Below are positions 1-64,000 of a DNA stretch of 64,000 nt, piece after piece (the stretch's first letter is position 1; each line of letters begins with the position of its first letter). Below the pieces are notes generated by a model that was given only the letters and a program-made list of their open reading frames with translations, had not been told where the DNA came from and searched no databases. A program made the position numbers and the translations under genes. Origin of the DNA: Moniliella sp. 'wahieum' (lineage: Eukaryota); the NCBI GenBank assembly GCA_003971905.1, contig RSEE01000029.1:186001-250000 (forward strand). The letters are read 5' to 3'.

Positions 1-132
1 AAAGGGGCGCGATTAACATTTTGGAATAGAGGGACCTTTCAGTCACTATATAGCCACAGTCTTGGTAAGAGCAAACGATTCCAGACGCTTATGTTTTCAT
101 AACTCCAATGACTTCTGTCCCAGATGGCCCCC

Positions 133-1733
133 TCAAGGGAGAGAGCTTGCGACGAACAATACAGGGTAAATACCCGAGACCATGACGAGACCCATGTTGG
201 CGGCCATCCACGCGAAAAGGTAGACGAAGCCGAATGAACCCCAGGCAGTACGATGTGGTTTGCCCTCGGAATTGATGGGCTGGTCTTGAGCTTGTTCGCC
301 TTTGGTCAATAGTGCGGCAGAAACGAGCGGGCCGGCGATGGCAGAAAGTCCCTTGATGACTGGTAACAGCATAATTCCCCCAGCTGGAGTTGATGATTGG
401 CGGGCGATCTCCCCAGCACTATATTACAACATGCCGTGGTTAGCTGAGCTGGGACGTAAAAAAGAAAAGGTACGTACGAAGTGCCCCAGGTGGAAGAATA
501 GGATCCAGCTGTAGCGCCCAACACAATCGTCGCCACGATGATGGAAGCCAGGTGCGAGTCAAGCCCGAAGAGGGTGGCAGTGAAGAGACACGAGATACCT
601 CCCACGACAACCGTGATAATCGCGTAATCACCTTTATCGCACCCGTACCCAATGACGGGCTGGCCAAAGAACATGGCGGCATTAAGAATGGCTACTCCAC
701 CCACCGACCTCATGTTGGAGTAGCCTGCCATACGGATGTACTGGGCAAGGTAAAGTGTCAGGCTGACATACCCGCTCCCCAGAGCAAAATTAGCCAAACC
801 TGTTACAAGAAAGAGGGGGGTAGCCATAAAACGGAGTTGTTTGATCCTGGAAAGCACCTGCCCTTCTTTGGAAGCCGCACCTCGTGCCGGCGCGCGAAGG
901 GGTAAGCGCGGACGGAGAAACAATGCGCTAGCAAAGCCTCCTAAGCCTGTGACCAGTGCCCAGATCCGCAGTGCCCAATGGTAGCCCAACTCATCGAGGA
1001 GAGCTTGGTAAAAGAAAGGATAGACCAGTCCGCCGATCGCTGAGCCAGAAAAAATGATGCCGGAAGCAAGACCGCGACGGCGATCAAACCACTGGGGCAG
1101 CCAGCACATAACAGGGGTGAAGGCAAATCCATGACCCAGACCGCTGAGTACACCGTTGAGCCAAATCAACTGATTTGGGGAGGTAAAAGCTGGCCCCAAT
1201 CAAGGAGACCACAGCGATTGTCACAGCCCCCAAAGTGAGCCACCGACTATGCTCGGGGAAGGTCCGGTACAGGGCGTAGGCTGGCAAACCAATCAGGTAG
1301 GAAGCTGCATTGAAGCTCATGCCGATCGAGGAGATGGTAACAGCGGATGCTCGGAATTGAACAGAGTAGTAGCTTTGGAAGGTTCCCACGTTGCCAAAGT
1401 TGGGCGCCCATAGAGTCAGCTCTGATACCCATGCCCACCACAGAAAAGCCCACGCTGCTACGCCTCCATCCACAGGGGGTAATTGCCCTCCTTCCCTCAT
1501 TTCCGAATCCGGAGGGATGGGAATGCGGGTAGACCGGGCTCTTTTGAGTGTTCCTCTGCACTTTTCTGGCCCCTTACCTTTAAACCCAGTTCGGGAAGGG
1601 CTACTGGCGCTGGATCTTTGCAAGCGAGGTCGAACTTGGTGTCTGCTTCGGTGGGGGATGCAACCGAGATGTCTGTGTGCCATTGGTGTTGCGATCGGGC
1701 ACCCATAACATCCAGTTTAATGGGCTCGGCCAT
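133..1733 (-). CDS. MFS transporter, monocarboxylate porter (MCT/Mch-like) family
   Basis: Joined ORFs 1497-1733, 1084-1683, 306-1199 and 133-372 give PPVDGGVAAWAFL, PQWFDRRRGLASGIIFSGSAIGG and many hydrophobic helices. Intron 419-477 (GTACGT...GCTAAC...TAG). About 2 apparent frameshifts. Confidence 0.85.
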
Positions 1734-2248
1734 GGTTGCAGGCCGTAATGAGCGAAGTGTCGTGGCTGTGAGAGGCTCGGTTTAAGAGGCGTGGCGGGAG
1801 AGATATGGTGAAAAGGCCTGACTGTTATTCCCGAGTATTTTATACCCCCGCACCGTGTCAAAGGCTGCAACCATTACAATGTTCAAACTATTCACCCCGG
1901 TCTCAGATACTGATCTCAACCGTGTTTGACACCTCCAATTGGATCTACCCGAGCACCTCCCGCTAAAAGTAGCACCGCAGGTTCCAGTCCAGAACCCTTC
2001 CGATACACTCTTATTATGCCCACAGTGTTCAGGCCGGTTGGGACGCTGCACGCTGACTTTCAATCCAGGTTCAACATTTGCATGCCCTCTAATAAGCAGG
2101 GCATGTTCGGCAACGCATACAAAAGGCTATACCGGCCATGTGCTTTAAGGCGCTAAGGCAACAGGAGAACGCGGTACGTAAATTACACAAGACATGGCGT
2201 CTTTGCCGATATGTATGGATTCATCGCATTGATTTGGGACTGGTTGGC

Positions 2249-3114
2249 CTACTCATCCTTCTTCTCAGTCGCCAAACCGTGCGCCTTGAGCAATGCGTCG
2301 ATTTCTGCTGGGCGGAAGATCTTGTACGTGGGCTTGCCTGTTGAGTCGAGCGTGATTGTCGCAAACTCGACTGGTGAGAGAAGAATGGAAAGTTAGATGA
2401 TGAAAGAGGTAACAAAAGAAGTACACATACCCTTCTCAGGTTCAATGGTGGAGGCATCGAGTACCTTGCTCAGCACCTTGGTGGCCAGCTTAGCCGCCTT
2501 TTTGAGGTCGAAGTCGTCTGCCGGATGGGCTGCTTGCTCTGTCCCAGCAACTGGAGGTGCAGCGTCCTTGTCGGTAGGGTAGTCTGTCTTGAGAAGACTG
2601 GTGGCCATACCGGAGTTGTGGCCAACAGCAGTGGCTTTCCAACCGGAAGTATTCCCCGAGGGGTCCGAGTGGTACAGCTGGAACCCGTGGTGCGCGTCCC
2701 AGCCGGCGTAGAGAATCGAAACACCAAACGGACGCAATCCACCGTATTGGGTGTAAGACTGCTTAAGGTCACTTAGACGTTGGGTGATAAGCTCGACGGG
2801 CATGTCATCGTCGTATGAGGCCAGGTAGTCCTGCGCGGCATTGCGGGCAAAGTTGATGAGCGAGTTGGCGTCGGCTGTAAGCCCGGCCACCCCAGCAATG
2901 CAGTTGGCACTGACGGCGTAGATCTTTTCGCTGCTCGCGTCCTGCTGGAGCAGCTTGGATGTGACGCGCTTCTCGCCAGCCAGCACCACGCCGTCTGATG
3001 CAAGCACGCCGATGCAGGTGCCGGCGTGGCTGATGGCCTCCATGGCGTACTCGACCTGGTACAGCCGCCCCTCGGGGCTGAAGGTCGTGGTGCGCGAGTC
3101 GTATCGCGGGACAT
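2249..3114 (-). CDS. PRE9: 20S proteasome subunit alpha type-4 / alpha-3
   Basis: MSR(R)YDSRTTTFSPEGRLYQVEYAMEAISHAG...QYGGLRPFGVSILYAGWD...SDPSGNTSGWKATAVG. Intron 2371-2430 (GTATGT...CTAAC...CAG). Last exon EFATITLDSTGKPTYKIF...KKDE, TAG at 2249-2251. One missing base just after the ATG. Confidence 0.95.
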
Positions 3115-3455
3115 GGCGCAGGGACGGGGCGAGGGGTGAGTGGTGGAGGTGGTGGGACGAGGCAGAGGGCAGGTGGGGTGGCTGGTGACTGAGCCACTTA
3201 CGCACGCCTGCCTGTGTTGCACGCGGGAGAGCTGACGCGGACCGGCCCCAATTCCGCTGCCGCGCCACCGCGAGGGAGAGCGGGGCCCGATTCCGCCCGG
3301 CATTCCGCCGGGGGTGGGGGTGGGCTGGCGGGCGCTGGGCGGCGGCAGGGAGCGGCCGGGGGGCAGGCGCGCGTCCCACCGGCAGGCGAAGCAAACCCAC
3401 AGCGACGCCCCCGCCGCCGCCCCCCACCACCTCCATCTGCCAGCCCTCTGGATCC
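3115..3455. promoter_or_regulatory. Probable bidirectional promoter between PRE9 and dyn2
   Basis: 341 bp very GC-rich gap between divergent ATGs, with a G-rich left side and C-rich right side matching the C-rich 5' leaders of other genes here. Confidence 0.55.
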
Positions 3456-6400
3456 ATGCCGCCGGCGGTCGTCAGCAAGGCGCCTGGTGACTGGCATCCC
3501 ACCGCCTACCGCACCGTTGCCGCTGAGCTTACCGCTTCCCTCGACCTCGGCCGCCATGCCGAACGTGTGATTGATGCGCTGGTCTGGATCCATTACAGCG
3601 TATATGCATCGGTCGATCGTCTCAAGCGCCGCCAGGGGCGCAGCATGCAACTTGGTCCCCGTTTTTCCTCGACTTTATCCACCACTACGTCCAGCTCTCC
3701 AACGAGAAGCGCGAGGGCCTTGAGGAGGAGCAACGCCATCTCAATGTCGGTCTCGACAAATTGCGCGAGACGGTAGGTGCATTCCTCTTGCTCTTCTCGT
3801 TGCGCGTGCTGACAGTTCCTCCCTCATCACTCGGCTAGGTCGCCGCCGTGTCGGACCTGCAACGCAACCTTGCCGCCAAGCGCACTCAGCTTGAGGCCAA
3901 GAACAAGGAGGCCAACGACAAGCTCCAGCGTATGGTCGCCGACCAAAAGTCTGCCGAGGAGCAGAAACTGGCCAGTATGCAGATCCAAGCGGACTTGCAA
4001 GAACAGGAGAAGGTGATTGAGATCCGTCGTAGGGAGGTTATGGCCGACCTTGCCGATGCTGAGCCCGCGGTCCAGGAGGCCCAGGCTTCTGTGTCCAACA
4101 TTAAGAAGCAGCACCTGACAGAAGTGCGTTCGATGGGTAACCCGCCCGCGCCGGTCAAGATGGCAATGGAGTCAGTTTGCATCCTTCTTGGACATCGCAT
4201 CGAGTCGTGGAAGAACGTGCAGGCAATCTTGCGCAAGGACGACTTCATTCCTTCCATTGTCAACTTTGACACGGATCGCATGATGACTCGTGCTACACGC
4301 GACAAGATGCAGCGCGAATTTCTCAACAAACCTGGCTACGACTTTGCTACCATCGATCGTGCTTCCAAGGCTTGCGGTCCCTTGGCCAAGTGGGTGATTG
4401 CGCAAGTCCGCTTCAGTTCCATCCTTGACAAGGTGGGTCCCCTGCGCCAAGAGGTGGACGATCTCGAAATGCAAGCCCAAAACGCACGCAATGAGGCCGC
4501 CATGATCGTCGAGATGATTGGCGATCTGGAGAAGAGTATCCAGCAATACAAGGACGAATACGCCCTTCTCATCAGCGAGACGCAAGCGATCAAAGGCGAG
4601 ATGGAGAGAGTCCAGCGCCGCGTCGACCGCTCTATTCAGCTTCTGGAAAGCTTGGGCTCGGAGAAGGAAAGGTGGGAGGCCAGTTCTCGCACCTTTGACA
4701 CCCAGATGAGCACCATTATTGGCGATGCTCTCTTGTCAGCCGCCTTCTTGGCCTACTCAGGCTTTTTCGACCAGCAGTATCGTGAGCAAATGTGGGCGTC
4801 GTGGTTGGACCATCTCCAAACGAACGGCATTACCCTGAAACCGGAGCTCAACTTTTGCGAGTATTTATCATCAGCTGATGATCGCTTGCGCTGGGCCGCC
4901 CAGTCCCTTCCACCCGATACGCTCTGCACTGAGAACGCTATTATGCTCGCTAGGTATGATCGTTACCCTTTGATCATCGACCCATCAGGTCAAGCGACCA
5001 ACTTCTTGGTGAAGGCGTACAGCGACCGCAAAATGACCGTCACGAGCTTCCTCGACGATGCCTTTCTCAAAAACCTCGAGTCGGCACTTCGTTTTGGCAA
5101 TCCTTTGCTGATCCAAGATGTGGAGCACCTTGACCCTATCCTTAACCCCATCCTCAATAAGGAGCTACGGCGCACGGGAGGCCGTGTCCTGATCCGTCTC
5201 GGCTCGCAAGACATCGATTTTAGCCCCTCGTTTACCATGTTCCTCGCCACCAAAGACCCTCTTGTCGAGTTCCCCTCGGACGTGTGCTCGCGGGTGACAT
5301 TTGTGAATTTTACCATGACTCGGAGCAGTCTTCAGTCGCAGTCCTTGGATCAAGTCTTGAAAGCCGAGCGTCCGGAGACCGACAAGAGCGGACGGACTTG
5401 ATGAAGCTGCAGAGCGAATTCCGTCTCCGTCTTCGCCATCTTGAAAAAGCCTCTCTCAGCCCTCAATGAGTCCCAAGGCAACATCCTTGACGATGACAAA
5501 GTCATCGACACACTCGAAACGCTCAAACGTGAGGCAGCCGAGGTTACCCGCAAGGTGGAGGAGACCGATTTGATCATGCGAGAGGTGGAGGATGTGACGG
5601 CCGAGTACCTCCCACTCGCCAAAGCCTGTTCGGCTGTATTTTTCATCTTGGATCAGCTCCATCTCATCTCTCACTTTTACCAGTTCTCTCTCCAGTATCC
5701 TGGACATTTTCGCTTACATCCTCCACCACAATCCCAACCTGGATGGTGTTCGTGACCCCACCGACCGCCTCAACATTTTGATGCGCGATTTGTTTCATGT
5801 TGTATTCCAACGTACCTCGCGTGCTCTAGCCCACGGTGATCACATCATGCTGGCTCTTCTTTTGGCCCGGATTTGGTGCAGGCAGAACGGTTCGGACGAT
5901 GCGCTGGATTCGGCAGAGTTCAATTATCTCATTGATGGCGATTTCATCCCTTCCTCTACTGCCTCGCTCGACTTGACGAGTGCGCTGGATCAGACCTTAT
6001 CGATCGAGCAAAAGTCTCGCTTGCTCGCACTCAAGAGACTGGTCGTGTTTAAGAACATTGATCAGGCCGTATGTGAGCAACAGGAAGCCATTCTTTCCTT
6101 CCTTGAAGCTGCCAGCCGGAGACAGTGACGGTTCCCCTCTGGGAAGAGACAACTCGTACGTATTCCTTTTCTTCCTTCCCTCCACTCATTCTACCAAAAC
6201 TGACATATTCATGTTCCTATACTAGCCATTGTGAGCTTCACACGCCACTTGCTCCTCATTCGTGCCCTTCGACCCGATCGCTTGATCCCGGCTATGGGTT
6301 ACTTGTCACGCTCATCTTCGGCGGGGACCTGATGAACGAGCTATCATTTGACTTTGCCCGGGTTGTCGCTCATGAGGTGAGCGCGACAACGCCAGTGGCA

Positions 6401-8278
6401 CTGTGCAGTGTGCCGGGGTTCGATGCTTCCTTCCGTGTGGACAATCTGGCCAAGGCGACAGGCACCAAATGCATTTCGGTCGCCATGGGTTCGCCTGAGG
6501 GATTCACCGAGGCGGAAAACGCGATTGTATCGGCATCAAGGAGCCCAATGGGTCTTGCTCAAAAATGTCCATCTTGCGCCTGCTTGGTTGGCGCAGCTGG
6601 AAAAGCGTTTATCTGGGGTGGCAGTGAACCGCAACTTCCGCCTATTCTTGACTATGGAGACCAACCCAGTATTCCAGTCAACTTTTGCGTGCTTCAAGAA
6701 TTATTATGAATGAGCCTCCTCCTGGTCTCAAGGCCAACATGGTGGACTCACTTCGGTCTGTCGGCCCTTCGCGGTTGCAAGGCGCTCCAGTTGAGGCCGC
6801 ACGATTGTACTTTCTTTTGGCGTTCTTCCGCCACTGTTACCGAGCGCTTGCGCTACACTCCTCTCGGGTGGAGCAAGCTGTTTGAGTTCAACGATTCGGA
6901 CGCGACCACAGCGCTGGACATGATTGAGAGCTGGCTTCGCTCTGCGTCCAAAGGGAGGGACAATTTAGACCCGGCCTTGATCCCGTGGCAGGCCATTCGA
7001 ACTTTGCTCAAAGAGTCGATCTATGGTGGCAAGATTGATAATCCTGCCGACCAACGAGTGCTGGACTCCTTTGTGGACAAGATATTTACCCCGCGCGCGT
7101 TTGATGTGGGTTATTCCTTGGTTGATAAGGCTTCATCGGACAAGGAATCGTCATCGCTCCTAGCCCCAGAGGGTAGCAAGATGGAATCATTTAAAGAATG
7201 GGTGGATGCGCTTCCGGACCAGCAACCGCCTGAATGGCTTGGTCTCCCCCGAATGCAGAGCGGGTCATTGCAACGGTGCAAGGAACCAACTTGCTGAACC
7301 AGCTGATCCGTATGCGCCAGCTTGCTGACGACGATGAAACGGTAGACACAACTACCAAGGAGACGGAAGCCAATGGTTCCAAACAAGGCAAGGAACAACA
7401 AGCGATTGCCCAGCCCACTTGGATGAAGGTCTTACTTGGACATGCGACTGAATGGACGGCGCTTCTCCCCAGCAGCCTTCCAGCGCTGCCTCCAGCCCAA
7501 CCGGGGAGCGAACAAGACCCTCTCCACCGCTTTTGGACCCGCGAACATGCGACTGGCGTCAACCTTCTTGCTCGTGTTCGGACCGATTTGGAGGAAGTTA
7601 TGGCTGTGTGCGAAGGCAAGGTTCGCCAGACCAACCACAACCGGATTCTGCTGCGGGATTTGCCCAAGGGTGTTATCCCCTCAGCTTGGCAGGTGTACTC
7701 GGTCCCGCGGGATATGGGACTGAGTGCTTGGGTCGCTGACTTGGCTCACCGGTTGGCACAATTGACACGAGTGAGTGAGGCAATGGCGAAAGATGCTGGG
7801 GACAAACTCTCGTCTTTCTCCGTTGCCCTTGGCCTTCTCTTCGCCCCTGGGGCCTACATGACTGCCACGCGGCAAGCGGCGTCGCACAAAGCCAAAGTCT
7901 CGCTCGAACACCTTAAGCTGGGTCTTCGGATCAACCATGCACCCCAAGACAGCGAAGCGGGGACAGCCTTTGCGCTTACCGGGTTGAAACTGGAAGGGGC
8001 AGCGTGGGACGAGCAAGGGGAGAAGGGGGCGGCTTGGTGCTCACTCAAGGAGGAGAGGTGGATCTTGGCGCCTGCACTTTACATTGGTCTGCACCCACGG
8101 GATCGCTGGGATCTGTTACTGCCCAGGCCAATGGATCGGCCCGTTTGCCCTCTGTGCCCGTCTCGCTCTACCTGAATATTGACCGCTCGTCTGCCTTGTT
8201 CAACATCTCTCTTCCGACCAAGGCGATGGACGACGTTTCCGTTTCTCGCAGCGAGCGGTTGCCCTGCGTGCCTCTTAA
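3456..8278 (+). CDS. dyn2: Cytoplasmic dynein heavy chain, C-terminal polypeptide only (end of AAA4, stalk/MTBD, AAA5, AAA6, C-terminal domain)
   Basis: [17 protein letters not shown], then [11 protein letters not shown]...[83 protein letters not shown], ending ...[13 protein letters not shown] at 8276-8278. Introns 3773-3838 and 6156-6225. Many frameshifts. Confidence 0.93.
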
Positions 8279-9085
8279 TGGCCTGAAGGGATTCGTCTGG
8301 CCCGTCTCCCTTTCCACTTGTTATACCAATGAAGATGAATTTGGCTTCCGTTCTACTGATGCGTGCTGTTGTGCCCCAAGATGCATGATGTGCGGGATGA
8401 CAATCGGGTCGAGCACTACGAGATGGTTGGTAGGTATAACTATTCACGTCGATGTAGTTGTGCGAGAGGGTAATGAGGAGGAGCGTTTGATCGTAACAAG
8501 AGTCGGCGCCACGTGCTGCTCACATTGTGTCCTGCTGAAAGCACAAACCGAATGTTTTCAGGTCGCACTCGAAATGCTTCGTCGCTTACATACCCCCGTA
8601 CTTGCAACTCTTCGCCGACCTCAGCGCTCTCAGCTCTTAGAGCCCCCGCGCATGCATCCTGCCCAGCAGGATTATACGCCTTAGGTTCATTACCAGCGGT
8701 ACATCTGATTTCTACATATGCAAGCAAGGGCCCGTTCAGGGTACCCTGGCTCGCACACACTCTGCCAAAGTGTGCTTAAGGAAGAGAGTGTATCTGCTCT
8801 ACATTGAGTTTTGGTACGTTGCAGGTGAGGTGCCGGCAAAGCGAGGCGGATACGGGATAAGGGAGCAGGACAGATTTACGCGTATCAAATGACTTTGGAT
8901 GGAAGTGATGGGTCGGAGATTGGCCCGGTTCGGGGGCAGGATGGAGTGTGAGAGAGGATACAGAACGAGCGAGGGGGGGGGGTGGGTATCGTGAAGAGAA
9001 GGTAAACAGCGAAGGAGTCGTGGGGAGGAGGAGGCGATGCTGTCGCAGCCTCAGTCTGCAACTTGCATTGTCGCCTGGGAATGGA

Positions 9086-12000
9086 TCAGATAAAACAGCC
9101 GCGAGTTTTTGCGCTTGGTAACTTCTTCCAGCCGCCGCCGAGAGCGCTTCCCGGCTTTGTCTCGCGCCGCCCGTTCTTGCTCAATCTCCCTCTCCAAAGC
9201 TCCCGTTGCTCCTGCACGCGCGACTGGGATTGGGCCAACTCGGCAGCAGCCGCTTCGACTTGGGCTTGCAGTTCGCCAGATTGCGCCGAGAAGGCATCTC
9301 GCTCCCGTGTCACCTCGGACAGTTGCGTGCGCGCTTTGCGCAGGTTGCGTTCGCTGTCATTGAGTGCTGCTCCAGGGTACAACCAGGTCGGACGAGGCAC
9401 GACTTTCGGCCTCGGTATGGGTCAGTTTGGCTTGTAGACGGTTGACTCGTCCAGGGTACTGTCGCTCTTCGGGCCGATACGGTCACCACGGGGGCGGACC
9501 AGGGGAGGGGCCCATACATGCCCTTCGGTAAGGGACGACACTGACTCGGCCAAGCTGGTGGGGCGACCGAGCGTGGCGGGTGGGACACCACTTGGTGTTG
9601 GTGGTGGTGGACCGGCGGGGGGAGGCGTTGGTGGTGGTGGTGGCACTTTTCCACTTCCAGAAGAAGGACTGGCGCGGTGGCTAGCATTCGTATCCCACGA
9701 TGTAATCCGTCCCGTTGATTCGTCCAGGGGTTACGCTGGTTCCGGCCATTGGAACGTACGGAAGCGCCGCGCTCTGCCTGGGCCAAGCGCTGCTGGGTGT
9801 CACGGAGCAAGACGCTATTCCGAGCGTTTTCAGCTTGGGAGGCCTGAGCTTCAGCTCGGGCCCGCGCCAAGTCGGAACGCGATTGAGTAAGGAGGGTGCG
9901 CTGCTCGTCGAGTTCGCGAATGATGGTAAGATGATCTGGCTTGCCCCGAGGCTGTCGCGCAGAGTGGTCAAATCATGGGAGAACTGATCGCGCTCCGCTT
10001 GCGCTTCCGTCAAAGCACCCTCGAGAACGACGAGCGCATCCGACGTTTCCGCCAGCTCCGCCTTGAGCATATCCATCTCGACCGGATCCACTTGCACTTG
10101 GCTAGCAAGCTGGGCAACCCGAGCCTCGAGCCGTTCCGAGGCGGTTCGGGCGTCGGTACATTCCTGGCGCAACGAGGCATTCTCTTCCGCCATACGACGC
10201 AGCTGAGCATCTCGTTGAGCGAGATCGCGAGCGGTAGAAGCTGTTGCCTGGGAATTGTCCGCCTGCAGCCTCTCCACGTCACGAGACGAAGATTGGTGAG
10301 CTTCCTGCAAGGAGGCGAGCTCAGCCGCATGAGCTGCAGTGAGCTCCTCAACTACTTTGGCGTGGGCATCGTCCCGGCTCCGTAGCTCTGCCTCGTGTGT
10401 CTCTTGCCCCGCCTCCATCGCTGCCGCATCCGCCGACTTGCCCTCAGTAGCCGACTCAGATGCGGAAGCCGCGCGTTTCGCATCAAGTGCTACCAAGGTA
10501 GCTTCGTGTTCGGCCCGAAGCGCGGCAATGGTTTGCTCTAGCTGAGCCACCCGAGCTTTGGCAGCATCCGCTTGCTCGGTTGCTTCGGTTGCCGTGACCT
10601 GGGAGATGGCAAAGCGCTGTTGCAGAGCAAGATGGGCTTGGGCAGGGTGGTAGCCATCTGGTCTCGCTGTTCGAGCGCTTCGGCGTGCGCGACGCCCTGG
10701 GCCGCAACCTGCTCCTTATGCTGGTTCTCCCGTGCAGCCAGCTGGACCAGAAGCTCGTGCACATGCGCCGAACTTTGAGGGGAAGAACCACTTTCACTTG
10801 CGCCGGCCAGTAAGAGGTCGTCGGTCGCTGCAACCGACGTGGAGCCCGAGGGACTGGCCGCACTAGTTTTGGTAGCGGGCGAATCAAGTTGACGTTGCAG
10901 CCCATCCAACTCTTCCTCTCTCTGGAACAGAGTGCCTGAAGCGTATCCCGTTCCCGTTCGAGCGAACGGATTTTGCGCTGTGCCTCTTCGCCGCCGCTGA
11001 GGCCGAGGCCAAGGCTGCCCTTGACGCAGCCTCTGGACTTCCCATTCCACTAGGATCCACAAGAGAAAGGGGTCTGTGGCCCATCTGGGACGATCCGGAT
11101 GCGGTGCGAGCATGACTGTTGCCTGCCGGCAATGTCCTCGGGGCTTTCTTGCCGGCTGGGTGACACCACATCGTTCAAGTCCCTGGCTGCGGGAGGGGCA
11201 TCGGCAGGCGGTAGCCAATGCCAGAAGTGGACCGGCGATGAGCTCGAGAGGCAGGGCGCGACACGACAGATCCATCCCTCGCTGACACGAAGGAGGAACG
11301 ACGGGACATGGTCAGGCTGGACCGCCTACTCATTCGTCCGTCAGGTGTTTGGTCCATTCCCTCTACGGACGTGCGAAGGGCGCGATCCATATCTGCGCTG
11401 TGCTGGCTACGCAAAGCGGGGTGCCACGTTTCCCGTCGGGTGCCTGTTGAGTTGCGTCGCATGAGCACAGAAGGACCATCTTCATGATCCGAAGAGCCAT
11501 TAACCGAAAGCACTTCCAGTGGATCGTCCATACCCGAGCTGTTGCGCGTCCCGTGGTCCACGTTGCGCGAGGGATCGGTCCAATTGGGTAGTGAGAAGCT
11601 CGGCTCGTTGAAGCGCCTCTTGGTGGGCCAGCTGCACCGTGCCAAGCTCAGCCATAGCAGCGGCGTATTTGGATTTGAGCTCGGCCAGCTCTTGCCACGT
11701 TCGCGTGGCCCTCTTGAAGCTCCAGCACGACGTCATCTGGCGAGTTAAGGGCCTGAGGCGACTGCGAGCGATTGGTGGAGGCTACGGCTTGGTCTTGAAT
11801 CTGTTGCTCGAGAGCTTCAATTCGCTCTTGGCGGGCATCGAGCTCTTTCAATAGAGTTGGTGGTCCTGTTTGGCCGAGTCGAATGCGTCCAAGGAAAACC
11901 ACGCTGACATCGCGAGATTGATGAGCTTCTGGCTGTTCCAAGGCGGCCTTGGCGATGCCAAGTCGGCGTCCGATTGAGCCAAACGTTCTTCCAGCTCTTG

Positions 12001-14361
12001 AATATACGATTCGCTCCGTTCCTCAGCTTGCTGATGGTGAAGCAAATCTTTTGCATCAGAGTCAACGATTCCACAACTTGGTCGTGCGCCTGCTCCGACT
12101 TTGTTCAGACGCTCCTCCAGTTCCCCCACATAGTCAGACTCGTCCGCCTCGCGGTTGGAGAGATGGCTCATGCCACCCTGAAGCTCAGCCAACTCTTCGC
12201 TGGTCCGTTCAGCAGCTCGTTCTTGGTCAAGAAGCCGGCCCTCCAGTTCGCTCACTTTGGCTTCAAGCATGACCACGAGGTCTTCCGAATCACCCAAGGC
12301 AGCCTTGAGCAGGTTGATCTGACCAGTGAGGACATCCATCGACTTTTATACTCGAGGATAACAGGCTCAGCGGACTTAGGGAACATGTCCTTGCTCTCAT
12401 CCCGCTCAGACGGAGAAGAGGCGCACGCCGTTTACAAGTGGCGGACGGGGATTGGGCATGTTGGCTCCAACGTGCGTTTTCCAACTTGAGCTGCGTCATT
12501 CCTCGGCCATTTGAGCAAGACGGTCTTGTTGCTTGCGAATGGTTTCCTGCGCCTCCCAACCATCCGATCCAACAACAGCACTGCCTCTTGATCAATGGCC
12601 GATGCAGCTGGGGACAGCGATCGAGCCTTGCGTAAGTTTTGGCGGAGCTTGGTCACCAGCGCCTGCAGATGGCTTACGTCGTCCCACCCAGGCTCATGCT
12701 CGTTTAGCTCTGCTCTTTGTTTTTGATTGCTCGAGCTCGGGAGGCATACTGCAATGTGTTGATCGTTTCGCTCACGTTAAACTCGGTCGGACTGACGCAA
12801 GCAATCATCAGCGTATAGGCGTTTCCCCCCAGCGAGTCCTGAAGTAGGCGAGTCAATTTGGAATCGATAGGGGACATGCACGGCCTTTTTGCCCTTGGAA
12901 CGTCTCCCAAGGCCGAGATCACGTTCCCCAACGCATGGAGGCCCGAGTTGATGCTGATGCCCTCCTTGATGCGCTCCCCCTTGGATAAGGTACGTTTGAG
13001 CTGGGTGGGAGATTAGGTCAGATAATTGGTTTCCACCAGCACAAGAAGGAGGGACTAACCCGTTCAGATCCCGCCAGATCGACAAAGTGGAACTTGCTGA
13101 TGGTGGTACCATTTCATCGTCAGAGTAGATCTCTGCACTTTTTGAGATGGATTGACCCCGATGGCTTCCCGACGTCTGGGATGGGGCCGGCGAGAAGCCA
13201 TGGACAGCAGGTTTCCTGCCCCCATTTTGGGCGAGGTCAATGGAGGCGAACACCGCCCCAGCTGTAGGCCGAACCATGGATTGCGGCCGCGGGATGGCTG
13301 ACATGGGCGTCCGCCTTCCGGGTGAGGTACGACTTGATGAAACAGGGGTGATACGACCCCCAAGGGAAGGAGCGTCGGCTGATTCAATCCAGGGAGATCC
13401 AGGGGACTGGGATGAGTGCCCAAGGTGGAAGGTGGGCGGTTGGTACAGGCTCAGAGGGAGGTGTTGGTGCTTCAGCGTCAAGCTGAAGATGGCATGGGAG
13501 CGGGAGGATTGGGTGTTCATATCCGTCTCGTTGGTGCGACGGGCGGCGTTACCCTGGGCTAGCAGGCCATAACGTCGGCCACGCTTTGAACTGTGATCTC
13601 GTTCATGCCCGACCAAACGATTTGGCCTTTGTCCTGACGATCTGGACGAGGGGGCGAATCAGCGGGGCGGTCTGGGTCGGCAAGTAAATCGATCAGTCTT
13701 CGTTGTACAGTTCGATAAAGCTGACAGACAGGACGAAGTTCGAACTGGGGTTTGTGTCACGGGTAATGCGATGGAAGATGTCAGCAACCGCACGTGGGAT
13801 TATGCCAGTGGCGGGTGTTGTAGGCGCTCGAATCATCAGGGGAAAAGGTGGAGGTGGGACCCATGGCGGTGCCCATGGTGTACGACTTTCCGCTGCTCGT
13901 CTGGCCATAGGCAAGGACGGTGGCATTGTACCCCTCAAAGAATTTCGGGATCAGTGGCTGAACCGAGTCGGCATACTGCAGCCTGGTCGTCCGTGGAGGC
14001 AAAGACACGTCGTAATCATAGCTGTGTTGGCTGCAGCGGGGGTCGCCGGGCCGGACGCGCCAGGGGGTACAGATGGATCGACTCGAACGCGGGCAGCGCC
14101 GTCGGAGAGAATGGATCCGCTGCCAGCGCGGGGAATGGCGGCACGATCGTTGGGGGTCAGGGGCCGGATGCGGACAACAACGTGGACAGCATTCGCATGG
14201 GCGGTGGCGGTGGCGGTGGCGGTGGCGCTGGGGACGGGGTCTTCACTGGCAGAGGCGAAGGAGGCGGTGCTGCCGGCGCTGAGGGCAGGGGTGTGGGGCT
14301 GGTGCTCGGAGAGAGGAGCAGGGGGGATGGGGGAGACGGATGGGGGCGGGATGCCCGACAT
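9086..14361 (-). CDS. Kinesin-4-like (KIF4/KIF21-type) motor with long coiled-coil tail
   Basis: [10 protein letters not shown]-loop [22 protein letters not shown]; switch [13 protein letters not shown]; switch II DLAGSER|LKRT across intron 13001-13059; [25 protein letters not shown]; then about 3 kb of Glu/Ala/Leu-rich coiled coil. The exact stop (about 9051-9086) is uncertain because of indels. Confidence 0.88.
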
Positions 14362-15559
14362 GCCAGGCAGGGGCGCGGAGCCAAGCGGCGGGCAGAGGGA
14401 GGTGGGGGTGGGGGTGTGGGGTGGTGGGGGTGGGCGTGAGGGTGGGTGCTGGGGGGGCTGAGGCGCTGAGCGGACTGCTGAATGCTGCGACGCGAGAAGG
14501 CGAGCGTGGCCTGGGGGTTGGCTGGGCTGGCTGGGCTGGGGGTGCCAGCTAGCAAAGCCTAACCGCAGAACACTGTGCGCCCAGCCGCTGCCCCCGCCCG
14601 CACGGATGCACGCAGCCCACACTGGCCCTGTGCGGGGCTGCGATGTGGCGCACAGTTTCGCGCCGGGGCTGCACACTGCCCCCAAGGCAGGGGGGCCCGC
14701 GGGGCGGCTGGAGATCCGACGCAGGAGCGCTCCCAGACGCGACGCCTGCGATTGTCCTCCCAGGCCTCACTAGTAACTAGTAACTAGTAACGGCGCAGGT
14801 GCCCAGTGGCGCTTACCGAGTAGTCACTAGTCATTAATCATTCGCGACGCGTGATATGTGACACACGCGATGCTGGTGACATGCATGACATGGCCGTGCA
14901 GACGTGTGTGCTGCGTGCTGCCTGGTGCTGCGGTGGGTGCTACGCGCCAGGGCACGAGGCCACTGTGCTGTCCTGTCTGCGTACGCTTGGGGCTGCATAT
15001 CCAGTGCTACGTAGTTCCGTCGCTGGTTCCTAGCTCGTGCTCTGTCCGTCTGTCCCATGTCCCGCTCCATCGACGGGGGCCAAGTGAAACGTTCAGCTGA
15101 ACATTCAATGTTCATCGTTCAACATTCAATCACCAGGTCTCGCATCCTATCTCCATTCTCTCCATTCTTGCATCGGGCAATCTCACAGAGCCACGCACTT
15201 CAATCCGTTTGCGATCGAAGCAGACTTTGCTCCCTACCTGCCCCGCAAAACACTACACCCAGTCCTTTGTTAAACGTGAAACGTGAAACGTAACGTATAA
15301 AGGGTACACGCTAATTGATTCCGGCGTGATCTGGCAGCTCTCTTTGTGGCAGCTCTCAGTGGGACGAACGCCGGCTTTTCCAAAGGCTTACAAGTCGCGT
15401 GTGGTCGTGATGGGCGTATTCGAGTGAACAATCGCTATTCGTCTGGCACCCATATCCGCTGGCGCGCTTAGCACTTACACCTCCATCATCTTGTGCTCCC
15501 CCTCCCTCACCCGGCGCGGTCCGCCCCAAAAGCCCGTGTTTGCGCCCCAATACTATGGC

Positions 15560-16092
15560 TCCATGTATACTCCCACCCGGCGTGCCGCGGCAGACTCCGC
15601 ATCAGGACATTCTCCACCCGTGCCCCGAGCGTTGGCAGCCCAAACTTGATCCCCCGGTCGTAAATCAAGTTGAACTCGGCATACCGTCCCAACCGAATCT
15701 CTTGCCAGGCCCAAGTCCCGCAGCGTGTACGGCGTCTTTTTGTGCTTCTCAACAATCGCGGCTTATATGTTGGCACAAATGCGTTCCCCAAGCTGCGCAC
15801 CGTCTCGCAAACAATCTCTCAACATGGTTCTTCTCGGGCGAACGAGCCAAGAATGCCGCCTTGTTCCTGTCAAAGAGGCCCATGAAAGATGCCCCCCCGG
15901 TGGAGAGAGAGAGATCATCAAAGAAGACACCGTCCATACGGTTCTCGTTTTGCCGTGGGAAATCCAAGAGTACTACTTGTCGCACCAGCGCTTCCAAATC
16001 GGGTCGAAAGCCGGTCACACTTGTGGGCAACTGCCTTACGGGTGGCATGGAAGTGCTTGACACCGTCCTCGCTGAGGTGCATGTGTGTCAAC
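15560..16092 (-). pseudogene. HEM13: Coproporphyrinogen III oxidase relic, C-terminal half
   Basis: LTHMHLSEDGVKHFH (cf. LTPxYLxxEDxxHFH), WCDK, GVFFDDL, WQEIRLGRYAEFNLIYDRGIKFGL, GARVENVLMRSLPRHAGWEY. Frameshifts plus substitutions in normally conserved positions. Confidence 0.9.
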
Positions 16093-16600
16093 AAGCGCAT
16101 GGAAGTGTACATCCCCTACCTGCAATGCCATAATGACCACAAGGGCTGGGCAAAGCACCAAGAAGGAATGCTTTTTGATTGACGCTTGCAAACGTCTGGA
16201 AGGCCGAGAGAAGACATTTCGTCGGTCATTCAAGGTGGTGATATACGTTTGACAAGGGCGGCGTCACCATCTTCATTGTCCATGGCCATCTGCCCCCAGT
16301 TGCTATTCGTCAGATGAGTGTGGACCACAGCAACTTGATTGACAAATGGTATTAGGGTATACATCCTTGAAGAGCCCGAAGCCGAGGTGATGGGGCTGCA
16401 CTTCTTTGCCGCTCAGCTGGGCTTAGTGATCCACCCCAAGAACCCATTTTGCCCCACCACGCACCTCAACTACCGCTACTTTGAGCTGACTCACCCTCCC
16501 ACGCTTCAGGACGGTACCTTCAATCCACGCCACCTCCAAGACAAGAAGGACACGCGGATGGGACGAGCAAGGCCGTGGAGTGGCCGTTTGGCAGGGATGT
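16093..16600 (+). pseudogene. HEM13: Coproporphyrinogen III oxidase relic, N-terminal half, inverted relative to the C-terminal half
   Basis: [85 protein letters not shown], degenerate VEWPFGRD (cf. VAWWFGGG). Confidence 0.88.
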
Positions 16601-17611
16601 GGATTTTCTGTGCGCATCAGTTGCGATGCGCTGGCATCTGTATTCACCGAAAGATCCAGGTTGCATCGATCGGCGAGGTGGGACTTGGATGCTTTCCCCT
16701 GGTCAACCAAGGCCGTCGTAGTTCCAACAAAGGGACGTTATTGCGTGTGTTGAGCAGCACAAAAAACAAGTTGGGTGGGCTGGTACGGACGAATGGGCGT
16801 GGCAGCCGGAGTGACAGTCGGATCAGCCTGTGGGTCCTTTAAGCAGAGCCCAGGGGGTGGGCACTGTAGTACAGGTTGTGTATAGACTGTGTGGTTTGTT
16901 CACTGCCAAGGGAGAAAGGTATCGAGCGGAACGTTAGGAAAACAGACCTGGAAGGGCAGGGCGTCGGCGGCCTGGGATCGTCCGACTGACGTTCGTCGCA
17001 GTAAGGCCGGTCGCATGCTGTGTGGTTCGCGTCGCCTGTGGCAAAAGTCCATTTTGCTCTCGTGCCTCGCGTTATTAGCTTTGCTCCTTCCTCGGTAGCT
17101 GCTGCGGCTATTGTGCGGGTCTAAGCAGTGCCGGGGATGCACTGATGTCTCGATCATCAGTCGATCATCTCTCAATTAGCATGATTCATGAGCGCATGGA
17201 CGCATCAGCTACTTACAACGAACCACGCTACCATCTCTCCCCCTTGGAAATCGCGGTGATAATGACCAAAGAGGCGCACGTTACTACTTCTCCAGAATAC
17301 TAATACGGTACTGCCCGTCTGCACGATGGATGCAATACTAGTTATGCAGCCTGAGCACGCCAAGCTGAGCCCCCAACATTCCCCTCCATCTCGGTCGGCT
17401 TCCCTACTCACTCGACTAGGTTACTACGCATCCCAGCGGAGGCGAGACGAACTATTACAGACGAGAAACGCGGCAAATCAGCTAGGGCAAGGCAACGGAC
17501 AAAAAAGGCCATAGATAGGAATCGGACCGTGTCGAAGGAGAGGGTGGAGAGTGCAAAAGAGAGGTGGTATCAACTTCCTTGATTGCCCACTGCAGACGGC
17601 ACAAGCTAGTG

Positions 17612-20600
17612 CTAGGGCTGGTACCCATTAGCATAGCCTGGCCTTTGAGGCATGGGCTGCGCCAGCTGCGAAGCACCGTGCGGCGCGGGCGGCGCGGGTG
17701 GCTGGGACGAAGGGTACGCACCCATTCGGCCGGGAGGACCCTCGCCTGGCTGTTGGCGACGGATCGAGCCCATCATCGGCAAAGGAGAGTGAGTTCGTCG
17801 CATCGAGCCAAGCGGCGCAGGCCCGCTCGCCGAAAACCCGTGGGGGCAAAGGGAGCGCCAGGAGCGATTTGGCCCACGTTCATGTGCATGTTCATGTTCA
17901 CTTCATGTTCATGTTCACGTTCATGTTCATGTTCATGGGCATGTTCATCGGCATCTTCATGTTCATCGGCGCCCCAGGCATGGGAGGCGGAGGCGGCGGC
18001 GCGCCTGGGATGATGGGAGGCGGAGGTGGAGCACCGGGCATGACTGGCACAGGCGGACGTCCGGTGACATGTTGAGCGGCCATGCCCGGACTAAAGTGCG
18101 AAACGGCCGAGGGACCCGGTACGGGTCCCACGCGAACCGGACCCATGGCCGGGCTGACCTTGACACTGTGCAGACTGGGCGAGCGAAGCGGAGGGACCAC
18201 CATCGGAGCCACTTGGGGGCTAGAAGGGGCAGCCAGCGAGCGCATCGACGGAGCCGGACTGGGCGGGGGACGGGGTGGTACAATGACAGGACCCGGCTTG
18301 GCTACCGGACCCGAATGTTGGGCCAACTGCAACGGTACCCCAGCTCCACTTGCTGCAGGGCCAGGACGCAAATGTAGATCGAGTTGTCCCCTTGGAGCAC
18401 AATGTTGTGGCGCGAGGTGAAGGCGCTTTCCCACATGGGACTGTGCGCAGCACTGGTCGGCTTGCTCGTGGGAACATGGGCCTGGCTAAACGCAAACGGC
18501 ATCATGCTAATCTGGTTGAGATGCTGCGGGGGAGGCATTGGAGCACTGGGGTAGCGCTGCGGTACAGCCGGCATACCAGGCCCACCAGCGGGGAAGCCAG
18601 GGCGGCCGGGAGCTGCCCGGTAGGGCCCCAAGGCGGGGGATGAACTGGGATTTAACAGCACCGGGGCCGACGAAGAGGGAGGCAAAGGGGGGCGTCCTGG
18701 GCCAGGAGGACGATTGGTACTTCCCATGGGAGTGCCCTGCCCACCAGGGGCAACCCCAGCTCGAGACGATTCTTTGCTCTCCGTTGCTGCAGGAGCTGTT
18801 GTTGCAGCTCTTTTTTCGACGGCACATGAGGCGAAGGATCGGCAAAGAGGCATCCCAACCGTGAGCCAGTCAGGATCTGGTGCAACGCGCCGGTCGAGAC
18901 GTGGCGGATCTCGACAAAGCTCGAATCAAATGCCAAGAGGTATGGGTACGACAAGGCAAACGAGGTCGGGTGCCCCTCCCACGAGATGAGCCAATCCGGG
19001 CGGGAGCGACGACCAAACCGATTGACATAGAAAGCAAACTCGTCGTAACAGAAAACTCGCCGTGAATGAGGTAGATCGCCAGAGGGCGGGCGGTAACTTC
19101 TTTGTTGCTGGTCAAAAATCGAGCTTGGGGTCGGTCACGTCCAATATCCCCTGGGTATCGAGCGTGTCAATGTCCACAATCTCGAACCCCTTGGCACAGC
19201 TGAGACAGAGTCTGTTTTGAGGAAGACAGCGCCTGAGGACTCGGTCGAAACGTAAAAGTCCTTGTAGATGCGCAGCGCGTCTTGACCCTTGGAGTGGTTC
19301 GAGCTCCACTGCAGCCCGGGACGTTTGCCCTGGGCTCGCTGCTTGGCGTCAAGAGGCTCGAAAAGACGGATGGTCGATGAGACAGTGCTGGACTTGACTG
19401 CACACACCAACGTCTTATTGTTGACGCTGCCGACGCAAAGAAATGAACCGTTCCTTGGATGCGCCGACCCGCACGAAGAGACGCATCACAGTTGGTCGGA
19501 TTGAGAGCGTCCAGAGTGAATGTCCAGAGCGTCTTGTCGGAAAGAACGAGGAGGACTTGATATTCCTCCAATACTTCGATTTGCGCCACGTCCGGCAGAG
19601 GAAGTACCTTGGTAGGAGGGCGAGCACCCTTGCGAAGTTCAGAGAGAAAGACACCCTGTTCGTTCCATAGATAACTCTTCGTCCAAAGTCGAAGGGACAC
19701 AACAGTTGGGGCGAATGTCTTGCTCCTCTGCTGGCAAGGCATGACCCTTCTGGTGACGGTCCGGCCGCTCTGGCTCACGCGGGGGAGTAAAGTCAGCGAG
19801 CGGGCCAATAGGCATAGTCTCAAAATGTTGCTCCGATTGCGAAGCTGAGCCTGGGCCTCGTCGATGTGCTCGAACCACTTTTGACGTCCAACAAAGGTCG
19901 ATGCCCAAAGGGTCATGGAATAGCCATTGCGTCCGAGGAAGGTGAGCCGCAGCGCATACCCGTCTTAACATCTTGTTTGGGACCAGTTCCAGGGCAAGAA
20001 CCGAGGTGAGACGGTTGCCTGTGCTCATGCGGGTGGTGAGTGATTTGAGCTTGCCAGAAGGCTTGCTGCCAGTGGGAGCAGGTATGTCCTCGTAAACTGT
20101 GCACATCAGTAGTTCCAGAGGAATTGGCTTGCGGTTCACACGGAGGATCTCGACCTTGTGCACAATCTTTGGCTTGACCAGTACAAATGCATGGTCAAAC
20201 AGGTATGCTTGAAGTTCCGCGGTTTCACCCTGCCCACTTCCACCTCGACGCTTTAACGGGCCCTTAAAAACCATCTCGCGCCCCTCGTGTCTGAGGTGGA
20301 GGTCGACTTCCTCGCCGGGCTTGAAGATAAGCTGGTCTGCCAAGGTCGTTACTTGGAAACGGTTTCGCTTTTTCCCTGTCTCCTCATTCACCTGGGAGAG
20401 GAATTGCTTGACCATCTTGATCACCTCGGGAAGGGTCTCCTTATCGGATTCACCATCCTTGGTGTATTTGATCACCTGCTCCAACAGAAGTGGGTAACGG
20501 GCCAAACGCGTGGTAGGCTTGGTCAAGTATCCATTGAGTTCCAGCTTGCGCGACTCTGGTAACCGTTCAACTTCCTGCACGTTGAGACACGGTCAGTACA

Positions 20601-23563
20601 TCGCTCCCAAAGCCAAACAGAGAGCCGGATACGCACATCTACAAACGCAACAAACTTGGGATTTTCAGCCTTCTCCTTTTCAAACTCGTACTTGCCGTAC
20701 AGCTGGTGCGCGCCATAGCGGACAAAGGGTGCAAAGAGGGGAACACGACTCAAGAAGACATCGCCGATCTGCTTGACCACATCCTTGCTTTTGCCGGCGA
20801 ATCAGAGCATCCGAAAGGGGCTTGTTGACAGAAAGAATTTCCTCTGCGTTCCAAAACACTTGACGTACAAATTGAGCGCGCCTGTCTTCGGGTTCAATTA
20901 CGCCCGGGGTGTTGCGCAGTGGGTTCATCCAACGATCTCGTAGTATTCCAAGTCATGGACAAAGTCGGCCTCCGTGTTGACTACTTCGTTGATCAGTTCT
21001 TGCCGCTTGCGTTCCCTGCTGTCGACGCTTTCCAGCACTTCTTTACTCACCTTATCCGCCCACAAGGCGCCGGGGTGGAGCGACGGGCATCGTCATCTTC
21101 GTCGCCGTCCTGGTTGTCTTGTACGCCCGGCAATGCGCCCCTGATTGGCTCAGGGCCAGGCGCCCGCCGCGCACACCAAGGCACCATCTGCTCCCGCTTC
21201 GGCTTGAGCAGCCGCCGCCTCGTCCTTCTCGTGTTGGGTAAGATGATGATGATCCCGTTGGCGCAAACGCTGGCGCTGCTCAAGCCGAACATGCTGAGCC
21301 ATGCGTCGAGGGCAAGAGAGAGAGTAACAGAGATGTTCATCCGTGCAGGTAGAAGAGTAACATTTGGTAAGAGGAGTAAAGACACCCGATATCGCCACTG
21401 AATCATCTCCGTCCAGTAACGAGTCGGTGTCCTCATCAATGCCCTCGGTACCGGGTTCCGCATCATCGAACCCATTAGCCAAGTCGGCATCCTCCACATT
21501 GGCAAGAACGTTCACATCCGTCATGGGACCCAACCCTAATCCACCAAGACGGTGGAGCCGTCGACGGGCAGCATGGTCCCTTCCCCCGCCACCTGGCATT
21601 CGGCCACGGAATTGGTAGAGCTCAGTGGCCGAGTCGCGCAGTCGACGGTCGTACGTGACGTGATGGAAAAACTTATTTTGTTCCAGACTGCGCCCGACGA
21701 GCAGGGCCAGGTTCCGATGGGAGCTCGCCTTGGTATCGGGCCTGTCTCGTCCGAGCGTGGGCTCCCGAGGCCCAACAGTTGGACCAACACATCCACCGCC
21801 TCAGATCCATCAAAGGCATCCTTGTAGGACAAGCCATCTTTCGTACGTTCGCGAACTGGGATGCCAGCTTGCATTGCGCGCGCCATACGGCTGAGCAACG
21901 CAGGATTGAGCGGCAATTGGGGAAGATAGTTGGGCGTATCCGGTTCGTGCAGCCGAAGCAGCGTGTGTTCTGGGCTGGCCTGGGGACTGGGGCGGTGTAG
22001 TTCACGCTGCTTGTGCTCTCTCGAGCAACGAAAGAGTCGGAGCTGTGAGATTGGTTGGCTTGAATCTGTTGGTGATGGAAAGCCAGAGTGTCAAGTGATT
22101 CCGAGCGCTGACGAAGGTCCCCGCGTGATGACCTTGACGTCCCCACCGATAAAGGTTGCGAATCGTGGCGGTCCACAGGCCAAGGGGCCTGGTGCGGCAA
22201 AGCGACCTCCTGGGGGTGGGGGGAGATGTGAGGTGAAGGTCCATGTGACGCGTACGGGGAGGCTTGGGGAAAAGCGGAAGAGTGGTCTTGTCTTGCTTCT
22301 GCGGCCGAGGCGAAGCGGGATGACGAGGCGTTTGCGCCATTCGGGCGGCTGCGCATTAGCCCAGTCATGCGTCTGGCTGCTGCCGCCGTATGGACTGGCC
22401 ACATCCAACGCGTGGACCCCGCCGGGACAGATATATGCGGGAGTCACAGGAGAAGACGAGGTGGAGGAGGTCGCACGGTAGAGAGAAGGCGAGAAACTTG
22501 ACAGACTGTCTGAGCGTTGGGGCCCAGCACTAGCTCGTGGGGGGTGGGGTGCGATGTGACAAAAGCCATGCGTTGAGCTTGTATCTGGGCTCGCGCATCC
22601 TCCTGCGACGCAAAGCCTGCGGAGGGCGGCGAAGGGATTGTCGAGGCAGGAGCGGAAGGGCGCCGATCTGGGGCCCGAGTGGACTCGGCCGAGTGTGTGT
22701 GCAGCGTAGGGTCGGCAGCGGGTAGAAGCGAACTAGGTAATTGAGGTGGCGCTGGCGAGGGCGGCTACCGAAAAGCCATCATACGCATCTTCCAAATCAG
22801 CCAGATCCTCCGCCTCGGAAGAAGGCGGCTGTGGCCCAGGGGAAATGCCTCAGAGCGTCGGTCAGGGCTGGTGGCGACTGTCAGGGCATCAGCCAGGGTG
22901 GGGGGTCGGGGCGGATGGAAGGGGGCGCCAGAGAAGCTGGATACGGATGAGGGGCTGGTAGGCATGCCGGGGTGAGGGAACGCACCAGGGCGCGAGTAGT
23001 AGCCAGGCGCCTGGGGGGCAGCCGAGCGACTGCTGTAGGAGGTGGCCATCGTGACGGGGCTCATGCCACCGCACTGGATGAGGAGCTGGAGTTGGGATAG
23101 CCAGTGCTGGAGTAGGAGCCACGCGGGGAAGAGGCAGGCATGGAGCCGGGCGCGCCAGGGGGAAAGGGAGGGGGAGGGCCAAAGTCGTACGGCGCCTGAA
23201 AGGGCGGGGCATGGGGGGGGGGGGCGGCCAGGGTAGAATCCGGGCGGGGGTCTTGGGGGTGGGTGGTGCGCGAGGCTGGCGAGGGCGTGGGCCGAGGGTT
23301 GGGGCGAGGGCGCATAGATGCCGGGCGCCTGAGGGGGCAGGGGGGGGCCCAGCGGCGGGCGGGCGCCAGGGCCGGGAGCGGGCGCGGGCGCAGGAGCAGG
23401 GCGGCGGACAGAGTGGGGGCATGGGCGGGTGGCCGGGGGCAGCAAAGGGCGGGGGGAAGCGGGCGGGGCGGCGGGCGGCTTGGGGGCGGCGGGCCGGCCA
23501 AAGATGTTTCGTACGCGGCGGTGGCTTGTCGGGTGCGCCCGCGGTGCGCGAGGGGGCAGGCAT
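17612..23563 (-). CDS. ROM2: Rho1 guanine nucleotide exchange factor (DEP, DH/RhoGEF, PH and CNH domains)
   Basis: DEP motif KDGLSYKDAFDGSEAVD; GVFTPLTKCYSSTC...LCYSLSCPRR; DH motif VERLPESRKLELNGYLTKPTTRLARYPLLLE; PH motif YLFDHAFVLVKPK; CNH motifs QIEVLEEYQVLLVLS and YPYLLAFDSSFVEIRHV. Intron 20575-20636. The Pro-rich N-terminus and start codon are uncertain. Confidence 0.9.
17878..17965. repeat. (ATGAAC)n-type hexamer microsatellite in the ROM2 3' end, encoding an Met-Asn repeat
   Basis: Plus strand reads gttcat gtgcat gttcat gttcac ttcat gttcat gttcac gttcat gttcat gttcat...; minus translation MNMKMPMNMPMNMNMNVNMNMK. Confidence 0.85.
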
Positions 23564-24982
23564 GGGGGCGGGCGGGGCGAGGGGGTGCGGAACGAGTGGC
23601 GGGGGCGGAGGGGGCGGTGGCGGGTGGCGGCGGTGGGGCGGTGGCGGCGGGGGGGCGGCGGCAGCAGCCTGGAGGTGGCGCAGAGGCAGGCGGCGATGGC
23701 CAGCAGGCTGCTCAGGCTGGGCCGTCGGCAGCCGTGTGTGGCCTCGGGGCGACGCACTGGGAGAGCTGCCTGCCCCGTCCTGCGTGGGTCCCTCGGCGGC
23801 CAGCCCGCCGCCACACTGCCCCCCTGCTGCGCCCCGTGCAGGCGCCGTTGCTGGGCCTTGCGCGCCTCGCGCTTGGCGTTCCTATCGCCCTGCAACATTT
23901 CATTTCCCGCTCTTCTTCCCCTCCCCCTCCTTCCCCGCCTCACGCAGCCGCCCTCCTCTCAGATCTCATGGGCCACGCCTCCCCCCTCCAGCCACATCCC
24001 TGCCCGCCCTCCGTGCTGCGGGCGCCATCCGCTCTCGGCCACGTCGCCCCTCGCCCTTGTTTGCAGACCGCCTACAGTCCCCCACCAAAGCAGCTTCATC
24101 CGCTTTTGGTAGCTGCTATTCGCTTCGCTCAGGCGCTGGGGATGCACTTGTCGCCAAGCCCTAGCCAGTCCTGGTCTAGCAGCCATGAGTCTACACCGCA
24201 CCGTGACGCGCAGGTCCAAGTCGGCCTACAGGGCAGCTACCGATGATCGACCCGAGGCAAATTTGCAAATATACATGACAATAACCAGTGAGGCGAGAAC
24301 AAAACGAGTAGAGCATGTAGGAAAAGCTGATATGCGACTTCGTCCGAGAGCTGTGCCGACGAGCCACTGCCCAGCTTCACCTTGAGTTGGTCTGCGCTCG
24401 CGCCGTCAAGTAAGCCTTGCAAGCAAGAACACGGCAGCGAGATGCCCAGATGGAGTCCTTCCTGGGCCCCCTCGCCCTGAGAGCGGTCTGTCAAAGGGAA
24501 AGAGCCAATCGGCTCCTGGCCGCGTTTTTATACACCGCGTCCGCCAACCTCCACGGCGGAATTACAAGGAGCACTTCCAACTTCCGGGACGTGAAAGTTG
24601 AAATAACGTAACCAAACCAATGCACCGGCCCCCCCATGCGTTCCGCCGTCTCCTGCAACCCTACCTCGCTCCGTCAGCCGCAAGGATGCCATACCCAACC
24701 ACTAGTCACTCCACTGTGTTATACGCAGAATGCAGAACTCGGCCAAGACGACCTGACCGATCCGAGGCAGTGGGCAAGCAGATTATTGCAGTGGCTATAA
24801 CACAAGGGTGGGTTGAACAGTAGTAGACAAGAGGTTGAAACTCGAGGGGTAGTACAAAGAAAGGCGGGTCGTATGCTGTGTGGGGGGTTTTTCTTTTTCT
24901 TTTTCGAGGACAGGGAGGGTCCCATGTTGAAGAAGAGGGGCGTCATCTGTTGAATGACCGGGAGGGGATGTGCAGACTAGGC

Positions 24983-26472
24983 TTAGTGGCCAGCAGGCTT
25001 CTTGATCGACGACGTGTCCGGCACACCGGGCAGGGGGAACCCAGTCGCAAACTTCTGCACGTCCTCCGACAGCGCTCAATCAGCTTGCGGCCCTCGCCCT
25101 CGCCCGTGGTGGCCTTGGCGACAAAGTCCTTGAGAAGCTTGTTGCCAGCCTCCTTCTGGAGCACAGCGGCAATCTCGACAGCACGGTGGAGGAATTCACC
25201 CACCTTCTCCATGTCCGACTCGACCATGTTACGCGAGGTGAGTGCCGATGTGCCAATACGCACACCACCCGGCACCATGGCCGACGTGTCGCCCGAGACA
25301 GCGTTCTTTTGAGTGTAATGTGAGCCAGGTCACAGATCTCTCAATCTTACTGCCGGTCAGGCCAAGGGGACGCAGGTCCCAGAGGACCAAGTGGTTTTCC
25401 GAGCCATCCGTTTGGAGACGGTAGCCGTAGCTGAACAGCTTCTTGGCCAGCGCCTGCGAGTTTTTGATCACTTGCACAGCGTACGCCTTGAACTCGGGCG
25501 AAGCAACCTGCTTGAGTGCGACCGCAATCGCAGCAATCGTGTTGTTGTGCGGGCCACCTTGGCACGCAGGGAAGACAGCAGCGTTGATCTTGCCCTCCAC
25601 CGAAGGGTCCGTCTTCTTGAAAAAGATCATACCGGCGCGAGGACCACGGAGCGTCTTGTGGGTGGTGGTAGTGACAATGTCACAGTACTCAAAGGGGTTG
25701 TTCTGCACCTTGGATGCCACCAGGCCCGAGATGTGGGCAATGTCGGCCATGAGGAGCGATCCGTTGGCCTTGGCTATCTCCGACAAGCGCTTGTAGTCCC
25801 ACTCACGGGGGTACGCCGAGCCACCGCAGATGATCATGCGAGGCTTGAACAAGCCAGCGTTGGTAGCCAGACGGTCGTAATCAATGTAGCCCGTCTTGGG
25901 GTCAACCTGGTAAGGGAACGACTGGAAGTAGATCGACGAGGCGGAAATCTTCTTCTTGGCCGTGTAGTAGCCGTGAGTCAGGTGGCCACCATCGGGCAGA
26001 CCGAGACCCATGATCCGGTCTTGCGGGTCAAGGAGGGCAGTGAAAGTAGCGAAGTTGGCCGTCGAGCCCGAGTAGGGCTGCACATTGACGCCCCACTCAT
26101 TGGAGTCGAGGTCGAAAGCGGTGAGAGCGCGCTTGCGGCACAGGTTCTCGAGCTGGTCAATGAACTCGTTACCACCATAGTAGCGGGCCCCAGGCAGACC
26201 TTCAGAGTACTTGTTGGTCAAGATCGAGCCGTTTGCCTCCATAACAGCCAGCGAGGTGAGGTTCTCCGAAGCAATCAGCTCCAGACCCGAGAATTGGCGC
26301 CAGGTCTCGTTCTCGATGATGGCCTCGACCTCAGGGTCGGCCTGCGCCAGGGGCGCGTAGAGGACTTTGTTCTGTGGAGAGGCGGTGGTTAGGCAGGATG
26401 CCCACCAAGCGAGCCGTCAGGTGGTAGGAGGGAGCGCGCGATACTCACGAACTCAGCGGGCGCAAGGGACAT
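24983..26472 (-). CDS. SHM2: Serine hydroxymethyltransferase (cytosolic type)
   Basis: [16 protein letters not shown]...[37 protein letters not shown]-lysine motif [30 protein letters not shown]. Intron 26372-26448. TAA at 24983-24985. No mitochondrial presequence is evident. Confidence 0.93.
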
Positions 26473-28540
26473 GGCAAAGGCAGGGGCAGGTGATGGTGGG
26501 GAGACGGCGAATCTGGGGACCTGGCGAATTGTGGCATCCGCTTTTAAGAACTCCCAGCGCCTGAGGCTTGCGGACTGATTGAGGCGCTGTGGACACTGGC
26601 GGTATGGCCGCCGACGGGGCAGAAGGAAAATTTCCCGAGGAGCGGATTTTTTGGGGCCAGAGCTGGCCACAGCATGGCTGCTGGCTGCTGGCTGGCGTGG
26701 CAGGCACTGAACCCCACAGGTCCTACTGGTGCATGATGCATGATCGAGCGATGCATGATGTGGCACACTTCGTACCCTACTGTGGCGTGGCGTAAATTCA
26801 CCCTGGGCACGCATCTTCTTTTCTTCTGGCGCACGGACATTTCGTCTGTGCCCACCTGCCACACCAGGGCACAACCCGACCTTCCAATCGTCTGAGGCGC
26901 CCACATACAACAGGTACCATGACTATCGATGTCTCATGCTGTCCCAGCGGAGAGAGCCACATGGACAAAGTTTCTGAATATGGCTCCCCTCCTCAGTTAC
27001 ACGCAAACGCATGTTTGCCACGAGTAGTACTACTACAGACTGCATCTCCCCTTTTGATCATCTGAGAGGTTCATGTCACATGTCACCTGGAAGAGTATAG
27101 CTATGCGCGCGCCCCCATTGCCTTCTTTCGCTTGGTCAAATTGCGCCGCATGCGGCTGGAACATGTCTTTAAGCACCTCCAAGCCTCAGTGCATTCGGAA
27201 ATCACCGGGCCAGATCTGTTCCATCATGCATCATCGCCGCAACCAAAGAACGCCCCCACCCCCCGGCCGTCCGCTGGTCTCGAGTACTACCTGTGAAAAA
27301 GAGGCCTTGCCGGCCGGCCAAACCTGCTTTGCCCCTTCCTCTCGCAGTTCCGAACAGGTGACACCATCGTCATCAGCGCCAGCAGCAGCAATTGCAGATC
27401 GAGGGTGACCTCACCGGCCACCGGTCAGATTCAGAGGAGAGGCGGTGGTTCCCCCAGGTGCAATGACTATACTACGCATACGGTGTTTTGCAGAGACTTG
27501 ATGGTGTGTCCTCGTGACTGGGATATGCAGAAACCTGTGGGGCGCGCACCTCCATCAAATCGTTTTGCGCACCCGCTGCTTTTGGCTTCGAGAGATCTGT
27601 TGTTTGGATGCCAGACTTGGTAAGGGGCCACGGATTGCTTAGTTTGGCTGTGGGCACATGAAGAAGGAACAACAGAGGTCACTTATTCGCCCTTTTTCTG
27701 CCAACACCCAGTGAGAAGACGTTCGGGAGGGAGGAACGACTGCATCTGATAGTGCTGAACCCGACCACCAAGGCTTTGACGAGAGCGGCTGTGTTTGTCG
27801 TGTCTCCTGAATGCTTTTTGGCTTGCCGCTCAAGCCGTTCGGTCTCCGCCAGGAACGGCAAGCCAGTGTCAGAAGCCGCATCGCAATTCGGAGCCTCAAA
27901 TCCTCCTTTGTACTGCTGCTGGGTTATTGTCTCCTGTGTGGGCAAAACAGGAAGCCGCTTGCGAGAATGCACGGGTGGGTCAGGACGAGCATCGAGGCCA
28001 ACGTGCTGGCGGCGCGCACCCAATGGATCTTTTCTCGCACGACCTCCTGGTTGCCCACACCACGTCGAGATCTGCGAAGCCTGCGGGAGGCCAGTGGCAT
28101 GAGAGATTGGGTAAGCGTGTGGGTGGCAGCCCCACAAAGCGTTGGCTGGCCATATGCTCGTGGTGCGAATGGGGCACGCCATGCATCATGGACCATGGAT
28201 CATCACCATATGTCCTGGGAGGGCTGCAGAAAGCTTGCCTTGCACCGATCCGTTTGGAGGCCAGGACTAGCTTGACTAGTGATTAATTTGATTAGTGACT
28301 CGTGAGTAGTGCCTGGAGCCAGCGGCTGACATGTGCATCATCCATCCGGAAAACGTCATGCTCCAGGCACCACGTATCCCCGAGCGCCGAGTGGCTAGCC
28401 GCCAGTCAGGCTGAGGCAGCGCGTAGATGAGTCGGAGGTGTGGGGCGCCCAGGACTAAGTCCGAGTGTTGCAACGCCTGCTGCTCTTTCACTGGGCCTCC
28501 ACCTGCTTGCTTGTCCTGCTACCACCTACTCACCCTTGCC

Positions 28541-30446
28541 ATGTCGGCATTCGAGGGTGTTGATGTGCCGCCGCGCCGCCGCTCGTCCATATCCCACGCC
28601 AGCGCCATCCGCCGCCGCTCCACCCTCGGCAGCCCTTGTCGAGCCTGTGCGGCGGCAGCCCTCGTGGGCGCCCTCGCTCGCCCAGAACGAGTCATGGCTT
28701 GCCGTCGACGCCGAAATCCAGGCCGCTGCTCAGGCTCAGAACGAGCTGCGCAAGACCGCCACTCCCCTCCCCTTGCGCCAGCTCTGCATCGTCGTCATTA
28801 TGCGTCTCGCTGAACCCATCAGCTTCTCGGTCGTGTTCCCCTTTGTCAACCGCTTTGTCCTCGAGATTGGCGCCGCCAAATCCCCGGCCGATGTGGGTAG
28901 GTTGCACACTCTCTTTCGTTTCCTCTCTTCGTTTCTGACTGACGCATACATGTAGGCTTCTATGGCGGGATGATCGAGAGCCTCTTTGCTCTGACCCAGC
29001 TCCTCACGGTCCTGCCCTGGGCCAGCTTATCGGACCGGTGGGGACGCAAACCCGTCATGATTCTCGGTTTGTCGGGCGTGTTTGTGTCCCAGATCCTCTT
29101 CGGTACTTCGACTTCTCTCTCTCAGCTCATTTTCGCCCGCTGCTTGGCCGGCGCGCTCAACGGCAACGTGGCGGTAGTCAAGAGCCTGGTTAGCGATATT
29201 ACCGACCCTTCCAACCGAGCAAAAGCATTCACGCTTCTCCCAGTCACTTGGGCCATTGGATGTTCGCTAGGAAGCTTGTGTGGAGGTTCGTTTCTCTCCT
29301 GCAGATGTGTGTTAGCGAAGGCTAACCGCCTTATCCTTCCCCAGGGTACCTGGCGCACCCTGAAGAGCAGTTTCCTGGACTCTTCGGCAGGGACGGAATC
29401 TTTTCTTTCGGCGGTCTTTGGCTTGCCTATCCTTACCTCTTGCCATGCGTCGTTGCTGCGGGATGTGTTCTGACAGGCATTCTTCTCGGAATTTTTTCCT
29501 CGAAGAGACGCTCCCCAGCATCGTCCTGGCTGCCGAGGCTGAGGCTGAGGCCCGAGCTACCGGTGTCACGTCCCGACCCTCAGATGAGCAGGCCTTGTTG
29601 GCTCAACCCAACGCCACCTACCAAGCCATCTCGGGTCCCCAAGAAGTGGACCAAGAGGAACCCCCGGCTGAGACAAGCATCTGGGAGATGATGACCATCC
29701 CTCACATCCAAAACGTCCTAGTGTCGTACGGGCTCCTGGCTTTATGTTCGGTTTCTCTTGATGCTGTTTATGTGCTTTGGTTCTTTACTCCTATTTCGGA
29801 CGGTGGTCTGGCTCTCAGCAGTAGTCAGACCGGCCGTGTCCTTGCCATCTTTGGAGTGGTGGCTGTACTGTTCCAATCATACGTCTTTACTGAGCTACAG
29901 AGCCGGATGGGCACATTGAGACTGTATCGGCTCAGCCTGGCTTGCTGGCCCCTGACTGCAGCAGTGCTTCCCTTTGCCACCATGGTTGCCCAAGCCGCTC
30001 TTCCGCCCGGTATAGACGAGACGGACAAGACGATCAACGAGCTTCTTCCCCCTCGTGCCCGTGCGATGGTATGGGCCGTAATCATCCTTAGCAACGTATT
30101 CCGAGTTTCGGCAAGCATGAGCTTCTCGGCCAACAACTTGCTTGTGAACCAATCGGTGGTATTTCTCTCGGGTGAAAAATTGGGCACGCTCAACGGATTG
30201 GCCCAAGCATCTTCTTCTTTGACTCGCGCGATCGGACCGTACGGGTCGACCTGCCTCTTTGCGTGGTCCATCGAGATGGGCTTCAGCTACCTCATATGGC
30301 CCATCTTTGTTGTCCTCGGCACCTTGGCCGTGGCCAGCACGCTCCAGATGGCCGACTTGGAGGCCGAGGACGTTCTTGAGGCCATCCGCCTCCAGCGAGA
30401 GGAGGATGCCGACACAACTTCTACCGCCAGCATTCCTAACCAGTGA
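28541..30446 (+). CDS. MFS transporter (DHA1/ZIFL-like)
   Basis: TPLPLRQLCIVVIMRLAEPISFSVVFPFV, motif A WASLSDRWGRKPV, ARCLAGALNGNVAVVKS, LGTLNGLAQ...RAIGP. Introns 28897-28955 and 29286-29344. Confidence 0.88.
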
Positions 30447-31190
30447 GGGCACTGTGGCAGTCGCACACGGATTGTCCTTTCGTTGCCATGGCTGTCCTTC
30501 ACGAACTGGACCGGCTTCCCCTCCTCCCTTTAACTCAATTGGAGGGGGAGGTTACCTTTTCACGCCCCCTTCGTCCTACGAGGCTCTTTCTTGCACAATC
30601 ACAATATCTGCCCTATGGGTCATCCTGGCTGAGCCATGCAACGCTCAGACGGAACAAAATACGCGGAGCACTTGGCTCTAGCTCGTCACACTTTACTTGA
30701 TCAGTGCTTTGAGGTACAACTGATATTACCCCTTCACAGCCTATGCAAAGGCATGCGTGTGTTAAAATCTGGGCTCCTGTCACTTGCAAATGCCATCTCC
30801 TGTGTCTTTTTAGGTGGTACTTCATTGAGTATTTGTGTGTGAGAACGTGCATGCTCTCCGGTCGCTTACACTCTAGTCGGTAGTTTCTCAAGACCTGCCT
30901 GTACGGTGAGGGTGGATTAACAATTCCAGCTTCGTTATGTAGGGGTATCAACGTTCAGCTTGTCCCAGACGAGGAACTATATCATAACGACGTGCAGCAA
31001 CCACGCATTTGGCGGGTCAAGGGGGCTTACAAGCTAGCACCGCACGGTGGTTGTTGACTACCGCGTATGGGCAGCACATCGTCGCTACAGGCAACCAACA
31101 GAAGCAAGCAACACGGAATGAACCAGAGCTACATCGAGATATCCATCTTGGGTAGGGCCACAAGGAAGAAGATGGGTATTAGATAGTATA

Positions 31191-32793
31191 TTAGAGTTGC
31201 CCCCAGATTTTGATTGTCCGATCAAAGCCCACAGCCGCAACGTGCTCTTGGTTGGGGGAAATGTCAACGCTCATAATTTTGTTGTCTCCGCCTGTACGGA
31301 GCTCGCGCTGAAGCTGCCAGTCGTCTGCAGACCAGAGACGGACCATCCCATCGTATCCGGATGTGGCCAAAAAGAGACCGTCGGATGGGAGTTGGGTACC
31401 GTCGTCGGTGTCCAACGTGTCCAGACTGGTGTCCATCATCTCGGCCGTATTCGCTCCCAAACTAGCCTGGTACTCCAGCCAGGCCTGGTGGGCATCCGGG
31501 TTGGGGGGGCGGGAGCGGTAGAAGCGCAGATCCGACACGGTCGATGTATGAGCAGGGATGGTGTACGTGGTGCCTAGCGCACGCAGTCCCAAATCCGAAC
31601 CGTGTCGTCGTCGCCCCCAGTGGCGGCCTGCCAGCCATTCGGAGCAAAGTCGACCGCCAACACACTCGATGCATGGCCCGACAAAATCATCGCTGATCGC
31701 CCGGTACGCACGTCCCAGATGCGAACTAGGCCATCCAGACCACCACTGGCAACCAACGCGCCGTCATCTTGGAACTCGACCGTATACACCTCTCCCGAGT
31801 GCCCCTCTTGGGTGTACAGTTCCTTTTGCACAACTGGGTCCCACAAACGCCATGTATGATCAAACCCAGCCGATGCGAGCAGCAGACCTTGGGGATGGAA
31901 GGCGACGCGAGCCACCCGCCCCTGGTGGCCCATCATACGCCCTAGTGGTGCCGGCGACTCGAGAGACCACAAGCCTACCGATCCATCGGCACATCCAGTC
32001 GCAATGTTGGCTGCGGCGCGTGGCAGCCAGCGAGTTGCACCCGGGTGCCAAGCTGCACCCGATACACGGTTCGAGTGGCCACGGTACACTCCTGTCCCAC
32101 CTTGCGGGCGGGCGGGAAAGGGCGCAGGACTCATTCGGGGCACATCCCACAGTTTAACTCCGCCACTCCAGGAGGTGGTCAGCAAATGTTGGCCGTCGGG
32201 ACTGAAGCGGGCCATACTAACCGCGCGATCATCGCCCAGCTGGCTACCCAAGAGGGACAGATGGCTCGGCTCTAGCGCGGCAAACGTATCGCGCCGTTTG
32301 AGAGCAATGTCTTGCAGCCGCAACTTGGCCAGTTTGCGCTCCCTGTCCACCCGTCTGCGTGCCCGCTGAAGAGAGAAGATTGCAGTCCGTTTCCGGGCGG
32401 CAAGGACAGCTTCCATATCGGCCGGCTCGGTATAAAATTCCTCCTCTTGATCCTCGTCGTCCGACATGTGGTCCACATCCGACTCTTTCCCTCCCTCCAT
32501 TGGAGCATTAAAATCCACCGTCTCCCCGGAGGCCGCCCTGGCCTCACGAGAGCGCATCTCCTTCTCTGCCAAGTAAGCACGCAGACGCTCGCGGCGGTCG
32601 GGCTCGCGTTCGCCGAAAAGCGTCATTGGCTGATGGTGATCCCGTAGGCGTTGACGGACCACGCGGTCGTTGGTCGGAACCGCGAGGTTGCGGGCGAGTT
32701 TCTTGATGGCGAGCGACCGCAGCGCCTCTTTTTCGGCCTGAGCGGCGCGGGGGCGGTCTGGGCGCTGTACGTGTACTGTATATCCTGATCCAT
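31191..32793 (-). CDS. PRP4: U4/U6 snRNP WD40 protein Prp4
   Basis: PRP4 motif AVPTNDRVVRQRLR...PMTLFGEREPDRRERLR, EEEFYT, SQLGDDRAVS, WD repeats GHQGRVARVAFHPQG, QEGHSGEVY, TIPAHTSTVSDLRF. The start at 32793 (MDQDIQY) is inferred across a frameshift. Confidence 0.92.
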
Positions 32794-33301
32794 GGGGTCT
32801 GGGAGGGAAGAAGGCGCGGTACATGGTCAGCCGAGGAGAGAGAACACAAAGGGGATGGGAGGGTGGCGTACCGAAAGCATCCATATGCGGTCGGTCGGGC
32901 AAGGCGCCGGATGCGCTCCATCCATGCCCTGCCATGCTGGATGGGGTGGTGGTCAACTTGGCCTCAACCGACGTGCAGGCGGTGCGCAACCTGGGAATTT
33001 GGCGCGCCTCCCATTTCCGCCCGCCGACTGGCTCGGGTCCTTTTGCGGCTCGGCTGCCAGGCATCACGTGATGCCTATTGAACTGGTTCATCGCTTCCAG
33101 CCAGGCCTGCGTCCACCTCCTGTTCCGCTGTGCCCGTCCGTGCCTCCCGTGCAACACAGCACACGCCCAAATATACGTGAAAAGCAGCGCGCTAGCCCTG
33201 ATCAGGTGCGTCGCCCAGCTTGGCGTACGGCCTGCCTCTTCCTTCAAGCTGCTTCAGTAGCCTCCTAGCCACCACCCACCAGCTCGCTCTTCGTGCCAAG
33301 C

Positions 33302-33760
33302 ATCGGCTTCGGCGCTGCTTTCGTCTTCTTCGGCAGTCGCTTTCCTCTATGGTATGCCTATCTTGAATTCGACTTTCATCGCCCCACGTGTTCATATAGA
33401 TCCTTTGGTGCACCTGCGTGTGCCCAGGCGAGCTGACCCTTCTGTCCTTTGTTGCCATGATCTGCAACCAGGTTTGCTCTTCATTGCCTCCATCTACGAC
33501 TTACCGCTGCTCTACGGCGGCCAAATTTCCGAGAACAAGGTGAGTGCTGCCCAAGCGACTACCTGTCCATCCACCAGGGCCCAAGGCGGTACAGACCCTG
33601 TTCCATGGCGTGACTGGCATTGGTATCCTAGCCCTGGTGGCCAAGATCCATCGTTGGTCAGAGTTGGGTATGTATTTTGACGAAGGCAGTCTCGGCGCAT
33701 ACCTTTCTTCCGCCAGGATCATCCTCGCTGGCCGTGTTGTGCTTGTGCTGGCGTCGTTCT
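33302..33760 (+). pseudogene. SHR3: Truncated relic of ER amino-acid-permease chaperone Shr3
   Basis: Exon 1 (I)GFGAAF..SAVAFLYG, intron 33352-33471 (GTATGC...CTGAC...CAG), then LLFIASIYDLPLLY and GPKAVQTLFHGVTGIGILALVAKIHRWSELGMYFDEGSLGAYL (cf. fungal Shr3 LVAKLHKWDESAMFFDGSSL). It then jumps to a last-TM-like IILAGRVVLVL and runs into a microsatellite. ATC stands where ATG is expected. Confidence 0.7.
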
Positions 33761-33789
33761 GTGCTGTACTGTGCTGTGCTGTACTGTGC
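33761..33789. repeat. (GTGCT/GTACT)n pentamer microsatellite
   Basis: gtgct gtact gtgct gtgct gtact gtgc read directly. Confidence 0.8.
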
Positions 33790-34482
33790 CGGCTGGGTTG
33801 GGTAATGGGTGGGCAGTGCTGTACATGGCGGTGGTGCACATGCACCTGGCAGGAACAGTACCCAATATGCGTCTTCTCGCGCATCCGTCCAACGAAACGT
33901 ACCTGTGGGGGTCAACACTCGCAACGCAGCGGTCCAAGTGGCAGGAAGATTTTGAGGCTGGCTTGGTGACTGGGCCTGCGCCGAGGGGGATGGGCTGGAC
34001 GTGGGGTGTGCAGGCGCGAGTGGCTGGATGGGGATGGAGGCCGGAGCGTGGGACTGCGCGGGACAAGGCGAGGGAGTGTTTGCTGTGGGGCGATGCAGGC
34101 GCTGATCTGGCAGCTTGCCATTTCAAACCGGGCCGGACGCCGGAGTTCCACGTGGGGTGGGTGGTCTGGCGGGTCCAACTGGAAACGGGGGTGTGCTTGG
34201 ATATGGCCGCCGGGCCCAGCGGCGGCAGGGGGCAGTGTGGCGAATACGGGGGAGTGCGCTGGAGAAAAACTGCGACGCCCAGACACGCTCTGGGGCGCAG
34301 CCGCATGCACCGACGCCAGCCAAACGCTTCCCCACCCCGTGCCGCCCCAGACCCACCACCGAGCAGCCGCTCCTCCCCCCCTCGTCCACCGCCCGCCCCC
34401 TCGTCCGCACCACCACCACCCCACCTCGCTTAGCGCGTCCACCCGGCTAACCCTTTCCCACGGCAGCGCTCAGCCTCCGACG

Positions 34483-37400
34483 ATGGCCACGGCCGAGGCG
34501 CCCTTGCAATGCCAGACCAACCAGCCGTTGCCCTCGGGCATCCCGGCCTCTGCCGCACTCATCCTCTGTGCCCTGGTATGCAACCTGCCGTCTGTCCTGT
34601 CCTGTGTCCCTGTGATTGCCGTCGTCCTGACATCCCTCATTCTTCCCCCCAGAACTCCCAATCGGCCATCACGGGCGCCCAGGTCGCTTTTGCCGTGGCC
34701 GCCTATGCCGCCGCTGCGGCAGGCATGCTGATCCTCTTCCAGGTCATGCGCCCCACAAACCGCATTGTATATGAGCCCAAGCTCAAGTACTCTGACGACC
34801 GCGCTGCCTGCCCTGCCATGGGTCGCAACCCCTTTGCTTGGATCGCGCCCTTGTGGCGAATGAAGGAGCGGGACCTACTGCCCATTGTTGGCCTGGATGC
34901 AGTGGCGTACTTGCGCTTTACTCGCATGATGAGGTGGACCGTCACCATCATTAGCATCGTCTTCTGCATCGTCTTGATCCCCATCGACGTCACTGCCAAC
35001 ATTCGCGACCGCGACTCGAGCTGGGAAACCGATACGGACAATGCTCCGCTCGTCATGATCACCATGCGCAATGTGCATGGCGGCTACCTGTGGGCTCATG
35101 TGGCGATGAGTTTTTTGCCACCCTGGTCGCTTTGGGATTCCTCTGGCTCAACTGGCGCCAGATGTTTCGCATGCGGTGGGACTGGTTCCGCTCGCCTGAA
35201 TACCAAAATGCATTCTACGCACGCACCTTGCTAATCACTCACGTTGCCCCTTCGTTGCGCTCGGACCAAGCCCTTTCGGACGTGCTGCAGCAACTCAAAA
35301 TGCCTTATCCCACCACCGAGGTCACCATTGGGCGCGACATGGGCCTGTTACCGGACCTAATTGATCGCCACAAAAACTTGGTGCGTAAGCTGGAGCGCGC
35401 TCTGGTCTGGTACATCAATACCCCTACAAGCGTACGCCCACATCGCCCCACTACCCGTCTCGGCGGCTTCCTCGGCCTCGGTGGTCGCAAGGTTGATGCC
35501 ATCGACCACTTCTCCGACGAGATTGAAAAAGTCGAGGCGTCAATTGAGGAGGAACGGTTGCGCATGGCCGAAAAGCGTCCCGTCAGCTACGGCTTTGCCA
35601 GTATGGGCGGCGTACACTATGCTCACGCCGCTGCTCGCAGCCTACGCCGTAGGCTCCGAGAGGACTCAAGATTCAACTTGCTCCTCCTCCTAGTGCGATC
35701 ATTTGGCGCAACTTGACCTTGAGTTCCTGGCAGCGCTTTCGGTCGAGCGTGATGGGCTTCATTTTGCTCATTGTCCTTCTATTTATCAATGCGGTCCCGC
35801 TGACTGGTGTCAACTTGATTACCAACATGAGTCTGTTTGCCACGAGTGGTGTCAGCTGGACTGAGAGCGCCGGGGGCTCCCAGGAATCGACAGTCCAGAT
35901 GCACCATCCTCTTCTCAAGTGGCTTTACGAGTGGCGTCACTCCCACAAACTCTCCTTTGCCGCCGTTGCTGGTATTCTTCCCCCTCTCATTTCGGCAGTA
36001 GCAAGTTGGCTGTTGCCCATCTTTATGCGACGCTTGGCCAAGTACCGTGGTATCACATCCAAGGTCACCACCGATCGGGTGATCTTGGGGCAGTATTACG
36101 GCTACCTGGTTATCTCTCAGCTTCTCATCTTTACCCTGATTGGTGTGTTCATCAACTTGCTCATCATTGTGGGCGTGTCGGCACGCAAGGTCAAAGGTAC
36201 CAAGCTACTCGACCGGATCCAGCTGCCGCAGCTGCCACAAAACATCAAACAACAGTACTTTCTACTTGGCAACTACTGGCTCACTTGGATGCCGTTGAAA
36301 GTGATGCTTGTTTTTCTCGACCTCGCCCAAGCGATCAAGCTGCTTTATGTTTGGTTGCTGAAGGGTCTGGTTAGCAAGACGCCTCGTGACGTTCGTGAGC
36401 TCACTGAGCCACCGTATTTTGAATACAGCACCTACTACGCCAACCTCCTGTTTGTGGGCGCTGTCGTGATGGTCTATGCCCCTCTTTCCCCGCTGATCGC
36501 TTTACTGGGAGCGATCGTGTTTTGGGCATACAGCATTGCAAACAAGTACCAGCTCATGTATGTCAACCAGACAAGCTGAGACGGGCGGCAAGTTGTGGCA
36601 GTCGGCCTCGAATCGGTTCTTGGTCAACGTGCTTTTTATGCAGGCCATTCTGATCCTCTCGGTTCTGCTCGAAGATCCCAGTACGGGGTACCGGGCTGTT
36701 GCCTGTCTTCCTCCCATTGGGTTAGTGGTTGTGTTCAAGGTGTACCTGCGCCGTGCCTTTGAGCAGAAATTCGAGTGGTACATTCCTCGGCAGAGGAGGC
36801 GACCCAGATTCGGCTTCATCACGGCGACCAAAAGCACCATCGTCTCGAGCGCCGGTTTGGCCATCCTTTCCTAACGCAAAAACTGTGGACCCCCATGGTG
36901 CATGCCTGGAGCCATGCATTGTTGCCAGAAGTATACCACGGTCGCATCGACGAGGCCAAACAGGCTGTTGTTGATGGTCGCCAAGTCGAGACGGCTGCCA
37001 TCGAGGGTGGCCTCAAGATTGCCTTTGTGCAAGAGGACCAGCTCGAGTACGACCCTCGCACGGATGACGACACCAGATCGGTCTTGTCTGCCACCACCAT
37101 CTCCTCGTCCTTGGCGCCGGGGGCCAGAGGCAAAAGGCAAGCTCCGGGTCCTTCGCCCTTGGGCATGGCTATCACGATCAGGGTAGCCACTCCCAGTACA
37201 ATGGGTCCACGGTTCGATGTCCCAGGCCCCCGGAGAAGAGTACGAAATGGGATACGTCTACCCGGGCGAGGAAATGCGGCGGAGTGATTCTAAGGACAAC
37301 CTGTGCTTGGCTCGAACCTGGATCCCCAGGGGACCGGGACCGTACCGAGCCATCCGACCGCCGACTCTCTCTCCAAACCCCCCTACGAATGGGACAAGGG

Positions 37401-37725
37401 CTATGGCTCTTCGTCCCAGATGGACCTGGTCTTGTCCCGAGGAATGAGTCCCGCGCCTTCCTACACCCCACCCACGCTGTACCCAACGCGTTCAGTCCAG
37501 GCGGTCAGCACCCCGCTCTTGGCGCCCGTGGATCCTGCCGAAGAGACCGAACCATCAGGTCTGCCTGAGGAACAGCCAAGGGAAGAATACCACTCGGCCG
37601 GCAGGTACTATGACCCGTACCAATCTCCTTCGCACACCGCACCCCATCACCGTAACGGGCCTCCTTCTTCCTCTTTTACCATCATGGATCATCAGTCATC
37701 TGTCATCTGTCATCGCTTTTATTAG
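34483..37725 (+). CDS. CSC1/OSCA/TMEM63 family calcium-permeable stress-gated channel (Rsn1/Phm7-like)
   Basis: RPTNRIVYEPKLKY, VGLDAVAYLRFTRM, RKVDAIDHF, SYGFASM, PYFEYSTYYANLLF...YAPLSPL, KYQLMYV..T..ETGGKLW. Intron 34576-34652. The 3' end is low-complexity and uncertain. Confidence 0.88.
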
Positions 37726-38154
37726 TTGCTGTTTCCTGCCCTGGCTCGTGTTTTGTCTTGATTCGGTTGCAGGTTCATTTTCCTTCTCTGGGTTCCAGGC
37801 CTTGTCTATTTGGGTTGCATCGGCGGTCCTGTCGAAGCCCCTGTGGTTTCACCAGCCCTGGACCTCGTCATTGTGGCTCAATGTACTAGTTTGAAGCGCC
37901 ACGTTAGATGCAGGCAGATGCGTGAATCTCGTTTCGTGGTCGTGGGATTGGACGAGAGCAAAGGAACAGACAAAGTAGCAGGTGAGGAAACGGGGGGTTA
38001 GAACGAGGGGCAAAAAGTGAAGGTCCAAAGGAGGCGGCGGGTGGGGGGGGGGAGCAGAGGCGGGGGGGGGGGCGGGGGGGGGAACAAAAAAGGCAGAGGA
38101 AAGCGAAACGACAGCTTTTGGGGGCGCTCAGCTACGCTCGCCATCTCCACCTAC

Positions 38155-39129
38155 TCAAGCCCAGCTTGCTTCGGTCATCGCACTCGCCTTGGTATCCGCC
38201 CGGGTCGGGGCGTAAGATTCCGGCGAAGCATACGAATCGGACGAGGGGGCGCGATCGAGCAAGTAGTGGGTGGGATAAGTCACGTCGTACGTGAAGGGTT
38301 CGGCTTCAACGTAAGGTTCTGGGGCGTAGGAGACCGGCACGCCCGCCGGCGGGGAGAGGAAAAGACCTTTTTGGTCACTTTGAGCACTTTTTTGCCCAGG
38401 CTCGACGACCGACTCGAGCCCCGATCCTTGCTCACTTCCCGGCGCGAACCGGGGGAGGAAGCATAGTCTGGCGGGCGGGTCCGACCGCGGACCTGGTGAC
38501 TCCGCTCGTCCTGCATCTGGTGCTGCAGATAAAGCGGCATGTGAGCCGGACGCGGGCCTGCGACCGCCGCACGACCAAAGTACCACATGAACCGCGCCAT
38601 GTCCACGTCGTACAGCCCATCGACCCGAGGCAGTGACGCTCACCATGACCGAGGTGCACTCCAAGTGCGAGCCCTCCTCCCCAAACAGATCCACCACCAC
38701 CGGCACCAGCACCCCCTCGAGCAACTCGTGCTTGCGGTAATTGTAGTGCGTGTCGAGGCTAAAGCCCTCGGAGGGGATGCCGGTGCGCGTGTCAATGTGT
38801 TGGGGGCAGATGAAAATGTGAAGCCGATCGGTAATCAGGTCGGCCTTTTCCGGGCGCAAATCCACCTACCAGAGCAGACGAGAAAAGACGAATCAGGGGA
38901 CACGCCGGAAGGGGGAGAGGGGAGGGGGAAGGGGGACGAACCTCGAAGGCGGCGCGGTCGCCGGTCTCGTTCTGCGCATGCGGCAGCGAAAGGGGTTGGG
39001 GGTGGTGCTCCACTCGGTGATGGCGCCGTCGTAAGCAAAGTCCCAGATAGGGGAGAAGAGGTCGTGGGGTGCTTGAGGCCATGGATGACGCTGTTCTTGT
39101 GATGGCAGCTTGGCCGTCAGCTTGTCCAT
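38155..39129 (-). CDS. Hypothetical protein
   Basis: Frameshift-joined ORFs 38893-39129, 38835-39038, 38155-38865 and 38280-38606 read as non-random protein (HDLFSPIWDFAYDG...DRLHIFICPQHIDTRTG...). Flanked by a C-rich 5' leader like neighbouring genes. No family recognised. Confidence 0.5.
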
Positions 39130-42100
39130 GGTGCTCTTCTCGGCATGGTGGTGGGGGGGGAGGGGGGCGGGATGGCGGGTGCAATGGAGAGATGCTGATG
39201 CTGGGCTGTACTAGGATGATGGCGGGAGGGCGAGGATGGGCGAGGGCGGCGCACCTGGGAGAGAAAAGGCGGGCGAGAGGACCAGGGTGCTAGGCAAGCC
39301 TCACGAGCTTAAGCAGGGCGAGACTGCCGCTGGGCGAGGTGTTCGCATGTGTGAGCACACGATGCGGGTGGCGCCCTATGGCCCTATTGGCCCAATAGGG
39401 CCTGGCGGCTGATGCTCAGCGCTGGCTGAACGTTAAGCGTTCGACACCACGTACTCTGATCTCAGGGCTGGGCCAGTCCACGCCAGCGCTGAGCCCTGCG
39501 CTGGCGTGGGCGGGCTCTCCCTGCATGCACCTCCCTGCATGCACCTCCTTGCAGGTCTCTGGCTGCGCAGCCGAGCGCTGAGTCTGCGCGCTGAACGCTG
39601 ACTGGGCGCTGACCGCTGACCGACCCCATTCTGTTTCGGCCAGGGGCAGGACATGTGACATGTGACACGTGACACCATGTGACAAGCGGTGGCAGCCCCC
39701 ACAGGCCCCCACGCAGGCCCCAGGACAGCCTCAGCGTGCTTGCCAAGCAGGCTGGCACTGTGCCTGCCGCCACACTGCGTTGGCTAGGCATCGGCCTGCC
39801 TTGCCTGCCCTGGATGCATATGCATCCCGCTTCGGCACATGCACACCTTCCCATGCGTCCCGTGCACCTCCCGCTTTGATGCTTTGAACTTGGATCCAGC
39901 GTTCCACGTACGTGCAACACGTGTGCCCACCGCCCAGCGCCAATCCGTCCATGCGTCCCCCATCCGCTCCGCAGTGCGGCACTGGCACCGCGCGCAGCAC
40001 CCACTGCCACATGCCGCACCCCTCTTCCGCCCCGCCCGCTCTCAGCGTCTCAGATCTCAGAATCCCACCGGGCCGCCTTGCATCAGCGGTCAGGATCACT
40101 GCTCGCGCTCACCGCTCACGCGTCACGGCGCTCACACGTCACCGTCACCGCGCTCCGCATTGCCTCCGCTTGCCCCGCAGGCTCCATTCAGTGACTACAA
40201 CGATTGCCAATGCCCCGTCGCGGACGCGGGACGCGTGACGAAGGACGAGCTACTGCACCAGGCTGGCGAAGCTGGCCAAGACCAGGAGAACCAGGTACTC
40301 AAGCAGCCAATTGGTCTGGTGGTACCTGGTCCAGTATGGTGCAGCTACATACAAGCTACAGGAGAGAGAGATGGTTAGGAAAAGAGCAGCAGCACAGATA
40401 TAGCCGGATTATCGATTACCTAGAAGGACCGCGACATGCGACAACGAGTGAAAAAGGAGTGATCGAGTCGCGGGTGGCCGGCGGCTGGTGGTTCCTCATC
40501 GATTAGTTCATTGTAGAACCACCCACATGCATTGTTCGTTCCTTACATCGGCATCACTAGCTTCATTTACGAACACCTCCGTTTTAGATCACAGATTCCC
40601 ACATCATGGCATCATGCATCTTTTTGGTGGTAGGTCTTGACTAGTTAGTTCCTGGCATCCGGTTGCACAAATGGTGCACGACTGGGTTATGCAGACAGGC
40701 CCAGGCACCGTCGCGCGTTACTCCACTGAATTACTGTTGGCCCGGTGATCAAGTGTCTGATCGTTGGCTAGCCTGTGTATGGGACAGAGCCTGACAGAGC
40801 CGCTTCTCCCACGCTAGCTAGCTCCACCCCGCCGTTGGCCACCTGCATCTTCTCACAAGTCCGCGGAGACAGTGGAAGGTTGTATCGCCGAGGACTTCAC
40901 AGACGAACTTTCACAGTCGGATATACCAAAACTGGAGCAGGCCAGCCTAGCCCAGGGCAGCCCTCTCTCTGGCTACACGCGATGCATCGTCATGTCATGC
41001 ATGTCATCAATCATCGATCATCTGTGCACAGCGCTGCGTACTTTGGGTTATCGGTTAGCGGGTACTGCGCGGCCATACGCGCTACACCTGTTACCAGTCG
41101 CAGAGACATGGCTTCTCGTCGCCGGTGGATCTGGCCGTGGAGCAAAGTAGCAACCGCATGGTATGCGTGTACCTGATGGGTAAACGTAGCTAAACGTTAA
41201 ACGTTAAACGTTAAACACCAAACGCTGCAAGCACACATAATGCGGCTGTTGTCGTGTGCCCATGACATGTACTGCTTGAAGCTTGACAGCTTGGCATGCA
41301 CATGCCATGTGCTATGCTTGACAGCGCTGGGGCGTAGCTGGTGCAGCGCTGGGAGTGGCTGTGGGCGATACGAAAGGCTGTACAAACAGGCTATATCCAG
41401 ATACTCCAGTCGTGCAGAGATGTAAGTACTAAGTAAGGATAGGCGGCGCAATGGTCGATGGGTGTGGCCGGGGCAGCCAGGGTTCAGATCTCAGACGCTC
41501 CGGCAGTTCACGCGTCACGCGCGCTCACGCGTGTTACATGGTACAGGGGACAGGCGGGACAGCCCCACTCTGCTCCACCACAGGGCCCCGCCATGGTTCC
41601 CCGCATTGGGAAACCCTGGCCATCTGCCACACAAGCAAAAGAGAGTCGAAAGCCGCTGCTCTTCAGCGGACGTTCAACGTTCAACACTGGTACTGAGGTA
41701 TCCCGTACAGAGAAGGCCCTGAGGCCCTGTAAGACTCAGTAGTCCGATGGGCGATGGGGGCTACGTACGCACTTTTTGCCAGGCCTTGCCTTTTGGCTGT
41801 GAATCTTGGAATTCGCGACGCGAGGCATTTTAACCGAGCGGGCAGTGGCCGGCAGTGGCGTTGCCGTACCAGTCAGTAGTGCGGGTTATTTTGTTTCCCA
41901 TGATTCACGCGACGCAGGATCAGGATATCAGGGGCATCGTCCACGTGACGTAAACGTGCAACTTCAAACTTTGTCCCACCAAAGGGAGCCCACCGGGGTC
42001 ACGTGACCGGCCTGGTCCGCTGGCCCGAGAGCAGTAGGGTTGCACGGGGGTTGGGAAGCAGTAGGGTTAGACGGACCGCACGGACGCGGGCACTGACGTC

Positions 42101-42328
42101 AGCAGGCAGTGGGCTACCGTTTGGCGCACTGCCGCCCCATCATCAACCGAGGACACTTGCTCAGCGCTTGGTCCGTGCGGTGAGCTTGCTCAGCCAGGGA
42201 CCAGTGGGTGACGCCGTCACAGCCGCAGCTCCACACTCCGCACCTACTCCCCACCAAACATCCCCATCCCCAGCTGGGCATCTACATCCGCCGCCACATT
42301 CGACCCCGCTGCTACTCCTTTGCCCTTC

Positions 42329-44081
42329 ATGGCCGAGCCCGACGAGCCATTCATGTCCATCCGATGGGACGACGACCAGGATCAACCCGCCACCTCGAGG
42401 GTGTCCGCCGACGACGCCCCCTTATCCGACCCCGCCGGCCCATCCAGCGACGTTTCCAGTACACTCTTGTCCGTCCCCGAGATGATCACAGCTGCTATGG
42501 TGGGCGAGGGTGCGAATGGCTTGCCAGGCTCTTACGCCACGCCTCCTGGGGCCGGTCGAGCAATGTTGGCCGCTGAACATATTGAGCCCCCCACGTGGCA
42601 GGGCTACTTGATGGTCCAAGTCTACGATCCACGCAAGCTTGGCATATCTGTCCCTACTGTAGCTGCCTCCTCGACGTCAGTCTTAAATGACGTGCCTGCG
42701 ACTGCTGTCGCAGCCAGGGGGGGCATGACAGAGGGAACTCAGGCAAAGACGCTTTCGTGTCTTACGGCATTCGTGCCGAGACGAATCTGGCCCATTTTGA
42801 TCAGACGCGGATCACGACAAGGAGGAGGTACCGCGACTTTGCGTTTTTGCACGATGCCTTACATCGTGATTTCCCCGCCTGTCTGATCCCTCCGCTTCCG
42901 GACAAGCACCGCCTCGAATACGTCACAGGCGACCGCTTTAGCTCTGAATTTATCGAGCGCCGCACCCAAGATCTTCAAATCTTCCTCCAGCGCGTCTGTC
43001 GCCACCCTGTCCTGATGCGTACTCCCATCCTCCGTTCGTTTCTCGAGTCAACGGAATGGGTAAGGGATGCTTCATATGAGTAGGCGGGAGGCGGAGAACT
43101 GACTGTGCCTGTTGTTTGTTCCAGTCGGTCGACATGCACGCCCACTTATCTGCTTCTCAACACGCTACCAATCTATCATCAACAGGTGATGCCAACAAGG
43201 CACCGGGCTTGCTTGACAATTGGTCCGACGCCATTGTGAATGCGTTTACCAAGGTGAAGAAGCCGGATGAGCGCTTTTTAGCCCTCTGTTCTGATCTCGA
43301 CCGGTTTGAGGAGGGAGTGGGTGCGATGGAGCGCACCTTGGTCAGGAGTCGTGGCCGAGCAGCAGGTGCGTATGGCGCGGTTTCGTTTGAGCAACATGGG
43401 CTAACAGTCGTATGCAATCAGATTTGTCCAAGCACTATGACGAGTTGTCGGGCTCTTTCGACGTCCTGGCGGAGCTGGAACGGGAATGACGCGTATGCTG
43501 CATCGGTTTGCCAGCTCGCTGGACGAATTTGGCCGTCTGGAGAGGCTCGATTCCGTGCGGGCCAGCGAGCATACCTTGGTGGCGGCGCAAGCACTGCAGG
43601 CGTATGCGCAAGCGTACAAGCACCTTCTCCGCGTGCGGGAAGGCAAGCAGGTGGAGTTTGAAGAACTGACAGAGTACCTCTCCTCGGTCGCGACGGAGCG
43701 CGATCGGCTCGCATCTCTCGCGTCCAGCCGCGGGAAAGGAAAAGGCCATGGAGGCGTGCGCGGTGCTGGGATTACAGGCTACCTGCGGGACCAGATGGAT
43801 GCGCTGCGTGGGATGGATGAGGAACGGACGCGGGTGAGCGGATGCAGCGGCTCGATGGCCGGATCGCAGAGCTGCAGGAGGCGGCCGCCAACAGCCACGA
43901 GGTGCTGCAGAGCTTCTCGCAGCAGGTGCTGGGGGAGGCGGTGTTGTTTGAGTATGGCAAGCAGGAGGAGCTGCGGAGCGTGCTGGGCCAGCTGGCGCAG
44001 AGCCGAGTGCAGCTCTACTCGGACTCGGTCGAGCAGTGGGATCGGCTGCTGCGAGGCATGGGGGTGGACGCGGCGGCCTGA
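42329..44081 (+). CDS. SNX4: Sorting nexin-4 / Atg24 (PX-BAR)
   Basis: PX domain RRRYRDFAFLHDALHRDFPACLIPPLPDKHRLEYVTGDRFSSEFIERR; NAFTKVKKPDERF; REGKQVEFEELTEYL. Introns 43060-43124 and 43366-43421. Confidence 0.92.
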
Positions 44082-44492
44082 GGAGGGATGGGTAGGGGGT
44101 GGATGGATGTTGAGTCTGTATCTCTTCTGCAATGCATCGTCCCAGGGAGAGGGGGGGTGAACAGGAGTAGCTTGTGGATGTGGGGGCCAGTGCGCCTGAA
44201 CGTTAAACACAGACGTTTCAACTTTCAGCGCCTGCTGACGTACTGCGCGGTTCCGCCGTGCGCGGCGGAATGGGCGCAGGGGGGGCACCCTCTACGTGGA
44301 GCATGGCTGGAGCGCGGGCGGCAGAGGGCCAGTGTGTGATGCGCGGCGCCTGCGGGCGGGTGCGGGTGCGCAGCTGCTCCCAGGCTACGCGGCCGCCCCA
44401 CCCCGCTTCTTCCCCCTCCACCCCCACCCCCCCCGCCCGCCGCCCCCTCCCTCCGCCCTCCGCCCGCCCGTCTGTCTGCCACGGCGCCCGCC

Positions 44493-47400
44493 ATGGCCGA
44501 CAAGCCCATCGTCTTCTCCGAGCACGTCCAGCTCACCAGCCTGGGCGTCGCTCCCGCTGCCATCTCCTTTGCGTCGGTCACCCTCGAGTCGGAGAACTTC
44601 GTCTGCGTTCGCGAGGATGGCTCGGTCATCATTGTCGACCTCAACGACGTGTCCAATGTGTGGGTATCGCTCTCGCCTTGTTTGTGCGCACGCACGCTGA
44701 CCTTGTCCCCCGCTTCTTCTCCGTAGCCTCCGCCGACCCATCACGGCCGACTCGGCGATCATGCACCCTACCCAGCGCATCCTTGCTCTCAAGGCTGGCC
44801 GCCAGCTCCAGATCTTCAGCATCGAAGCCAAGACCAAGGTCAAGAGCCACGTGATGAATGAGGACGTGGTCTACTGGACCTGGATCAACGAGTCGACACT
44901 TGGCCTCGTCACCGCCCACGCTGTGTACCATTGGCCTATGGATGTAGAGGGTGACCCGACCAAGGTCTTTGACCGCCATGCCTCCCTCGTCGGCTCCCAG
45001 ATCATCAACTATCGCACCACTCCGGATTCCGAATGGATGGTCCTGGTTGGTATCTCTGGCAACACCGCCCCTGGCGGTTTCAAGATCAAGGGCAACATCC
45101 AGCTCTACAACAAGCGCCTCAACGTGTCTCAGCCCATCGAGGGCCACGCAGCTGCATTTGCCGAGCTCAAGACGGATGACGCTCCCATCCCTTACAAACT
45201 CTTCACCTTCTCGGTCCGCACTGCTACGGGTGCCCGCTTGCACATTGTCGAGGTTGACCACCAGCAAGGTCAGCCTGCGTTCGCTAAGAAGGCTGTCGAC
45301 GTTTTCTTCCCCCCTGAAGCGGCCAATGACTTCCCCGTAGCGATGCAAATCAGCAAACGGTTTGGGATCATCTATCTCATCACCAAGTACGGATTTGTGC
45401 ATCTCTACGACCTCGAGTCGGGCACGTGCATCTACATGAACCGTATCTCGGGCGAGACGGTTTTCACCTCGGCCCCATACGAGTCGATGAGTGGTATCAT
45501 TGCCATCAACCGCAAAGGTCAGGTCCTTTCCGTGGCCGCTGACGAAAACACGTTGGTGCCGTACACACTTAACACGCTCAACAACACTCAACTCGCATTC
45601 AAGTTGGCCTCGCGAGGCAACTTGCCTGGTGCGGATGACCTCTATGTGCAGCAGTTCAACAACTTGTTCGCTTCTGGCCAGTTTGGTGAGGCTGCCAAAA
45701 CTGCGGCCAACAGTCCTCGCGGCATTCTCCGCACACCCGAGACGATTGAAAAGTTCAAGCAAGTCCCGGCTCAGCAGGGTACTCTTAGCCCCATTCTGCA
45801 GTACTTTGGCATCCTTCTCGAGCGCGGCAGCCTCAACAAGTACGAATCGCTCGAGCTTGCACGCCCGGTGCTGCAGCAAGGCCGCAAACACCTGCTCGAA
45901 AAATGGCTCAAGGAGGAAAAGATTGAGTGCTCCGAGGAACTGGGTGACATTGTCCGTCTTACCGATATGAGCCTGGCGCTCAGCATCTACCTCCGGGCCA
46001 ATGTGCCGAATAAGGTTGTCGCCTCCATGGCTGAGCTGGGCCAGGTGGACAAGATTGTCCTTTACGCCCGCAAAGTGGGCTACACCCCCGACTATGCCAC
46101 CCTTCTCCAGCACATTGTCCGTCGCGACCCCGAGAAGGGTGCCGAATTCGCCTCGACGCTCGTGCAGGATGAGTCGGGTCCTTTGGTCGATGTGGAACGG
46201 GTTACGGACATCTTTATGAGCCAAAACATGATCCAACAGGCTACCTCCTTCCTTCTCGACGCTCTCAAGGACAACAAGCCTGAGCAAGGCCACTTGCAGA
46301 CGCGTCTCCTCGAGATGAACCTCGTCAATGCCCCTCAGGTTGCCGATGCTATCTTGGGCAACAACATGTTCACCCACTACGACCGTCCTCGCATTGCCAA
46401 CCTGGCGGAGAAGGCGGGGTTGCTCCAACGCGCACTTGAACACTACGATGACATTCGTGATATCAAGCGGGTCGTGGTGCACACGTCTCAGATCAACACG
46501 GAGTGGCTCGTCGAGTACTTTGGCCGACTCACCGTCGAACAGAGCTTCGAGTGCATGAAGGAGATGCTTAAGGTCAACATTCGCCAGAACCTAGCGGTGG
46601 TGGTGCAAATTGCGACCAAGTACTCGGACCTCTTGGGCCCAGTTAAGCTCATCGAGATGTTTGAGAGCTTCAAGAGCTTTGAAGGGTTGTACTACTACCT
46701 TGGCTCCGTGGTGAACCTGTCGACGGACTCTGAGGTGCACTTCAAGTACATCCAGGCCGCCACCCGCACTGGTCAAATCCGTGAGGTGGAGCGCATCGCG
46801 CGCGAGTCCAACTACTACAACCCCGAGAAGGTCAAGAACTTCCTCAAGGAGGCCAAGCTGCAAGACCAGCTGCCGCTCATTATCGTGTGCGACCGGTTCA
46901 ACTTTGTTCATGATTTGGTGCTCTATTTGTACCAGAAAATGATGCCTCAATTTATCGAGACGTACGTGCAGCGCGTCAACTCGGAGCGTACGCCCGAAGT
47001 CATTGGCGCCCTCTTGGATGTGGACTGTGACGAGGGCGTGATCAAAAACTTGCTCGCCTCCGTCACTGGTCACTTCTCGATCGAGGACTTGGTCGCTGAG
47101 GTGGAGAAGCGTAACCGGCTCAAGCTCATCCTGCCTTGGATCGAAAGCCGTGTGGCTGCAGGGGAGACGGACCAAGCCCTGTACAATGCGCTGGCAAAGA
47201 TTTACATTGACACGAACAACAACCCGGAGCAATTCCTCAAGGAGAACACCCTCTACGACCCCAAGTCCATTGGTGCCTACTCTGAGAAGCGTGACCCGTA
47301 CTTGGCCTACATTGCTTATGCGAAGGGCTTCTGTGATGAGGATCTGATTCGCGTCACGAATGAGAACGGTATGTTCAAGCATCAAGCCGCTACCTCGTGC

Positions 47401-49591
47401 TCCGCCGTGACTTGGCGCTCTGGGACCAGGTGCTGTCGTCGGAGAATGTGCACCGCCGTCAATTGATCGACCAGGTCGTAGCGACTGCCGTGCCTGAGTC
47501 GACCAATCCGGAGGACGTGTCGGTGACGGTCAAGGCGTTCATGGCGGCCGACTTGCCCCACGAGTTGATTGAGCTGCTGGAGAAAATCATTCTCGAGCCC
47601 TCGGCGTTCAGCGACAACCGTTCGTTACAGAACCTTCTCCTCCTGACGGCGGTGCGGACGGACAAGGGTAAGGTCATGAGCCTGATCGAGCGGCTGCAGG
47701 GGTACGATGAGGATGAGATTGCCAAGATTACGATCGACAATGGGCTGTACGAAGAAGCGCTTAAGATCTATCAAAAGGCCGAACGCCCGCTGGACGCGAT
47801 GAACGTATTGGTCGAGCACATTGTATCCATCGACCGTGCGGCTCTCTTTGCCAACAAGCTGGACCAGCCTGAGCTTTGGTCTCGCCTGGCCAAGGCTCAG
47901 CTCGACGGCCTGCGGGTTAAGGATGCGATTGACTCGTACATCCGTGCCGAGGATCCATCCAACTTTAGTGAGGTGATCGAGATCGCTGAGCGTGCGGGAC
48001 GGGAGGAAGAGTTGATTCGCTTCCTGCAGATGGCGCGCAAAAAGGCTCGCGAGCCGCTCATCGACACGGAGTACGCCTACTGTTTGGCCAAGGCGCACCG
48101 TCTGTCGGACATGGAAGAATTCCTGAGCATGACCAATGTGGCGGACCTTCTGCTGTGGGAGAGAAGTGCTTCAACGACGAGCTTTACGAGGCGGCCAAGA
48201 TGCTGTTCACCAGCGTGTCCAACTATGCCCGTCTGGCCACTACCCTCGTCTTCCTCGGTGACTACCAGGGGCGGTCGAGGCGGCTCGTAAGGCTGGAAAC
48301 ACGGCCGTGTGGAAGCAGGTTCACGCAGCCTGTCTCAAGAAGGGCGAGTACAAGTTGGCCCAGATTGCCGGTTTGGCTGTGGTAGGCCATGCGGAGGAGC
48401 TGGGTGCCCTGACCCGGGCGTACGAGCGCCTGGGACTGTTTGACGAGCTGTTGGACCTGCTGCAGGCTGGGCTTGGTCTGGAGAGCGCCAGCAAGGCCCT
48501 CTTCACTCTATGCGCTCAGAGCCTGGCCAAGTACCAGCCCGCTAAGCTGATGGAGCACCTCAAGCTTCACTGGTCCAGGATCAACCTTCCTCCTGTGGCG
48601 CGGATGTGCGAGCAGTACGCGCTTTACCCTGAGGCGGCCTTCTGCTTGACCAAGGACTCGGAGAACGATGAGGCTGCAATGATGGCGATGGATCGGGTGG
48701 TGGTGTGGGAGGACCTGACCCACGATGGGTTCAAGGACCTGATCACGCGCGTCTCCAACGTCGAGATCTTCTACCAGTGCCATCAACTTCTACATTCATC
48801 AGCACCCTCTGCGCCTTAACGACCTTCTTGTCGCGCTTGGCGCAACCAAGCGTTTGGACCATGGACGTGTGGTGCGCATGCTCAAGAAGGCGGACCAGTT
48901 CCCTCTGGCCTCTGGCTTCCTTCTGTCGGGGCTCAAGCTTGACATTCCCGAGGTGAATGAGGCCGTGTTCGACTTGCTGATCGAAGAGGAAGACCATGCG
49001 CAGCTTCGTTCCTTGCTGGGCACCGTTGAATCGTTTGGCATGCTGGAACTCGCCCGCCGGCTTGAAGGGTCCGAGTTGCTCGAGTTCCGCCGGATTGCAG
49101 TCTACCTGTACAACCGCCTCAAGCTGTGGGACGAATCGATTGCCCTGTCCCAGCGGGACCGTCTGCTGAAGGATGCGATTGCCACGGCGAGCGAGTCCAA
49201 CACTGTCAAGGTGGCCAAGTCGCTGTTCGAGTACATTGTCTCCCTTGGCAACTGGGAAGCGACCGCGGCCATGCTCTACGCGTGCGAGTGGCTGCTGGAG
49301 GAAGACTACGTTCAAGAGCTGCGTTGGCGCAAGGGAATCCCGTCGGACTTTGTCCAGCCCTACATGATCCAGCAGACGGCGACGCGCAATGCGGCGCTGA
49401 AGGATTTGGCCAAGCAGTTGGCCGATCTGCAGACCAAGACGGTTCAGAAGGAGGAAGAGGAGGACAACACCCCCATCCTTGGTCCGGGCGCCATGGGCCC
49501 TCGTATGATCACTGCTGCTCCCACTGGGTTTGGGCCACAGCCGACGGGCATGCCCATGCAGGCCACAGGCATGTACGGCGGCATGTTCTGA
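44493..49591 (+). CDS. CHC1: Clathrin heavy chain
   Basis: [83 protein letters not shown]-terminal [13 protein letters not shown]. Intron 44660-44726. Several indels in the 3' half. Confidence 0.97.
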
Positions 49592-50150
49592 TTTGGCGTT
49601 GAGTGCAACCCCACCCCCTCGTGTGCTGTGTGCTGTCTTGGCGTCGGACCTTCGCACTAGACCGTGCCGCCTCGTGGGGTGAGACGCACGCACAGCACAT
49701 GACCTCGCCGGTCGTTCCCCCCTCGTATTCGTTCCTACTGCCCGTGATGCCGTTATCCGAAAAGAATAGGCTTCTCTCTTTGCGCTTCATCCGATGCAGG
49801 TATTCGTAGCCATGTATAGCTAGCAGCCATAACAGATCGCGAGTGGGTGGGGCCATGAAGAAGCCCCGCCGTGCCCGTTGCTGCGTTGATTGATGTGCTG
49901 CAGCATAGCTGTGGAATAGCTGCCACTTGGGCGCCGGGCTGCAAGCTGCATGTGGGGTAAAGACTAACCCTGTTCTTGTTGCGCTGGCCTTTTTTTGGCA
50001 GGGCGCTGTAGAGGCACAGTGCCTCTGTGCCTGACTGACTCAATATTCGCCGCAGTCTGCTGTAACCCTACCGCTGAACACTGAAGCCCCCGAAGCTGCT
50101 TCGTTGCCTGCGCCCCTTCGGAGTGCCCCAGCCCACCAAACCAGCTCAAC

Positions 50151-50688
50151 ATGTAAGTGGTGCAGCCCGGTGCTTATGCTGGGTTCTCTTCCCGCTGTCC
50201 TCCCCTTCCTGGGCGCGTGCTGACCGTTACGGCAGGGACTCGTACGATGCTGCTGAGGCGGCCGCCCTCAAGGCGCGCCGGACGTTCAAGAAGTCCTACT
50301 ACCGTGGCATTGAGCTCTCCAAGCTGCTCGACCTGAGCAACGAGGAGTTTATGGGCATTGTCCACGCGCGTGCTCGCCGTCGCTTCCAGCGCGGTCTCAA
50401 GCGCAAGCCTATGGGCCTGATCAAGAAGCTGCGCAAGGCCAAGCAGGAGGCTCCGCCCAACGAGAAGCCCGCGCTCGTCAAGACCCACCTGCGGAACATG
50501 ATTGTTGTGCCCGAGATGATTGGCTCGGTGATTGGCATCTACACTGGCAAGGTGTTTGCCACGGTGGAGATCAAGCCCGAGATGGTGGCGCACTACCTCG
50601 GCGAGTTTGCTATGACCTACCTCCCTCGCGCGCGCACGGCCGTCCCGGTCTGGGCGCCCAGGCGGGCCGCTTCATCCCGCTCAAGTAA
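50151..50688 (+). CDS. RPS15: 40S ribosomal protein S15 (uS19)
   Basis: [44 protein letters not shown], ending RFIPLK-TAA. Intron 50153-50235. Confidence 0.96.
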
Positions 50689-51658
50689 ATGGGCTCGAGT
50701 CCGAGCAGGGAACGGTGCCTCGACTCTCTTGTTTGACCCCGACGCCACGTGTCCCATGACGGCAGAGGGCGTGGCTGGCGTGAAGCGTCCAAACGAAGCG
50801 GGACCCAACTAAAATGGTGGGGCGACACCATCCCCCCAATCTATGCCATTTCTTGCGCTTCGGGCTGCATTGCTTGGCGTGGTTTGTGTGTTCGTAGACG
50901 AGGTGTATGGTTTGTGGTTGGTACGGATGCATTCTCGTTGGTAGTTGTAGTGGCCCGGGGCGATACGGACCGGACCACTCCGAAGGTGGGGCCGGCCCCA
51001 TGGCAGAGGTTTGTAAAACGGTCGGGGGTGCACCGTATGCATGAAGGAGTCCATCCCCTGTTTGGCTTTCTTAAGGGCTGTATACCCTGGGAATCTACAA
51101 GTTTCTCGAAAGGCGACAGGTGTCTTGTGCGGTTGCTGCTACTAGGCTAGTTACTCGCCATCTCTCAAGGGGACGCATTAGTCCCACTGGCAACCCCAAC
51201 GGAACAGAGCAAGCAAAAATCATTGCGAGGGCAACGGGAAATTACAAGCCAAGGACGGCAATCCCTTTTAGAAGCGCGTTCAAGCTTGCTCTACCTGACA
51301 AGCAGAAAAGAGGGAGGGGGAGGGGGAGGGGGAGAGGGAGAATGGGTGCAGCAAAAGGGTATACTAGAAGGCGAAAGAAGAAAAGAGAGACAGGCAGTTA
51401 GGTAGGCGGCTATCAGGTCGTAGAGAAAAGACCAATGAGAACGAGGGCGTGAGGGAGGAGGCGTGCGAGCCATATCAACGGGCATCCAAGCAGACAACGC
51501 AAAGTGGATGAGACGAGATGGGGTGGAGGGGGATATAAGATAGACAAAAAGGGGGGAGGAGGGCAGGCCTAACGAGGGGATGAGAGGATGACAACCTGCG
51601 CTGGGTCGGGGGTCGGGAGCATCAGCGCTTGGCCGGCCCAAACGCACGCGCCGCCCGT

Positions 51659-54600
51659 TCAAATACCGTGGCGAGGTTCGTGCCTGGTGGGAGAAGATGA
51701 ATGGGAATGGTGCAGGGGGGAGTGGGACCCGAGGTGGGAAGGGATCTTACCCCCTCCTCCGCTTATTCCAGCTCCAACAGCATGCGCCTCCGTCGCCTCG
51801 CTCCCCGTTTTGGAACGTGGTCGAGTCGAGACTGGACCCGGAGGGGGCCGGAGGGGTGAGATGTTGGTCTTGCTCCGCGTGACGGGGACCGAGTGGGCCG
51901 AGATGGTACTGAGGCGAGAGCGGGCGTTGGTGCCTGTCGTCGTACCTCGGGAGACAGAGGGGAAACTTGGGACCGAGGATCCCGTCGATCCCGTCGATCC
52001 CGTCGTTTGCGAAGGAGCTTGTGTCGACCCAAACAGACTGGCCAACACACGGTTCTGTACCGCCCGATCCCGCTCAATCTGCGCTTTGAGTGCCGCTTGA
52101 GGAACGCGGACCACATTGAACCCGCTCGCCGATACCGGACGCGAAGGAACTTGAGCAGCCCCATCCGGGTCACCAACAAGGGAGGAGAGGGAGGGCGAGG
52201 TACGCCCCGAGCCACTGGTGGAAGACCAAACAGACAACCGGTTGGTTGCGCCCTGCGAGCATAAGGGGCGAGTGCCCTGCCGCTCAGGCGAATTTAGTAA
52301 AATGGAAGCTGGCGTCGAAGAAGGTGGTGCGTTGGACATGGGTGACAGACTCATGCGCTTTGGATCGGGAGAAGAGTAGGTATCGGGCTTAGGGTCGGAG
52401 GTCCCCGTGAAGCGGGTGGGGCCCGCACCACGGTGGGGATATCGACCCCCCCCTCCTTTGTCCGTCGAGCCGTGTTGACGGGGGAGGTCATCGACGGTTT
52501 GGAAGCGTGTGAAGGAGTCCCTTCGGTCACTGGCGCTGTAGGTATCAAGGCCGCGCCCAGGGAACCAGGCAAATGGAACCAGTTCCACCAACTGATGTAC
52601 CCCAGTCGTACCCGGCGAGGGAGAGGCAGAGCGAACGATACCTGATGTGATGCTAGCACGATGGTTGTTCCCCTGCTGCTGTCCAGTCGCCATCGGTGAG
52701 GGGGAGGCAGAACGAATGGCGCCCGAAGCGATACTGGCACGGTGACCGCTACTCTGTGGCCCACGCCGTGGGGTGGAACTGTTGGTCGAAGGTGTGAGGC
52801 TGAGCCGCCGGAGCTGGCCCCCACTCAGGCCGGCGCCTTGTCCGTCGAAGCCGATGCAGACTGGGACGGAATGGATGAGGGAAGTACGGTGGCAGGAGGG
52901 TTGCTTGGCAAAGACCGGAGTTCGCGTCGAATCACGCCAATCTTGTCCTCAACCACTTGACGAGCATCCGTATCTGGTGATGCGAGTAAAGCCGAGATCT
53001 CCTCCAAAGCCGTAAGTGTATGCTGCAATTGCATCTGACCAGTGCTTGGGATGAAGGGGAGGATCGCAGCCCCGCATTCCCGATGCAGACGAAGGTGGCC
53101 TACGCCGATCAGCCGAGGATATGGGCCGCTCCAACGAAGTCTCATCCTTGGCCTCGTCGCTTCGGGGCGGATCAGGCGGAACGGCACTGGTAGTAGCAGG
53201 CGACGAGACAGGTGTCGACGTTGCGTTGATGCTGTCTGAACTGGCCCGACCATTAATCCCGGGATGAGACACTGGCGGAAACTTTTGCGCACCCAAGCCC
53301 AAGGGACGGTGCGAGGCAACCTCCCGCGCCGAGGCGTCATCTAGCGAGTAGCGGCGCTGGCGGTTGCGGACATGTTGGCCCCGATACCCCCATGGAACAA
53401 CCTTGGAAGGGGCATCTGTCGGATTGGGTTGTTGCCGTCGGGCCTCCCGTAAGGACGGACGTCGGCCGAGAGTAGGGGAAAGCTTGGGACGAACAGGATC
53501 GGGACCGGCCAAAGGGGCTTTGGTAGAAGTTTCCCCCTCCGCAAGAGAGTCAAACTTCTGTTTGGTTGCATCAGCCAAAGCTTGGGCCTCGGTTGGAGAT
53601 GCCTCGTTTGAGTCGGTAGCAGAGGCAGACTCTGCGGGCGGGGTCGGGGGGGCGTCGGGGGGCGACAGGGCAACGCCTACCTGGTTCGGGTCCAGGTTGC
53701 CCCCGGAACGGGGCTGTGAGGGAGGTAGAGCAGGGGGCAAAGGTGACTGGATCTCCAATCCCGCCACCCCGGTAAACTTGAAAGAAGAGTCGCTCGCCCG
53801 GACTGGAGGAAAATGCAGCTGTAGCCGGAGTCAGGAGTCCGTCTGAACGCCCACCACGGGCACCAGTCAAGTCTAAATTGCGCACACTTCGTCTGGGAGG
53901 CACAGGAGACTCCTCCCCTGAGCGAAATGAGTAGGAGCTTGGTGGTGGTGCGTGGGAACGGGCACGCACGGTGCTCGCCGAGCTCCCTGATTGAAGAGAG
54001 GAAGCCTCGAGGCAGAGGGGGAAGATCCCAGCGGCCCAGGCGCGCCCCGAAGCGAGGCAGGGGTTAAGCTCACATGCACCGTCGGAGTGGCAAGGAGGGC
54101 ATCAAATGCGGCGCCCTCCAATTCGGCGCCCCGGCTCAGTCCAGTCTCGCGTCGACTCTCTCGAGTGAGTGCGCAGCGTGATACTTGCAGAGCTGGCCGA
54201 GCGGGTTCGGCCACTGTGCGGGGCGGGGGGCAGGCGACTGGACTATGGGTGCGTCGGGTCGGTTGGAGAGGGCCGAGGTAGATCGCAGTGCGCCAATGTG
54301 GCGAAAGATGGAAACCGAGTCGGTTGAGTCGGCGCTGGATCTGCGCGAACGGGGGGCGCAGGCCCAAAAGTTTGCTAGCAAAACCGGCAACTCGACTTGT
54401 CGCGTCAGAGTCCAGCGTCGAACTGGAGGCTCTTCGACGAGCCCCCGTGGTGGGAGGGGGGAAGACAAAACTGGATGGCGGCGCGCGGGAGTGCGAAGGC
54501 GCGATGGACTCGGGGTCATTGTCAACCAGAGGGATGGCGAGCTCCCTGTCGTCCAAGGTTGAGTTGAGGGAAGCGGCACGGGACATGGCCGAGTCGGGTC

Positions 54601-55963
54601 TTACCAATCCAGTGGAAGGGTATCCGGACGTGGTAGAGTATATGCTGGGAGACGAGGGAGCCATATCCAGTGAATCTTTGACGGGGCGAACCTGAGCCGA
54701 AGAAGTGCGTGAAGAAGAGGTGTGTCCGTCGAGCAAAAGGGGTTCCAAGCCCATAATCTTGCGCGCCGTATCAAGGCCAGAAAACGGGACTGGTGGAGAG
54801 GACAGGATAGACAGGGCAGTAGCAAGGTCGGCTGGCCCCGCGTGCTCCGACGCAAGCCTAGGGTCAATGGATTGGATCGAGTCCGAGTCCGACCCAGATC
54901 CTGTTCCGGACGAGATAATATCCAAGTCGGACCGCATCACGGTACGCTCTGATACGCATTCGCCCACCGCAGCAACCATTGCTTGGCCCATTCCTGCCAA
55001 GATGGCACCGACAAAAACGCTGGCCTGCGGGGTGAGGTGTACAAAAGCCGTCTGTTCCCGCCCTGATATAGGAGGGGCCTGCGCAGCTGAGGCATGGGCG
55101 GAAGCTAATGTGGAAGCAGAGAGGGGTGGGGTGGATGCTGCTGCGGAGGACACGGGAAAACAGGGATGCGCGTGTCCCGGGGAGGAGGCGGCGGATCGGA
55201 GGGACTCTTTTTGTGGCCTTTGTGGGGTCGGCCAAGGGGCAATAGTACCATGCCTGTTGCCGTAACTGGGGAAAATAAGCAGACAAGACAACATGTCAGA
55301 AAGGCAAGCGAGGAGAGGGGCATCGTCAGGCGCAAACGTACAGCAGCATAGGAGCCAGGAACAGGGAACGTTTCCCCCCCATCCAGCGGCTGGCAGCAGC
55401 GAGGCCGAGCGGCGCAAATCCACGGTAGAGCGGAGTTGAGCCTCATGTGTCTTGAGCGCCATCTCAGCATCGGTCAACAGCTCGCGGGAAAAGGTGGCCT
55501 TGGCCGATGCATCCATCTGATCCGCCTCGGCAGGAGGGTGGCGCAGCAGGGGAACAACACCATTGGTGCGGATGCGTTCGTGGCTAAGACTGCGGGCGCC
55601 GAGTACGATGCGCAGGACCGCCTCGTCCAGCACGGCATTGAGTCGTCGAGAGCTGCGGGTGTGAGGCTGATGCGGCGCCCGGCGGCGCGCGAGGCCACGC
55701 GGGTGGCCTGGGACGAGACAACGTAGGAGGGTGGCGGGGCGAGGAGAGGAGTGGCGACAAGGATGCCCAGGGGGACCAAGTCCTGCCTTCGCCCCGGCGG
55801 CGGTGGTGCCGACGCTGATTGCGGAGCGGGCGGAGCGGACAGACGGGCGGAAGGCTGGCGGCGAGGCGGGAGGAGGGCGAGAAGGCGAGGGCGGGCTGGG
55901 ACTGGGGATGGCCGGGGGTGAGGCTGGCGGGGGGGGGGGGGGCGGAGCGGAAGAAGCGCCCAT
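51659..55963 (-). CDS. Large hypothetical protein, Ser/Pro-rich, with a short helical N-terminal region
   Basis: Long frameshift-joined ORFs 53873-56098, 52949-53767, 52825-53340 and 51659-52693. Structured-looking segments LNAVLDEAVLRIVLGARSL and AFDALLATPTVHVSLTP. Intron 55266-55341 (GTACGT...CTGAC...CAG). Confidence 0.65.
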
Positions 55964-56608
55964 GGGGAGCAGAGAGCCCGTGCTGGGGGCGAGTGGATGC
56001 GCCGCGGGAAGGCGGCGCGTGGAGCGGAGCGGGCAGGAGGGGCGGCGGGTGGGCGGGTGGGCGGAGGCGATGGGCAGCAGACGCTCGACACACGTCACTG
56101 GCAGCAGCAGCTAGAGGCCCAGCGGGGGTTAGGTGCTGCTGATCGTCGCATCTGCTATGTCATGCGTGGGCGCATGCGGCGCCACGTGTGGGACAGGCGG
56201 CTGCTGTGACGGCTGGCCTCTGGCATGCGCCGCGCCCTGGCAGCCCCGGCACTCGACGATCCACCCCTGCAACATTTCAAGCCCAGGTGCTTGTGCGTGG
56301 CGTCACGCGTCATGCATCCTGTCATGCGCCACCAGTGATTACATTTACTATTTAATCCGCCCTGCGCCACTCCAGCGCGCGCAGGCGCCTGGCACAACCC
56401 TAGCACGCGCGCAGCAGACGCATTCGCGCAGGCGCAGTGTTGCAACGCGTCTGCCTCTCCGCACGCGCCCAACCCACCCAGACCGCGTCGGACGCTTTCT
56501 TTCCTTCGCCCGCACCATCCACCGTGCCTGCCGCGCCTCCCACCGCACCACCACCAGCACAGCACCCGCACCACCACCACCCACGCCGCACACTGAGCAC
56601 CGCCCGCC

Positions 56609-59600
56609 ATGCCTCTCGTCCGTCTCGAGACGGAGAACTTCAAAAGCTACCGCGGCAAGCAGATCATCGGGCCCTTCTACTCCTTCAGCTGTGTCATTGG
56701 CCCCAATGGCAGCGGCAAGTCCAATCTCATGGACGCCATCTCTTCGTCCTCGGTGTCAAGAGCCAGCAGCTGCGCTCCAGCCAGCTCCGCGATCTCATCT
56801 ACCGCGGTCGCCGCGACGAGGACGACGATGCCTCCGACGACGAACAGGCCCGCTCCGCGCGGCCAGGGTTCAGGCCAGCGCGCCTCGGTCAAGGCCATTT
56901 ATCGCGATGGCCGCGGCGCAGAGCACGAGTTCATGCGCACGTGAGTTTCTCTCTTGCTCTGTCCCTCTGGTCATTGACCCACCTTTGATGTCTTAGCATT
57001 TACCTCACAGGCGGCAGCGAGTACCGCCTGAATGGCCGCGTCACTTCCTACGCGCAGTACAATGCCAAGCTGATGCAGTTCAACATCCTTGTCAAGGCAA
57101 AGAACTTTCTCGTGTTCCAAGGCGACGTGGAGGCTGTTGCCTCCCAAAGCGCCAAGGATCTGAGCAAGTTGGTGGATCAGATCAGTGGATCCCTCGACCT
57201 CCGCGACGAGTATGAGCAAGCCAAGGTCGCCATGGATAAGGCGACTGAGAACTCCACGTTTGCCTTCAACAAGCGTCGGGGCATCAACTCTGAGATCAAG
57301 CAGTTCCGCGAGCAGAAGAGCGAAGCCGAACGATACGAAGCGCTTCTCGATGCCAAAGACGACTCGTTCGTCAACACCTGCTCTGGAAAATCTTTCACAT
57401 CGACCAGGACGTGACCCGCCAAACCGAGACGATCGAAAACTGAGCGCCCAGCTTGCCGAACTGCAAGACCGAGCTGGAGACGAAGAACAGAGCGTCATGG
57501 CCGCCCGTACGGCCGCAGGACGTGTGCAGCGCGACATTCTGGCTCAAGAAACCGAAATCAAGCGAACCCAGGCTGAGCTGAGCGAGGCACAGCCTCGATT
57601 GGAAGCTGCCGAGACACGCATTGACTATTCTCGGCGCGCTATTGCGAATTCCGCTCACGTTCGCGAGCGCGTTGAAGCTGATTTGGCCAAACACAAGGAC
57701 AAGGTCGCCAAACTACAAGCTGATCGGACGGCTCAGGCTGCAGCTGCAGCTGCAGAGGCGCGTCGTCAGGCGGCTGCCGAAGCTGCCGGTCTGGCACTCA
57801 ATGAGCAAGACCATGCCGAGTACCTTGAGCTCAAGGCCATTGCCGAAGGCCGCGCCCTTCCCGAACGGCAACAGTTTTGCCACAATGGAGCGCTCGCTGC
57901 GCGCCGCGACAGAAGCGATCCGAAGCTGGAAGATAAGGCCGCAGTGCGTCCAGCCAGAGGGAGCGCCTGCAAGAGGAACAAGATCGTCTTCCCCCTTCGG
58001 TCGATGCCGAAGCGCGTCTCTCCAGTTAGATTCTGAGCTGGCCCGCACGGGCTGAGGCGGAGCAGCCGCACAGCGCGGGAGGAGATTCGGTCAAGGGAAC
58101 GGGTGTTGCAGCAATCCCTCCAAGAGACGCTGAACCGTCTTCTTCAAGCTCAGCGGACCAGCGCGAGTCGGATCGCGCGGTACGAATGCGAGAGACCATC
58201 TCGACTCTCACGCGTCTCTTTCCCGGCGTGCGGGGGCGCATCATTGACCTGTGTGAACCGACGCAAGCAAAATATGGCACAGCCATCTCACCGTACTGGG
58301 ACGAAACGCGGACGCGATCGTGGTCATCATGAGAAACGGCGATCGACTGCATTGAGTACATGCGCAACCAGCGCGTCGGTCAAGCTACTTTCATCCCCCT
58401 TGACACCATCCAAGTAAAACCCATCAACGATCGTCTCCGCAGCTTGGTCAAAGGTGCCCGCTTGGCCATCGACGTGATGCGTTTCCCCCCTGCTGTTCTG
58501 CGTGCAGTCCAGCACGCATGTGGGAATGCGCTCGTATGTGATAACATGTCCATTGCGCGCAAGGTCGCATACGAGCACCGTCAAGAGGGCAAGGCGGTCA
58601 CCCTCGAGGGCACCATCATTCACAAAAGTGGTCTTATTACCGGTGGACAAGACCACCAGGCACCAACCCGGCGGTGGGATGAAAAGGAACTGATGGGACT
58701 ACAGCGGCAAAAGGACACGGCGCATGCTGAGCTCAAGGAACTGCAAAAGCGTAAAATTGCCCTGGGCGACGACAGCAGCATCACTGGGCAAATTGGAACG
58801 ATTGAAGCTGAAATTGCGGGGTGCGGGACGAGGTGCGTGCGTTGGAGAGCAAATTGGCTGACCTGGCCGAGGAGGAATCTGTGGCCGAGGCCCAGCTGGA
58901 GCAGGTTACGCCTCAACTGGAGGAGGCAAAAGCCGCCGTAGCTGCCGAGGAGGCCCGGACGAGTGGTTTGCGGGCCGCGATTGCCGCTGCGGAGGATGAC
59001 GTGTTTGGTGACTTTTGCGAGCGGATTGGGGTTCCCCACATCCGTGCCTATGAGGAACGACAAGTCCGTCTGCTCGAAGCCCGCTGCTGCCCGTCTCCAA
59101 TCTGAAACGCACGTCAAGCGTATCACTCACCAGCTCAACTTTGAGCTGCAGACGGTGGCTGGCGTAGAGGAACGGTTGCAGACGTTGGCACGGTCGATCG
59201 AGAAGGAACGGAGCAAGATGGAAGCTGCCGAGGCGCAGCGGGACGCAACGCTGTCCGAGGTGGAGGAACTGCAGCGACAGAGCCAGGTTGCCTCCAACCG
59301 TCTCACGCAGCTCCAGGCGGAACATGACAGGCCAAGCAAGCCTTGTCTGTGGCCAAGCGGAGTGCTTCCCAGGCCATCCGTGCGCTCGACAGCGCCCATC
59401 GGCAAATCGCCGCGGTAACGACACGATCGCACGTCTGGGTTCGGACCGTCTTGATGTCTACCGCCGCTGCCGATTGGAAGTGGTGGACTTGCCCTTGAGC
59501 CGGGGCGACTTGGCCAGTGTGCCGCTGATGAATGCCGCGGACGAAGAGAGGCGATGGACTTGGACCAAGACTCGACCAAGCCTATTCACATTCGCGACTA

Positions 59601-60337
59601 CGGGATTCGGGTCGAGTATGACGACTTGACCGACGAAGAAAAGCGGGATGGCTCGGAGCAGATGGAGCAGACGTTTTCCGAGCGAATTGAGGAGGCAAAC
59701 TCGGAGATTGATCGTATGGTGCCCAACATGAAGGCCAATGAGCGTCTGGGAGACACGGAGACCAAGTTGGCCCAGACCGAGCAAGAATTTGAGCGCTCGC
59801 GCCGTGAAGCCAAGAAGGCCAGGGACGAGTTTGCGCGGATCAAGCGCCGGCGTTGTGAACTGTTTAATCGGGCCTACCGCCACATCTCTGAGCGCATCGA
59901 CCCTCTACAAGGAGCTCACCAAAGGCCGCGCGGCTCCCATGGGTGGCATTGCCTACCTCTCGTTGGAAGATACAGAAGAACCGTACCTGAGCGGAATCAA
60001 GTACCACGCCATGCCGCCCATGAAGCGTTTCCGTGACATGGACCAACTCAGTGGCGGGAAAAGAAACGATGGCCGCGTTGGCCCTCTTGTTTGCCATCCA
60101 CTCCTACCAGCCAGCGCCGTTCTTTGTATTGGACGAGGTGGATGCCGCGCTGGATTCGCAAACGTAGCCAAGGTCAGCGATTACATTCGGCAGCACGCGA
60201 ATGATGCGTTCCAGTTCATCGTCATCTCGCTCAAGGCATCGTTGTATGAACGCTCGCAAGCGCTTGTGGGCATCTATCGCGATCAGGCAGTCAACTCGTC
60301 CGCGACCTTGACACTCAACCTGGAGAGTTATGCGTAG
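56609..60337 (+). CDS. SMC1: Cohesin subunit SMC1
   Basis: ENFKSYRG, Walker [33 protein letters not shown], hinge [18 protein letters not shown]...[47 protein letters not shown]. Intron 56941-56996. Many indels. Confidence 0.96.
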
Positions 60338-60945
60338 CCCCGCTGGTTCTCTTGGGCATGTTGCTTCCCAATGGCTGCTGCGGCCGAACTGTCGGTGCGC
60401 TTGATGTATCTGTTGATCACGTCGGTCACGTTGGATGTTGGTCCCCCCCCTGTTCCTTTCCTGGCTCTGGACGGCCAGGCTCGATGTATATTTTTTTCCA
60501 GACGCTATACCTGTTGAAGCTTCAACCTTGATGTAGTGTTCCCCGCCAACACAGTCGAGGGGGCTAGCTCAGCGCTGCGCAGTGGCTGATGGGTTGGGTA
60601 GGTCAGGATACCAAAGCGGCAGGCGGAGCAGCTAGGTGGGCCTGACTGGGCCGTGTTCGACAACAGCTGGATGGCCAGCGACGAGGGGGGACTGGGGTGG
60701 CGGCCTGAGGCGGATGACGTTTGTTGGACGTTGAGTTGGATGGTGCCGGTGACACGATGCATGAGCCTGCCGCTGAGGGCATGCGCATGGTAGTTGGTGT
60801 GTGATGTGTGTGTGACCGCGACTGCGTTTACATTTCAATTTGCAATGGCACATGAGAATGCCCAAGGCAGAATGCATCCGAAATGGCCCGTAGCGCGCAG
60901 CGCGTAAAACAGAACAGCGGAACGACCCCAGTAATTGGGAATTAC

Positions 60946-61002
60946 CAGCACCAGACGGCACCAGACAGCGCCAGACAGCGCCAGACAGCACCCGACAGCA
61001 CA
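60946..61002. repeat. 10-bp tandem minisatellite (CCAGACAGCR) x about 5
   Basis: ccagacggca ccagacagcg ccagacagcg ccagacagca cccgacagca read directly. Confidence 0.85.
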
Positions 61003-61327
61003 ACAGCAGCGGCCGGCCAGGCCCGCGTCAGACGCGCGGGCTGCTCAGCGCAGGCGCTCTGGCTGAGCTCAGTCTTAGCATTCAGGCGCTGAGCACTGAA
61101 TGAATGCGCGCTGAATGAAGACAAAAATGCGCACGCAGGCTCACGCGCTCTGGGCGAGCATGTTTCTCCCCGTAGATCCCTCGTTTTTTGGCGCGCCAGC
61201 GCGCAGCGCGCCATGTGGGCGCTGCGCCCAGCTGAGCCCTGGCTTTCGTGTGGCATCCACTTTCGCCCAATGCCACACCACACCCCCCCGCTCCCTGCCC
61301 CACCATCTCTCTCCGCCTTCCCCCACC

Positions 61328-62634
61328 ATGACGGCGCCCGACAGTCCACCCGCCGCGTCCCGCTCCTCGTCCCCAACGACTCTTTGTCGACGCCCCTCGC
61401 CCGCACTCACCCCACCCCCCATGGGCCCCCCCGTGCCTCCGAGGGCGGCGCCACTCTCGTTGATGCCGCCTCCCCTAAACAAACCTTCCAGATGCCGCGG
61501 CAGCGTCTCCGGCAACCACCCCAGCCTTACTCTCTGTTCCTCCGGATGCCGACGCCAACAACACACCCTCAGCGCCCCTCTCGTCCACCCCCTTCGATGC
61601 TGCCACGTCCGACGTGGAGAAGCAGCAGCCCCAACAACCTGTCTTTGCCGATGGCGCTCCCCGCCGGGGTGTGCCCAAGCGGCCGGAGGAGTTTGGGCTA
61701 GCGGGCAAGAAACTGGCCTTTGGTGCGCCCTTGCCTGATAGTGGCTGCATTGACCCAGTCAAGCCCTCGTGGTGGCAGATGTGGCGCATCCCTGGGCCGC
61801 TGAGCCTGCACACCCGCCAAGGCTGGTACCTGCTCATCTTCCATATCATTGGCGCTGTCTTCATCTCGGCTGGGGCCAACTTTGGTATTGCCTGTGCCAT
61901 GTACCGCAAGAACCAGGAAACAACATCACCATGTGGAAGCTCAACGACAATACCATTGCTGGTGACATGGCCGTCACCATCCTCATCCAGGGCACTGTCA
62001 CATACGTCATCACGTCCACCATGGTGCATCGCGACTTGTACAAGGGTGTCGTGGCACCTCTTAGCCGGCCCTGGCCCTATCTCTTGCACCTCCCTTCCAC
62101 TCCGAATCCCCAAGGCACCAAGTTCCTCGGCACCCGTCTGCCCTCCCAGGTGCCCGCCGGACAGTCTCTTCCCGTGGGCCCGCTCGTCACAGCCGAGACA
62201 GGCAAGTTCAAGGCATTTTGCCTCTGGTTCATCCGCTTTATCTTTTGCGGCACGGAGCGCAACGACATTCTTGCCCCCTCCATCAGCTTCAGCCAGCGTT
62301 TCCAGCGTTTGCTCTGGACCATCGTTCAGGGCCTTGGAATTTCGGCGTTGGTGGTCTGGGCTCCATTCTGGGGCATTTCCCTCTGTATTGTCGCCCCGAT
62401 CTGGACTGGTCACCAAATGGCTCACACTGGGTAGGTCCCGCCATCAAGTGCACCTATGGCGGTATCCTGGCGCTTGTCACCAATCCTTTCATTTGTCTCA
62501 TGGCCATGGGGGCCGAGTACAACGTCAAGCGCGCCTATCCGGAACTTCAATTATGGCGCGATGACGAGCTGGCCCCAATCAACCGTCAACTGGCCGCCGC
62601 AGAGCCTTCCGCCGAAGCTCCCGAGACGAGCTGA
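61328..62634 (+). CDS. Hypothetical fungal multi-pass membrane protein
   Basis: Frameshift-joined: YLLIFHIIGAVFISAGANFGIACAMY, NTIAGDMAVTILIQGTVTYVITSTMVHRDL, LLWTIVQGLGISALVVWAPFWG, GPAIKCTYGGILALVTNPFICLMAMG; TGA at 62632-62634. Confidence 0.75.
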
Positions 62635-63349
62635 ATCTGTCTTGATGTTGGGGCCGTGTACCCGATTTGCGTTTTCCTGTCGTCCACCGTGTCGATGACC
62701 AAGCCATCGCCCTCGAGCGCATCATGAACTTTCGCGACCGGATTGGCTGCTATTCCCTCGTTTTCAGAGCTTGCCACCGCCGGCTTGCAAGCTACTCGGC
62801 TACCAGACTTTCTTTTCGTTTCATGCGTTCCGTCGTATCTAGATAATCATCTGCTGCCATGCTGGCCTACTCTTTCAGCTTGCCTTGAGGTTCGTAAGTG
62901 ACCATGTAGACCCAAATATCGGCAGATGCCTTCGTCAAGTTGGCTCCACGTACTTCTGAAAGAAGGCCATTGGACCTGGAGCGATAGGTGTGGGGCGTGG
63001 TCTTGCTCAATTTCATCGGCCTCTAATTCAAAACGCCTTGACAGGACGCCAATCCGTCAGAGGGAGGAACTGTTTATAGGTACGGTGGCTCCCTCCAGAT
63101 GTAAGGCAGGTGAGAATCAACGATAACCGGTAACTTTCTTCGTTTATTCATCAAATCCATGAAGTCGAATTCAAGCCCACACTGGTGAGAGGCCAACCGG
63201 GTTCTCGCTCACTGGTAAGATGTACCATGCAGGTTATCCCCATATACTTGGTGCCAAAGCTGTCAGTAGCCCGTATACATAGCATGTTGCATGATGCAGG
63301 TCAGTTGTTTTGCAAGGGTCCCCCTGGAAATTTATCGCACAACTATCTT

Positions 63350-64000
63350 ACTACCACTTATGTTGACCGTTCGGGACCGCAAACGGCTACGGCCAAAAAC
63401 GCATTTACGAAGCAACGCCAGCGCGGCCGGGCGATGTGGGAGCAGAGTCGACAGGAGCTGCTCCAGAAGCTGGACGCTGACGATGGTCGCCATGTGATTG
63501 AGCACAGCAACCCGCTGAACCACAATAGGCTCTCCGACATTCCGTCCGCCCCGTGCCTCAAGCTCTCTGACCAGCAGGTTCAGGTTGGTCTCCAGCTCCG
63601 CACGCTGTGCCGCTCCACGCGCAGCATGTGCAAGTGCGGCGTCATGTCCTCGCTGGAGCACATCATCGTGTGCACCCGCTCCCAGGCCAAGTTTAGTGCG
63701 TTGCATGAGGCAGTGCGGGAGCCCATTCTCCAGCTCGTGCGCTGTATCCCAGACACTCACATCCGCTAGCGAACCTATGGTGGAGGAAGGGGATGGGACG
63801 AGGCGCAGACGGAGAGCACAGGGCACTGACTACCGCGTGACGGGGCCTGGAGCACTCGGAGGATCAGGAATGGAGGTGGACCAGCGCTGCGCGACACGGG
63901 ATCGCAGGAGGCGCAGAGCGCGTACCGGGTGCACGAGAGCATTGCGTCGCCTTTGGAACGCCGGGAGAAGGAGCTGCTTCGGCTGCTGGAACAAGCAGAA
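63350..64000 (+). mobile_element. Degenerate 3' fragment of a non-LTR retrotransposon with restriction-like endonuclease (CRE/Cnl1-like); runs off the window
   Basis: LSDIPSAPCLKLSDQQVQVGLQLRTL, CCHC knuckle CKCG....EH..VC, LHEAV (cf. RHE/RHD), then after TAG 63767-63769 EP...RRR...TDYRVTG (cf. EP...RxDI). No RT motifs visible upstream. Confidence 0.7.

Follow-up and report, generated by a model that had tools for sequence, protein, structure and literature searches.

Oxygen-dependent coproporphyrinogen III oxidases (HemF, Hem13 and CPOX) form a family with solved structures such as 1tkl/1txn and 2aex. Unitary pseudogenes of biosynthetic genes are known to leave their hosts auxotrophic, as exemplified by the GULO relic in primates and by the loss of fatty-acid synthase in Malassezia, and gene inversions mediated by repeats, such as those of human F8, are recurrent events that take place between inverted repeats. 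The locus described here lies in a 64-kb window (the whole stretch of DNA that was analyzed, on which all positions are given) and is a full-length relic of an oxygen-dependent coproporphyrinogen III oxidase gene (HEM13, HemF/CPOX family), encoded on the minus strand at approximately 15448-16737. In the reading that we consider distinctly probable, this is a real and non-functional relic in which a 521-bp segment would have been inverted through end joining, with decay since then and possibly also before, and a working copy of the gene would reside elsewhere in the genome.

The assignment to HEM13 rests on profile and protein searches that yield matches on both strands. A minus-strand frame at 15507-15818 matches positions 195-281 of the Pfam Coprogen_oxidas profile (PF01218; length 295, cut-off 31.8 bits) with 77.8 bits (E 7.5e-22), and a plus-strand frame at 16339-16600 matches positions 75-113 with 43.6 bits (E 1.9e-11), while the plus-strand frame at 16242-16355 shows a weak, sub-threshold match to positions 49-74. 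Compared with the PDB, the minus-strand C-terminal frame retrieves coproporphyrinogen oxidase chains at E-values of 8e-18 to 1e-16. A search with this same frame also identified an intact relative of 407 aa (P0001), and tblastn with P0001 as query aligned its residues 33-184 on the plus strand (16087-16554, E 5e-26) and its residues 201-390 on the minus strand (16091-15498, E 2e-22). The initial annotation, which had placed the N-terminal half of the enzyme on the plus strand and the C-terminal half on the minus strand from 16092 downwards, is borne out by these Pfam and tblastn matches, and the motifs it had quoted (FDKGGV, HPKNP, NYRYFE, WPFGRD, RLGRYAEFNLIYDRGIKFGL and WEY) are all present as written. 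Within the rest of the window, tblastn with P0001 revealed no second HEM13 copy (no other match at E < 0.9), and a permissive tblastn of the flanks (14700-15450 and 16700-18400) returned no additional HEM13 fragment better than E 0.4.

The extent first proposed for the locus, 15560-16600, stops short of its full span and misses codons 1-34, which are on the minus strand. Frame-aware alignments to P0001 and to a second intact relative (P0013), together with direct reading of the frame, locate the 5' end of the pseudogene (codons ~1-34) at 16613-16737 on the minus strand. Codons 1-34 themselves run from 16719 to 16613 and directly border the inverted block, with P0001 residues 2-34 matched at 16716-16613; upstream of codon 1, at 16720-16737 on the same strand, a short stretch can still be aligned to the N-terminal extension of P0013. 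The middle block, supported by tblastn, junction reconstruction and Pfam, occupies 16092-16612 on the plus strand and carries codons ~35-200 (KRMEVYI ... WPFGRDVD) in 521 bp. The 3' part, with codons ~201 to the end (LTHMHL ... HFH ... FFDDL ... RLGRYAEFNLIYDRGIKFGL ... WEY), extends over 15448-16091 on the minus strand according to Pfam, PDB, tblastn and frame-aware alignments, and its original stop codon is no longer recognizable. The strand order along the gene is hence minus for codons 1-34, plus for codons 35-200 and minus from codon 201 to the end, a layout for which an internal inversion is the only explanation, as opposed to two diverging fragments.

As assembled, the conserved blocks of PF01218 are not all on one strand, and the order found in the enzyme is regained only after flipping 16092-16612. 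The scripted reverse complement of this segment generates a single collinear tblastn HSP that covers P0001 residues 2-399 of 407 (E 6.4e-50), in agreement with the earlier proposal that a flip would restore collinearity. Direct reading of the left junction (16089-16095) shows the minus-strand Leu201 codon (16091-16089), a single base (16092) and the plus-strand Lys35 codon (16093-16095), and the right junction (16603-16618) comprises the plus-strand Asp200 codon (16603-16605), 8 extra nucleotides and the minus-strand Met-Arg codons (16617-16612 region). Once flipped, the N-side joint is in frame and reads L-M-R-K-R-M-E-V, as in the relatives, with an exact edge that is ambiguous by 1 nt. The C-side joint, in contrast, presents 8 extra bases, TTTCTGTG (16605-16612), that separate the Asp and Leu codons and match nothing in the relatives. 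The adjacency of these two residues (WWFGGGxD directly followed by LTP), which the initial annotation had cited for the intact enzyme, is invariant in 12 of 12 aligned intact relatives. The description of the event as a clean inversion of about 500 bp is therefore apt for the N-side joint, which is seamless at the codon level, but not for the C-side joint with its extra bases, and the block measures 521 bp.

Neither strand of 15001-17500 contains another copy of TTTCTGTG that could have provided a template for the filler. Inverted repeats of at least 12 nt are absent from the breakpoints, where the longest junction repeat is a direct pair of 11 nt, and a repeat-mediated inversion was rejected on these grounds. 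The combination of filler at one joint and no flanking inverted repeats points to end joining of two breaks rather than to homologous recombination. The internal block (codons ~35-200) was probably excised and re-inserted in reverse, and the likely route would involve two double-strand breaks followed by end joining that left one joint flush and the other with its 8 filler bases.

Two short sequence matches were also observed around the inverted block. An exact 11-nt repeat, GCATGGAAGTG, is present at 16045-16055 and 16097-16107, 52 nt apart and straddling the left junction; its copies are direct now and before the flip would have been an inverted pair some 520 nt apart. By a rough estimate, chance alone would yield 0.3-0.7 such 11-mers in 1.7 kb, and since the breakpoints fall outside both copies, the repeat is probably fortuitous. 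The second match, of 17 nt in 18, pairs 15737-15754 (minus sense, I-V-E-K-H-K-K codons) with 16748-16765 (plus strand), just upstream of the relic. Its score was reached by 1 of 300 shuffles and the match does not extend further; it may be a scrap from an additional rearrangement, or chance.

The lesions of the coding sequence were counted in frame-aware alignments, computed with our own script, of the flipped sequence against the intact references P0001 and P0013. The alignment to P0001 comprises 393 codons, 250 of them identical, with 15 frameshifts and 2 in-frame stops; P0013, the best reference, yields 66% identity, 14 frameshifts and 4 in-frame stops. Six or seven of the frameshifts and one stop (16353-16355) map to the inverted block, and eight frameshifts and two or three stops (15973-15975, 15553-15555 and 15475-15477) to the 3' part of about 640 bp, so that frameshift density hardly differs between the flipped and unflipped parts (~1.2-1.3 per 100 nt). 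The position of the start ATG in the relatives is occupied by ACG ACG in the relic, and no alternative ATG exists in frame between the upstream stop (16738-16740) and a Met located two codons before the junction.

Furthermore, 27 of the 118 columns that are invariant in 50 intact relatives are altered in the relic, compared to 0-3 of 123-126 invariant columns in leave-one-out controls with six intact proteins. By a rough calculation, the 27 changed codons would correspond to about 0.1 substitutions per site. This damage is reflected in the maximum-likelihood tree, where the terminal branch of the relic (0.60) is about three times as long as those of three intact clade-mates (0.16-0.24), and in a quick mixture-model tree, where the corresponding values are 1.55 and 0.25-0.37 and the relic row was flagged as long. 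The original call of a pseudogene is upheld by the frameshifts, stops, lost start and changed invariant columns. Judged from its sequence, the relic is non-functional and cannot make an enzyme. It has drifted without selection after the inversion, and possibly before it as well, and the inversion need not have been the lesion that killed this copy of HEM13.

A repeat mutated by repeat-induced point mutation was considered and rejected. Judged against the usual thresholds for such indices, the TpA/ApT ratio (0.48), the (CpA+TpG)/(ApC+GpT) ratio (1.36) and the GC content (0.555) of the relic are like those of the rest of the window (0.56, 1.32 and 0.59, respectively), and they hence provide no sign of this process.

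The nearest named HEM13 proteins belong to Tilletiaria, Ustilago, Sporisorium, Tilletia, Malassezia and other Ustilaginomycotina; those of Malassezia are intact. In the maximum-likelihood tree, the relic groups with the intact proteins P0001, P0013 and P0015 at 100/99 support, although its position inside this group is poorly fixed, and the next named relative of the clade is the HEM13 of Tilletiaria anomala (P0017). The frames of the three clade-mates are open and encode 407-433 aa, to which the relic is 64-66% identical in frame, and the block from NPFCPTTH through NYRYFE to THPPTL is identical in the relic and in P0001.

A census of motifs in 131 intact proteins detected RRGRY in 120 and RLGRY in 5, with the motif absent in the remaining 6, and RGIKFG in 10. 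The carriers of RLGRY are exactly P0001 and P0013-P0016, which is the clade of the relic itself. Among the three substitutions that had been attributed to decay, the change of WWFGGG to WPFGRD does fall on invariant residues, but RLGRY and RGIKFG, to go by their distribution in these alignments, are lineage traits and not decay substitutions.

The clade of P0001 and P0013-P0016 is itself distinctive. It sits on a long stem branch, its proteins have Leu within RRGRY, a motif kept almost universally elsewhere, and they lack the long N-terminal extension of other Ustilaginomycotina HEM13 proteins (about 460-580 aa); the relic shares their short N-terminus. This clade could represent either a second paralogue or no more than a rapidly evolving lineage.

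The relic occupies an intergenic slot of its own, of normal size, between intact housekeeping genes in a gene-dense region. On one side, the 5' end of a kinesin-like gene with open frames (12780-14766, minus strand; Pfam Kinesin and the list of open reading frames) lies about 680 bp from the 3' end of the relic, and on the other is a RhoGEF/PH/CNH/DEP (Rom2-like) gene, also with open frames (18305-23958, minus strand; Pfam). Long open frames in the window encode a proteasome alpha subunit, a dynein heavy chain tail, the kinesin, the Rom2-like RhoGEF, SHMT and PRP4, as well as an RSN1/PHM7 channel, a clathrin heavy chain (921 aa), mitochondrial S19 and an SMC protein. The SHMT gene includes an exon of 395 aa that is 97% identical to the protein of a relative; SHMT shows 94-97% identity to two proteins and 81-84% to those of Violaceomyces, Thecaphora, Sporisorium and Tilletiopsis. 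Together with the HEM13 matches, these similarities place the host in Ustilaginomycotina. The intact state of the neighboring genes indicates that the decay of HEM13 is local and does not reflect assembly noise.

No transposon, flanking repeat or poly-A remnant was seen at the relic, nor was there a T-run on the plus strand below 15448, which would mark the poly-A of a retro-copy. Six loci of relatives (L001-L006) encode HEM13 without interruption, in 1218-1230 nt, so that the lack of introns is uninformative on a processed-pseudogene origin. The possibility of another gene opposite the relic was examined and rejected: at E ≤0.01, Pfam assigns no family to a 240-aa frame on the plus strand (15411-16130) or to any of four flanking frames. 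Comparison of 13 of 80 metagenome HEM13 loci (L001-L008, L010-L012, L015 and L016) with the 151 window frames of at least 150 aa matched only the HEM13 frame, apart from a weak SMC-hinge match, in L015 and L016, to a window gene that lies 42 kb from the relic; with at best 55-56% identity to P0001, these loci are too distant to inform on gene order.

Several compositional features were observed in the window. A hexanucleotide array, (GTTCAT) x15, occupies 17878-17966, in the spacer that separates the relic from the RhoGEF gene, and one of its frames is a His-Val run. At 14200-14463, inside the proline-rich 5' region of the kinesin-like gene (minus strand), hexamer arrays of GGCGGT and GGTGGG occur together with a 22-nt repeat. 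The stretch 22001-24000, at the 5' part of the Rom2-like gene, shows the window extremes of G+C (0.69) and GC skew (+0.25), with several long frames open on both strands.

Three alternatives to a real, inverted pseudogene were weighed against these data. Were the pseudogene real but its inversion an assembly error, the true gene order would be collinear, and the inverted order is indeed seen in, and underlain by, one assembly only. Yet the breakpoints lack inverted repeats able to flip an assembly-graph bubble, the 8 junction bases are foreign to both sides, a pattern that typifies biological end joining and not a mis-join, and the rest of the 64 kb is well assembled, with long open frames, which renders this explanation quite unlikely. 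It is very improbable that this HEM13 works and owes its broken appearance to sequencing errors. Although 12 of the 15 frameshifts can be modeled as one kind of shift, which homopolymer errors could mimic, such errors do not account for the 27 substituted invariant residues of 118, the lost start ATG or the 2-4 stops; moreover, the inversion in itself breaks the frame and the neighboring genes show no such damage. A programmed invertible segment, acting as an on/off switch and caught in its off state, would fit the inversion of a discrete internal block with one codon-exact junction, but it is scarcely credible given that flanking inverted repeats are absent, that a scan of 59 long frames (54 + 5) detected no recombinase family and that many other disabling lesions are found on both sides of the junctions.

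A further alternative accepts the inverted pseudogene but holds that it is the only HEM13 of the genome, decayed in place, in which case the host would be a natural haem auxotroph living on scavenged haem or porphyrin, or would possess a non-homologous replacement enzyme. The evidence on this point is divided. The relic is full-length and occupies an ordinary gene slot flanked by intact core genes, where nothing hints at a duplication vehicle, and it nests among the intact genes of its closest relatives (100/99), as an orthologue would; these features count against a redundant copy, and loss in place would look alike. The window holds no second HEM13, an absence that rests on 64 kb of genome. 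A study on Ustilago maydis reports that strains in which hem12 is shut off need added hemin for growth and cause no disease (PMC11530707). The rescue of haem-deficient strains in culture by exogenous hemin indicates that haem uptake exists in the subphylum. Nevertheless, the same study presents haem synthesis as essential, with haem-deficient strains failing in planta, and describes natural haem auxotrophs as rare among free-living organisms (PMC11530707), and HEM13 is intact in 50 of the 50 Ustilaginomycotina-like relatives of the invariant-column set. On balance, we regard the loss of a sole copy as unlikely. As haem synthesis is essential to these fungi, a working HEM13 would most likely be present elsewhere in the genome, and the locus described here, whether original or copy, would then be the duplicate that was discarded.

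Taken together, these data identify the HEM13 locus as a new instance of a known feature, the pseudogene with an internal inversion, here probably end-joined, and provide a clear case of a housekeeping-gene relic whose internal inversion was not mediated by repeats. Literature searches on HEM13 pseudogenes and on fungal haem auxotrophy brought up no description of such a pseudogene in Ustilaginomycotina; the papers listed for the former concern Candida and appear unrelated. The locus also serves as a warning to annotation pipelines, by which such a relic may be missed or called as two opposed fragments. If the relic were the sole copy, an essential step of haem synthesis would have been lost in place in Ustilaginomycotina, with the inversion as a datable scar. 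Such a loss would bear on the rarity of natural haem auxotrophy and on haem synthesis as a fungicide target, as proposed for U. maydis (PMC11530707).

Like the HemF/Hem13/CPOX enzymes, the locus has both halves above the PF01218 cut-off and, after the flip, the same order of conserved blocks; unlike them, it has neither an open frame nor a start codon, its middle third is inverted and 27 of 118 invariant residues are replaced. With the intact HEM13 proteins P0001, P0013 and P0015 it shares RLGRY and the short N-terminus, along with the NPFCPTTH-THPPTL block in which it is identical to P0001, whereas those genes are open, with 0-3 invariant differences, and the relic is broken, on a branch about three times longer. 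Only if this were the sole copy of the gene would the locus, a complete relic that keeps a slot of its own amid intact neighbors, also resemble the unitary pseudogenes. Finally, as in the inversions of human F8, the gene is interrupted through the inversion of an internal segment, but the HEM13 block differs from them in that it is not flanked by inverted repeats and in that one of its joints carries filler bases.
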